Assembly (NCBI RefSeq): GCF_006345805.1
Contig: NC_043001.1
Location: 72,354,001-72,418,000, forward strand
Direction: 5' to 3'
Length of the DNA: 64,000 nt
Source: Octopus sinensis
Lineage: Eukaryota
The notes under the pieces are model-generated. The model was not told the DNA's origin, did not search any database, and was given only the letters and a program-made list of their open reading frames with translations. Numbering within the stretch: position 1 is the stretch's first letter; each line of letters opens with the position of its first letter. Position numbers and translations under genes: made by a program. This document shows positions 1 to 64,000 of this stretch, piece by piece.

Positions 1-195
1 CAGCCTCGTCTGGCACGTAAAAAGCACCCACTACACTCATGGAGTGGTTGGCGTTAGGGAGGGCATCCAGCTGTAGAAACATTGCCAGATCAGACTGGGC
101 CTGGTGCAGCCTTCTGGCTTCCCAGACCCGACCCCAGTTGAACTGTCTAACCCATGCCAGCATGGAAAGCGGATGCTAAATGATGATGATGATGA
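1..195 (+). mobile_element. SINE/LINE 3' end with (GAT)n tail (RTE-type tail family), truncated by window start
   Basis: GGAAAGCGGATGCTAAATGATGATGAT end; related copies at about 1560-1700, 3830-3990, 6585-6700 and 7253-7500 (-). Confidence 0.65.
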
Positions 196-210
196 TATAT
201 ATATATATAT

Positions 211-1065
211 ACATATTGGTAAAACGGTAAGATAACAAAAGAAAGAAAGAGACCTCAATATTATGTAAATAGAGGAAATTTATCTATACAATAATATGTT
301 ACATTACTCGATAGTCAAGATAAAACTCTGAGTTTCAGATGCCGAAGTGGAAATCCACAACACCATCTTCGGTTATCTGGCTATTTGAAAACGCTATGAA
401 AAAATACCGTTATATAAAGGGAAATTACTGTGTTATAACTCTGCTTGCCTGCGTACTTATACATCGCTCGCATTTTTCGTCATAAAAATTATATAACAAT
501 ACATAAAAAATATATAAAAAATATATAAAAATATATATCTTCTTGGGACATAACATAGAAAGCATGTTCTATCTGTTTTCTTTAGGGGACCAAAAATGTA
601 ACAGAAATTTAGTCACATGTGGGCATGATCCGAAAAGTTCTGTCCTTGTGTTTAGACATGTAGTAGGGTCTAAGCTGCTTTTCCAGATAAGCCATCTCTC
701 CATGTCACATAGACCGCACCTTCCGCTGCCGTTTGTATAGGGCTTACATCTGGCCAAAATCTTCCAATGTATGTTATAATTGACACCTTTATCTCTTAAA
801 GACCAAATATGATTAGATAATTGTGTCGCTTTTCTTTTGTTCCAGTGCCTAAAGCTCAAAGTGTGGTTATTGAACCTGGCCTTGAAGTTACCCTCTGTAA
901 GGCCCACGTATTTCTTCGTCGAAACGGTGTCTTTAGTGGTTATAGAGTTTACGGTAGCTTCATATATGATAGTCTTGGAGATGGTGTTGTGGATTTCCAC
1001 TTAGGCAGCTGAAACTCAGAGTTTTATCTTGACTATCGAGTAATGTAACATATTATTGTATAGAT
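211..1065 (-). mobile_element. 5'-truncated Penelope-like element (GIY-YIG 3' end + pLTR) with inverted 5' pLTR segment, flanked by (TA)n
   Basis: GIY-YIG ORF remnant at 569-978; 282-367 and 979-1065 form an ~86-bp inverted repeat; homologous to the copy at 37398-38986. Confidence 0.85.
569..978 (-). pseudogene. GIY-YIG endonuclease C-terminal fragment of a Penelope-like element
   Basis: IIYEATV...KYVGLTEGNFKARFNNHTLSF...TQLSNHIW...RCGLC...LNTRTELFGSCPH. The ORF-track N-terminus (MEIHNTIS) comes from the inverted pLTR, not the real protein. Confidence 0.85.
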
Positions 1066-1084
1066 ATATATATACATATCTATC

Positions 1085-1118
<34 letters not shown>

Positions 1119-1155
1119 TATATATATACATACATATACATGTATAAATATATAT

Positions 1156-1195
<40 letters not shown>

Positions 1196-2035
1196 CTCAC
1201 ACACACACACACACACACATATGTATACATGCATGTTTATATATTCATGCCAGGAAGAGCATCCTGTTGTAGAAACCAACCTAAAACTGAATGTTCTAGT
1301 TCTTGAAATTAATTTTTATAATTCTTCCTTTTCTTGATGTACTTCAAACAGCACAAAAGGAAACAAAATCTTCAAAACAATTTGGTTCTTGCTGCTGCTA
1401 AGATTCCTTTAAAATAAGAGATTTATGGCTTCCACATTGGTCAACCTACATCAAGGTTCTCTCTTTCATTTTTAAAAATTTAAATAAGTTTATCAGTGGA
1501 TCAAAGTATGAATACATTTGATGTCTGAGAATCATTTTTGAGAGGCAAGAGAAATATATTTGAAGGGCATCCATTGGTAGAAACTATGCTAAAACCAAGA
1601 TATCGGAGCAAGAAGTTGTTCGTCTGCTCCATTGGATCCTATCTCACTATCCAGCCCATGTCAGCATGGAAACAGATATAATATGATGATAGTGATGATG
1701 TTTAATTCAGACAAATTATCAGGATTGTCATCGCTATTGATCTCCTTATTGTTGTTGTCATCATCATCATTATTGTCATCATCGTTATCATTGTTGTTGT
1801 CATTGTTGTCATCATCATCATCATCATCATCATCATTATCACCATCATGTCACCATCATCATCATCATGTCACCATCATCATCACTATTGTTGTGGTTAC
1901 CCTCTTCCTCCTCTTTATCATTGTCATCTTCATTATCATCGTCATCATCTACTATAATATATTGGAAGACTGATTCCTTCTTTCTCTTCATCTCTTCATC
2001 TTACTTTTCTTTATTTTTTTCTGCTGTATTTTCAG

Positions 2036-2136
2036 GAATGGCAGAAATAAAACCCATTTCAGTCTCTAGAAATGATTCTCAGGGGGTGATCTACTGGCAC
2101 TTCCAAAATTTGGTAACCTCAAATTCTGCAAAACAG
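2036..2136 (+). CDS. Internal coding exon A of a C-type-lectin-like/PAN-domain gene (GMAEIKPISVSRNDSQGVIYWHFQNLVTSNSAKQ)
   Basis: Polypyrimidine tract + TTTCAG acceptor, CAG|GTACGA donor, phase 1 to 0, open frame. Confidence 0.75.
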
Positions 2137-2968
2137 GTACGAAGATATCTTGGCATCTATGTCATAACAACATAAATATGATGAACTCCAACATTTAGTT
2201 CTATCTACATTGATTTAATCTTTGAAATGGCCTTCAAGACAAATATGTCTGAGATATCGTGTATATTTGGAATTGTGTCACTTATGAAGAATATTGGTTA
2301 GCAGCAGTTATGACATACTAAAATATATAAACAGACAAGCAGTAATTAGTAACTCCATGACATCAGTTTAAATACAGTGTGTGGCAGAAAAAGCTCCCAT
2401 ATTTTACAGTAAAGTTATATAGGTGTTATATCACACGTTCCAGTGACCTCTACTCAACTCCCCCTATATCTACTTCATCGTCTGGGGGCGTCCACACAAC
2501 AATAGGTAATAATAGTGTCTTCATATAGCTAATGTTTTATAGTTTTTATTCAGTTACCATAATGGTTTAACCCTTTACAATTCTGTTTATTCCTGTGTCA
2601 AATGTAATGCTTATTGATTTACAATATTTTGAATTAAAGCAGTATTGTGTAGCTTTGCTTTTGAGCAAGTATGATGGGCAAGTGGTTCTATGGTGTAATG
2701 GTTATCACTCTGGACTTTGAATACAATGATCTGAGTTCAAGTTTTGGTAGAACTTATTTTATTTTGTGTAGGCACATGGTTTAGTGGCTAGAGTGTCAGG
2801 ATCACAGTCATGAAGAAGTGAGTTCAATTCCTGGACCGGACAGTGTGTTGTGTTCTTGAGCAAGACACCTTATATCACATTGCTCCAGTTCACCCAGCTG
2901 TAGAAATGGGTTGTGATGTCACTGGTACCAAGCTGTATCAGCCTTTGCTTTTCCATGGATAACATCAG

Positions 2969-3045
2969 TGGCGTCCAATCCCGGTGGCATCCAATCCCAG
3001 TGGCATCCAATCCCAGAGGCATCCAATCCCAGTGGCATCCAATCA
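2969..3045. repeat. 16-bp minisatellite (GGCATCCAATCCCAGT) x ~5
   Basis: Direct tandem copies visible. Confidence 0.9.
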
Positions 3046-4095
3046 TTCATGACCAATGGAGGTCTTTTACTCTTGATTATATAGCTTCATGATTTTGATG
3101 AAGTGATTGTTTATTTTTGAATGACATTGTAGGGTAGGTGTGAGAGGCTGAATCTGGTGAGTTTGAACATAGAACAGAGCAGAACATTTGGGCCTGAGGT
3201 GGGTGGTTTAAATGATAGTGCATACTATATATTTACACTTAAAACATTCATCAGCCTTTAAAATGTGGCAGGTATCTTTGCTGTACCTTGTTTATTGTCA
3301 CATTTAGTTCTATTAATTTGTGTCATCAGACAGGAATGATGGATGCTTCACATATTCCAGATGTATATGACAGTGTCCCAGGAATGTTTCTTTTAAAACT
3401 ACTAATACTCAGGGGTTACTGCTCCCTACAGGAATACTGTGGTTATTAAGAATGTATGGGAGAGTGAGAGAAGGAAAGTGGGTTATATTCACTCCATTCT
3501 CACATACACTCTTGCAAGCTTTACTCATCCACCCACACTCCCTGTTTTTTTGGTTCTATTCACTTTTACTTACTTTGTACCTTCAGGGTCCACCAAACAT
3601 CATCACTATTTTTTATCTTTCCCTGCTCCCAGCTGATCCCTCTCCATTCTCTCTTCTAAAATGTGAGTAGCCACGTGGTCCCTCTACAGCAAGAAATCTG
3701 TTCTGATCTGCCCACTTCTCTCATACTTTACCCCTTTATCTCCTCACATAAAACCACCCAGCCTCAGGGTTCATAGTCTTGCAAGCCACACGGTGGTCTT
3801 AATAGTACTAGTTGCATAAAAAAAGCAGCCAAAACTCATTCTAAAGTGGTTGGCATTAGGAAGGGCATGTGACCAAAGAGACCATGTCAAAAAAAACCAT
3901 GCCAAAATAGACACTGGAGCATAATGCATTCCTCAGATCCATTAGATCCTGTCAAAACATTCAATTTTTACCAGCATGGAGAATGGATGTTAAAAGATAA
4001 TATGGTGATGATGATGACGAGGAGGATGATGACAATGACATTACTGCCTCTGCCACTGCCATCACTGCTGCTGCCAGCGATAAGAGTGGTGATGC

Positions 4096-4136
<41 letters not shown>

Positions 4137-5206
4137 ATAACAATGATGATGATCACGACAGTGAAGATTAGGCTTACTCCTTAATTCCCTGATATCTCAA
4201 TTGAGATTCTCAGCTGCAGTTTCTTACTTGAAGAAATCTGGCAGAGACCAGTATCAGTGAATGAAAACTGAGCCTAGCGCATGACTGGTATTTTATTTTA
4301 TTGACACCAGAAAAAACAAAAAAGGTCCAGCCATCACCTCTGCATGAGTATGGCTTGGTAACACATACCATGCCTTCACTAGAACAAGTATAATTGATCT
4401 TTGATTCTCGTAGCCTTTGAACCAGAATATCCAGGATGTGACAAGTGGCAGGGGTGGGTGGGTGTGAGATGGTTGTGCTAGTACTTGGCTGGTGCTCATT
4501 TTCAGCTGAATAGACTGAAGTAGAATTAAAGGAAGTGCCATAAACAAGGACATAAAGCACTGTCTGGTCTAGAAATTGAACCCATGACATTATGATCATG
4601 AGCCAAACACCCTAACCATTTCTCCATATGCCTTCAGCCACCAGAATGATGAAAGGATTTGAACTCTGAACATAGGCAGTGTGGAACAAAATATCACATG
4701 ATACTGTAATAATTCTACCATTCCACTGCCTTGATATTTAGTCTCCATAAGGCAGAGAGCTGGCAGAATTAGCACACAAGGCAAAATGCATAGTGGTATT
4801 TCATCCATCTTTATATTCTGAGTTCAAAGTCTGCTGAGGTCAACTTGTCTTTCACCCCTCAGGAGTTGATAAAATAAGTACCAGTTGAGTACTGGGGTGA
4901 GGGTCAATGTAATTGACCTACACCCTCCCCCCAAAATTGTGGATAGGAAGCAAACTTCTTACCACACTACCACACCTGTGCCTATATATATATATATACA
5001 TATCTAATGTAGGATAAAAGTTTTTCAAAAAAAAATTTTATCAATGGCCAGCATATTAAAAAATACCTTTAAAGGTTAAATTTATAAATAACTTATAAAA
5101 TAAGGGCCAAAGAAAAATTCTAATGCCCTTATAATGGTTATTGACAATTTGTCTATTTTCGGCATATTTGGCATTAGAATTTTTCTTTTGCCCTTATTTT
5201 ATAAGG

Positions 5207-5239
<33 letters not shown>

Positions 5240-5359
5240 GTGTGTGTGTATGCCTAAGAATCCATAAGTTAGGTAAAAATGCACTTGTATATCTTTCAGT
5301 AGAGTGGGTATATTAATTGAAATGTACAGTATTATATGTCAATTACAGCCAATCTTACT

Positions 5360-5555
5360 AATCGTTTTCACCCTAGGGGTTCAGTGGAGTGTTAGGTAAC
5401 AGTCCAATTATGTAACCCTGTGCTCTTCAGAGAAGGGAATTATGGAATGAAATATGGTATTTCATTCCATAACTGCCATCTCTGAAAAGTGCAGGGTTAC
5501 ACAATCTGATTATTATCTAACATTCTATTGAATCCCTAGTGCAAAACCAATTGGT
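5360..5555. mobile_element. Fold-back MITE-like palindrome in intron
   Basis: TATGGAATGAAATA/TATTTCATTCCATA core with 3-nt loop; TGTAACCCTG/CAGGGTTACA and degenerate outer arms. Confidence 0.6.
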
Positions 5556-5604
5556 ATGATCAGCCATAATAGATATATAATACTGTACACTTCAAATTAA
5601 TATA

Positions 5605-5751
<147 letters not shown>

Positions 5752-6257
5752 TAATCCAAACAAGAAAACAAAAAAAAAAACAATGCAAGGACGTGGAACA
5801 AATAAAGTATTACTGGACGCTTAGGAGAGAAGGGAATGTAGGTAGGTAGACAGATAGGCAGATAGATAGGCAGACAGATAGGCAAACAGACAGACAGACA
5901 GACAGACACATACACACACACACAACAGAAACAAATAGACACTCTTATAATTGTTAAATTTATCTAAATCTGAAATTATACATTCAAATTATTTATTAAT
6001 TATTATGATGTGAATATTTAATATTTAGTAGACATGCCCTTTGCATTTTCCAATGCAAGGACTATTAGGCATGCTACTGATCAGATGATGAATTGTTCAA
6101 CCCCCTGCTTTTGTTTTAATAAATCACAGAAAGAAGAGTGCATGCATGTGTGTATGCGTGTTTTATGTTTGTTGATGAATTCTTCAGTATGAATTCATGT
6201 AATCTTTTTAAGGAAATTTATAATCCAGCAAGATCTCAAATTCTGCTGCTTTTACAG

Positions 6258-6330
6258 ATTTGTCAGGAATATGGAATGACACTGTTCAGTATAAAGCGCC
6301 ACAATTTCAGTATCATGGAACTTTTAATAG
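6258..6330 (+). CDS. Coding exon B (ICQEYGMTLFSIKRHNFSIMELLI)
   Basis: TTTTACAG acceptor, AG|GTATGT donor, phase 0 to 1; joined to exon A it gives AKQICQEYGMTLFSI, resembling the CTLD A..C...G..L.SI motif. Confidence 0.75.
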
Positions 6331-7612
6331 GTATGTAGCAAATATTTTATTCACTATTCTTCCTCAGTCATTGTTGTTATCATTGCCACTGTTGTCATTC
6401 TTTGGGCACAGGTCAGATCTGATCAAGCAAACCCATGATCAAAGATTTTTCATGTGTATCACAGTATATCCAGGACTACATTCATCAGTTTTACATTCCT
6501 TAATTTTTAAGACAGTATAGTATGTTTTGAGGGAGATTTGGCTGCTATTTTCAGAAGAATGACTTACTATTTAGAGGCTTGGCATTATAAAGGGCATCCA
6601 GTTGTAGAAACCATGCAAGTACAGACATTGTACTTTGATATAGCTCCACAACTCATTGGATCCTATCAAACCATTTACCTCATGATAGCATGGAAAACAC
6701 ATATATATGCAACAGAGACCGTATTAATACTGGGAAGTAATATTTATCCCCACTTAAACATGGATGTTCTGTTAGAACAAACTATACTGCAGCAGTTATT
6801 ATGAGAGAAAATCTCATATTGGTTATTTGGTGCCAACTGCATTGTTCTTTATATTGCTAGTGGGGAATATGCAAAATTAGTTTATTATTAAGAAACAGGA
6901 AAAAAGAGAATTAAAAAATGGAAAAAGAAGTGTGTGTGTTTGGGGGAAGCATCAGAAAATGGAGTGGGGGGGTATGATGGGCCATATGCCCCAGAACACA
7001 TGGCGTGCTCATCCATGCCCTGCAGTAATGACTGTGATGGCATTGCAATAGAGAGAGGCCAGTGACACTCATTGTAGCAGCCATTCTACCCTGCAGGGTT
7101 CATTTCTGCAATGGGCTGTTGTTATCCCTATTTTGTGGAGGAAATCAGTAATATGGAGTCTTAGAACAACTGACATTTTGACAGTGACTGGCACAAACTG
7201 ATGCCATGTCTGAAGAAGCATCACTGTTGCTAAAGTCTAGAAATATGGTAGAATCATCATTTAATGTCCACCTTTCATGCTGGCATAGGTTGGACAAGAG
7301 TTGATCAGGCAGGAACCTGCACCAGACTTCTGTGTCTGTTTTGGCAGGGTTTTTTCGGCTGGATACCCTTCCTAGCACCAACCATCCTGCACAGTAGACT
7401 GAGTGCTTTTTACATGACACAAGAACAGGCGAGGTCGATTTTGGCATGGTTTTTACAGCTGGATGCCCTTCTAAATGCCAACCACTTTACAGTGTGGACT
7501 GAAAAAAAGGGAAACAGTTAGACTTTTACAATTGTTAAAATCTTTACTGTTTGACAGATACAACTTGATATATAAAGATATAAATATTTGTTTTCTCAAT
7601 GATTTCTTGCAG

Positions 7613-7699
7613 ACAAAGTTCGGAAATTTATAGAAGGCAGCAAAGGACAAATAATGTTGGAGGCTTTTGTTTGTCAGCGACATTTGGAACATGGAAATG
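7613..7699 (+). CDS. Coding exon C (DKVRKFIEGSKGQIMLEAFVCQRHLEHGN)
   Basis: TTTCTTGCAG acceptor, G|GTAAGT donor, 87 nt, phase 1 to 1; AFVCQ resembles the CTLD terminal F.C motif. Confidence 0.75.
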
Positions 7700-7973
7700 G
7701 TAAGTAACATATAACAATGGTTAATCTTTGTTTATCAGACACTGGGAATATGGAAATAGTGAAACTTAATATTAGTTAATCTTTGTTTGTCAAAGACAAA
7801 CAAATATGAGAATATTTGGAATATGGAAGTGGCACCAAACAACAAAAGTAGCATACTACAATAGAATACTACCTGATGCCATAATGATATTAAAGGGATA
7901 TTTTACAGTATCAGAAGAAAAATAAACATCACCACCAGCAGCATTACTAGTTATAGCAGCAGTACTACTAGCT

Positions 7974-8009
<36 letters not shown>

Positions 8010-8273
8010 CCACCACCACCACCACCACCACCACCAGCAGCATTAACACCTGCACCAGAAGCAGCAGCAGCAGCACCACCACCACTACTTCCACCAGCAC
8101 CTGCACCACTACCATTCCCACAACTGCTGCCCTCACCACTACCACAACCACCATTGCTACTATCTCACCACTAGCACCCCCCCATCACTGCCACTGCCAA
8201 CGTCACTACCAGCAACACTATCTTGTTTGTAAGTATCCGAGTGAAGTCAATACTTTTGTCCCTATCTTTACAG

Positions 8274-8488
8274 ATTACTTTCATCGTACTGAAGAGATTG
8301 AAGTCTGCGCTAAAGCATTGCAGAGTGTTAAAGGAAACCATTTTCAGTGTGCATTCTATTGCAGCATCACTAAAAATTGTGCACTTTATTGTTTATCCTC
8401 CCATGTGTGTTTTCTGTATTCTAAATGTACTGGAACCTGCCCTATGATGGCATGTCTGAAGAAGCATCACTGTTTCGCTAAAGTCTAG
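8274..8488 (+). CDS. Terminal coding exon D, PAN/Apple-like Cys-rich domain (..FQCAFYCSITKNCALYCLSSHVCFLYSKC..CFAKV*)
   Basis: TCTTTACAG acceptor, phase 1, 71 codons ending in TAG at 8486-8488; C-x3-C-x5-C...C.L.S pattern; AATAAA near 8650. Confidence 0.7.
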
Positions 8489-9189
8489 AAAAATCCCAAA
8501 TGAGTTAAAACCATTTCCTTCACGATTCATTTGCATCTCAACAAGAGATAAAACCAATTCTGTCAAGTTTCATCTGTAGGAACCGATTTAACCAGATTAG
8601 CTGGTTATATTAACAGTAATATAAACATTTGAGGACCCAATACGTATAATAAATTTTACTCCGATGCTTTTATCAGTGTTTGTTGTTATTATAACTTTAT
8701 ATAAAGGTAGGGAGCTGACAAAATCTTTAGGGCATTAGAAAATGCTTCATGCCTTTTATTCTGGTTCCTAACATTCACAGTTTGAATCCTGCTGAGGTCA
8801 ACTTTGTCTTTCATCTCTCTTGGGTTGATAAAATAAATGTACCTGCCAAGTACTGGGGTCAGTAGTATCAACTAATCCCCTACCCTCAAAATTGCTGGCA
8901 TTGTGTCCAAATTAGAAACTGTAGGGATTGAAACCCAAGCATGAAATTACTAGTTCACTGTGATGAATGAACCAAACCGTGTTCACATGTCCAATCTTAA
9001 AAATCATTCATTCAGCTTGAAGCCATGTTGAAAACATCATCTTGAATGTTTTTGAGGAATTCCGGTTACCTCCTAAACTTCTTTGAATTTTCAATTTAAT
9101 GTAATCCACACTCTCTCAAAAACATATTACTATGAAATGTTATCTAAAATTATGGGTAAAGAAAGAAATAGCAAAAAATATTTGAAAAT

Positions 9190-9740
9190 GGGGGTGGGAG
9201 TGAAATTTCCGAGGGTTCCACCCCACCTCGTTCCTGGACCCAAAAAAGGGTTTTGTAGCATATTAGGAAGCCACCGAAATTCAGTCAACAAAAAACAAAA
9301 ATTCCAATGATTCCAGAATGTGTGTGGGTCCAGTTTCCCACCCACTCCTTTTTTCCGAACAAAAATAAGGGGTTTGCAGTATATTATGAAGTCAGGGTAT
9401 CGTTTCCATGCAAAAAATCTGAGTTTTTTTTTCTTAGTGAAAAGATCAATGGGAGTGGGGTGGGGTGAAATTCCACCTCACCCCACCCCATTTTCCGGAC
9501 CCTTAAATGGGTTTTGTAGCATATTAGGAGGTCACCAGAATGCAGTCAACGGAAAAAAAAAATTCCAATGATTCCGGGATATTGAGGGCGGGGGGGGGGG
9601 GAGAGTCCGGCTCCCCCCTTTTTCCGAACAAAAATGAGTTTGAAGCATATTAGGTTAGGGTACTTGATTCCACGCAAAAAATCCGACTTTTGTTTTTGTC
9701 AGTGAAAATCGTACGGGTGAAAGGATCAAAATTTACCCAT
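9190..9740. repeat. Two diverged ~260-bp tandem units with G/C-run hairpins; related segment at about 13930-14015
   Basis: Repeated GGGTTTTGTAGCATATTAGGA...CAGTCAAC...TTCCAATGATTCC...TTTTCCGAACAAAAAT. Confidence 0.6.
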
Positions 9741-10593
9741 TTATTATTTTTTTTGTGGGGGTGGTCTAAATAACATTCAACATATACCTTTTACTTGTTT
9801 CAGTCTATGGACTGCTGCCAAGCTGGGGATACCGCTTTGAAGGGTGTAGTCGAACAAACTGACTCAAGTAGTAATTTTTTTAAAGTTTGACGCTTATTCT
9901 ATGGATATCTTTTGTTGAACCCTTAACTTATTGCGATGTAAACAAACTAATACCGATTGTCAAATGGTGATTGGAGGCAAACACAAATACACATTCATAG
10001 ATATATATATACATACATGGTTAACGTGTCGTTTAGTCATAATAAAGTGAAAGTAAATTGTACGGAAAAAAATTGCGATACACTGCAAAAGTAACGGCAA
10101 TGGCATATCTGATAGTGGGGTGGTGGGCTTCAAGTGCAGGGGTTTCATCTACTTCTATACTCATGAAGTTGTTAACCATTCACTCAATTTCGTTGATCCA
10201 AACTACGACAGCATCCATACACAGACTGTAGATGGGGGCGATGGTTGCTCACCATGAAAGAACTAAGGCGGAATGTGAGACTAGTGATGATTTATTTACT
10301 ATCATCATCAACATGTGTGACGATACGAATTTAGAAATCGGGAAAAAACATTTACGAATCTCATTTCATGCATCAATAACTATTGTGTTTTTCCATAAAT
10401 GTAAATGTTTTCATCTTATAAAAAATATATGTACGGTTTTCATGTTATATGAAATATATATATGCAAGTCCTAGATATTCGTTATGTCAGTGGTGACTTG
10501 GGGACAACATTTTGTCCCAGAATTTAATACTAAATTAGAGGTGCGACTTATATACGAGTAAATACGAATATATATATATATATATATATATAT

Positions 10594-11158
10594 ACTAGAC
10601 GAGCAAAACGCCCCCCCCGTCCGATGAACGGTGCTGAATCATATCTGCTGAATAAAAAGCAATCAGTGTTTTCTTTTCATTAAAAAATAATTATGCATGC
10701 CTTTGTTTCAATAAAACTTTTGGTTTTGTTAAACGAAGTTAATGCAAAAAAAAAAAAACTTCTTGAGAAACCAATTAGTCTTTCCTTCCTTCATGCCAAG
10801 TTTGAAGAAAATATCTTTTTGCATCTTACTTTTTTGGTCTCTTAAATATACTGCATTTTGTGGCATTGTTTCAAGCCAGCCGGCTTTTTTTTGCGCAAAC
10901 TACACGTGCATTTTTCTCGTGTACGCGTAGTATCGATTGCAACAGCTGATGTACTTGCGCGTACAAATGCACGTTCCCACGGCTTTATCGATCGCATTCT
11001 CACCCGGAATCGATTTTTGTATTTTTTAAAGACTTATACACGCCCTGATACCGTCGGTATCTACATATCAAATTTGAGCGCAATCGAATGGAGGATGCCC
11101 GAGATCCTAGAAGACACACACGCACACACACAGACAGAACGGATTTTATATAATAGAC
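10594..11158 (+). mobile_element. Putative non-autonomous rolling-circle (Helitron-like) element
   Basis: Starts ACTAG..CCCGTC after (TA)n; ends AAATTTGAGCGCAATCG...CACAGACAGAACGGATTTTATATAATAGA. Layout resemblance only. Confidence 0.45.
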
Positions 11159-11214
11159 TACCCGTAACCCATTGAGTCACCGGGAAAGTCCAAGTTTTGG
11201 TTCGCGCCTTTTTC

Positions 11215-11465
11215 TTTTTGCGCGCGCGACAATTTCTACAGCTTATCCGAATGAAAAGAGGAAGTACACAGAAATATAGAAATATTTTACGTACCTATCG
11301 TATACGTTGGATTAATCTCGACAAAACACAAGTTTAGTCACTTCTATCAGAATCGTTTACCTTTAAAGCGAAAAAACAAAACCGACGTATACGACAGGTA
11401 TGTAAAATATATTTCTGTGTACTTTCTCTGTTCATTCAGATATGCTGTAGAAATTATTGCGCGTG
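11215..11465. mobile_element. MITE with long TIRs
   Basis: GCGCGACAATTTCTACAGC...AAGTACACAGAAATATA...GTATACGTTGG mirrored by CCGACGTATAC...TATTTCTGTGTACTT...GCTGTAGAAATTATTGCGC. Confidence 0.6.
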
Positions 11466-12390
11466 CACACACACAAACACAAAAATTCTCCAGACATTTA
11501 GCTGTTATTTTTAGCATATCGAGTTCCGTGATCCTTTTGCTACGCATATCAGACAAAACAGCCACTCATTTTCACTTTTAGATAACGGGATGGGGTGGCG
11601 AGGGGTGTGTGGATCAATTTTGGAGGTTTTCATAAAAAATTTGAAATTAAAATTTGTGCCCCCCGCCATATTCTTAATCTCTGTATTTTCCAGGTATATT
11701 GAAAAAACAATTCGAAAAAAGTAAAAGATTTGGGGGTGAGGGAAGAGGAAATAAAAAATTTGAAAACGTGGCTTTTTGCATATTCGGAATCTCCGTCATC
11801 GAAAAGAGGCATATCTTAGGAATCTGGTGAAAAAAAAATCGGAAAGGTGGGAGTGGGGCTGACTGTGCGCCAGGTCCACCTACACACACATACATATATA
11901 TATATATGTATATATATATATACACACACACGCACATAATATAATACACACACACACACACACACACACATAAAACTAATAAATACACTTAAAGACACCA
12001 ACTCACGTAAAAGGAAACACTCTCAACTCTTCCACACACACAAAATAGAAAAACTAATGTAACAGAATTATATTGCAAATATATTTAATCTACCGTGTAA
12101 ATTTGTTTTAGCACCAACACATAATCCAAATATATAATACATACAAAACAATCCAATGATATAATACATATTATAATGGTATGTATTAGCACAAACGCAT
12201 AAAATTTAAATAATTTGGATAGCAAGTCCAATTAACAAATGTATTGTGGTTCAGTTTCCAATTAACGAAATATTTTGTTGAGTGGGTCCAATAATCAAAT
12301 ATTATTAATATATGATATATATTATTGTTAAGTGTTCCGACTCGTGAAATACTTCAACATTAGAAGCATCAGTAATGCGGACTATTGTGG

Positions 12391-13242
12391 TTACTGCTTT
12401 ATTTCTTCTCTATGCGCTTTGAAACGTAATTCTTTGGTCATAGTCGAACTTACAGAGGCGAGATGTCCAGAATGGTTATTCTGATTATGTATGTCGTTAA
12501 GCCGGACATTGAGTTGAGTCATAAGTTGATGTAGTTCAAGTTTTAGACCATATTCTTTCAATACTGAACAGAGCGTTTGAATAAAACAAGATCTGTCCTT
12601 TGTACGAGACTCCGAACAAAACCCGGAAGAAACAGTCAACAGATTTGCCCATAACGGAATCGTCGTATAATTAATCGATTTTTTAAAAAACCCGAATAAT
12701 CCATCATGTTGGACGTTAACTTTTACAACAGGACTAGTATCAACGATGAAGAATTTTGGTTTTGCAGCGAGAGTCGAATTTTCTTTTTTAATTAGTACTT
12801 TCAACAGAGAATCAAAACTAACGAAATTATCCGTGCCGTATATGTAGTCATCGTCTTTGCTATAAGTTAATATTGCGCATACAAAACAGCTATAATCATT
12901 ACTATGCTCCGACAGACTGCTTATTAGATCTTTCATCTCTGTTACACTTCGATCCTTACGGAAAATAATTTTAAAGTTTAAAAACGTCAGAGCTTCTTTC
13001 AGGTCTTCCGCATCTCTTTGAGAATTTATTCGTGGAGCTATTTCAGTATGAGAATCAAAACAGTTGTAGATAATAAGAGCCAGGCCGGGTTTGGTGGAGT
13101 TAGTGTCACACTCTACTGTAAAATGGCACTTTGAGTAATTTTTACTGAACTGCTCCGAGGAATTACTGGTAGAACTTTCTTGTTGAAAGTTAGAACATTT
13201 CTTATAGACCCCATCGGTTGGTTTCGCATCACTGTAATCCAT
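12391..13242 (-). CDS. Single-exon caspase-3/7-like protein (283 aa), predicted catalytically inactive
   Basis: p20/p10 motifs GLALIIYN, RxxSQRDAEDL, SCFVCAILTYS (SHG to TYS), KPKFFIVDTSP (QACRG to DTSPV), SCFIQTLC, STMTKELRF; no stops or frameshifts; probable start MDYSDAKP at 13242. Confidence 0.88.
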   Translation of the reverse strand: MDYSDAKPTDGVYKKCSNFQQESSTSNSSEQFSKNYSKCHFTVECDTNSTKPGLALIIYNCFDSHTEIAPRINSQRDAEDLKEALTFLNFKIIFRKDRSVTEMKDLISSLSEHSNDYSCFVCAILTYSKDDDYIYGTDNFVSFDSLLKVLIKKENSTLAAKPKFFIVDTSPVVKVNVQHDGLFGFFKKSINYTTIPLWANLLTVSSGFCSESRTKDRSCFIQTLCSVLKEYGLKLELHQLMTQLNVRLNDIHNQNNHSGHLASVSSTMTKELRFKAHREEIKQ

Positions 13243-13531
13243 AATTAGAATAACGTGCTTTATATATTCAGGCAAAATGTAGACGATGGAAAAAATGTAA
13301 TAATATATAAAGTTAGAAATCAAATATTGTTAAAGAGATAAGTTTGAGCATTAATAGCAGAATAAAAATACGGCACCTATTTACAACTAAATAGGTTTAA
13401 TAATGTGAGCGAGACATGTACTGAATAAGTGACATTTGATGTCAAATTGAACTGTTTCATAATTATAGAAAGTTCTCAACGTCACATCCGTTTGACTTTG
13501 TTTGTATGTACGTACGTACGTACGTACGTAC

Positions 13532-13562
<31 letters not shown>

Positions 13563-14182
13563 TGTATGTATGTATGTATGTATGTATGTATGTATGTATG
13601 TATGTATGTATGTATGTATGTATGTATGTATGTATGTATGTGTGTGTGTGTGTGTATGCATGTGTGTATGTATGTGTGTGTGCGTGTGCGTGCGTGCATG
13701 CATTTATATGTATAACATAGAACAACCGCCTGACAACACGGTTATTCTATTTGGTTGTTGAGTAAACTCAGTCTAGTTGTGTTGTTTAGTAATTTATTAC
13801 TTAGCTAGCTAGTTGTACAATATTCCCCCATCTCACTCGCTATCCTTCGGAGCAACGCCTTTTCCATTTTGTCTGCTGGTGCCATGAGAAATGATTCTTT
13901 CACCTGCACGATATTCACTAAGAGTTCAGAGTACTTGATTCCACGCAAAAAATCCGAGTTTTATTATTTTTTTCTTAGTGAAAATTGTGCGGGTGAAAGG
14001 ATCAAAATTTACCAATGTTTCAATATTGTGAGATGCAAAATTCTTCGTTAGGATTTCCTTTAGAAACGCACTCTCTGAGAAAATGAAATGCAATTAAATT
14101 TTTTTTAATTAAAATGTAAAATATATACAAAATAAATGATGTCCGACATGTTTGTTTATATTTGCGAGTGCCCGTTTTCCGT

Positions 14183-14385
14183 TTACTCTTTTACTTGTTT
14201 CAGTCATTTGACTGCGGCCATGCTGGAGCACCGCCTTTAATCGAGCAACTCGACCCCGGGACTTATTCTTTTGTAAGCCCAGTACTTATTCTATCGGTCT
14301 CTTTTGCCGAACCGCTAAGTAACGGGGACATAAACACACCAGCATCGGTTGTCAAGCAATGCTAGGGGGACAAACACAGACACAC
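14183..14385 (-). mobile_element. SINE with CR1-like tail (family C)
   Basis: CCAGCATGGCCGCAGTCAAATGACTGAAACAAGTAAAAGAGTAA end on minus; related copies at about 9790-9950, 22690-22870, 37030-37205 and 39340-39515. Confidence 0.6.
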
Positions 14386-14398
14386 AAACACACACACA

Positions 14399-14500
<102 letters not shown>

Positions 14501-14655
14501 CGACAGGCTTCTTTTCAGTTTCCGTCTACCAAATCCACTCACAAGGCTTTGGTCGGCCCGAGGCTATAGTAGAAGACACTTGCCCAAGGTGTCACGCAGT
14601 GGGACTGAACCCGGAACCATGTGGTTGGTAAACAAGCTACTTACCACACAGCCAC
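14501..14655 (-). mobile_element. tRNA-derived CORE-like SINE (family B)
   Basis: GCTGTGTGGTAAG...GGTTCAGTCCCACTGCGTG.CACCTTGGGCAAGTGTCTTCTACTATAGCC; related copies at about 21145-21235, 34722-34890, 39021-39135, 40373-40497 and 43917-44075. Confidence 0.7.
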
Positions 14656-15890
14656 TTGTTTAATCTTTTCGTATAAAATATTTAAAAATGGATGAATCTT
14701 TCTAATTTTTTGCGTACATCTTTTATTTTGTATATATTTTCTATTTTCATAACTTTTTTTAAAGTTGCATTTCATTTTCTTGGAGAGGCGCGTTTCTATA
14801 GGAGCGTCCTCCGTTAATTTGCTTTATTGTAAAGCAGGTTTAGAAATATATTTTGCATTTTCAGAATAGTATCATTCAATTTCCACAATTGTGTAATTTC
14901 CAAAATAGTATATTTTTTTGATAAATTGTATTTATGGCTGACTGGAAACGTCTTTTTATTTAATGAATTACATGTTCGATGCTAACATGTGTCTTAAACC
15001 AGTCGATTCACCCCCACCCCCGCCGCTTTCGTTGTTGTTTAGCCCCAAATCACTTATGAGTGTAGACATAGAATGGAAACTGTTCCAGCTGTGTCAGTAA
15101 CATCTTTTATTATATGTAAACATTTTTGGGATCTGTTCAATTTGGTTCGCAGATTTTTAAAATTAATTTTTAAAACTAAACAGTTTGAAATTTCGTATAC
15201 TGTGGAATGTCTCACGCAGAACACGGTTTACTTAATGCAGCCAAATTTCAACCTCTTCTATTTTACCAGATGCGTTCGCTAAGCAGAATAATGTTTTTGC
15301 CATTTGACCCTTCTAACCCCTTCTATTTTACCAAAAGCTAGTATAGAGATAACAGGCCCACAATGAAATCTATTGTTCTCAATAATATGTCTATCCCTCT
15401 GGCTGGTTTTGCATAGTTATAAATACTAGAATTTGGTGAGCCAACTAGAGTCATGCCACAAGCAGACAGCCACTAAAGACAAACGGCCAGAGGGAGAATG
15501 AAGGTTACAATCTGCCAACTATGAAACACAACTTCCTACGACTCTATAACTTTCACTAGCTCAATTTCCTTTCTCTTACAACGTCAGTCTATCACTATCT
15601 ATGGTTTACTACTACAATAAGAATGTGTGCACACATACAGGCCGAAATTAACTTAATACCGCATGATCTTTCGATTATATCACACCTGCCCGTCGAGGCA
15701 TGGCATTATACAAAATAACGGTAAATAAATATGTCTTTACAACTTTGATCATCTTGCTCATCTGCAACAATAACACCGACTCCAACATATGTCATAATAT
15801 CATACTGCCACACGTGAAGACTCGGACGTTCCACCCAACCATGCCGTTACATTGGTGACCTTTAACTGCAACGAATATTCATACCATTAC

Positions 15891-16741
15891 AAAGTTGTCG
15901 TATTTTGGTAATTTCAACCAATCAACGACGTGTATTCAGTTGAAGAAAGCTACTGCTGTTTCTGATAGTAATCGAAGAGGAACCACTTTCGGGTCATATC
16001 TACTAAAAGTCACCACTCTGTTCTATTTTATTTTTTGTTTACGGCTTCTGTTACATATTACATGCTTTTTTTTTTTTGTTTTTTGGTTCTCGTGTCGGAG
16101 TAACCAGTAAACATCGAAGAATCAACACCAAGAAGATAGAAATATTATTTACATATATTTATTCGTTAGCCCGACATCGGTATTTTATCCACATAATGCG
16201 CACCGGATTTTAAAAGACCTATAGAGCTACGAGTCCGCAGCTAGCTTTTTTGTTGTTGACGTGTATGTAGTTTCAAAATGCTTTATTTTACAACTACTTG
16301 GTGTATTGTTATTGCCATGATTTTATCTTACTATACTCAACAACACGCATTTCGTCAATATAAAAGTCTTTATATGATTAAAAATAACTTTAACCAAAAC
16401 ATGAAGGTAAAACAAAGCAAATAGCGGCTTATACACCAGAAAATAGGATAATTGGGATCTGTTCAGTTTGGCTCAGATTTTAGTGGCTGTGACAAGTTCG
16501 CTCGCTGGTTGCTAGTTGATAATGTAGAAAGGAGAGAAAGACTAAGGAATGCATGGTGCTGACTAGAAAGGATAAAGGTGACATCGTCTTCGCTCGGCAT
16601 ACGAAAAGAACAGAGTGGTGACATTTAGTAGAGATGACCCGGAAGTTGTTCCTCTTCGATTACTATCGCAAACAGCAGTAGCTTTCTTCAAGTGAATACG
16701 CGTCGTTGATTGGTTGAAATTACCGAAATACAACAACTTTA
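15891..16741. mobile_element. Inverted-repeat element (~135-bp arms, ~580-bp spacer), probable MITE
   Basis: 15891-16025 is the approximate reverse complement of 16608-16741. Confidence 0.6.
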
Positions 16742-17410
16742 ACACAAAATAACTTCTAAGATACCAAATTTTGTCAAAAATGTTCAAAGTAGACCGTATG
16801 AAGTTTTAAACTCTTTAGTTAAAAGAAATTAATCAAAAATTCTGCGTGCCAAACTGAACAGATACAATTTTAAGTGAATGTGGTTGCTATTTCGGATCTA
16901 GTTAGTTTTATTCGCAAAATGAGACCCCTTTAATTTTTCTCATATTAATTTCAATTCTAGTGTATCGACGCAACTCTGAATTTTGGTTACTTTATCTCGT
17001 AAATCAAAGAATCTGATATTATTTGGAATTAAAGTTGGGAAATTTGGGTAATTTTAGCCAATCAACAGACAGCGTGGCATTAGCAGCCTATTACCATGAC
17101 AACCGCACGCTGTGTTGCGTTTCACTTCACCCGTGTCTGTGCCGCACGTTGTTCTGTGTTGATTCTTCACACCACGAGATTCTTTTCACCCGCATGTTTT
17201 GTTTTAATTTTTCTGTGTGTGAGTATATTACATATTTTTCTGTACTTCTATTTGTTAGTATTTTTACATATTTTTCATTTCATATCTTTTGGGGACAAAT
17301 TCTTTTTTTACCAGTGTTATTCTTATTGTAGTTTACAAATCCAAACATGAAAACGTTACTCAACTTTGGCATTTTGGAGACAGACGCCCCCTTTTCACAC
17401 ACACACACAC

Positions 17411-17460
<50 letters not shown>

Positions 17461-18050
17461 TACACACACACACGCACGCACTTATATACTAATGATGTAC
17501 ACAAATACATACATAATGCTGAAATGCGCATAAAGTAAACACATGCAGACAAATATATTACTATAACAAATTAAAAAAATAATAAAAACATACACTCAAT
17601 AAAGAGACAAAAGAAACAGTAAGATAATACATGTTGATTTTATTGGGTATTTTTGTTTATTTAGAAACCTAAAATGAACAGGTCGTTTCACAGATGCTAA
17701 ACTATAAATTTCACAGGGTATAACCTTAAAGTTGACACCGCTCTGCTAAACGCAGAAAATTTCCCTCTCGTTATTGGCTAAAAATACAGTTTTCTCGATT
17801 TTTAAACCTCTGTAACTGTTACCTCCAATTTTTTTCTCCACAACATCATACCTTCATAGCAATAAGCCTGGAAAACTACATTATTATAGCCGAGTTTCAG
17901 ATTTTTTACTTCCTTTTTAAAAATGTATATTTTGTGAATCAGTTTAACTAGATCCGCTATTTCTAACAGCTCGAGTGACCACGTAGGAGTTTTGTCGCTG
18001 GGTCTGTTTGTTCCAGATTTTAGTGTCATGGGCTAACACATGCGCGCGCG

Positions 18051-18081
<31 letters not shown>

Positions 18082-18442
18082 CACACACACACACACACTT
18101 ACATACATATATCTGAAAAAGAACACCGAGGAGGTTACGATTTTTGACAAACAAAGCTTTTATTCCTTTCGTACACAAAAGATAAATACTCTCTTTCGAA
18201 GGGCAAAATGTCGAGAGAATTTGAGTTATTCTTCCTGTGTAATTGTAATAGTTGTCAAAAAGTTAACTGCTGGTCATTGTATTGTCGCCCATTGTTCATT
18301 TTGGTTGTTGTTAGTTCGGATCAGTAACTGTCTGCATTTGTTCGCCTGTTGTCTCGTCTCTGTTGTCTTTCAATGCTCTTTCAAAGCTCTTTCTCAAGTA
18401 GTCAAAGTGTGCTGAATTCATACTGATGTTTAGGCTCAGAGA

Positions 18443-18791
18443 CAGTGGCTCTCAACCATTTTTTTTTAAATATCTGTGGACCCCTTTGATTACTATTCTA
18501 ATTTGGTGGATCCCCATAACCATTCGATTCTTAAAAACTAATTTATAGATGCTTCTTTCAAAATTCTCATTTTGTTTTTCACACATTAACTTGTGTGGGT
18601 TGAACTATGCAAAATATTAGAGAAAGAAATGTAACTGCTTCTTGCAGTAAATACATCTGTAGTGAATCTAATTTTTTATGGACCCTTAATGAACTACTGT
18701 AAATCCTCAATTTATTATTTTGCTTGCATGGACCCCAAAAAGTCTTACATGGACTCCCAGGGGCCATATGGACCCCAGTTGAGAACCACTG
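18443..18791. mobile_element. hAT (Charlie-like) MITE
   Basis: TIR CAGTGG(C/T)TCTCAAC; imperfect 8-bp TSD CTCAGAGA/CTTAGAAA. Confidence 0.75.
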
Positions 18792-19018
18792 CTTAGAAAG
18801 AAAGGTCCGTTAAGACGGGACTGTTGCTGGAGCCAGTTCTAGGTGAAGCTGTGATTGGTTAGAATTTTTCTTCGTGTGGGTAATATCCCAGCGAATCACA
18901 ACATCAGGTATTATTGAATATTCCTGTTACATGACTCTCCTGTAAATGAAATGTCTGTTCAAAATGACTTGAACGAAACGACAAGAATAGTGCAGTAACT
19001 GCAAATGCGAAGTATTCA

Positions 19019-19228
19019 TGTAGGGGTGCTGAAAAGTTCCTGGCTTTAAGGTTATCGCAAAAGGCCTGGTTCGAACCCCAATCTTCTGAGTTCTCTTACA
19101 GGGTTTAGAAAAACTGAAGGATTGCTGCAATAACTGAGGGGGTGGGATATGTTGAATAAAATCATAATTAACTGATCCTCCTGTATTTTCTTTTACCCAA
19201 AGTCGCAAACTTTTCAGCAACTCTCGTA
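19019..19228. mobile_element. Tc1/mariner-type MITE
   Basis: GGGGTGCTGAAAAGTTCCTGGCTTT ... AAAGTCGCAAACTTTTCAGCAACTCTCGTA. Confidence 0.65.
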
Positions 19229-21246
19229 AAGGAGCATGTATTAGAAAGGGTGAATGCAAGATTTAAAATGCAAGATTTAAAATGTTGAGTATAAGGCCAG
19301 AGTATAAGTGTGAAAATATTAGGTAAGATCTGATGAGGATATATGTATGTACGTGAGACAGATGAGTGTAACTAAGTGTTTAACTGAGTGAATGACTCGT
19401 ACATAGTTATGTGCATGGACACCAGCGGGACGGTGTCGTGTCTACCAGTGGGTCGGTAGTGCATATTCATGTATATTTGTATTGAATACCAGTGGGTCGG
19501 TATTGTGAACCTATTCAGCTATTTCTGAGCTTAAGAACATAAACAGCTGAAGCAAGGTTGGTCCTTGTGTGCATGTTAAATGTGAATGTATGCATGCCTA
19601 GTGTGTGCAATGTAAAATTGTGCTCAGATGTATGCATGTGTGAGCAGAAAGAAGGAGAAATCAATAAGAAAAAAAATCTCGATGAAGAAAGCAGTTTTGT
19701 TTTGTACTGAACTGGAGAAAACACATTAACTTGACTCGTTCCTGTCACCGGAGCAGATGGAGACACCAGTGGCAGAATGTGCTGATATTGTTTGTTCAAA
19801 TGGTGAGGTTGATATCGTTAGAGACTCCAGACGAACCGATTGCAGGCGGGGTCTTTTTAAGCTAACAAAAAATGACGAATAGGAATTTACTGGGTATGTT
19901 GGTTGATATCGTTGATGTTGCAGCAACGGGCACCTCGGCGGTGTTGCTAAAAGCGTTTGATGTGCTGAGAAGAAACGTGTTTAAGATACAACCACCAGTG
20001 TATCGGTAACTAAGATAGCGGCAGCGCGGCAAAGCTACAACGGCAGGCGGAGTCCTACAGATGGAGTCATAAGCAAATTGTTTCTAGACTGCATCATATT
20101 CTTCTTTCAGGGTTGGCTGCAAAGATGTTCTTTAAACTTTCAGTTTGCAAGTTGTTACAAGTGCTGACTGCTATTTCTTGCATCGGAAGTTACCAGTTGT
20201 ACGAAAAAGAACACTAGAGAAGGCTGCTATTTTTGACAAACAAAAGCTTTTATTCTTTTTGTACTCACAAAAAATTAGTTATTTGTTGTAAGGACAAAAT
20301 ATCGAGAGAGTTTAAGTGTTGTCGTTCTTGGTGCAATTGTAATAGTCTCTAGCGTTTCTCAATGCTCATTTTGTCAAGTAGTAAAATTAGATTGAATTAA
20401 TACTGAAAGGCTCAAAATGATTGGAGTGTTGCTAGAGCCAGTTCTAGGTGAAGTCGTAACTAGTTAGAATTTTTTTTTATCACGCAGGTAATATGTTAGC
20501 GAATCGCCACATCGGGTGATTGTTGAATATTCTCGCTACACATATCTATTCAGGACCAGCTGGATTAAGACCCATAGAGGCCCCAAGCACTTAAAAGTGC
20601 CCCCAATATGTGACCCAAAATATAACCAATATTTACCCATAAAATAATTTTTTTTTCAAAATGAAGCAAGGCTAACAGTAAGGTGGAAAAATAACGTTTA
20701 GTTGGTATATTTTCACTTTATTTAAATTTGAAAAGTGTCCTCTTACTTTTTTAAATTGAAAAGTCTTTGACCACACCCTTACTATAACACCACAAACACT
20801 TCAAAATTATATTTCCGATTATGTAAACCACATCGAAAACTATTTTAGCAAGTTTAAAGTGATTTTTTGTGTGCCATAAACCATTTGCCATTTTTGTGGT
20901 GTCCCCTTCTATAAGCACGTGCTTATTTTGCTTCATGATTAATCTAGCGCTGTACCTACCTACCTACCTACATACCTACCTACCTACCTACCTACCTACC
21001 CACTTACCTACCCACTTACCTACCTACTTACCTACCTACATGTATGTATGTATGTATGTATGTATGTATGTATGTATGTATGTATGTATGTATGTATGTA
21101 TGTATGTATGTATGTATGTATGTATGTATGCATGTATGTATGTAGGTGCAGGCGTGGCTGTGTGGTAAGAAGCTTGCTTTCCAACTATATGGTTCCAGTT
21201 TCTATTTTAGCCTTGGGCCGACCGAAGCCATGCGATTAGATTTAGT

Positions 21247-21272
<26 letters not shown>

Positions 21273-21281
<9 letters not shown>

Positions 21282-21573
21282 ATTAGTGAATTGAAGAAAT
21301 GGAGCTGAACGCAGATTGAACAGAAATCGTTTTATTTCATTCTACACGTGTTTCGAAAGGCACAAATTACCAAAATCCGATTGAATAATGGGACCATATT
21401 GTGTCTTTCTCTTCAGAGAAAGACACAATATGAAGAGAAAGACACAATATGGTCCCATTATTCAATCGGATTTTGGTAATTTGTGCCTTTCGAAACACGT
21501 GTAGAATGAAATAAAACGATTTCTGTTCAATCTGCGTTCAGCTCCATTTCTTCAATTCACCAATAATGTTTTA
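21273..21573. mobile_element. Fold-back of a pLTR-like segment containing a hammerhead core
   Basis: 142-bp arms (21273-21414, 21432-21573) with one mismatch; 17-bp spacer duplicating the start of the right arm. Confidence 0.8.
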
Positions 21574-21716
21574 ATTTCAATTATCCGCACCAACGCACGG
21601 TTGCAACACCATATGGTTGTACCTCCAACCGTGCTGTTTACTGCTGTGATTTTTGCTACTAAGGTATCGGTTAAACTTTTGATTAATCTACTACAAGATT
21701 ATTCATCTTTCTATTT

Positions 21717-21800
<84 letters not shown>

Positions 21801-21873
21801 TAAGCAATAAGGGTTTAGCAACGAATTGCCTTACCACATATATATAAAAGGTTTAGCAACGAATTGCCTTACC

Positions 21874-21944
<71 letters not shown>

Positions 21945-24900
21945 TTGTGTTTGCTTATATTCCTTATGGATTCGAAAACTGAGTTGCCGATTTTGACGTA
22001 TGAGGTATCAAAAGATTCAGTAAACTTTCCGCTACCAAATAATTTTTTTTTTGCACAAGAACTCTTTTTTTACTACAAAAATAACCCAAAAAGCGAGGTC
22101 AGGTCACAATTTTCAGGCCTTTAGCTAAGGGACGCAACTCTGCCTGAACACTCTTTGTCTTAGAGCATAATGAGAAATGTTTAAAATACATGGAGCTTCA
22201 CTAGGGAATGAAACTTCAAAGATATACCGTCAACTTTATTAGTATTATTTAGTAGATAATCTTTTAATGTGAAGTATGTTTGTCTGTGTTTTGTTTAGTC
22301 CAGAGTTGCCTGTGATGTAGCAGACCCATTGCATAGTTTTTTTTTCTTCCTGAAGTATCTTTCTTTTGACGAAAGGGTGTGTTTTAAGAGAGATTTGGCT
22401 ACTATTTGTAGTAGCTCAAGTTACCACAGACACACCCTTGACTGTGTGTGTGTGTGTTTGTCTGTGCATGTTTTGTTGTGAAGAAAACTTTTTCTCAGAG
22501 TATTTTGCACAGTAATTTTTAAAGAAATCTGGACATCTTTCTTACTGCTAACCATTCAACTTTAAATTACAATTGTTAATTATTGGAAGTCAAGTGCACT
22601 GAGATGTTATATAGTGTTATCATATACAGTGGAAGTTCAATACAAAGTTTTTAACTCATTATCATGTGGTTACCTTAAAGTTGAAGCCATTAAGTCTTTA
22701 AACATTGTTTTACTGGATTTAGTCTTTCGACTGTTGCCATGATGAGTTATCGCCTTCAAAAATTTAATTGATCATACTGATCTCAGTACGTATTTCAATC
22801 TGGCATTTATTTTATAGATCTTTGGTTGATGAACTGCTTATTTCGAGACACAATACTTGATCTAACAACAAATGTAAACACACACATACATTAGGTGCAA
22901 GAATGACTGTTTTGAGAAGTTTACTTCCCAACCACATGATTCCATGTTCAGCCCCTCTGCATTGTACCTTGAGTAAGTGTTTTCTACTATAGCCCTAGGC
23001 CAACCTCAGACTTGTGACTGAATTTGGTAGACAGAAAATGACCGAAAAGCATGTGTATAAAGAAGAGTTGCTTGCTTCATACTCCTTGTGTGCCAATTCT
23101 GACTATAAAAAAGAAACAAGCAATACAATGTGTCTGAAGGTCATAGCACTCAGGCAATGCTGGGGTGCACTGCTAATATACTATGGTGTTGCTATTATGT
23201 TAAACTGTTGTATATCCAAATTTGGCCAAATGTGTTTTTTACAATATCTATTTTTGCTTGCAATAGCTGGTTGTTTTGGTCAAACTATCATATCTCCAGC
23301 TGCTTCAGAGGCCAAGATATGAAAATTGTCAAAGTATAGTACAACAGTTTTGCTATGGAATGGTGAAACTATTTTTTCATTTTCTGAAAAAGCAATGTTT
23401 TGGATTTATGACACTTTTGCATTATAGCAAGTATATATATATATATATATTTTTTTTTTTCGGTTGAATTAGGTACTTAAATTGAGGCACCTTGTTCACT
23501 CAATCTAATTTGCACACTCAAACAACATCAGGTGAATATCGAACTCTGTGCAGAGGTGTTTGCATTTGATATTCTTGTAGAGTATGCAGATAACATGGTT
23601 CAACTTAGTGAAGAGATCTGATCTTGGTTGTTCAAACATGTACTTTATATAAAAATACTTTCTCTAATGTTTCTTATGTGCAGATTCCAGGGTAGGTGAA
23701 TAATATATAAATGAGTAACAAAGATGTATAGGTGTCAATTCATTATGGCCATTTCAAGAGACTCCTTTAATTGATTAATGAAAACATTACATCATTGCAA
23801 AGAAACCGTTTTCATCAGGTGACTGCATAGACTTCAAACACAAAGGACCAACCAACTGCTTTAACATATTCATATCACCAACTGGAGCTCAATTATGTAC
23901 ATTGATTCTGCTACTATTTTTTGGCAGAATGAGTTTAGAAAATAGTTTATGTAGTGTTGAACCTACAAGAATTTAGAGGTTAGTAGAGGTTATAGTTGGG
24001 GGAGGAATAATTGAGAGTAGTGACCTAGTTACCTACATTTCGAATACAATAGGGGGAATGTAGTCTTCAATCATCCAAAATTAAATCTTTTGGAAATTGT
24101 AGCTATATTTTAGATAAAGGAAATAAATTAATTAATATCATATAATTTAAAAAATTCATAATATAAGATTACAGTATACAGTAAATTTTATGAAAAATGT
24201 ATAAACTGTCACAAATTTATAAGCTATAAAAATCATAAAAATATATATATAAAAAAAGGATATATAAAGGCATGAAAATATAAAATTTTTTTTTAATAAA
24301 GTATAAGAATTTATAAGATATAATGTGTAATTAAAATATATATAAATTATGAAAAAATATAAAGGTATATAAAGGCATAAAATATAAAAATTTATAAAAA
24401 ATTAAAGAAAAAATTAAAAAAGTTTTTTATAAAAACGTATAAAAAGATGATATAAATGGGTATAAAAAGATATAAAGAAGGATATAAGATAAAGTAAAAT
24501 AAAAAAAGATTTATCTATAATGGTATTGGTATATAGAGAAAGTTATAGCTTGAATAATTATTATTAATACACGATAAAATAAAATATAAATATACCAAGT
24601 TTTAATAGAGCTAAAATTACCAATGGAAATGGGTTTATAAGATAAATCTAAAGTACATAAAAGAAACTGATTGAGGTAGAATAGTAACAAATCTTAGAGA
24701 AGGTATATTTTATATTTAGGGGAGGTGTGAATTATTAGAATCCTTTAGAAAAAATAAATATATTTTATATCAACCATGATAGAAGAGATTCACCAATGGA
24801 AATGGTTAAGTACATGTTGTAATTATTAAAAGTTTATTGATCAAAGGGGACGGGGTCACTAGAATGCATTATTGAATAGATTTCAACATCACAGAGAGTA

Positions 24901-25389
24901 GGCTATGAATGATATGGCACTCTGAATAACTTATATCAGCAAAAATACAGTATGATATAATTATTAGTTACCTGCTTCTAAAGTATTTAAAGGTATGGGT
25001 AATCCTATGAACACATGAACCCTAAGAACTAATTTATTATTAATTTGGTTGTGTTTATTGCTATATTTGAATATTTCATATATCTCCATACATCATAGTC
25101 CACACCCATACCAGCTATTATGGTTGAGCTCTATGCACTATAACCCACTTTAGACTGAATTAGATATTATTATCCTTGAGTTCTCAGAGTTTTCTAGTTA
25201 ATGAGGTACTGTTGTTTTATGCCTAAGTCTAAAGGATGAAACATTGTTATTCAAACGTTTTTTTCATATTTACTGACCTTAAACGATACTAAGCCCAAAC
25301 ACACACATAGATAAACAGCCACACACACACACACACACACACAGACCTGCATGCACGCACATACTCACACACACACACACATATCTCCT

Positions 25390-25688
25390 CTTGCACTCTC
25401 CTGTCTTTGAAAGAAATTTTTCTTCTCCCATTCCCTTCCGGCCAATTCAATATGTGGCAATGTGTGTATCATTGGCGATTTTCTTTCTCCATCTTCCCTT
25501 CCTTGTACTTTTTCTATATTTCTGATGAAGAGCTCCGCTCGAAACGTTAAATCCTCCTTCTTTCTTTCCATTCCTGAGCGTCCAATAACACTATATTTGT
25601 TCCATGTCCTCGTGTTGTTGTGTTTTCTCTTTGTGTTGTGTTTTCTCTTTGTGTTGTGTTTTCTCTTTGTTCATGTTTGGATTAACTA
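25390..25688 (+). mobile_element. Penelope-type pLTR fragment carrying a minimal type I hammerhead
   Basis: Hammerhead motif at 25518-25552; a 3' fragment of the same family lies at about 5748-5835 (-). Confidence 0.6.
25518..25552 (+). ncRNA. Minimal type I hammerhead ribozyme motif
   Basis: ATTT-CTGATGA-A-GAGC TCC GCTC-GAAAC-GTT-AAAT. Confidence 0.6.
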
Positions 25689-26622
25689 TATATATATGTA
25701 CCAGAGTAAGCATACAAATATGAAACAAGGTGGGAAAAAATATTACTTGAAGTATCATGCTTTATTATTAAAGTGGCAAAAACATTACAAAAATATCACA
25801 AAAAACTGCTACTTTGTGATATTTTTGTGATGTTTTTGCAGCTTTAATAGTAAAGTGTATTTCACGTTATTTATTTATGTAAAGGTTTATTATATATATA
25901 TATATATAATTATATATATATATATGTAAAATAACTAAACTTGTACGTTATAAGATTGTGTTCATCACAAGTTATTAAATATAGAAATATACTATTTTAT
26001 TAAATTTATTCTTACCATTAAAGACGAAGCCTCTTCTCTGTGTGTGTGTATGTGTGTGTGTGAGTGTGTGCGCGCGAGTGCATATGTGTTGTTGTTGAAC
26101 GGGATGGTTGGTTTTATTCGATGTTGTCTTGATTTAGCAGCTTTCGATGTTGCCTCCCTTTAACAGCTGAAAACAGAACTGAATTCAGGGGAGATAATTC
26201 CTTAGTTGTGTAATATTTGTTTCTAATATAGGCACAAGCCCTGAAAGTTTGGGAGGTGAAGCAGTCGATTATATCGATCTAAGGGCTTGATTAGCTTTTA
26301 TTTTATCGACTCCAAAAGATGAAAGGCAAAATTAACCACGGCATAATATGATTTCAGACCGTAAAGAGCCAAAAGAAATGCTGCTAAGCATTTTGTACGA
26401 TGTGGTTAATGATTCTGCCAGCTCGCCGCCATCATGGAATCGTTAACTTATAGACCGGCATTATGTAAATTGTTAAAATAAAATCAAAAAGTATAATAAT
26501 AAAAGAATTCTTGATTTAAAAACAAAAAAAAAAAACCTTCGTTATTTGAGTCGTTACTGTTTTTTAAAAAGAAATATTGATCCCCATGGGTCAATATTGA
26601 TCACTTTGCGGACCTGTTCATA

Positions 26623-27037
26623 CGGATCTTTTCGGTTTGAACGGCAGTTTTTTCTTGTGGTGTCATATGAAATTGTCACTCATAATTATGACCCTAGTAT
26701 CGATCTATTGCATTTCAATCTGTTTTATGGTTAGGGTTAGGGGGGGAGGTTATCTTTTTTTCTTCAGAAATGTAAATAAACCCAATCTGTTCCTTAAACG
26801 AGGGACATATTCATACGGCACATAATGTTTTCACCTCAATAGACGTCATTGATTGGTTGAAATTGCAGAAATTGAAGAAAAAACAACAACAAATATCTTA
26901 CAAATTATAGAATCTTCTCAATAAAGCCAAGAGAAAAAGATGTTTTATAAACACATTCTACCAGTATACGAAGTTTAAAAGTATTTAGTTACGTGGAAAT
27001 TATTTAAAAAAACTACCGTTCAAACCGAAAAGACCCG
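26623..27037. mobile_element. 415-bp MITE, TIR CGGATCTTTTCGGTTTGAACGGCAG, 6-bp TSD TTCATA
   Basis: TIRs and identical 6-bp flanks (26617-26622, 27038-27043); internal TTAGGG repeats. Confidence 0.85.
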
Positions 27038-27057
27038 TTCATACTTTCAAGTGGTTA

Positions 27058-27260
<203 letters not shown>

Positions 27261-27622
27261 AGTATATTAACTGAAGGAACGTGTATAGACACATCAACGG
27301 ATAGAAGTTAGAAAGATGGATAGTTAAAATAAAGTGAAATGACGTTAGTTAAGAATTAGCTTTGGATTTAGAAAACTCTTTTATGTGTTCCAGCCCAAAG
27401 GTTGTGGCCATACTAAGCACCGCCATTATTCAGTTTTTAGAAAAAAAAATTATTAGGTTTAAGTGCTTATCCGTATCGTCAGAGTAGGCAGATACCTCAA
27501 CAGAAAGTTAAGTATATATATATATATATATATATACATATGCCCCAGCAAAATGGCAGTGCCCCAGCATGGCTACAGCTCGTGAACTGAAACTAGATAA
27601 AATAAAAAATAAAATACACGAT

Positions 27623-27654
<32 letters not shown>

Positions 27655-27872
27655 TTCTTTATTGCCCACAAGGAGCTAAACACATAGGGGGACAAACAAG
27701 GACAGACAAAGGGATTAAGTCAATTACATCGACCCCAGGGCGAAACTGGTACTTTATTTAATCGACCCCGAAAGGATGAAAGGCAAAGTCGACCTCGGTG
27801 GAATTTGAACTCAGAACGTAACGACAGACGAAATACTGCTAAGCATTTCGCCCGGCACGCTAACGTTTCTGA
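27655..27872 (-). mobile_element. tRNA-derived SINE (family A)
   Basis: GAGTTCAAATTCC B-box-like head + GTCGACTTTGCCTTTCATCCTTTCGGGGTCGAT core; related copies at about 4770-4935, 8700-8900, 26230-26430, 41335-41562, 46380-46710, 48975-49150, 51760-51912 and 58270-58680. Confidence 0.75.
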
Positions 27873-27946
27873 TGGGTGAGAGAGTTGGCATGTGAAAGCG
27901 AGTGGTTGGATGTATAAAAGAAAAATAGATTGAAAAAACTACAGAT

Positions 27947-28203
27947 GACTTGTGTTATATGGTTAAAGAATATATTTAAATCGTCATGTTAGAAAAAATG
28001 TTGTAAAATTTTGTGTCTAGTGACATTGGAGAAATAACCGGTTTCGTATTTTCTTTTCAAATTTCTCAAATTTCTTTACCGATATTGTGTCATCTCCTCG
28101 CTATGGCGTGAAGAAATGACAACAATGTCACTACACACAAAATTTTCTAACATTTTCCTAATATGACGATTTAAATATACTCTTTAACTATATAACACAA
28201 GTC
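27947..28203. mobile_element. MITE with ~80-bp TIRs
   Basis: GACTTGTGTTATAT.GTTAAAGA.TATATTTAAATCGTCAT... mirrored at the right end. Confidence 0.7.
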
Positions 28204-28254
28204 TTCTCAGAGTAACAGGTTTTGTTGAATTTTCTGCTGCTTTAATTAAAGTAT

Positions 28255-28311
<57 letters not shown>

Positions 28312-29109
28312 TATATGTATATATGTATGTATATATTTGTAGACATCACTAAAGTGACAGAAAGTACTAAGTAGTACCAGTATTGTAAGAAATAAGAGTC
28401 AAAACAATTCAATTGCCACAGATAGCACTAGCTTAATGACTGACAAGGGAGCTAAGCTCTCTATAATATGTCACCGGTGATCTGGCTAAATCACCGGTGA
28501 TTTCGAATTTTGAATCTATGGCATCTTTATTATCGGTGGGTCTTACCGCATCTAGGGTTGAACTCACCTCATCTTGTCAGTTTATAAGATATCCATTGAA
28601 CTCATACGCTGATTTCAGAAACGATAAAAATGAAAACTACAAATAGTATGGGTGGCTTATTTGCAATTTAACAGCCTAAAGGCAAAATTATTGACGTCTC
28701 TAAAGTGACAGAGGATACTTTAGTGACGCCTATAATTTTGCCTTTTGCAAGCTTTCATCCAATACCCGAGCGTTGCTGATTTGCAAGTTTATGTCGAATA
28801 CTCACTGTCACGTGTAAGACGGATCCAGCTATCAGCTGACTCCATTGTGAAGACCGTCCTGTTGTCTTCCTTTGCCCGGATTGAAGGAGGGCGATTCGGA
28901 GAGGGCACTTACCCCAGTGATTAGGGCGATCGTGGTTTTGTGGGGTTCCACGAATAGCTCTGAGAAGTCTCTCGCTTTTGGGGAATTTTTCGCAGTTAAA
29001 ATTTATTTTATCGTTGTCATTGTTTACACGCTTCTATTTATGTGGCCTCATATTCCATTGTTCTGTACCATCCCCAATGTTTTATGGACCCTTAGTGGTT
29101 AATAAAGAA

Positions 29110-30460
29110 ACCATCATTATTATCATTTCTCTTTATCACAGGTTTTGTTGGAGTTCCTGGAGTCTTACATGCGTAGCAGGCTTGCTAACTGCAGTCTACG
29201 GTACCACGCTATCCGTTCCATTCAGCTATCTAATACTTTCCTAATTATTCTGGCCGTGCGAAGCAGGCAAAGCTTTTGTAACAGTTCCACTGGGCACTCT
29301 AATTCAATTTCCTTTATACTTCCCTTGATGCCTTCTGATACTGTTCCCAAGGATCCAACAATAATTGGCACTATCTTCACCTTCTTCGTTTTGCATAGCC
29401 GGGCTATTTCATCCTTAAGAGGGTTGTATTTATCTATCTTTTCACCTTCCTTCTTGACTATTCGTGGGTCAAAGGGGTATGTAACATAAACTATAGAGCA
29501 TATGTGGTGTACCTTGTCCACCACCACCACTAGATCCGTTATATTATGCTATAGCACTTGATCTGTTTGGATTGGGAAATCTCAGTGGATTTTGCTAGTC
29601 TCCGACACCGCCATTCTCAGTATTTTGTGCTCATACCACGTCTTGCCTCTCCCTAGCCCCCCCCTTACTTTTCGCACAGTTTCCAATGTAGCCCTTTCGC
29701 TACCTGATCGTGTCGCAACAACTTGTAAAGGTTTTGGGCAAGTCTAGGGTATTCGTTCGTGGTATGGTCAATAGTTTCATCCACTCCATTGCAGATGGGG
29801 CACAGTAGAAACACCTGCTCATTCCTGAGGTCGACTCTCCAGTTCGTGGCCAAAGCTTGGTCTTGCGCTGTTAGTATAGTGCTCTCGGTCTCTTTTTTTA
29901 GCGTTCCTTTCTTTAGTCAGTCCCGCCTAATTTTTCCAGCAACTTCTGTTGTTGCTACATTGTTGCGTAATTTTTCTTCATGTCATCTTTGTACTTTTTC
30001 CTTTGATTTTCCTTTTTCTCTGCTTTCAGTACTCCCTCGTTCCTAACTGTTAGTAGCAATGTTTCCTTGCTTTGGGCTAGGTATCTCATTAAGCTCTCGA
30101 GTTCGATACATATGCAGTTCTCGACACTTATCAGTTCCCTTCCTCCATTTACTCTCTTCATGTATAGGCGATCAGTGTCTGAACGTGGCCCATGCATCGT
30201 TACGAGCTTTCTTGATTTCTTGTCCATCTCCTTTAGTTCCTCCTCTGTCCACTTCAGGATTCCAGTGCCATTCTGGACTACTGCAACTGCGCGCGAGTTT
30301 ATTGCCGAAATTATGTTTCTGGCATTCAGCTTTGAAGCCATTATTTTAACATTTTTCGCACTCACAGCAGGTACACTCTTTTTGTCTTTTCCTTCTTGTC
30401 GTTGTGTGTGAATCTATTTGCCTCAAGTATTCCCAGATATTTATAGCTGGACCGAGGTTG
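29110..30460 (-). mobile_element. Degraded R4/Dong-clade non-LTR retrotransposon 3' part (RT thumb, CCHC finger, RLE endonuclease)
   Basis: CPICNGVDETIDH..RHDQV..HWKLC; DLVVVDK..KYNPLKDEIARL..VPIIVGSLG; frameshifts; flanked by TAT/TAA tracts. Confidence 0.85.
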
Positions 30461-30484
30461 AATTGCCATATTATTATTATTATT

Positions 30485-31042
30485 GAGTGAGAGAGCAGTT
30501 CATGCCATCAAAGTGACACTGGAGTAAAATATACGAAGCCCAATATACCCATCATGACTAACCGTCTGATAAGGGTACACCAGGCACATGCATCACAACC
30601 ATATGTGCGCGACATGGTGATCTCATATCAAGATAAACAGCACATGACCTTGTAGGTGGGGCCCAGTTAGAATTTTCTTCGGGTTGAGTAGTCCATCCCG
30701 CTTAAAAAGTCCCTGAATAAGGGTTGTTTAAGTATGTTGAAAGAACCACCCATGTTTCCAGAGGTGAATTATTCAAACCCCAAAGAATCCCTCTCAACAC
30801 ATGGCTATGATGCTCCCCCACTACTTCTGCTCGTGATCAGAGATGCACATATCGTCAGCCACTAAGGGACATGCTCAACTGGTTAAGGTCAAACAACTGA
30901 CAAGCAAATCTGTGGTATTGAGCAGAATATTTGCTGTAGCCCATCTTTTATACCAAGACAAAACAATGTACATGATAACTCTTCCAATCAGTTAAGATCA
31001 GAAGCCATGAGAGCCACTGCTTGGTACTGCATCAGGGCATTT
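30485..31042 (-). mobile_element. ~557-bp non-coding TAA-flanked element (element X), full length
   Basis: Near-identical copy at 52740-53200 and fragment at 45793-45955. Confidence 0.75.
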
Positions 31043-31149
31043 ATTATTATTATTATTATTTTTATTATTATTATTATTGTTGTTGTTGTTGTTGTTGTTG
31101 TTATTATTGTTGTTGTTGTTGTTGTTATTATTATTACTATTATTATTAT

Positions 31150-32500
31150 ATGAAAGCTCACAGATTATTTTGCTGGGTATGATAGAAAGTGTCAGCTGTC
31201 CACAGCCAGCAGACTAAAGTGACGGTTGTTAACTGGTCATGCTTCAAGAGCGCTGTGAAGAATTCGTACAGCTCCAAGCAATGTTGACTTTTGTAGGTGT
31301 TCTACCTTCACACTTGCACTGATCTTTTTCAGCTATGTTGGTAGCTGAGTGCTGATACTTCCAAGTGCACCAATTACTACTGGAATCACGTCTACACTCA
31401 TCATTGAACACAACCTTCGTATTTTCCACTCCAATCGTCGTAGTTATTCATTTTTGCCTCTTCTTTCACATCGATCCTGTTGTCACCGGAGCATGCTATG
31501 TCAATTATCATACAAGTCCCGTCTTTTTTATTCAACACAACAATGTTCCATTTTCGATTTCTGGTCATTGCACTGGATCATTGCATCCCACAGGATTTTG
31601 CAATTCTCATTTTCGGTGATTCCTTCTGGAGTTTTGCTCATACATTATTATTTCCTTTTAATCTGTATGTTTGTTACAGTCACTTGCCGAGAGACACCCA
31701 GCGTCCTGGGGCGAGTGAAGGACAAGAGATGTTACATTATGACTGAAAGCTTGGGGAGGAGAAGTAGCGAAATATCTTCATGTAATACAACACAGACATT
31801 TAAATGGATAAGGGTTTTCTAAGGATGTGGGCAGTACTTGTCAGCACAATCTTTTGGATTTCTCTGAGACATGGTTCTTCTGGGATGTTACCTAGATGTT
31901 TCTGACAACTCTTTTTTTTTTTATCATACCAAGAGCACCTACAATAACAGGAACAGTTCTCACTTTAAGATGTCACATCTTTTATATTTCAATTTCCAGG
32001 TCCTTATATTTACTTAGTTTGTCAAATTCCTTTATAGATATATTTTTACCAGTGGTAACAGTTATATCTATTCTTTCCTGTCTTTAATAATTATGTCTGG
32101 TTGATTAACCTGGATCGTCCTGTCAGTGTTGACTGGAAAATCCCAGAGGATAGTGACATTTTTACCTTCAACGTCTATCTCAGGATGATGTTCATACTAG
32201 TAAGCAGGAGTGCTGATTTTGTGGTATTTACATATTTTCCAATGTAAATACTGTCCTACACTATCGTGGCGATTTTTCTATTCGTTTGGTGTCAGCACAA
32301 GACATCCCGTGACGAGATGGTCTATTGTTTCGTCAAATGTGTGGCAGAATCTGCGTTTAGGGTCAGATCTGTTTTGAAGAACGTTAGCCTGGTAGTTTTT
32401 TCTTTAGTTTTTTTTCTGTATTGGTTATCTAGTTTGCTGGTGGAAATTTATTTCGCTGGGCAATTGCTGTATAGAGTGCGTCTTGTGTTTGTGGGTTGTT
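31150..32500 (-). mobile_element. Several R4/Dong-clade 3' fragments
   Basis: RLE-domain remnants; 3' UTRs matching 52590-52690, 55740-55830 and 56270-56345. Confidence 0.7.
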
Positions 32501-33863
32501 TTGTTTAGGTTGTATTAATTATCATTATTATTATTATTGCTAAATGAAGGGTGATTCGATATAACAAGAAGAACAACGCTATTTAATTAGATACCTTTAC
32601 GTTCGGAGTACAAATTTCGTCGCGTTCAACTTTCTGGAGTAGATTAAATGAAATACCAGTCAGATAGTTGGGTCGATATAAGCGACTATACATCTCCCTC
32701 CATTTTTTTTGCTTTGTGCTTATGATACCCATACACCACACATACACACGTGTGTGTATGAGTGTGTGTGTGTGTGTGTGTGTGTCTGTGTGTGTGTGTG
32801 TGTGTGTGTTGTGTGTGTGTGTGTTTGCGTGTTTATGTGTGCACACGCGTGCGTGTGTGTTTGTGTTGCTATGTATACATAACCGTAACCTTGCAGTATA
32901 GATTAAGTGTTAGTCGTAAATTAAGGACTGGGAGCGATTTGATCGACGAAACCATTCAAGACGGTACACCAACATGGCCTCAGTTTAATACTCGAAGCAG
33001 GTAAAAGAATAAAAAGAATATGTATTATTTCCATGATTGTGGCAATTGAGAAAGGCACCCCTTCACGGGTACCTTTCAGAGGCTCCGTGACTGGTAGGAA
33101 GAAGAGAAGAAATTATCTTCAAATCGAAGACCGGAGTGCTTGCAACAGAGTGGAATCTCCTAAAGGAATCCAAAGACCCGATGGCGGAGGTTTATTGAAA
33201 GACTTTTATCGACATAGGGCTAGAAGAGTAGACATTTGCACATGTTGCTACGTACTGGAATTTAAACCCAAACCAAATGTTTGCAGAGCGACCTTCTTAA
33301 GCACACATTGAAAGACCTCCGCCATTCATGTTGACCATGTGTTGTATAGTATGTAGGAGTCCGGGTAGAATTAACGGCACTGCCGTGCTTGAAATAAAAT
33401 GTGTAAAATAAATCTTCTTTGTGAATGTACACATAAACGCACGCACACACACTACCATCATCATCATCATCATCTTGTTATTCAGCTGTAGAGGAACGAA
33501 GAGGTAGGGGAGAAAAGAAACATATAAGGAAGTTTTATAAGTCATGTTATATCATCTTTATTATCGAAGAGAAATGCCAAGCATTTGTTAGTCATTCTTC
33601 CATAACATGACCAGAGTGGAAGATATCAAAATTTATCTTCTGTCTATATCTTACCACTGCTGTTAGACGACAACCCTAATGACAAACCAGTGAATGTTTC
33701 CTGCCTCAGTTGTCAATTGTAGTACATGCGAAACAAGGGCGAATAACTCTGGTATGTCTGAATAATGGATGTAAGGGAGATAATCTTGTTTGCTACTTTG
33801 TTTTAAATCTGTCCCCTCTCTCATCATACACATGCATATACATACATACATACATACATACAT

Positions 33864-33896
<33 letters not shown>

Positions 33897-34285
33897 TACA
33901 TACATACATACATACATACATACATACATACACATACACACATACATACATACATTCATACATACATACATACGTACATACATACATACATACACACACA
34001 CATACATACATACATACATACATACATACATACATACATACATACATACATACATACATACATGCATGCATGCATAGATAAATACATACATACATACATA
34101 CATACACATACACACACGCGCCAGCGTGACAGTCTTTCATATAAATACTGTTAACCTATTGTATTCGCATGGCATTGACCTACCCGGAGCAATAGTAAAA
34201 AAACGTTTGTCCAATGCCCAACAGTGGGAATGAACCCGGAACCATGTGGGTGCAAAGTTACCACACATCCATGTGTGGTGTGTGT

Positions 34286-34333
<48 letters not shown>

Positions 34334-34887
34334 CACATATATAATATGTAGTATAATTATAAACAGGGAAAATTTTAACCATTTCTCCGCAGACTGAAAA
34401 AAAATGATGAACAATCTTAATCGATTTTCGAACCTTATTGGGTTCTCATCAGAGGCGTCCACATCATTCTGAAAGTCTCCAGAAAAGCTATCAGCCAAAC
34501 TATTTATATATACTCAACAAATGCAGCAGTTACTCTATGAAGGACTCCCTAATTTGCATACTGAAAGTGTGTAACACTCTATAAATACCAGTGGCCTGTC
34601 AACGGGGATCTTAGTCCACACAGTATCAAGGTATGATATAATAAATACATAACATATGGTATAATTATAAACAGAGCAAATTTTAGCCGTTTCTCAGTAT
34701 ATATATATATATATGTTAACTGCAGGCATGGCTGTGTGGTAAGAAGCTTGCTTCCCAACCGCATGGTTCCGGGTTCCCTCCCACTGCTTGGCACTTTGGG
34801 CAAGTGTCTTCTACTACTTCTGCTATAGCCTCGGCCGACTAAAGCCTTCTCAGTGGATTTGGAAACGGAAACTGAAAGAAGCCCGTC

Positions 34888-34970
<83 letters not shown>

Positions 34971-34975
<5 letters not shown>

Positions 34976-35911
34976 ATAAATATTTTATGTATAAAGAACG
35001 TGAAATACAGGAAGGGACAAACACGGAACACAGACAAATCATTCGAAGCCTTCAATCTTCAGTCAGACACCGAATCATCATCGCAAATTTCGGCTGTTCA
35101 ATTCTGATATTTGCTCCAACTCGGCCAGCCCCAAGAAAAAAAAAAACTAAGCTGTAGGCATTAGATTTCTTGGTAGAAGACAAGAATGTAAACGCACGAG
35201 ACGGATGTAAATACGAGAGACGAAAACGAAATTGAAAACGGTAATGGTTAAACAAAATATATATAACGGTGGTTGTCTTACGACTTTAGACCAAATGAGA
35301 CAAAAACAACAACAACATAGCAGCTGGCGTAGAAATAATTACCTTTTCGGTAGAGGGGACACATGCACATGTTGGCGAGATACGATCGCCAACAAAATGG
35401 TTGAGAAGCAGCAGGTTGCAAGGGAGAGAGAGAAAGAGAGACAGAGAGAGAGGGAATCAAAGAGGGTGGAAGGCAGGGGACAGAATCAGTCAGTGACCAA
35501 GAGAAAAAGAGAAAGAAGGGATTGAGGAGGATGGGAGGAAGAGGGCGGAAGAAACGAGGGCGCCAAAATAGTTTGGTCAAGAAGCAATGGTGGATAGGAA
35601 AGAGAAAGTATATAGAAGTCGTGCAGGGTTTAAAATTGGATAAACAAAGGGGGGGGGGTGCACGTAACGCCGCAATAATATAGGGATAAATATTTTATAT
35701 ATAAAGAACGTGAAATATAGGAAGGGACAAACACGGAACACCGACAAATCATTCGAAGCCTTCAATCTTCAGTCAGACACCAAATCATCATCGCAAATTT
35801 CGGCTGTTCAATTCTGATATTTGCTCCAACTCGGCCAGCCCCAAGAAAAAAAAAACTAAGCTGTAGGCATTAGATTTCTTGGTAGAAGACAAGAATGTAA
35901 ACGCACGAGAC
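34971..35911 (-). mobile_element. Non-coding element with 231-bp terminal direct repeats (~98% identical)
   Basis: 34971-35202 matches 35681-35911; purine/pyrimidine-biased spacer. Confidence 0.75.
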
Positions 35912-35932
35912 ACACACACACACATATATATA

Positions 35933-36930
35933 TTCGATCATTCTTCCGGAAATCTACGCTTCAGCTTAGTATTTCTTGAGGGCTGCCGTGATCTAGTAAT
36001 TCAAGATTAATCAGCGACGAAATTACTACGATGATCCGGTTCTTGACTGAAGAATGAGGGGTTCGAATGTCCTGTCCAGTTTAATTGTATCGTCTTCTAT
36101 TGTCATACGTTCTTGTCCATGTTGTATTTTCTACATACTTAACATATATTCCAGGCGCCCGTACCCCCTTTATCATTAATGTGAACACATATTCTAATAA
36201 TTGGTACGACTCTCTGTTTGTCTCTCTCTCTCTCTCATTTACTTTCTCTCTTTCTCTATATTCATGTTCTCTCTACTACTTTCTATTCATGCTCTTCCTC
36301 TGATACTTTGGTCTAGTCTTCCACTACTCCTATTCTTTGTCTCGCTCTGCACTCACAGGTCATTCTTCGACACCAATCCCTTCTCCTCTCTGATCCTTCT
36401 TTTCTCTCTCTTCTCTCTATTTGTTGGTTTTGTCCCCTTTTCTCTCTCTCCTTTCTTTTTTTCCCCCTCTTCTTGTCACGTGAATGTGGCCGAAATCTGC
36501 CTTTCAGCTCCTGACCCTCGTCGTGTTAACATCGTTGTTCTTCGTCCGCCGCTATAAAGGCTTTTCCAATGCGCCAGAGAAAAAAATTTGTTGCTTGTTA
36601 TCAGTCGTAAGACACTTGTTGTTTTCACCGTTAAGCTTCTGTATTTTCATGTTCTGTATTCCATTATTGTTTTTTGTTTTTTTATATCTGTCCCTTTTGC
36701 TGTCCTGGTGTTGTGCATTCGATCCTTCTTCCAGGAAATCTACGCTTCCAGCTTAGTTTTTCTTGGAGGGCTGCCGTGATCTAGTAAGTTCTCAAGATTA
36801 ATCAGCCGAAATTACTACGATGATCCGGTCTTGACTGAAGACTGAGGGGTTCGAATGTCCTGTCCCATGTTTATTGTATCGTTCTATCTGTTATACGTTC
36901 TTGTCCATGTGATTTTTCTACATACCTTAG
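35933..36930 (+). mobile_element. Diverged relative of the previous element, ~210-bp direct repeats, opposite orientation
   Basis: 35933-36147 resembles 36718-36930; shares GAAATCTA..CAGCTTAG..CAGCCGAAATT..TGACTGAAGA..TTCGAATG with the reverse complement of 34971-35202. Confidence 0.7.
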
Positions 36931-37232
36931 ATTATATATATAATATATCTATATATATTAATATATATATATATATATATATATATAGATATATATATAG
37001 TATGTATATGTATTTGTGTCTATTTCCTCCCCCACCGATGTAGGTCGGTTTACATCCCTATAAAATTAGCGGTTCGGCAAAAAGATCGGTAGAATAAATT
37101 GTAGGCTTATAAAGAATAAGTTCTGGGATCGATTCTTCGACTAAAAACCCATTAAGGTGCTACTCCAGGATAGCCGCACTCAAGTGACTAAAACAAGTAA
37201 AAGAGTAATATATATATGTGTTGTATAGAATA

Positions 37233-37310
<78 letters not shown>

Positions 37311-37397
37311 TAGATATGTTTCGACCCAAAGATTAGTCCAGGCCATGTCTAACTTAATAGCACCATATACATAAATATATATATATATTATATATAT

Positions 37398-38981
37398 ATC
37401 TATACAATATGTTACATTACTCGGTAGTCAAGATATAAAACCTGAGTTTCAGATGCCGAAGTGGAAATCCACAACACCATCTCTTCGGTTATGTGGCTAT
37501 TTGAAAACGTTATGAAAAAATACCGTAAAAATGAAGGGAAATTACTCTGTTATAACTCTGCTTTGCCTGCGTACTTTACATCGCTCGCATTTTCGTCATA
37601 AAAATTATATAAAAATACATAAAAAATATATAAAAATATATAAAAATATATAAAATCTTCTTGGGACATAACACAGAAAGCTGTTTCTATCCGTTTTTTA
37701 GGGGACCAAAAAACGTAACAGAAATTTAGTCACATGTGGGCATGATCCGAAAAGCTCTGTCCTTGTATTTAGACAGTGTAGGGTCTAAGCTGCTTTTCCA
37801 GATAAGCCATCTCTCCATGTCGCATAAACCGCACCTTCCGCTGCCGTTAGTATAGGGCTTACATCTGGCCAAAATCTTCCATTGTATGTTTATAATCGAC
37901 ACCTTTATCTCTAAAGACCAAATATGATTGGATAATTGTGTCGCTTTTCTTTGTTCCAGTGCCTAAAGCTCAAAGTGTGGTTATTGAACCTGGCCTTGAA
38001 ATTACCTCTGTCAGGCCCACGTATTTCTTCGTCGAAACGGTGTCTTTAGTGGTTATAGAGTTTACGGTAGCTTCATATATGATGGTCTTGGACATGCAAG
38101 CTCCATTTAGCGGGCACAATTCTTTATTCCTGCATGAACAGCTGTTTTCTTCTTGTGTTTTTTGTATGTTATGATTGATTATGTTTTTAAAATTGGTAGT
38201 TGAACTAAAACTAATTTTTAAATGTGTCTATTGAAGAGTTTCCTATAAGCATGGTTAACTGAAAATGTCTATCTATCAGTGCTAGGAAATATTTACCTAT
38301 ATTGAAGGCCACCTCCGGGTGAGTAAGGGGGCGTAAACCAGATGACCTTCCTATTTCTATTATTCCTTTTCCTTACTGTTGGGCTGGGTGATAGATGTAT
38401 ATTATATTTTTTCGCTAAAACCACTATCTTTTAAAGCTTTATTATAAACTGGGGCAACGCTATTGAAGATGTCCTCATTAGATGAGAGGCTAGAAACTCT
38501 TACTAATATTTTTAACTAAATTTTGAATACTATAGGGGATGGCATGAACCTACATAATATAACTTAGTCTATCATTGGGCTTCCTATAAGGCTTATAAAT
38601 ATTATTATTAAGATCTAAGGAAACGTCTCTGTGTTATGTCCAAGAAGATTTTATATATTTTATATATTTTTATATATTTTTATATATTTTTATGTATTTT
38701 TATATAATTTTTATGACGAAAAATGCGAGCGATGTATAAGTACGCAGGCAAGCAGAGCAGAGTTATAACAGAGTAATTTCCTTCATTTTTTTAACGGTAT
38801 TTTTTCATAACGTTTTCCAATAGCCAGATAACCGAAGAGATGGTGTTGTGGATTCCACTTCGGCATCTGAAACTCAGAGTTTTATCTTAACTACCGAGTA
38901 ATGTAACATATTGTATAGATAAATTTTCTATTACATAATATTGAGGTCTCTTTCTTTTCTTTTTTTATCTTACCGTTTTAT

Positions 38982-38986
<5 letters not shown>
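37398..38986 (-). mobile_element. Penelope-like element (RT C-terminus/linker + GIY-YIG remnant) with ~290-bp inverted pLTR arms
   Basis: Arms 37398-37687 and 38620-38920; minus strand gives SSNEDIFNSVAPVYNKALKDSGFSEKI and NSCSCRNKELCPLNGACMSKTIIYEATV, with frameshifts. Confidence 0.85.
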
Positions 38987-39022
<36 letters not shown>

Positions 39023-39184
39023 CGTGGCTGTGTGGTAAGAAGTTCACTTCTCAACCGTATAGTTCCGGGTTCAGTCTCCTGGGCAAGTGTCTTCTACTAT
39101 AGCCTCGTGCCGACTAAGCTTGTGAGTGTATTTGGTATATATATATATATATATATTTTATATATTGGCATGCATATATATATT

Positions 39185-39232
<48 letters not shown>

Positions 39233-40021
39233 TATATATATATATATGTAATATATTTATGTATTGGCACACACACACACACACCCACACATATATATAT
39301 ATGCCAAATCCACTTATATATTGTGTGTTTGTGTGTCTGTGTTTCTCTTTGACCGCAGTTTGACAACCAGTGTTAGTATGTTTACGTTTCCTTAACGTAG
39401 CGTTTCAGCTGTTAGATTAAGTACCAGGCTTAAAAATAAAGTGCTGAAGTCGATTCGTTGTGGCGGTGCTCCAGCTTGGCCAAAGTCTAATGACTAAAAC
39501 AAGTAAAAGATGAAAGATATACACGCTCACACTCACACAGGCCCACACACGCATACGCAAGTACACACATGCATAAGCATGCAAACACATGCATAGACAC
39601 ACACGCACACACGCAAACGCACGCATACATGCACATCCTTCCTTCTTTGTTTCCCTCCTAACTTCCTTCTGTACATAGGCGGTTTTCGTGTTACCGGATG
39701 ATTGAATCCTTATTATTGATTATTATGATCAGAAGTATCGATTAACTGACAATTACTCCCTTTTGACCTTTAGGTCAAAAAGTGTGATTCCAGCTTCTCA
39801 CTTGGCTTCACCCATTGGAGAAACTTTTTAAGATAACGAAAGACAAATTAGAGCTACTGTTACTATTGATTGCAGAGGTCTTATGTTACTGACCTGTGCT
39901 GCCTATGTACACCTTAGTATACGGGGTAATTTCACAGCTGAGTGTTTTGGTTAAATATTGTACTAGTGCTATTAACCTAGTAGATATTATTATTATCACT
40001 ATTGTTATATCTATTATTGTA

Positions 40022-40137
40022 TCTTCTTCTTCTTCTTCTTCTTCTTCTTCTTCTTCTTCTTCTTCTTCTTCTTCTTCTTCTTCTTCTTCTTCTTCTTCTT
40101 CTTCTTCTTCTTCTTCTTCTTCTTCTTCTTCTTCTTC
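40022..40137. repeat. (TCT)n microsatellite
   Basis: Direct observation. Confidence 0.95.
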
Positions 40138-40599
40138 TCCTCCCCCCCCTCTGAGGAAGTGCCTCTCCAATACCAAAACCGCATATATTACGTAATTTTT
40201 CTTTTAGAATTTTCACGTAAACTGGCGTTGCAAATATAGAGATGGTACGGAAACATATGTAACTTATTATCAAAGATGTGTTAAAGAATTTTCCTTTCAT
40301 TGGTATATATATATATATACATATACAGATATATATATATATAGATATATATATAATATATATATATATATAGGCGTAGAAGTGGCTGTGTGTTAGTAGC
40401 TTGTTACGAACCACATAGTTCCGGGTTCAGTCTCACTACGTGGCACCTTGGGCAAGTGTCTTCTACTATAGCCTAGGGCCGACCAAAGCCCGTCGTATAT
40501 ATGTATATATATATATATATATATATTCTTTCGTTCTTTTATATGTTTCAACCCTAAGGCTGTGGATATGCTGCAGCAACACCAGTGTTATCACCTTTC

Positions 40600-41045
40600 C
40601 AACGGCCAATCGTATGTGTGTGGAGGAGTTCCACGCTGCTGCTCTCTTTTGAGTTTCCTGCCTTGATATCGGTTCATCCCGGACATTGGATAGCAGGAGA
40701 TCAAGTTGTTTCTTAAAAACATATACCCTTATCCATGAAGATCCCTCAGATGTTTTCGCAAGGCGTTAAATAGCTTTGGGCTCTTGAATCTCAAGCTTTT
40801 GCAGTACATGGTCCTAATTCTAGATGGGGTAGCTGGAAAATTGCTGTAACGTCCTTTCGGGGGCTGGTATAACTCTCGATATCAAAGTTTGGTGCCAGCC
40901 TTTCTAGGATCTTCCATACCTATATCACTGCATACCTCTCTCGTCTTCGTTCAAGGGACTAGAGTTGTAGCTCTTTCAATCTCTCTCAGTAGCTCAGCTG
41001 TTCCATTGGTGCAATCTTCCTGGTGTAGCACCGCTGAACTACCTC
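40600..41045 (-). mobile_element. CR1/L2-group LINE RT C-terminal fragment
   Basis: LEVVQRCYTRKIAPMEQLSY*ERLKEL...PSRIRTMYC.SL.F..PKLFNAL. Confidence 0.75.
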
Positions 41046-42532
41046 AAGTTCCGCTATTAATTCGACACTGTAGAGTGACCACAGTTGAGAGTAGTAGTTC
41101 AGAGAGCTGAGTACAAATGTCCTCCATAGAACCAATATGATTTTCTGGTCCCTTGTTCTGAAGGTTCTCAGAATCTATCCGGCCATTCGCGTGCACATTG
41201 TCAGCAGCTTGGTGATATGTATGCGAAACGAATATATATGTTGTTATGAAAGTAACGGTAGTGAAAAAAATGTATATAAATATCATGAACTCTGCTGTTG
41301 TTCGACGACGTATGAGGGTTCAGCAATTTCTTATTTCTTTATTGCCCACAAGGGTCTAAACATAGAGGGGACAATCAAGGACAGACAAAGGGATTAAGTC
41401 GATTGTATCGACCCCAGTGCGTAATTGGTACTTATTTAATCGATCCCGAAAGGATGAAAGGCAAAGTTGACTTCGGCGGAATTTGAACTCAGAATGTAGC
41501 GGCAGTCGAAATACCGCTAAGCGTTTCGCCCGGTGTGCTAACGATTCTGCCAGCTCGCCGCCTTCTTACCGAACAACCACACAGTGGTTTCTTACCGAAC
41601 AACCTCATAGTGATCAAATGTTTGCGTACACATAAGCTCATTCACTCCATCAGATCGACATTACCTGTACAGGTAATATATATATTCACACACATATATG
41701 CATACATATTTACACACACGCGCGCGCATATGTAAATGTGTACAAATATAAATACACATTCATATATATAGATATGTATACACTCACGTGATAGTATATA
41801 CTTATGTATGTACGTATGCATGTATGTTCGTGTATATATATATATATACACACACACATTGATATACATATATACATTAGACACATTTATACATAGATAT
41901 GCATACGTACACACGCGTGCGCAGGCAAACATACGTAGATGTACATATATATGCACACATGTAGATATATAAATATATATATGCACATTTACATTCATAT
42001 ACAATCATCTCGCGTGTAGAAGATACATCTGACGTTTTTATCCCTATCTCAATTAACAGTCTTAATCCTGACATTAGCTTTAACCTTGTATAAATCTCAC
42101 ACTCCGTCTTAGATTAATCCCCTATTCCAGCCAGCAATCCCAACATTTTTAAACTCTAAATACATTACTTTGTCATCGATAACTAATTGTCTGTGAATTC
42201 ACTGACCCAGACGATAAAATGGCTGTTTGCCTGCACTTATTGCAGACGAATAGCTTCTAAATGTTGTTCATATATTCTCCCCACCATCGTAGATCAGCCC
42301 TAATTCAGTAGGCCTATGATCAAAGGCATTCCTGTCGTGAACATCCAGTCCTATTCCTCTTCGGGTAGAGTGTATGTAGGGGTACATTTAATGTGCTCTT
42401 CATTTTTTCAAGTTAGTAGGGTGAGATATAAAAGAAATGTGTCTGTTACTTTTAGCGAATGTTAGCCCAGTGGTTTGAATGTTGTGATCAAAAGTACTGT
42501 ACTGTGTTCTGACTGTAATGTAAAAAGTAAGG

Positions 42533-42632
<100 letters not shown>

Positions 42633-42921
42633 GTCTATCTGTCTGTCTATCTATCTGTCTGTCTGTCTGTCTGTCTGCCTGCCTGTCTGCCTGCCTGCCT
42701 GCCTGTCTGTCTGTCTATCTATCTATATGTATATATGTAGTTGAAATTTACAGAAAAACAAAAGATGAAGACAAGAGTATAAATAACAAGAAGGTGAATT
42801 AGTTTGACACTTGGGAAAGTGAGAAAGTCATTTACGTTTTGTGCCTACGTTCTTCAACAGAAAGGAGCACGATGAAATAAACATATATATATATATATAT
42901 ATATAATATATATATATATAT

Positions 42922-42959
<38 letters not shown>

Positions 42960-42992
42960 TTATATATATATAATATATATATGTATGTATAT

Positions 42993-43035
<43 letters not shown>

Positions 43036-43061
43036 ATATATATATATATATTATATATATA

Positions 43062-43097
<36 letters not shown>

Positions 43098-43098
43098 A

Positions 43099-43141
<43 letters not shown>

Positions 43142-43142
43142 G

Positions 43143-43194
<52 letters not shown>

Positions 43195-43317
43195 TATATA
43201 TTATATATATATATGTATGTTTATATATATATATATATATATATATATGTTATATATATATGTATGTATGTATGTTTAATATATAATATATATATATATA
43301 TATATATAATATATATA

Positions 43318-43381
<64 letters not shown>

Positions 43382-44799
43382 GTGTGTGTGAAAATTAGAA
43401 TTCATATATATCTGTGTGTATGAAAATTAGAATTCATTTCATTAATTGTATAACCTACAGTAAATTTGATAATTATAATTATTATATGCATGCGATATTT
43501 CCTGATAATACCCATAGTGACAAAAGTATACTTCGATATTTCCTGATAATACCCATAGTGACAAAAGTATACTTCCAAAGATACTCATCAGATAACAGGT
43601 AACACTCTAAGACTAAGTGTAATGATTAATTGGTACATTATTTTTATTAACAAACATTTTATAAATACATTTCTTTCTTTTGCGCATATCAACTTCTGCG
43701 TTGGTTGCAAAACGTGTATGCGCATGCACATGCACGTACACGCTCAGCTTATATGGGAAGCACTAGTGGGATTATAATTAATGATATAGATAGCTTGAGA
43801 CTGCTGCTCTGTCACTGATTCTTTTTCTCAAGTTTTGATGTACAAACTATACAATTGATGAATATTTTATTAAACTGTAATATTAGCTTTAAATACCACA
43901 TTAGTTATTGCTCGTAGGCGTAGTAAGGCCGAATGGCTAAGAAGTCCGCTTCGTAATCTTGATGTTCCGGATTGAACCCCACAGAATGGCATCTTAGAAA
44001 AATGTTATTTTCTACAGCCCTGTGTCGCTACATACCTTGTGAGTAAAACTGGGTCGATAAAAACTGTACTGAATCCCTGGCACTCCGTCAGTTTTGATGA
44101 CGAGAGTTCCTAGAAGTTCTAGATTTCATCCCACTGAGAGGCATCTTGGACAAATGTCATTTTCTACGGCTCCGGCTCATTTCAGTTGTTGCTTGAACTG
44201 TAGGTACGATGTTTGTAGTGTTTCTAGGAAAGATTTCTGTACGTAATCCTATCTGAATTGACCTTCTGGAAACATTGCATGTCAAAACCCCTCCTGGGCC
44301 TTAATGTGCCAGCTGTATGGAATCCATGTCTCGCACCCACATATGAGAGTAAAAAGAGAGCCAGCCTGTTAAATGAGGACATTAATACGGTAGCTGAAAT
44401 TGCTGTTTAGAAAGATTATTTTTTCTGAGTCTCCCAAAAAACAGAAACCTGTCTGGGACAATTTAGATTCTCCCCTTCTATTGTGTATAGTTGGAAATGA
44501 TGCTACATAGGGACCTGAACTGGGAGGATAAGGTTAGTTGTTGCTGTTATTCTGAGAAATTAGGGAGGAATGATGGCAGTATAGCATGTGAGTTTTGTGC
44601 ATTAATTTGTCAGACCCATATTTTCATAAGCTATAATGGCTGCTGTGATGATAACCCGTAGGGCTTCCTGAGTATAGTCATCAACATATTGTACTCAATT
44701 ATCAATTCATATCCGAATTTTGTGGGCTGTACCCTTCTGATATAGAAACGGCTCCCGTCGTGTAAACTGATTCCCGGCTCATCTTCATCCTTCCTCAGA

Positions 44800-46250
44800 G
44801 CAACGTGGTCATGCAAACGCAGAGGATATTAAACAATACATGGCTTAGCATGCAACCTTGTTTTACTCTCGTTTTTACATTCACATACTCAAGTTTCTGT
44901 CCTCCAACAGCAACTCGGTCCATCATCCCTGAGCGGAAAGCAGATCTGTTACATACGGAAAGCAGTCTGGACAAAATGAATTACAAGATAAAGACAAAAA
45001 CGAAGAGGGAAGGATAGGCGGGTGCTCGATCAGTTCTTGTGAGAGATACCCGAATAACAGACTCTTGTGGTTACAAAAATTGACCTGGAACCTAAAAGAG
45101 AGGTCTTGATAAGTGCAGCACAGAAACAAGCATTGAGAACAAACTACATCTAGTACAAACTTGACAAATCAGCAGAATCTGATAAATGCAGAATATGTGC
45201 TGAAACTTGAGAGACAGTGTGGCACATTTTAAACGAATGCGGCAAAGTAGCTCAGAGAAAATGCAAGAAAAGTTATGACATGTTTTGATTGGAATGAGCC
45301 AGAAAGTTATATAAATACGAAACAACGGGTGTGGTAGAAAATGACACAATAAAGATCTTTTGGGACTTCATGATCTAATGAGATCATAGAATCGAACATC
45401 AGAAGCCCGATATTGTAGTGGTAGACTAAAAAAGAAAAAGTCATGTCTGATCATTGGAATCGCTTGCCCTGATGGCAGCAAAATCGTCACAAGAAGAAAA
45501 AAACTGACGTGACATGAAACTCTGAGGATAGAAATCAAACAGTTGTGACCAATGTAAAAAGTGTATATTATGCCAATAATTGTTGGTGCCCTACAGTGAG
45601 TAAAAAAAATGAAAATTGGTTGGAAATTAAAGGAATAAAAAAAAAAAAAATAGAGCATATCAGTATTACTTGGCTGCGCGTGGAGTCTCCGCGAAGTTCT
45701 TCAGACTTGAAAAGTACCACCTTAGTTCCCAGCTGGCATATTCATGACATCGCCGGCAACAAATGAGTATGTTAGATATGGTGATGATAATGAATGCTCT
45801 GATGCAGTACAAGGCACTGGCTCTCATGGTTTTTAGAATTTAAATGATTGGAAGTGTTATTATGTACATTGTTTTGTCTCGGTATAAAAGATGGGCTACA
45901 ACAAATATTTTGCTCAATACCGCAGATTTGCTTGTCAGTTGTTTGACTTTAACCACACGTAAATGACAAAGAGCTGAAAAACATGGAGAAATGCTGACTA
46001 CTGAAAGACGAAATTGCAAGAATGTGGGCAATGAGGAGAGTAACTATTATCCCAGTAGTTGTAGGGGGACTCGGAGCACTAACAACCAGGTTCGAGAAAT
46101 ATGTCGGAGAAATTGGAATTGATATGAGGGGAAAGCAGGCCTCCCAAAAACTGCTCTATTGGGGATAGCTAGGATTTTGAGATTGGTGCTTGGGTGTTGA
46201 GTGTCTTCCACGATAAGTTAATATCCCGGTACCAAAGCTTAAAATTTGCA
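44800..46250 (+). mobile_element. Cluster of degraded R4/Dong-type RLE fragments with an element X fragment
   Basis: CRICAET, KIFWDF, KPDIVV and IIPVVVGGLG remnants across frames. Confidence 0.65.
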
Positions 46251-46725
46251 GAAAGAGCCCATGTGCTACCTCTGACAATAGGTTGCTGTTCACGCTCACA
46301 GGTCAAGAGCTCTAAGTAGTAAAAAACAACAACAACAACAATGGATTCAAATTATGGCAAAAGGCCAGAAATATCAGGCGAGGAGCTAAGTCCATTACAT
46401 CGACCCCAGTGTTCAAATGGTACTTATTTTATCAACCCCGAAAGGATGAAAGGCAAAGTCGACCTCACCGGAATTTGAACTCAAAACGTAAGGATGGACG
46501 AAATGCCGCTAAGCATTTTGTCCTCCGTGCTAACGATTCTTCCATCCTTTCTACAATAGGTATAAGGCATGAAATTTGGGAGAGGGGGATAATCAGTTGC
46601 ATCGACCCCAGTGTTTCACTGGTACTTAATTCATCGACTCCGAGAGGATGACAGTCAAAGTCAACCTCGGCGGAATTTGAACTGAGAACGTAGCGGCAGA
46701 CGAAATACCAATAATGATGATGATA

Positions 46726-46773
<48 letters not shown>

Positions 46774-46804
46774 ATGATAATAATAATAATAATAATAATA
46801 AGAA

Positions 46805-46835
<31 letters not shown>

Positions 46836-46844
46836 AGCCCTCAG

Positions 46845-47178
46845 AGAGCGCAAGCCTTCGCTAAGGCAACACCAACGTCCTCTCAAAGATTAGCCGGAGA
46901 TGACTTTTAAAATAAGAATATCCGAAATAAACTCGACTACTCTCACAAACGAGAATACTAAAAATTAACCCGAACGTTCTCAAAAATTAAGTAAAGAAAC
47001 CAGAAAAATAATTCAGAATCCTTTCCGGTACCGGATCAATCTCAAATTCTAACGAGTTCGTGCCATTCACGGGGCCAAATATTCCTGAAAGTTTCATCCA
47101 AATCCATCCAGTTGTTCTTGAGATATCTTGCCCACGGGCAAACAAACAAACACAACTAAAAATAATACCTCCGCCTAA
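46845..47178 (+). mobile_element. Putative non-autonomous Helentron/Helitron-like element in a microsatellite
   Basis: GAGCCCTCAGAGAGCGCAAGCCTTCGCTAAGGC start; AAAGTTTCATCCAAATCC..GAGATATCTTG..CAAACAAACAAAC..TACCTCCGCC end. Layout resemblance only. Confidence 0.45.
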
Positions 47179-47188
47179 TAATATTAAC

Positions 47189-47235
<47 letters not shown>

Positions 47236-48119
47236 TAATAATAATAATAATAATAATGATGATGATGATGATGATAATAATAATAGTAACTTTGTGTGGA
47301 AGTTACATGGAGCTGAGTGGAAGAAAGGAAGAGGAGGGCGAATGACAGTATGCAAAATATGTGATGCAGTCCTCCTGATCCAGAACCTCCATTTAGGGCT
47401 AATCAAGGAACCCCGCAAATCTAGGATTACCTTGACCATCGGGAGTACGAGCCGTCGTACAACTGTTGTCCTCCAATCTACAGGTGCATACTTAAAGCAG
47501 CTTCATTCACCTTAACAATTTTTATCTCTGTTATCCACCTTTTGACAAATTCACTGGAAAAGAGCACCTACCCCTCCACTCTCACATTTTATATAGAACT
47601 TCAAAAAGTCGATGAGGTCTTGACCAAACATCAAGATGTCTGTTCAAAATCATTTCAGCCTCGTTCACTGCACAGTCTCTTTAGCGATAGCCACTAGGCA
47701 GAGAGACATTGCCAGCCTGTCCGTCAAGAGCGGTAGACGTCGCTACCTGCTGTTCACTTTGGTATTCTCATAGCTGGAGAAGGGTTGAAGATGAGATGTA
47801 TAGTTAGTATTACCAAAAAGTGTAGAGTTATTCAAGGCTTCTCCAACGAAATATTTAAGTGTCTCGTATGCAGCCGGAAGGGATGATGTACAGTTGTCAA
47901 AAGATCTAGAACTGAAGGAGCAGCTGGTCATCAAAGGATTTGATGGACAATCATAAAACAAATATATGTGTATATGTTTGTGTAAATACACGTGCGTGCA
48001 TGCATGTGAGTTTATATTGGCGTATATTTGTGTTTGTGTTAATATATATGTATCGATTTCTAATTAATAAAACAAATCAATTACCGATCAACCAGTAAAC
48101 AGTTACTGCTTCTGCTGCT

Positions 48120-48360
48120 CCATGCTCTTGTTTGATGGGGCTGGGGTCATCCCAGGCAAGTGGTCCCAGAGATACCATCATGCTTTGAGCCGACCAGGTC
48201 TACCAGTGCTCTCCATCGCTGGCTGTTTCGTGTCAGTTCCTCTGCATTCTCCATAGTGACGTCGAGCCTCTGAAGAACTTCCCCAGTCACGTCCAGTCAT
48301 CTGATGTAGGGCCTGCCTCGAGGCCTCTTACAGCCTTCAGCGGCTAAGTCGAATGAAAGT
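48120..48360 (-). mobile_element. RTE-clade LINE 3' end fragment
   Basis: KRPRGRP.IR.LDVTGEVLQRLDVTMENAEELTRNSQRWRALVDLVGS. Confidence 0.75.
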
Positions 48361-51300
48361 AAAGCCATAGTACAGGGTATGACAGAAAAAATCTCCCATA
48401 CTTTACTAAAATAAAGCTCCCATACTTTACGGGAAAAATCTCCTTTACATACCGAGTGTAGCGCTGGCAAGATTAGGTAGTTGGTAAAGAAGTCTTTTTA
48501 ATTACCGTGTTGAAACGTTTATCAAAAATGGTGATTCTAGGAGGGTGCTTTTGTTGCACTCTGTATTTAGATCATACAATTCTGTCCAATCAATTAACTT
48601 GCTTTTAAAACTATGCAGTTATTTATCCATAAACCATCGCTGTTATTGAATTTCAATAACTAGTTATCGATGCAGTCAATAACTTTGATTGAAATTGACG
48701 ATACTGAAAAAATAAAAATAAAAAGAGAAAATTTCATTTAATTCTTGTTGATGCTGTTTAGACCATAAATTCTTTAGGTTTGTCTCAACACAAGGATACA
48801 GACTAATTTACGTCATAAGATTTATGATTACATCAAGAACATTTTAGCAAATTGGCAGCTAGGTAAAAAACAAAAAAACAAATCTGTGGTTCCGGTTATG
48901 TGTCAAGAAAACTGAAATAAAGAAAGCTTAAAAAAGACTGATTTTTCGGACGAAAAATACTTAAGTCCGAAAAGGTGGCGAGGTGGCGGAATCGTTAGCA
49001 CGTCAGACAAAATGACTCTTTAGTTTCTGAGTTCAAATCCCACAGAGGTTAATTTTACCTTTCATCTCTTCTGGATCGATAAGATATAATATCAATCAAA
49101 TACTTGAGTCGATGTATTCAACTTGCACCCTCCCATCAAAATTGCCGGCCCTGAATCTTGCAGCGGACCGGCGTTTCTGTTTACGGGGAATGCTGTGATC
49201 TCGGCCATTTATACGCCATTGAAACCAAGTAACAGACCTCATGAGTTTTAGAGCTAATGAAAAAAAAAAAAAAAAAAAAAAAATTGAAAATTACGATTGC
49301 GTAGTACTTTTATCATAGAGTGTAGGATGACAGGGATAAACTTCTGGAAATTCATGTTATTTGCGATACGTTAGCGTTACTCGGTTGTACCATTCCACCG
49401 AAATAGATTTTTATACTTTTTTTGACCTTTGATTAAAACGTTTCCTTACATCTCACTTCAGTTGTCATCACCATACATTTTTGAATAAAAACAAATCACC
49501 AACAAAACCAATGACCCAGTCTTCAGTAATACAACAATGGTCTGTACTTGTTTGAAGATGATATAAAACAATTTCTGTTGAAACTCTACATATCTTCAAA
49601 CTTACCCGACCTCTGGGAAATAGGCATGAATGTCATATAATCGCTTTTTACTCCACTCTGTCCGAAACCTTATATATATATATATATGCACACACACACA
49701 ACAGAATAACGCTGTCATGTCTACAGCAGATGTGGGTTCGTGTTTCACGGGCAGCCTCCGACTTTTTCTATCTAAAAATGTTTTTCAACTCAATAATTAC
49801 AAGCTACTATCTAGAGCTTTATGTGATGTGCTGCGAGATAAAAAAAAGATTATCTTACGTTATCTCAAAAGTTTACACAAAATTCCAATGGCATCAACCA
49901 CAACCCAATCCCAGTGTCGCCCACTAAAACTAACGTGCAAGATGTATTCAGAAAGATCACTAAGCTCCTGAAGAAGTCTGGTAGTTCTGTCTTCATTAGG
50001 GAATAGGCTTCTAATAGGGCACTACTTTCGCATTAATTCACATTCAGATTCCACAAGATCTTAAAGAAATAGGTTTTCTGTCTTTTCTAAACAACACAGC
50101 CATCACAGATTCTCCAAGCAAACCAGTAACAGTGTGCCTCTCGCAGTCGGCCAAGCTATGAACCAGGACAGTGTATCAAAAACTCTAATCTCGCTGATGA
50201 TTACCACATCAAAATCAAGTTACTTGAGGTTATGGGACAGGTAGTTCTTCTCCAGCAATGGGTATTGAAATATACACTGCGGTAGTCGAAAGAAGAGACA
50301 AAAAAAGTAGTAGAAATTGTATTTATGTCTTCAGAGTTTTTCATTTAGCTCTTCAAAGGGGTTCATATGGTATAGGAGCTTTAGTATAGGATCAAAGGGG
50401 TTCGTAAGGAATATGTGCTTTAGTACAAGGATGAAATATTTTTGCTTTGTTGTTATACTGTAACTATTATTTTACCAACAGCCTACTCTTTGAAGTGACG
50501 GTACGTAGACTAGTGCTTACGGTGTTGCATTCACGATCTTGCGATCGTGATTTTGGTTCCTGGTCTAGGCAGTGTGTTCTGTTCTCCAGCAAAACACTTC
50601 ATTTCTCGTCGCTCCAGTCCATTCACATGTAAATGAATAACCCTGCGACAGATTGGCGTCCAGTTCAGAGGGCGTATTTTGATCTTGGTTATTTATACGC
50701 CATGGAAACCGGGTAACCGGCACCATGAGTGGTAGGATTTGAGGCAAGAATGTCAAGGGAATGATGATGATATCCTTTTAAAGTTTCTGGAAGAAATCAT
50801 TTAGATCTTCGACGAGCAAAGTGTTTTATTATTGTTTTGTAAGTTCATTCATGTTATTTCTTCAAACAGCCACCAAATTGAAGACTTGTAGGTGGACGGC
50901 TGACCTTCTATGAGTGATTCTGACTCTCATTGCTTTCAGACAGGATGGCCTCTTTATGATTTCACTTGTTTTCAAGTTTCATTTCCTCCCTATGGCCGGA
51001 AGAAGATTGTCTGGAAGCATTATCTGGAATTTCTGACTGACTGTGTTAGAAGTAAATTGTATTACTTCGGAAGAGAAAATCGTTTGCTGGCAAGAAAACC
51101 TTCAAAAGGATATCACTGTTTGAGGATTTCAACTTCCGGAAGTTTACCAGATATAGATGATGAAATGGCTAAATGATGGATCATATTAAACCTCATAATA
51201 ATTTACTTTTGCTTTTCTCACAAACTTTGAAAGGGCGTTTTGAAGACGAAATACGAGCTTTAAGTTAATGTAAACAAGTTTATTACGAAGGACGGGTAAT

Positions 51301-51453
51301 ATAAATTGTGATTCTTATACATTTATTCGTGTAAACCGTACATCTAGTGACCTCTGCATTTTGAAATAGGTTAAAGATGATTTTGATATTGGTTCAAAAT
51401 ATCAAACTTTGGAGATGAGGAATAATTGGTTATATTGACCTTGTCAGTGATAC

Positions 51454-51488
<35 letters not shown>

Positions 51489-51539
51489 ATGATGATGATT
51501 ATGATGATGATGATGATGATGATAATAATAATAATAATA

Positions 51540-51574
<35 letters not shown>

Positions 51575-51632
51575 GTGATAATAACTGTAATAATAATAAC
51601 AACAACAGCAACAACAATAACAATAATAATAA

Positions 51633-51757
51633 TCAGAAAAGTATTAGATAGCTGTAAAGAACGGATATCATGGTACCGTAGGCTGGTGGTAGTAAGCCAG
51701 CTGCGCATGCAAGATTCCAGGAATTCTAACAAAACCTGTGATAAAAAGAAATAATAA
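51633..51757 (+). mobile_element. Short R4/Dong 3' end after a TAA tract
   Basis: Homologous to the 3' end of the 29110-30460 element. Confidence 0.7.
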
Positions 51758-52691
51758 TCGATCCCAGTGTCAATGATACTTATTTTATTGATTCGGAAAA
51801 GATGTAAGGCAAAATCGACTTCGGCGGAATTTGAACTCAGAACGTAGCGGCAGACGAAATATCGCTAAGCATTTCGTCCGGCATTCTAACATTTCTGCCA
51901 GCTCGCCGCCTTAATAACAACAATAAAACAATCCCAGAAGAAGAACACAACTCGCATGTATACAAACTACTGGTACTCTGTCTGTTACAACGACACGGGT
52001 TCCAGATTAAGGTAACAGACTGCTCAAGAAATTAGCTTGCAAGTGGCTGACAATCCACAGACACGCGTACCCTTATTGTTGTTCTCAAAGAGATTCAGCA
52101 TGACACAGAATGTAACAAGGCTGGCCCTTTGAAATATAGGTACTACTCATTTTTTCCAGCAAAGTGGACTCGAGCAACGTGAAATAAAGTGTCTTGCTCA
52201 AGGACACAACGCGTCGCCGGTTTTCGAACTCACTACCCTATGATCGTGAGCCGAATACGCCAGACTCAAACCAACCTCCATAATAAAACAAACTGATGCA
52301 GTACAACAACAACAACAACAATAATGATAATAATAATGTGACAACAGGATCAAAGAGAAAGAAGAAAAACTGAACATCAATGACGATTTGAAGAGGGAAA
52401 CACGCAGGTTGTGGACAATGAAGAGAGTGGACGTGAGAGAATTAGTAATTAATTAGACCAGTAGTAATTGGCGCACTTGGAAGTATCAGGACTCAACTAC
52501 CAACGTGGCTGAAAAAGATTGGTATAAATATAAAGATAAAATACCCACAAAAATTCATCATTGCTTGGAACTGCGACAATTCTCCGCAGGGTTCTTGAAG
52601 CATAATCAGTAAACAAGTGTCACCTTAGTCAGCTGGCTGTGGACAGCTGACTTTACATCGTACCCATCAAAATAAGCTGAGAGTTTTAATC

Positions 52692-52739
<48 letters not shown>

Positions 52740-53200
52740 GATGGGCTACAGCAAATATTCTACTCAATACCACAGATTTGCTTGTTAGTTGTTTGACCCT
52801 AACCAGTTGACCATGTCCCTTAGTGGCTGACGATATGTGCATCTCTGATCACGAGCAGAAGTAGTTGGGTAGCATCGTAGCCATGTGTTGAGAGGGATTC
52901 TTTGGGGTTTGAATAATTCACCTCTGGAAACATGGGTGTTTCGTTCAACATCCTTAAACAACCTTTATTCAGGGACCTTTTGAGCGGGATGGGTTACTCG
53001 ACCAGAAGAAAATTCTAACTGGGCTCCATCTGCAAGGTTATGTGCTGTTTATCTTGATATGAGATCATCATGTCGCGCACATATGGTTGTGATGCATGTG
53101 CCTAGTGTGCCCTTATCAGACGGGTAGCCATGATGGGTATACTGGGCTTCGTATATTTTAACCCAGTGTCCCTTTGATGGCATGCATTGCTCTCTCACTC
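52740..53200 (+). mobile_element. Element X, 5'-truncated copy ending CTCTCTCACTC-(TAA)n
   Basis: Reverse complement of about 30485-30945. Confidence 0.75.
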
Positions 53201-53269
<69 letters not shown>

Positions 53270-53299
53270 GGCAATGATGATGATGATGATGATGATGAT

Positions 53300-55830
53300 A
53301 ATAGAAAATAAGAGAAAGGATTTGTCAATCCTTAATGAAATTAGTAGACAATCAACACTACTAAGCAACAAGAAGAGAAGGAAAATACTACGTAAATACA
53401 AAATTACAGAACAAGATATACCTGAGGTAAAAGAACAGCTAAAACTAGATATCTTCACCAAACCACAAAGAATCTGCCTGTATGAGAAACGCCAACGTTT
53501 CTTTAGACAAAACAAACAGTTCATCTCCAACCTCAAAAGATTCTACCCAGAACTTGGCAAAAATAAACTAGAGATCAATGCAGCACTAACAACAGAAGTG
53601 GAAGAATTTTGGAAAGAAATATGGTCGGTGAAGGAACAACCTCAGAAGAAATCTATCAAAACAATGAACACAGCACCTGAACAACTCTGGACCCCTATAA
53701 CAACTGAAGAGGCCACCCAGGTACTGCAAAAACTAAGTAACTGGAAGGCACCCGAACACAACAAGATCCCCAACCTCTGGTTAAAATAACTAACAGGAAC
53801 ACATAAAAAGCTGGCTGAGAAATTTAATGAAATACTAGCAGAGCCAGAGACAATACCTGAATGGCTCACGGAAGGGAAAGCTATCTTAATTCCCCAATCC
53901 ACTGAAACGGCAAACCCACAAAATAACTTGTCTCCCTACAATTTACAAAGCCTTTAGGGCAATAATATCGCAGAGAATGGGAAAAGATCTAGAAGAAAAC
54001 AACTTGTTTCCAGAAGAGCAGAAGGGATGCTGCAAGGGCTCATACGGCTGTAAAGATCAGCCATAACTGAAGACAGCCGCAGAAAGAAGAAGGGTCTGGA
54101 TCAATTACCGAAAGGCTTTTGATAACACTAGCCACGAACAAAGTAGCACCAGTGATCATAAAATATATAAAACATTCCATGTATAAATGGCAGACAGTTC
54201 TGCAGCTCCAGACAAAAGAGGGACTCATAAAAACTAAAGCAGACCTCATTAGAAGAAGAATATTTCAGCGAGATATACTACAGACAGTACATAGATTTAT
54301 CAAAGAAATAAAGATGAAATTTGTGCATTCCTGAAAAGAGGAAAACTAGTTAAGAGTAGCAACATCACACTAGCTAAAGCAAATGAAATAAGAGAATTAG
54401 ACCAAAGCCAGGCATACAAATACTTAGGAATCAATGAACTAGATACGATACAACAAACACGAATGAAAGAGAAGATAAAATGGAATACTATCGACGAGTC
54501 AGATTAGTACTGAAAACAGAGCGCAATGCGAAAAACAAGATAATAGGTATCAACCCTCTGGCCGTCCCAGTTATAAGTTACAGCTACAATATTCTTAACT
54601 GGACTCTAAATGTACTAATCAAAATGAACAGGAAAACAAGAAAAATAATGACAGGATTTAGGATGCACCACCCAAAATCTGACATAGAAAGGCTATATAT
54701 ACAACATATCGAAGGTGGTAGAGGCCTTATACAACTAGAAAACTATTACAAAATAACCATCATATGATTACAGACATACCTACTTCAGAAGCAAGGAAAA
54801 TTAATACAAATAGCCAAAATACATGAACAAAACAAAAAAATTGTTTTCAGTCTTTAAGGAAGCTGACAAATATAAAAAAGAATAGTACCTAACAACTATG
54901 AAAAAAAAAAGAAGAAACAATAAAACCTGTAAAACAACTGAAATCCAAACTAAAGCTTGATCAGCATCGGATCATGATAAAACGATGTCAAGAAAAACCC
55001 CTTCATGGCAAATATTGGGTTAAGCTAAACAGAAAAGAAATAGACAAAACAAAATCTCAACAATGGCTGAGAAGCTCAGGACTCAAAGCAGAGACTGAAG
55101 GACTTTTAATTGCCGCACAAGATCAAAGCCTTCCTACCAGAAATCACCAAAAACATGTAATGAAAAGAAATACAGCAAGTAACTGCAGAATATGTGGAGA
55201 TGGAGAAGAAACAATAAATCATATTGTCTCTGGCTGCTCAGTCCTGGTTAAGAAGGAATATATTCACAGACACAGCAGAGTTGGGACCCGCATACACTGG
55301 AAGCAATGCCAACACTATAGAATAACAACAGAAAAAGATGGTATAGGCACACATCAGAAAAGGTCACAGAAAATGAGAAAGCAATCATACTATGGGATAT
55401 GCTAATACACACAGAGAAATTAAGACCAAGAGGCCAGATATAGTTGTCAGAGATAAGCAAGAAAAAAATTGCTTTCTAATTAATGTATCAATACCAACAG
55501 ATGACACTGTTTCTCTAAAAGAAATAGAGAAACTTTCAAAATACAAAGACCTAGAAATAGAGGTAATTCGAATGTGGAGTCTAAAAACCAGAAACAATTT
55601 CTATCATAATAGGCGCATTAGGTATGATAAAAAATATTCAGACAGATACATAACACCAGGGCTAATAAATATATATAACGTACAGAAAATAACACTGCTA
55701 GGCACCGCACACATTCTACGTAAAGCACTTTCAATACAGTGAAAATAAAAGCACCACAACAAACCACAGCACATACCCAAGACACATAGAATGCCCGAAA
55801 TTGGCACAACGCGAATACTAAAGACGCCTT
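53300..55830 (+). mobile_element. Longest R4/Dong-clade copy, frameshifted, with an internal RT deletion
   Basis: LSNWKAP, LFPEEQKGCCKGSYGCKD, IFQ.D, GGRGLIQLE, KPLHGKY, GLKAETEGLLIAAQDQSL, CRICGDGEETINHIVSGC, RPDIVV..K; preceded by (TAA)n. Confidence 0.9.
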
Positions 55831-55859
55831 GACAATGTGGCAAGAATGAGTCATTGGGA

Positions 55860-56345
55860 GTTCTGTGGAAATCACGGCCTATAAAGAGCAAAGATGTGCT
55901 ATGAGCAAACTCCAGGAGTCACCAAAAATGATAATTGCAAAATCCTGTGGGATACAATGATCCAGTGCGATCACCCGACCAGACATCGTAAACCGGACAT
56001 TGTTGTGGTGAATAAAAAAGAAAGAACATGTATGATAATCGACATAGCATGCCCCGGTGACAACAGGATCAATGTGAAAGGAGAAAAAATAAACAACTAT
56101 GACGATTTGAAGTGGGAAATACGAGGGTTTTGGTCAATGAAGAGAGTAGATGTGATACCAATAGTAATTGGCGCACATGGAAGTATCAGCTCTCAACTTC
56201 CAGCATGGCTGAAAAAGATTGGTGCAAGTGTAAAGGTAGAACATCTTTGCATAGTTCTTGAAGCATGACCAGTTAACAAGTATCACCTTAGTCTGCTGGT
56301 GGCTGACACTTTCCATTATACCAACAAAATAAGATGTCTGATTTC
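55860..56345 (+). mobile_element. R4/Dong 3' fragment (RLE domain + 3' UTR + TAA tail)
   Basis: KILWDTMIQCDHPTRHRKPDIVVVNKKERTCMIIDIACP..YDDLKWEI. Confidence 0.85.
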
Positions 56346-56402
<57 letters not shown>

Positions 56403-58805
56403 TAATTGTTACATTGTTTGTGTCTAGTCCCAGGGCGTTCATATATTTTTTATTTTCCGAAAATCTGAATTTAAAAACTTTCAAGTCTGATTTATTTGTG
56501 TATTTTTGTATTGGTTTAACTCTCCATGGAACATTTTTTCTAATTTCTTGCAAACATTTTACTTTGAAGTGATTCACTCTTTGTCTTTTTCTGTTTCTGT
56601 CTGTCCTTCCTCTCTCTTACTCTTTAAATTCCTCCTAACAGCATATTTCACTTCGTCTTGTCAATTATTTAAATTTTTAATATTTCTACAAATTCTTTAA
56701 ACCTAATAATTATTTCCAAGTGCTGATATTCGAGTCCTGTTAATATTAATATATTTTTCTATGGTTTCAATAAATCTTTATCTGAATATTTTCTCAAGAA
56801 TGTTTACTTGATTATTTCTTAAGTTTATTCCTCTAAATTCTTCCCCCACTTTTCTCTATCTAAATTCTGATGAATATAGACTTCGTGGGTTATATCTATT
56901 TCTAATTTCAATCTTAGGAAATGAGTTCTATTGATTAAATATATTACGTAAAATTACTTGTTATTTCCGACTCTTATTTAGAAATATAAATACTTTTTTC
57001 ACTGTGATGTTTATTATTTGTACTTAGCAATTTATTTTCCCCTATTTATCGTGTATTGGAATTTTTCTTATTTACGAGAAAATCATTTAATTTTCCAAAT
57101 CGCAGATGATTGAATCGTTAAAGGATTGGACTAGAAACCTAAGCATCGATGGTTCTAGTAATATGTAGATTCTATCGTCAATACAGTTAACTCACATCGG
57201 TCTAGTCTACCTCGGTGGAGAATATTACCTAGCAGGAAACAGAATTTGATAATAAAATAGAGAAGTAGAAAATCAGACATAAGACATATGGGAACAAATG
57301 TCCGGAGAAGAAGATACAAATAATTTACAATATATAGAACATTTAAGAAAAATTTAGAGACCTATCCTTCTATAAAGAGCTAAGTCGAACACAATAAGCC
57401 TGCTGTAAGTAAACTACTATAAGTGGTTGGAACATTATATTTACGGTGTGTTAACAGTGCTGAGAAAAAGCTCATTCTATGAGTCCAAAGCAAGTTAGAG
57501 GAAGGTTCTCTGGTGTTCAGTTGCAGGTACGAGTTCCTAATAATCTCAAAATATCTCAATTGGCTAAGTCATTTGGTATGGAGAGTAACCAATATTTACC
57601 CATACAAATTGTGTTGGCACACTCCGGTATCAACTTCCTCTACTCAACTTTTTGAACTGTGCTTAATTCAGAAGCAAGGTGCTACATTTCCTTGCGTTAT
57701 TCTTTCATGTAATGTCACAGCACGGCCTTTTCTCTGTACGCGCACTTAAGTAGTTGAACCAGTGTTAACAATTAATGCTGTGTTAACTTTGTTGGTTAAC
57801 GGACAGTTTTAAAAAGCTTTTTAACAGACACGAACCATACAGTTGTTGCGGGGGAGAGTACAATAGATTATATTGATTTCTCACCGTAACAGAAAATTAC
57901 ATATTTTAAATGTAATGTGTATGGGTTATACTGATCCAAATATTTTTTCCGTTGTTTGAAAAGTTGAAAAAATCAAAATTGACCTACATGAAATTTGAAC
58001 TCAAAACTTCAAATGCCTACTTACATCCCTCTAGGATTGTGTCCTGGTTTTCGTGAGCCACCAGATTTATGCAGACCCAACATAATGAGATATTATTGAG
58101 TGTTACCTCGATGCTCACCACCTGCAGTAGACCCTCATATTACGTCCTCCCATGTAATCAATCTCTGTGCCAGAGCGTTGCTCCTGTAAGTTTACCTTAA
58201 TTAAACACCACAAAGCATTTAGTCCGTTACCCTACCGATTCTTTCAGCCATCTCCGATGGACTTGTTAATATAAAAAATTTTGTCAAGGTGGTGAGTCGG
58301 GAAAAATCCTTAGCGGCATTGCGTTCGTCTTTGCGTTCAGAGTTCAAATGCCGCCAAGGTCGGTTTAGCCTTTCATTCTTTCGGAATTGATAAAATAAAT
58401 ACCAGTTAAGCACTGAAGTCGACGTCATCGACTAGACCCTCTCCGAACTTGCTGGCCTTGTGCCAAAATTTGAAACCAATATAAAAAAAACTTGTGTCAC
58501 ATCAGAGTTGATGGAGCGACACACAAAGTACTTTGTGCTGTTTTGTTATGTACAACGCTGTAGATTCTGAGATCGACTTTACTTTCTATTCTTCCTCAAG
58601 TCTATAAAATAAAGTACCAGTTAAATACTAGGGTAGGAGTATTCGACCATACCCTCCTTCAAATTTCAGGCCGTGTGCCTACATTATAGATATATAAGTA
58701 TGTTTCTGTTGTCTTCAGATTCTTATTTCCACTGATTAGTTCCCTCACCAAAATACAATACTACTGTTTAAATCTGTGACCCATCATAATTTGTTCTAGA
58801 AAGTT

Positions 58806-59638
58806 CGGATCTTTTCCTTTTGAACGGCAGTTTGTAACATAATTTCTAGGTGACTAAAAAGTTTAAAACTTCGTATACTGGTAGAATGTGTTTATAAAAT
58901 ATCATTTTCTCTTGGCTTTATTGAGAAAATTCTATAGGTTGTAACATATTTCGTCTTTAATTACTTGCATTTCGGCAATTTTAACTAATCAGTCACCTCC
59001 ATTGACGTAAATAACATTCTGTGCATAATGAATATGTCCCCCGTTTAAGAAACAGATTGGGTTTAATTACATTTGTGAAGAAAAAAAGATACCCTTCCCT
59101 CACCCCTAACCCTAACCCTAACCCTAACTAACCCTAACTCTAACCCTAAATCTAAAATAGATTGAAATGCAATCGATCGATACTAGGGTTATAATTATGG
59201 GTGACAATTTCATACGACACCGCTAAGTTTTTTTATAGCGGTGTCGTATGAAATTGTCACCCATAATTATAACCCTTGTATCGATCTATTGCATTTCAAT
59301 CTATTTTAGATTTAGGGTTAGAGTTAGGGTTAGGGTTAGGGGTGGAGGAAGGGTATCTTTTTTCTTCACAAATGTAAATAAACCCAATCTGTTTCTTAAA
59401 CGGGGGACATATTCATTATGCACAGAATGTTATTTACGTCAATGGAGGTAACTGATTGGTTAAAATTGCCGAAATGCAAGAAATTAAAGACGAAATATGT
59501 TACAACCTATAGAATTTTCTCAATAAAGCCAAGAGAAAATGATGTTTTATAAACATATTCTACCAGTATACGAAGTTTAAAATTTTTTAGTTACCTAGAA
59601 ATTATGTTACAAACTGCCGTTCAAAAGGAAAAGATCCG
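58806..59638. mobile_element. 833-bp near-perfect palindromic (fold-back) MITE with internal telomeric repeats, 6-bp TSD AAAGTT
   Basis: Arms 58806-59225 and 59236-59638; CGGATCTTTTC termini; AAAGTT at 58800-58805 and 59639-59644. Confidence 0.88.
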
Positions 59639-59748
59639 AAAGTTCCTTTTATTCGCTGAATATTCTAAACCCTTTATAGATTAATCCTGACAATATCGAA
59701 CTAACCAACCAACCATGGCAGGCAGGCAGGCAGGCACGCATACGCACG

Positions 59749-59785
<37 letters not shown>

Positions 59786-60269
59786 CACACACACACACAC
59801 ACACACACATACACACACACACACGCACACACACACATTTTCTCCCCCACACAAACGTTAGCTTACGTAAGCTGGACGGCAGTTTCAAGAATTACGCAGG
59901 TGAGATAATTAACACATGATTTAGTTTCAGCCTAAATTGTAGAGTGGTTGTTGTTATTGATGACGTTTTGGTTGTTGTTGTTGTTGCTGTTGTTATGTGG
60001 TTAGATATATAGATATCTAACAACTACTGTGTTACGTCATCAAGAGAAATGTAGAAGGATTCCATATATGAAGTGTGATTAACTTAAACTTTGCGACCAG
60101 TTTATGAGTTTTACATACACACATATACATACACTCATGCATATGTACGTATGTTCGTCCATTCTTGCATTCAAACATGCATGCATGCATACATACATAC
60201 ATAAATACATACATACCTGATGCACAAAAGGGATAGAGATGCAGGAAAAGCAGTAAAATGTGACAACCA

Positions 60270-60815
60270 ATGCAGACTTTTGAAGTTGACACCGAAGATA
60301 TCACCCACATCATAAGCAGTTGTCCGAAAATGTCACCACGCTATTATCTACCGGAGAGACATGATGTTGTAGGTAAGATACTATATAATGAAATCCGTTG
60401 GAAGGATAAATTCGAGGACAAAGAAATAAGAACCCATAATATGGTCGAAGTCATAGCCACTCACAATAAAAAGGAGTACTGGTGGAATGTCCCAGTGAAA
60501 ATCCCAATAAAATGTAAGCACAACAGACCTGATATAATGATTTGGGATTGAGAAGAGAAACTGTGTGCAGTTGTGGAAATTAGCTGCCCAGTGGATATTA
60601 ACATGAAGCTGAAGATCAGTAAAAAAGAGAATACCTACGCTGAACACTTGAGAAATCAGCAGTTACTCTATCCAGATTACAAGCTCAGATTTATACCTGT
60701 AATTATTGGGGCTCTTGGGTATGTAATACTAATCTTTAGGAATTGGGCTTCTCAAAACCAGAAAGGAGAAAACTGAATCAAAGACTACAAATCCAATCCA
60801 TCAGTGGAACTGTAT
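60270..60815 (+). mobile_element. R4/Dong RLE fragment
   Basis: EDITHIISSCPKMSPRYYLPERHDVVGK; HNRPDIMIWD; EISCP; FIPVIIGALG. Confidence 0.8.
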
Positions 60816-61044
60816 AAATCTTTAAAACTTTGAAGAAATTTATCATTTAAGTATATATGAGCATGTCTAAATATGCATGAGAAGATATACATAAAACAAA
60901 ACATGCAAAGCTGCACATATACATACATACATATATGCAAAATTACCCTGTTGTTGATTTTGAAATTCCAATGAAGAAACCTTGGATCTAGGTTAGAAAT
61001 CAGTTGTTTCTCTATTGGCAAATAAAACTGAATAATGACATACA

Positions 61045-61078
<34 letters not shown>

Positions 61079-61104
61079 CATACATACATACATACATACA
61101 TACA

Positions 61105-61138
<34 letters not shown>

Positions 61139-61439
61139 GGCACACACGTATATGCATAAATGCAAGCAATCATCGGCACATACATACAGGCAAACATGCA
61201 GATATATATATATATATATAATATATATATATATATTATATATATATAATATATACTAAGCAATAAGGTTCAGCAACGAATTGCTTACCACATACCGAAT
61301 TAGAAATAGCAGTCAAAGGGTTATAGCTATTTCTTCTAACTAAAAAGGGAGATCTCAGTAAAAACAGCAATTGGAAGGCTGACACAAACAGGTAAGAGAG
61401 AATGAATTAACCGCAATCTATCAAACATTTTTAAAGTTA

Positions 61440-61544
61440 TCCACGGACGTACGTTTCGAAATCAAGTTTTAGAAAGCATAAGAATAAAATATTAAATATT
61501 AAATAATTCTATCTTACCGAAACTTCTTTTCTCTTCAGCGTGGA
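61440..61544 (-). ncRNA. Type I hammerhead ribozyme
   Basis: UCCACG-CUGAAGA-GAAA..(extended stem II)..UUUC-GAAA-C-GUAC-G-UC-CGUGGA; predicted GUC cleavage between 61446 and 61445. Confidence 0.8.
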
Positions 61545-62034
61545 ATACTATAATCATAAATGATTATATATTGAATTTTGAGATACTAGGAGGTACCAAC
61601 TCAACTCAGTATCAGAGCGAGCTAGAATCCTCACTAGTATCACCGAATTCAAATTTGTGAATGAAACGATTGTGTCAACAGCCCCTTCCCACCCGCGTGT
61701 AGCCAAAACAAGATGCTGTAGTCATCTACTGAGATAAAATATGGTTATCCGTAATAATGAGGGTGAAATTAATTAATTTGGAATAATTATCAATTACACC
61801 AAGTAGTCTTCGGCATGTAAAAGCCTCATTTGAGGAAAATTTAAGTAATACTAAGCAATAAGGGTTCAGCAACGAATTGCCTTACCACTACCGAATTTAG
61901 AAATAGCAGTCAAGGGTTATAGCTATTTCTTCTACTAAAAAGGGAGATCTCAGTAAAAACAGCAATTGGAAGGCTGACACAAACAGGTAAGAGAGAATGA
62001 ATTAACCGCAATCTATCAAACATTTTTAAAGTTA

Positions 62035-62140
62035 TCCACGGACGTACGTTTCGAAATCAAGTTTTAGGAAAGCATAAGAATTAAAATATTAAATATTAAT
62101 AATTCTATCTTACCGAAACTTCTTTTCTCTTCAGCGTGGA
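62035..62140 (-). ncRNA. Type I hammerhead ribozyme (second unit)
   Basis: Same core and stems; predicted cleavage between 62041 and 62040. Confidence 0.8.
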
Positions 62141-62874
62141 ATACTATAATCATAAATGATTATATATTGAATTTTGAGATACTAGGAGGTACCAACTCAA
62201 CTCAGTATCAGAGCGAGCTAGAATCCTCAACTAGTATCACCGAATTCAAATTTGTGAATGAAACGATTGTGTCAACAGCCCCTTCCACCCGCGTGTAGCC
62301 AAAACAAGATGCTGTAGTCATCTACTGAGATAAAATATGGTTATCCGTAATAATGAAGGGTGAAATTAATTAATTTGGAATAATTATCAATTACACCAAG
62401 TAGTCTTCGGCATGTAAAAGCCTCATTTGAGGAAAATTTAAGTAATACTAAGCAATAAGGGTTCAGCAACGAATTGCCTTACCACATACCGAATTTAGAA
62501 ATAGCAGTCATATATATATATATATATATGTTATTCAAAGGAATTCCAACTCTGTTTTTTATGTTTTATTTATCTTCTTTATAATATTAATGTAGAATAT
62601 AGAATATATAGTATAAATAGTATATATAGTGTAAAATGAAATGAAGTATTGATTGTCTTATTGAATAGATGAAATATTGAATATCAAATATTAAGGGACT
62701 AGTATACTTTCTTGCATTAAAGCAGTTTTCAAGGTCCCAGGTTGTGACAGGAAAATAAAAATAAGAAATAAGTGGAAATTTTACCGGTGAGTGTGTTACA
62801 TTATAAGGCACAAAAATAAAATGACTCTCCCCAGACACAACGGAGTATACACACACACACACACACACACACAC

Positions 62875-63118
<244 letters not shown>

Positions 63119-63539
63119 GTATATATATATATGTATGTATATGTTATGCATATATGAGAGTATTGTAATTTCGCTTGAAGCATTGTGTATTGTTTGTAAG
63201 CAATAATAATAAATAGTAATAATGTGTTTTGAATGGCACAACAATGCACTATAATAACTGTTATAATTTAATCATCCCTAGTCTGATATAATATTTAGGA
63301 ATATAAAAATTTCTTCTTCAGATATCCCTAGGGATTGATCAAGTCACTGCTACAATCGATTTTCCAACGGCTTTTTTCTTCCCCCTTCTTCCTTCTTCCT
63401 TTTCTCTTTTTTCTTTCACCGGAAGTATAGCCACGCGCGGCCACGATCACCTCAAACAATTTACACAGCGACTGGTTTCGTCTTTCTGTTCTTTGGGTCT
63501 CAAAAAAAAAAAAAGCCCAATGCCTACGGAATCGCAAGT

Positions 63540-64000
63540 GCCGGAGGCAGGTCTGAAAAGCTGGAAGCTTCTAGTCCGCGACCACACATCGGCAGCGAAT
63601 CTCAGATCGTCACTCTCCTATGAATAGCTGTGATATTGGAGTTAGGCAGCTGGAGTCGTGACTGGGCTGGCATCTTTAGGATTACCGCAGCTCAGCCTCA
63701 AGGGGAACCCCGTAGAAAAGGTAGGGTAAACATCGGACACGGCAACTCGATCTGGCCAGGATACCGTGACTGGCGGACCTCCCATTCAGCGGTCGGAACT
63801 CTACTTCTACTTCTACTCATCCATCATCGACTACTAAATCCTTTGTTTCACAACCTCTCACTATTGGGGCCTGGAACATCTGCACTCTCTAGGACAAGAG
63901 TGACATTAATCATCCGGAACGACGTACAACCCTCGTCTACAAGGAACTTGCCTGCTTCAACATCGACGTGGCAGCCTTGAGTGAGACTCGGCTTCCCTGA
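63540..64000 (+). mobile_element. RTE/Bov-B-like LINE 5' region and start of APE endonuclease (in-frame stops), runs off the window
   Basis: LTIGAWNICTL*DKSDINHPERRTTLVYKELACFNIDVAALSETRLP*. Confidence 0.85.

What the first reader, a model, noticed from the sequence alone, without database searches (positions are those of the whole stretch)
12391..13242. Intact, intronless pseudo-caspase lacking both catalytic residues
Seen: a 283-codon uninterrupted frame aligning by eye along the full caspase-3/7 p20+p10. The catalytic His-Gly (caspase-3 H121-G122) reads Tyr-Ser, and QACRG (C163) reads DTSPV. The substrate-pocket arginines (PRINS, SESR), a putative intersubunit Asp (VQHD-G) and the C-terminal dimer strand (STMTKELRF) appear kept. 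Known: dead caspase homologues such as cFLIP regulate active caspases by heterodimerisation. Inference: an unbroken ORF with both dyad residues replaced fits a selected decoy or regulator better than a decaying retrocopy. The single coding exon suggests retroposition, and a CTAAC/polypyrimidine/AG stretch upstream may mark a 5'UTR intron.
Basis: partly seen in the sequence, partly recalled or inferred. Interest (0 to 1): 0.72.

Follow-up and report, generated by a model that had tools for sequence, protein, structure and literature searches.

The report
Conserved catalytically dead octopus caspase paralogue
This octopus gene encodes a full-length copy of a cell-death protease (caspase-3/7 type) that has lost both catalytic residues yet has stayed unbroken in at least three octopus species, so it is most likely a non-enzymatic regulator of the known "decoy caspase" kind and not a decaying gene copy.

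Summary
Window 12391-13242 (minus strand) is an unbroken 283-codon ORF with a full caspase domain (Pfam E=4.8e-25; best solved relatives are caspase-7 and caspase-3). The catalytic His-Gly reads Tyr127-Ser128, and QACRG reads DTSPV.

Two orthologues keep the same replacements: O. bimaculoides XP_014771451.1 (86% identical, same genomic position) and an unnamed octopod (76%). Assembly error is therefore excluded.

Whole-gene dN/dS is about 0.8 and cannot be told from 1. The ORF is nevertheless clearly under selection:
- Neutral simulation gives P about 0.0015 for no stop codon on the three branches.
- Frameshifts are absent where about 4 (closest pair) to about 12 (whole tree) are expected.

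Constraint is lopsided. The p20-like half drifts (omega 0.93). The p10-like half, which carries the dimer strand, is constrained (omega 0.38, p=0.009). Active paralogues do not show this pattern.

The retroposition inference is not supported as stated, because every close octopod relative examined, active or dead, is also single-exon. One of the two "kept" pocket arginines is off by one position and is lost in one orthologue.

A second, older dead-caspase lineage exists in Octopus and Argonauta. Expression and mechanism remain untested. Verdict: a new member of a known kind (pseudo/decoy caspase), of moderate interest.

The parts
12391..13242 (-). Complete single-exon CDS (283 codons plus TAA) of a catalytically dead caspase-3/7-like protein
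   Evidence: Orthologues at 86% and 76% identity.
13099..13242 (-). Short prodomain (residues 1-48), predicted disordered. The N-terminal DxxD motif (DYSD, residues 2-5, 13228-13239) is shared with the active paralogues (MDYVDA) and reads DSAD in the third orthologue.
   Evidence: pLDDT below 50; alignments. Pfam finds no CARD or DED.
13021..13035 (-). PRINS. Arg71 is the equivalent of the conserved L1 arginine of the S1 pocket and is retained in all three orthologues.
12859..12864 (-). Tyr127-Ser128 (TAT AGC) in place of the catalytic His-Gly
   Evidence: Identical in all three orthologues.
12727..12741 (-). DTSPV (residues 168-172) in place of QACRG. Ser170 (AGT) lies opposite the catalytic Cys, or Thr169 if the register shifts by one.
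   Evidence: The stretch AAKPK.F.VDTSPVVK is invariant in the three orthologues.
12700..12714 (-). VQHD|G (residues 177-181), the putative intersubunit processing site. It is conserved in three species and aligns with IMHD|A of the active octopus paralogues.
12676..12699 (-). Hypervariable, disordered linker just after the putative cleavage Asp (LFGFFKKS / LFPSKEKS / GSLYKKGS). It is the source of the apparent positive-selection signal.
12421..12669 (-). p10-like half (residues 192-274), including helix alpha4 (219-231, invariant) and the beta6 dimer strand STMTKELRF (12421-12447). This is the only part under significant purifying selection.
   Evidence: omega 0.38, p=0.009 against 1; conservation table; contrast with paralogues
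13243..13265 (-). 23 bases directly upstream of the ATG (ATATAAAGCACGTTATTCTAATT), identical in all three species. It reads either as a 3' splice acceptor (...ATAAAG|CACG) after a pyrimidine-rich tract (13269-13298) and a CTAAC-like branch point (13312-13318), or as a TATA-like box placed too close to the ATG.
   Evidence: Not tested with transcripts.
12084..12089 (-). ATTAAA candidate polyadenylation signal 302 nt after the stop, conserved in O. bimaculoides. No poly(A) tract follows it.
13499..13679 (.). (TGTA)n microsatellite that bounds the conserved upstream block of about 255 bp

Best explanation
The ORF is a lineage-specific (Octopodidae) paralogue of the octopod intronless caspase-3-like effector caspases. 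It lost catalysis (His to Tyr, Cys to Ser or Thr) and most of the substrate groove before the three sampled species split. It has since been kept as a translatable full-length protein.

Shown:
- It has the caspase fold.
- The dyad is lost in three species.
- It sits at the same genomic position in O. bimaculoides.
- Selection has acted against stops and frameshifts.
- Purifying selection is confined to the p10-like half, which carries helices alpha4/alpha5 and the beta6 dimer strand.
- The two caspase-processing-like motifs are conserved: the N-terminal DxxD and xQHD|G in the linker.

Inferred: the protein acts without enzymatic activity through its small-subunit/dimer-interface half. Most likely it pairs with, or competes for partners of, the active caspase-3-like paralogues, and it may itself be cut by them. 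This would tune effector-caspase activity up or down, as decoy caspases do in insects.
For: - Fold and family.
- Dyad replacements identical in three orthologues.
- Orthology by collinear flanks.
- ORF integrity. About 4.4% of random substitutions would create a stop, and the simulated P(no stop on three branches) is 0.0015. Non-repeat indels run at 5.8 per kb in the flanks, which predicts 4.2 frameshifts in the CDS for the closest pair. One in-frame 3-bp indel was observed (P(0 frameshifts)=0.014). The whole tree is about 3 times longer.
- Internal control: sister copies in the active cluster do carry stops or frameshifts.
- Regional selection: p10-like omega 0.38 (p=0.009), against p20-like 0.93. 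The active paralogues show p20 0.25-0.42 and p10 0.30-0.55, with no such asymmetry.
- The most invariant elements are alpha4 (100%), beta4, beta5, alpha5 and beta6.
- Phylogeny places the gene inside an octopod clade together with the active caspase-3-like genes.
- Precedent for regulatory dead caspases: PMC7768685, PMC4840389, PMC12292325.
Against: - Whole-gene omega is 0.80 and not different from 1; the closest pair gives 1.29.
- The CDS substitution rate (6.4%) equals that of the flanks (6.8%).
- The p20/p10 partition was chosen after seeing the conservation table. Only three sequences were available.
- There is no expression evidence of any kind. The third orthologue comes from a contig that looks genomic.
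- The S1/S2/S4 pocket residues are largely gone, so substrate-like binding at the old active site is unlikely.
- Effector caspases are stable dimers whose two active sites work largely independently (established knowledge). A dead partner therefore need not inhibit.
- The reported in vivo role of the nematode dead caspase CSP-3 was not reproduced (PMC3591282).
Confidence: 0.55

Rival explanations
1. Competitive (decoy) substrate and not a dimer partner. The protein is kept because its DxxD and xQHD|G sites soak up an upstream or executioner caspase and so delay cleavage of real substrates.
For: Both motifs are conserved in the three orthologues and align with the likely processing sites of the active paralogues, while the residues just after the linker Asp vary freely.
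Against: A decoy substrate needs only short motifs. It would not explain purifying selection spread over the folded p10-like half. No cleavage data exist.
Confidence: 0.2
2. Neofunctionalised binding protein outside caspase regulation, for example an immune bait or scaffold. It would use the caspase fold only as a stable frame, and the fast-evolving p20 surface would reflect conflict with a pathogen factor.
For: The p20-like half and the prodomain evolve at omega of about 1 or above. The whole octopod clade evolves fast and duplicates in tandem. The site test M2a against M1a gives p=6e-5.
Against: The positive-selection signal disappears (p=0.15) once the disordered linker and the C-terminal tail are removed. 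Three taxa give little power. No partner is known.
Confidence: 0.15
3. Functionless pseudogene (dead duplicate or retrocopy) whose ORF is intact by chance.
For: Whole-gene omega cannot be told from 1. The substitution rate equals that of the flanks. The gene sits alone among repeats and transposon remnants. There is no expression evidence.
Against: P is about 0.0015 for no stop, multiplied by P of about 0.014 (closest pair) down to about 3e-6 (whole tree) for no frameshift. The only CDS indel between the window species and O. bimaculoides is in frame. The p10-like half has omega 0.38. Truly decaying copies in the same family do show stops.
Confidence: 0.04
4. Still an enzyme with a changed mechanism, with Ser170 as nucleophile or with RNA editing restoring the dyad.
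For: Ser lies opposite the catalytic Cys in the ungapped alignment, and the DTSPV loop is invariant. Cephalopods edit mRNA heavily (established knowledge).
Against: The general base is Tyr and not His. Gln161, Arg207 and both Trp equivalents of the groove are lost. A-to-I editing of TAT, AGC or AGT gives Cys, Gly or Gly, never His at 127 or Cys at 170.
Confidence: 0.03

Closest known systems
Insect decoy caspases, e.g. Aedes aegypti CASPS18 (paralogue of CASPS19)
   Same: A short-prodomain effector-type caspase paralogue that arose by duplication, lost critical catalytic residues and is retained. Such proteins are described as regulating a paralogous active caspase (PMC7768685 citing Bryant et al. 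2010; PMC4840389).
   Different: It arose independently in a mollusc, with no orthology. CASPS18 enhances its partner; the direction of any effect here is unknown. No functional or expression data exist for the octopus gene.
cFLIP(L) / CFLAR, the vertebrate pseudo-caspase
   Same: A full caspase-like domain without the catalytic dyad that works by pairing with an active caspase (PMC12292325).
   Different: cFLIP derives from an initiator caspase (caspase-8/10-like) and depends on tandem DEDs for recruitment. The octopus protein has no DED or CARD and belongs to an effector caspase-3-like clade.
C. elegans CSP-3 (and CSP-2)
   Same: Caspase homologues without an active site, reported to restrain CED-3. 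CSP-3 consists essentially of the small-subunit part, which parallels the constraint here lying in the p10-like half (PMC3591282 and the references in it).
   Different: The octopus protein keeps a full p20-like half. The in vivo anti-apoptotic role of CSP-3 was not reproduced by Denning et al. (PMC3591282).
Octopod 'lineage B' dead caspases (O. bimaculoides 'caspase-3' P0162, O. sinensis P0166, Argonauta hians P0067/P0032)
   Same: Same octopod clade, also single-exon, also without His (Arg/Gln/Val) and Cys (QNANT/QNADT/QTASP), and under purifying selection (omega 0.26-0.35 between Octopus and Argonauta).
   Different: Only about 25% identical to the window protein. This lineage is older (shared with Argonauta), has lost Arg71 and the linker Asp motif, and shows no p20/p10 asymmetry. 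Whether the two lineages share one inactivation event is unresolved.
Bivalve caspases with dyad substitutions (e.g. Crassostrea gigas Cg3A, His to Tyr)
   Same: A molluscan caspase-3/7-like protein with Tyr at the catalytic His position, noted in a family survey (PMC7836458).
   Different: Cg3A keeps the Cys (QSCRG). It is not orthologous, and its function is likewise unknown.

Membership tests
Peptidase C14A (caspase) fold/domain | Significant match to the caspase domain profile over p20 plus p10 | tested here: met
   PF00656 E=4.8e-25, 89 bits against a cutoff of 21.4, profile positions 2-231 of 233
Peptidase C14A (caspase) fold/domain | Caspase alpha/beta fold | tested here: met
   The AF2 model matches caspase-7/3/6 structures: probability 1.00, TM(target) 0.8-0.89
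Active caspase (enzyme) | Catalytic His in the (S/T)HG motif | tested here: not met
   Tyr127-Ser128 in three species
Active caspase (enzyme) | Catalytic Cys in QACxG | tested here: not met
   DTSPV; there is no Cys in either possible register
Active caspase (enzyme) | Basic S1 pocket (Arg in L1, Gln before the Cys, Arg of SWR) | tested here: not met
   Arg71 is kept, but Gln is replaced by Asp (or Val). The SWR Arg falls opposite Ser212, and the neighbouring Arg213 is Asp in one orthologue.
Effector (caspase-3/7-like) subfamily | Short prodomain without CARD, DED or PYD | tested here: met
   The only Pfam domain is PF00656, and the N-terminal 48 residues are disordered
Effector (caspase-3/7-like) subfamily | Groups phylogenetically with effector caspases | tested here: met
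   It lies inside an octopod clade (95/86 support) with the QACRG-bearing caspase-3-like genes. The best PDB hits are caspase-7 and caspase-3.
Pseudo/decoy caspase (functional class) | Dead paralogue of an active caspase that is retained by selection | tested here: met
   ORF-survival simulation and indel deficit; p10-like omega 0.38, p=0.009. Whole-gene omega is not below 1.
Pseudo/decoy caspase (functional class) | Binds or regulates an active caspase | not testable with these tools
   This needs co-expression, pull-down and activity assays. Only the conserved beta6 strand and p10 constraint point that way.
Pseudo/decoy caspase (functional class) | Expressed as RNA and protein | not testable with these tools
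   No transcript data were available. The NCBI model XP_014771451.1 is an automated prediction. The SRR11869391 contig is collinear with the genome.
cFLIP/CFLAR family | Tandem death effector domains N-terminal to the pseudo-caspase domain | tested here: not met
   No DED is found. The prodomain is 48 residues.
Processed retrogene | Intronless copy of a multi-exon parent | tested here: not met
   All close relatives examined have single-exon coding regions: P0155, P0156, P0159, P0161, P0162, P0166, P0067, P0015
Processed retrogene | Poly(A) remnant and target-site duplications | tested here: not met
   No A-tract follows the ATTAAA signal, and no flanking direct repeats were noticed. At this age they could have decayed.

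The most novel reading that the evidence does not exclude
Octopods may run a dedicated regulatory layer on a fast-duplicating, intronless caspase-3-like gene cluster. It would have two parts:
- at least two long-lived dead-caspase lineages, namely the Octopodidae-specific one in this window (constrained only in its dimer-forming half) and an older one shared with Argonauta;
- 'active' cluster members in O. bimaculoides whose only defects are TAG/TGA codons at conserved Trp positions. These would be read as Trp after A-to-I editing, giving editing-gated executioner caspases.
Probability: 0.1. Interest if true: 0.7.

Novelty: new member of a known kind. Interest (0 to 1): 0.42.

Why it matters
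Dead enzymes that regulate their active relatives recur in cell-death control: cFLIP in vertebrates, decoy caspases in mosquitoes, CSP-2/3 in worms. None has been described in cephalopods, whose apoptosis machinery is barely characterised.

This gene is annotated automatically as 'caspase-7'. It would be counted as an active executioner in gene-family surveys and expression studies, so flagging it (and lineage B) as non-catalytic corrects that.

The lopsided constraint, with a free p20 half and a constrained p10 half, gives a concrete testable hypothesis about which surface carries the function.

The case also shows that a dN/dS near 1 does not by itself mean a pseudogene. ORF-integrity statistics and regional analysis can reverse that reading.

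Tried and rejected
1. Positive selection. M2a against M1a was significant (p=6e-5). The sites lie in the disordered linker 181-190, where adjacent codons carry multi-nucleotide changes, and in the C-terminal tail. Without them p=0.15. Rejected as not robust.

2. RNA-editing rescue of the dyad. The codons TAT, AGC and AGT cannot become His or Cys by A-to-I editing. Rejected.

3. Retrocopy hallmarks. No poly(A) tract was found, and the relatives are all intronless. Origin by retroposition specific to this gene is not supported.

4. TATA-box reading of the conserved TATATAAAG (13258-13266). It sits only 16-24 nt before the ATG, so a start about 30 nt downstream would fall at or after the ATG. It is less likely than a splice acceptor, but this was not tested.

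5. A single origin for dead lineages A and B. The tree joins them weakly (66/58), and the alternatives are not rejected (p-AU 0.43 and 0.18). Unresolved.

6. More orthologues. Two word-indexed searches and one exhaustive HMMER search found only three lineage-A sequences. The next hits are 40% identical or less.

7. Identity or type of run SRR11869391, and any paper citing it or XP_014771451: nothing found.

8. Other caspase copies in the window: none by tblastn. The other long ORFs are microsatellite-derived or transposon remnants.

9. IAP-sponge idea. The neo-N-terminus after D180 would start with Gly (GLFG/GGSL) and not with the Ala of IAP-binding motifs. No support.

Full report
**What is there**

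Window 12391-13242, read on the minus strand, is an uninterrupted 283-codon ORF ending in TAA. It lies in the longest stop-free run in the 64-kb window: 312 codons, against at most 176 in 30 shuffles. It is the only long ORF not made of microsatellite or transposon remnants. tblastn finds no second caspase copy in the window.

The protein matches the Pfam caspase domain over essentially its whole length (PF00656, E=4.8e-25). Its best solved relatives are human caspase-7 (E about 3e-21) and caspase-3. An AlphaFold2 model (45-sequence alignment, mean pLDDT 72.7, pTM 0.74, core blocks 80-94) has the caspase alpha/beta fold. Foldseek returns caspase-7/3/6 structures with probability 1.00 and target-normalised TM 0.8-0.89. 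The prodomain (1-48), the L1 tip and the linker 180-189 are predicted disordered.

- Catalytic His-Gly. HMMER against PDB and three MAFFT alignments put caspase 'SHG' opposite 'TYS': Tyr127 (TAT) and Ser128 (AGC).
- QACRG. The same alignments put it opposite 'DTSPV', with Ser170 (AGT) opposite the Cys. The protein is one residue shorter just before this motif, and Argonauta relatives read QTASP/QTTSP. A register shifted by one (Thr169 opposite the Cys) is therefore possible. Neither register contains a Cys.
- Arg71 (PRINS) aligns with the conserved L1 arginine.
- The second 'kept' arginine is not kept in the strict sense. The SWR arginine aligns with Ser212. Arg213 is the next residue, and it is Asp in the third orthologue.
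- Further groove losses: Gln of QACRG is Asp, both groove Trp residues are lost (Glu211, Cys219), and the L3 and L4 loops are shortened. The old substrate groove is therefore largely dismantled.
- VQHD|G is conserved in all orthologues and aligns with IMHD|A of the active octopus paralogues.
- An N-terminal DxxD (DYSD, or DSAD in the third species) mirrors MDYVDA of the active paralogues.
- The C-terminal strand STMTKELRF matches SMLTKELYF.

**Relatives**

A search of 5.8 billion proteins found two orthologues:
- Octopus bimaculoides XP_014771451.1, auto-named 'caspase-7' (86% identical).
- A protein from a 1.4-kb contig of run SRR11869391, species unknown (76% identical).

Both keep LTYS and VDTSPV. 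The O. bimaculoides locus is collinear with the window for kilobases on both sides, so the genes are positional orthologues. Three independent assemblies agree, which excludes an assembly error.

An exhaustive HMMER search of 1.84 billion representatives found nothing else above 40% identity.

A profile search then recovered the octopus caspase-3-like genes with intact SHG/QACRG (about 35% identical, N-terminus MDYVDA...). It also recovered a second dead lineage, 'B'. In lineage B:
- O. bimaculoides 'caspase-3', O. sinensis and Argonauta hians are represented.
- His is replaced by Arg, Gln or Val.
- QACRG reads QNANT, QNADT or QTASP.

In maximum-likelihood trees the window lineage (A), lineage B and the active genes form one octopod clade (95/86 support) with an unresolved three-way split. 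Lineage A sits on a very long stem (1.45-1.68 substitutions per site). AU tests reject none of the three resolutions.

**Is it selected?**

By substitution pattern alone the answer is unclear.
- Nei-Gojobori dN/dS is 1.29 against O. bimaculoides and 0.55-0.64 against the third species.
- A three-taxon codon model gives omega 0.80, not different from 1 (p=0.27).
- CDS divergence from O. bimaculoides (6.4%) equals that of the non-coding flanks (6.8%).

The reading frame tells a different story.
- 4.4% of random substitutions in this AT-rich ORF create stops. Simulating the inferred number of substitutions on the three branches leaves all three ORFs open in only 0.15% of runs.
- Indels outside simple repeats occur at 5.8 per kb in the aligned flanks, and 38 of 44 are not multiples of three. 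That predicts 4.2 frameshifts in the CDS for the closest pair alone. The CDS has a single 3-bp in-frame indel (P(0 frameshifts)=0.014).
- The full tree is about three times longer, so the joint probability of three intact ORFs under neutrality is of the order of 1e-8.
- As an internal control, sister copies in the active clusters do carry stops and frameshifts.

Splitting the protein at the natural subunit boundary resolves the paradox.
- The p20-like half (49-172) has omega 0.93.
- The p10-like half (192-274) has omega 0.38, significantly below 1 (p=0.009). It also has fewer variable residues (15 of 83 against 39 of 123, Fisher p=0.036).
- Helix alpha4 is invariant, and beta4, beta5, alpha5 and beta6 are 83-86% invariant.
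- The active paralogues show no such asymmetry (p20 0.25-0.42, p10 0.30-0.55).
- Lineage B is constrained in both halves over the deep Octopus-Argonauta split (0.26-0.35).

Caveats: the partition was chosen after seeing the conservation pattern, and only three sequences were available.

An apparent positive-selection signal (M2a against M1a, p=6e-5) comes from the disordered linker and the tail, where adjacent codons carry multi-nucleotide changes. It vanishes without them (p=0.15).

**Gene structure and origin**

The coding region is a single exon, but so are those of every close relative examined:
- active O. vulgaris and O. bimaculoides genes, which sit in tandem clusters;
- lineage B genes, one of them inside an intron of a tropomodulin-like gene;
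- the active Argonauta sister gene.

Intronlessness therefore predates lineage A and says nothing specific about how this copy arose. In O. bimaculoides the gene lies 42 Mb from the active cluster on the same chromosome. No poly(A) remnant follows the conserved ATTAAA signal 302 nt after the stop.

About 255 bp upstream, up to a (TGTA)n microsatellite, are conserved in all three species. The last 23 nt before the ATG are identical. They contain ...ATAAAG|CACG after a pyrimidine-rich tract and a CTAAC/TTAAC element. The alternative TATA-box reading places the box too close to the ATG. The active and lineage-B genes also have AG-ending, pyrimidine-rich stretches about 15-25 nt before their ATGs. 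Without transcripts this remains a plausible but untested detail.

**Mechanism**

Shown: a folded caspase-like protein without the dyad and with a degraded substrate groove, kept open by selection, with constraint concentrated in the half that forms the dimer interface, and with both processing-type Asp motifs retained.

Inferred: it acts through protein-protein contacts of that half. Most likely it pairs with the active caspase-3-like paralogues or competes for their partners, and it may be cleaved by them. This is the 'decoy caspase' logic described for insects, where the decoy can even enhance its partner (PMC7768685, PMC4840389), for cFLIP (PMC12292325), and more contentiously for nematode CSP-3 (PMC3591282).

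The direction of the effect cannot be predicted. Effector caspases are stable dimers with largely independent active sites, so a dead partner dilutes activity and need not block it.

Rivals are a pure decoy substrate, a new binding role unrelated to caspases, chance survival of a pseudogene, and altered catalysis. I consider the last two very unlikely. A-to-I editing cannot restore His or Cys from the observed codons.

**Novelty**

I found no paper describing dead caspases in octopus or other cephalopods. A squid survey lists one non-Cys pentapeptide without comment (PMC9389742). A bivalve survey notes dyad substitutions, including His to Tyr in oyster Cg3A (PMC7836458).

The class is well known, so this is a new member of a known kind. 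Two features add modest interest: the half-protein constraint, and the coexistence of two dead lineages beside a rapidly duplicating active cluster.

Noticed in passing
L007:3001-3786 and L003:10001-10867 (O. bimaculoides CM046605.1, about 97.30-97.33 Mb); L004:1864-2733 (O. vulgaris): Both O. bimaculoides 'active' caspase-3-like genes have an in-frame TAG exactly at the conserved Trp of the SWR motif. One of them, and a decayed O. vulgaris copy, also have TGA at the Trp of GSWFIQ. The frame downstream stays conserved to the normal stop. A-to-I editing would read UAG/UGA as Trp, so these could be editing-dependent caspases, or simply young pseudogenes, since TGG to TAG/TGA are single transitions.
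   Followed up: partly
L005:3001-3798, L006:3001-3792, L010:1001-1768: A second, older lineage of catalytically dead, single-exon caspase-3-like genes is found in O. bimaculoides, O. sinensis and Argonauta hians (LT[RQV]G; QNANT/QNADT/QTASP). It is under purifying selection (omega 0.26-0.35 across Octopus-Argonauta). The O. bimaculoides copy lies inside a tropomodulin/leiomodin-like gene on the opposite strand.
   Followed up: partly
L004:1864-2733 and 10001-10867; L008:3001-3867 (O. vulgaris OX597818.1, about 54.37-54.44 Mb): The active caspase-3-like genes are intronless and lie in tandem or near-tandem arrays. Intact copies (P0155, P0156; dN/dS 0.64 between them) sit next to a copy broken by several stops.
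   Followed up: partly
protein P0017 (Logan contig, organism unknown): Another short-prodomain caspase homologue with Tyr at the catalytic His (SYG) and QADPQ in place of QACRG. It branches outside the octopod clade, so it is an independent dead caspase in some other animal.
   Followed up: no
protein P0032 (Argonauta hians GAB1601997.1): This lineage-B protein carries the segment 'VHMNG[KR]PTIFTDS' both at its N-terminus (twice) and inserted in the L3 region. It may be a gene-model artefact or a real internal duplication.
   Followed up: no
window 54974-55405 (+), 53187-56268 (+), 569-1000 (-): Transposon remnants surround the gene. One ORF has a zf-RVT (reverse-transcriptase zinc-binding) match (E=6.5e-6), flanked by further ORFs without a Pfam match. 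One ORF has a weak, sub-threshold GIY-YIG match (E=0.003). No other host gene was detected in the window.
   Followed up: partly
window 13499-13679, 14402-14500, 11890-11970 and many other sites: Dense microsatellites ((TGTA)n, (AT)n, (AC)n) generate many spurious ORFs of 100-150 codons on both strands. They also inflate the raw indel rate in interspecies alignments: 34 of 78 flank indels lie in simple repeats.
   Followed up: yes
window CDS against L001, compared with L005 against L006: Synonymous divergence between the window species and O. bimaculoides is 0.054 for this gene (9 synonymous differences; flanks 0.068). The lineage-B gene gives 0.149 between O. bimaculoides and O. sinensis. The counts are small, or the species pairs differ. 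The window's species was not identified; its contig is 135.9 Mb.
   Followed up: no
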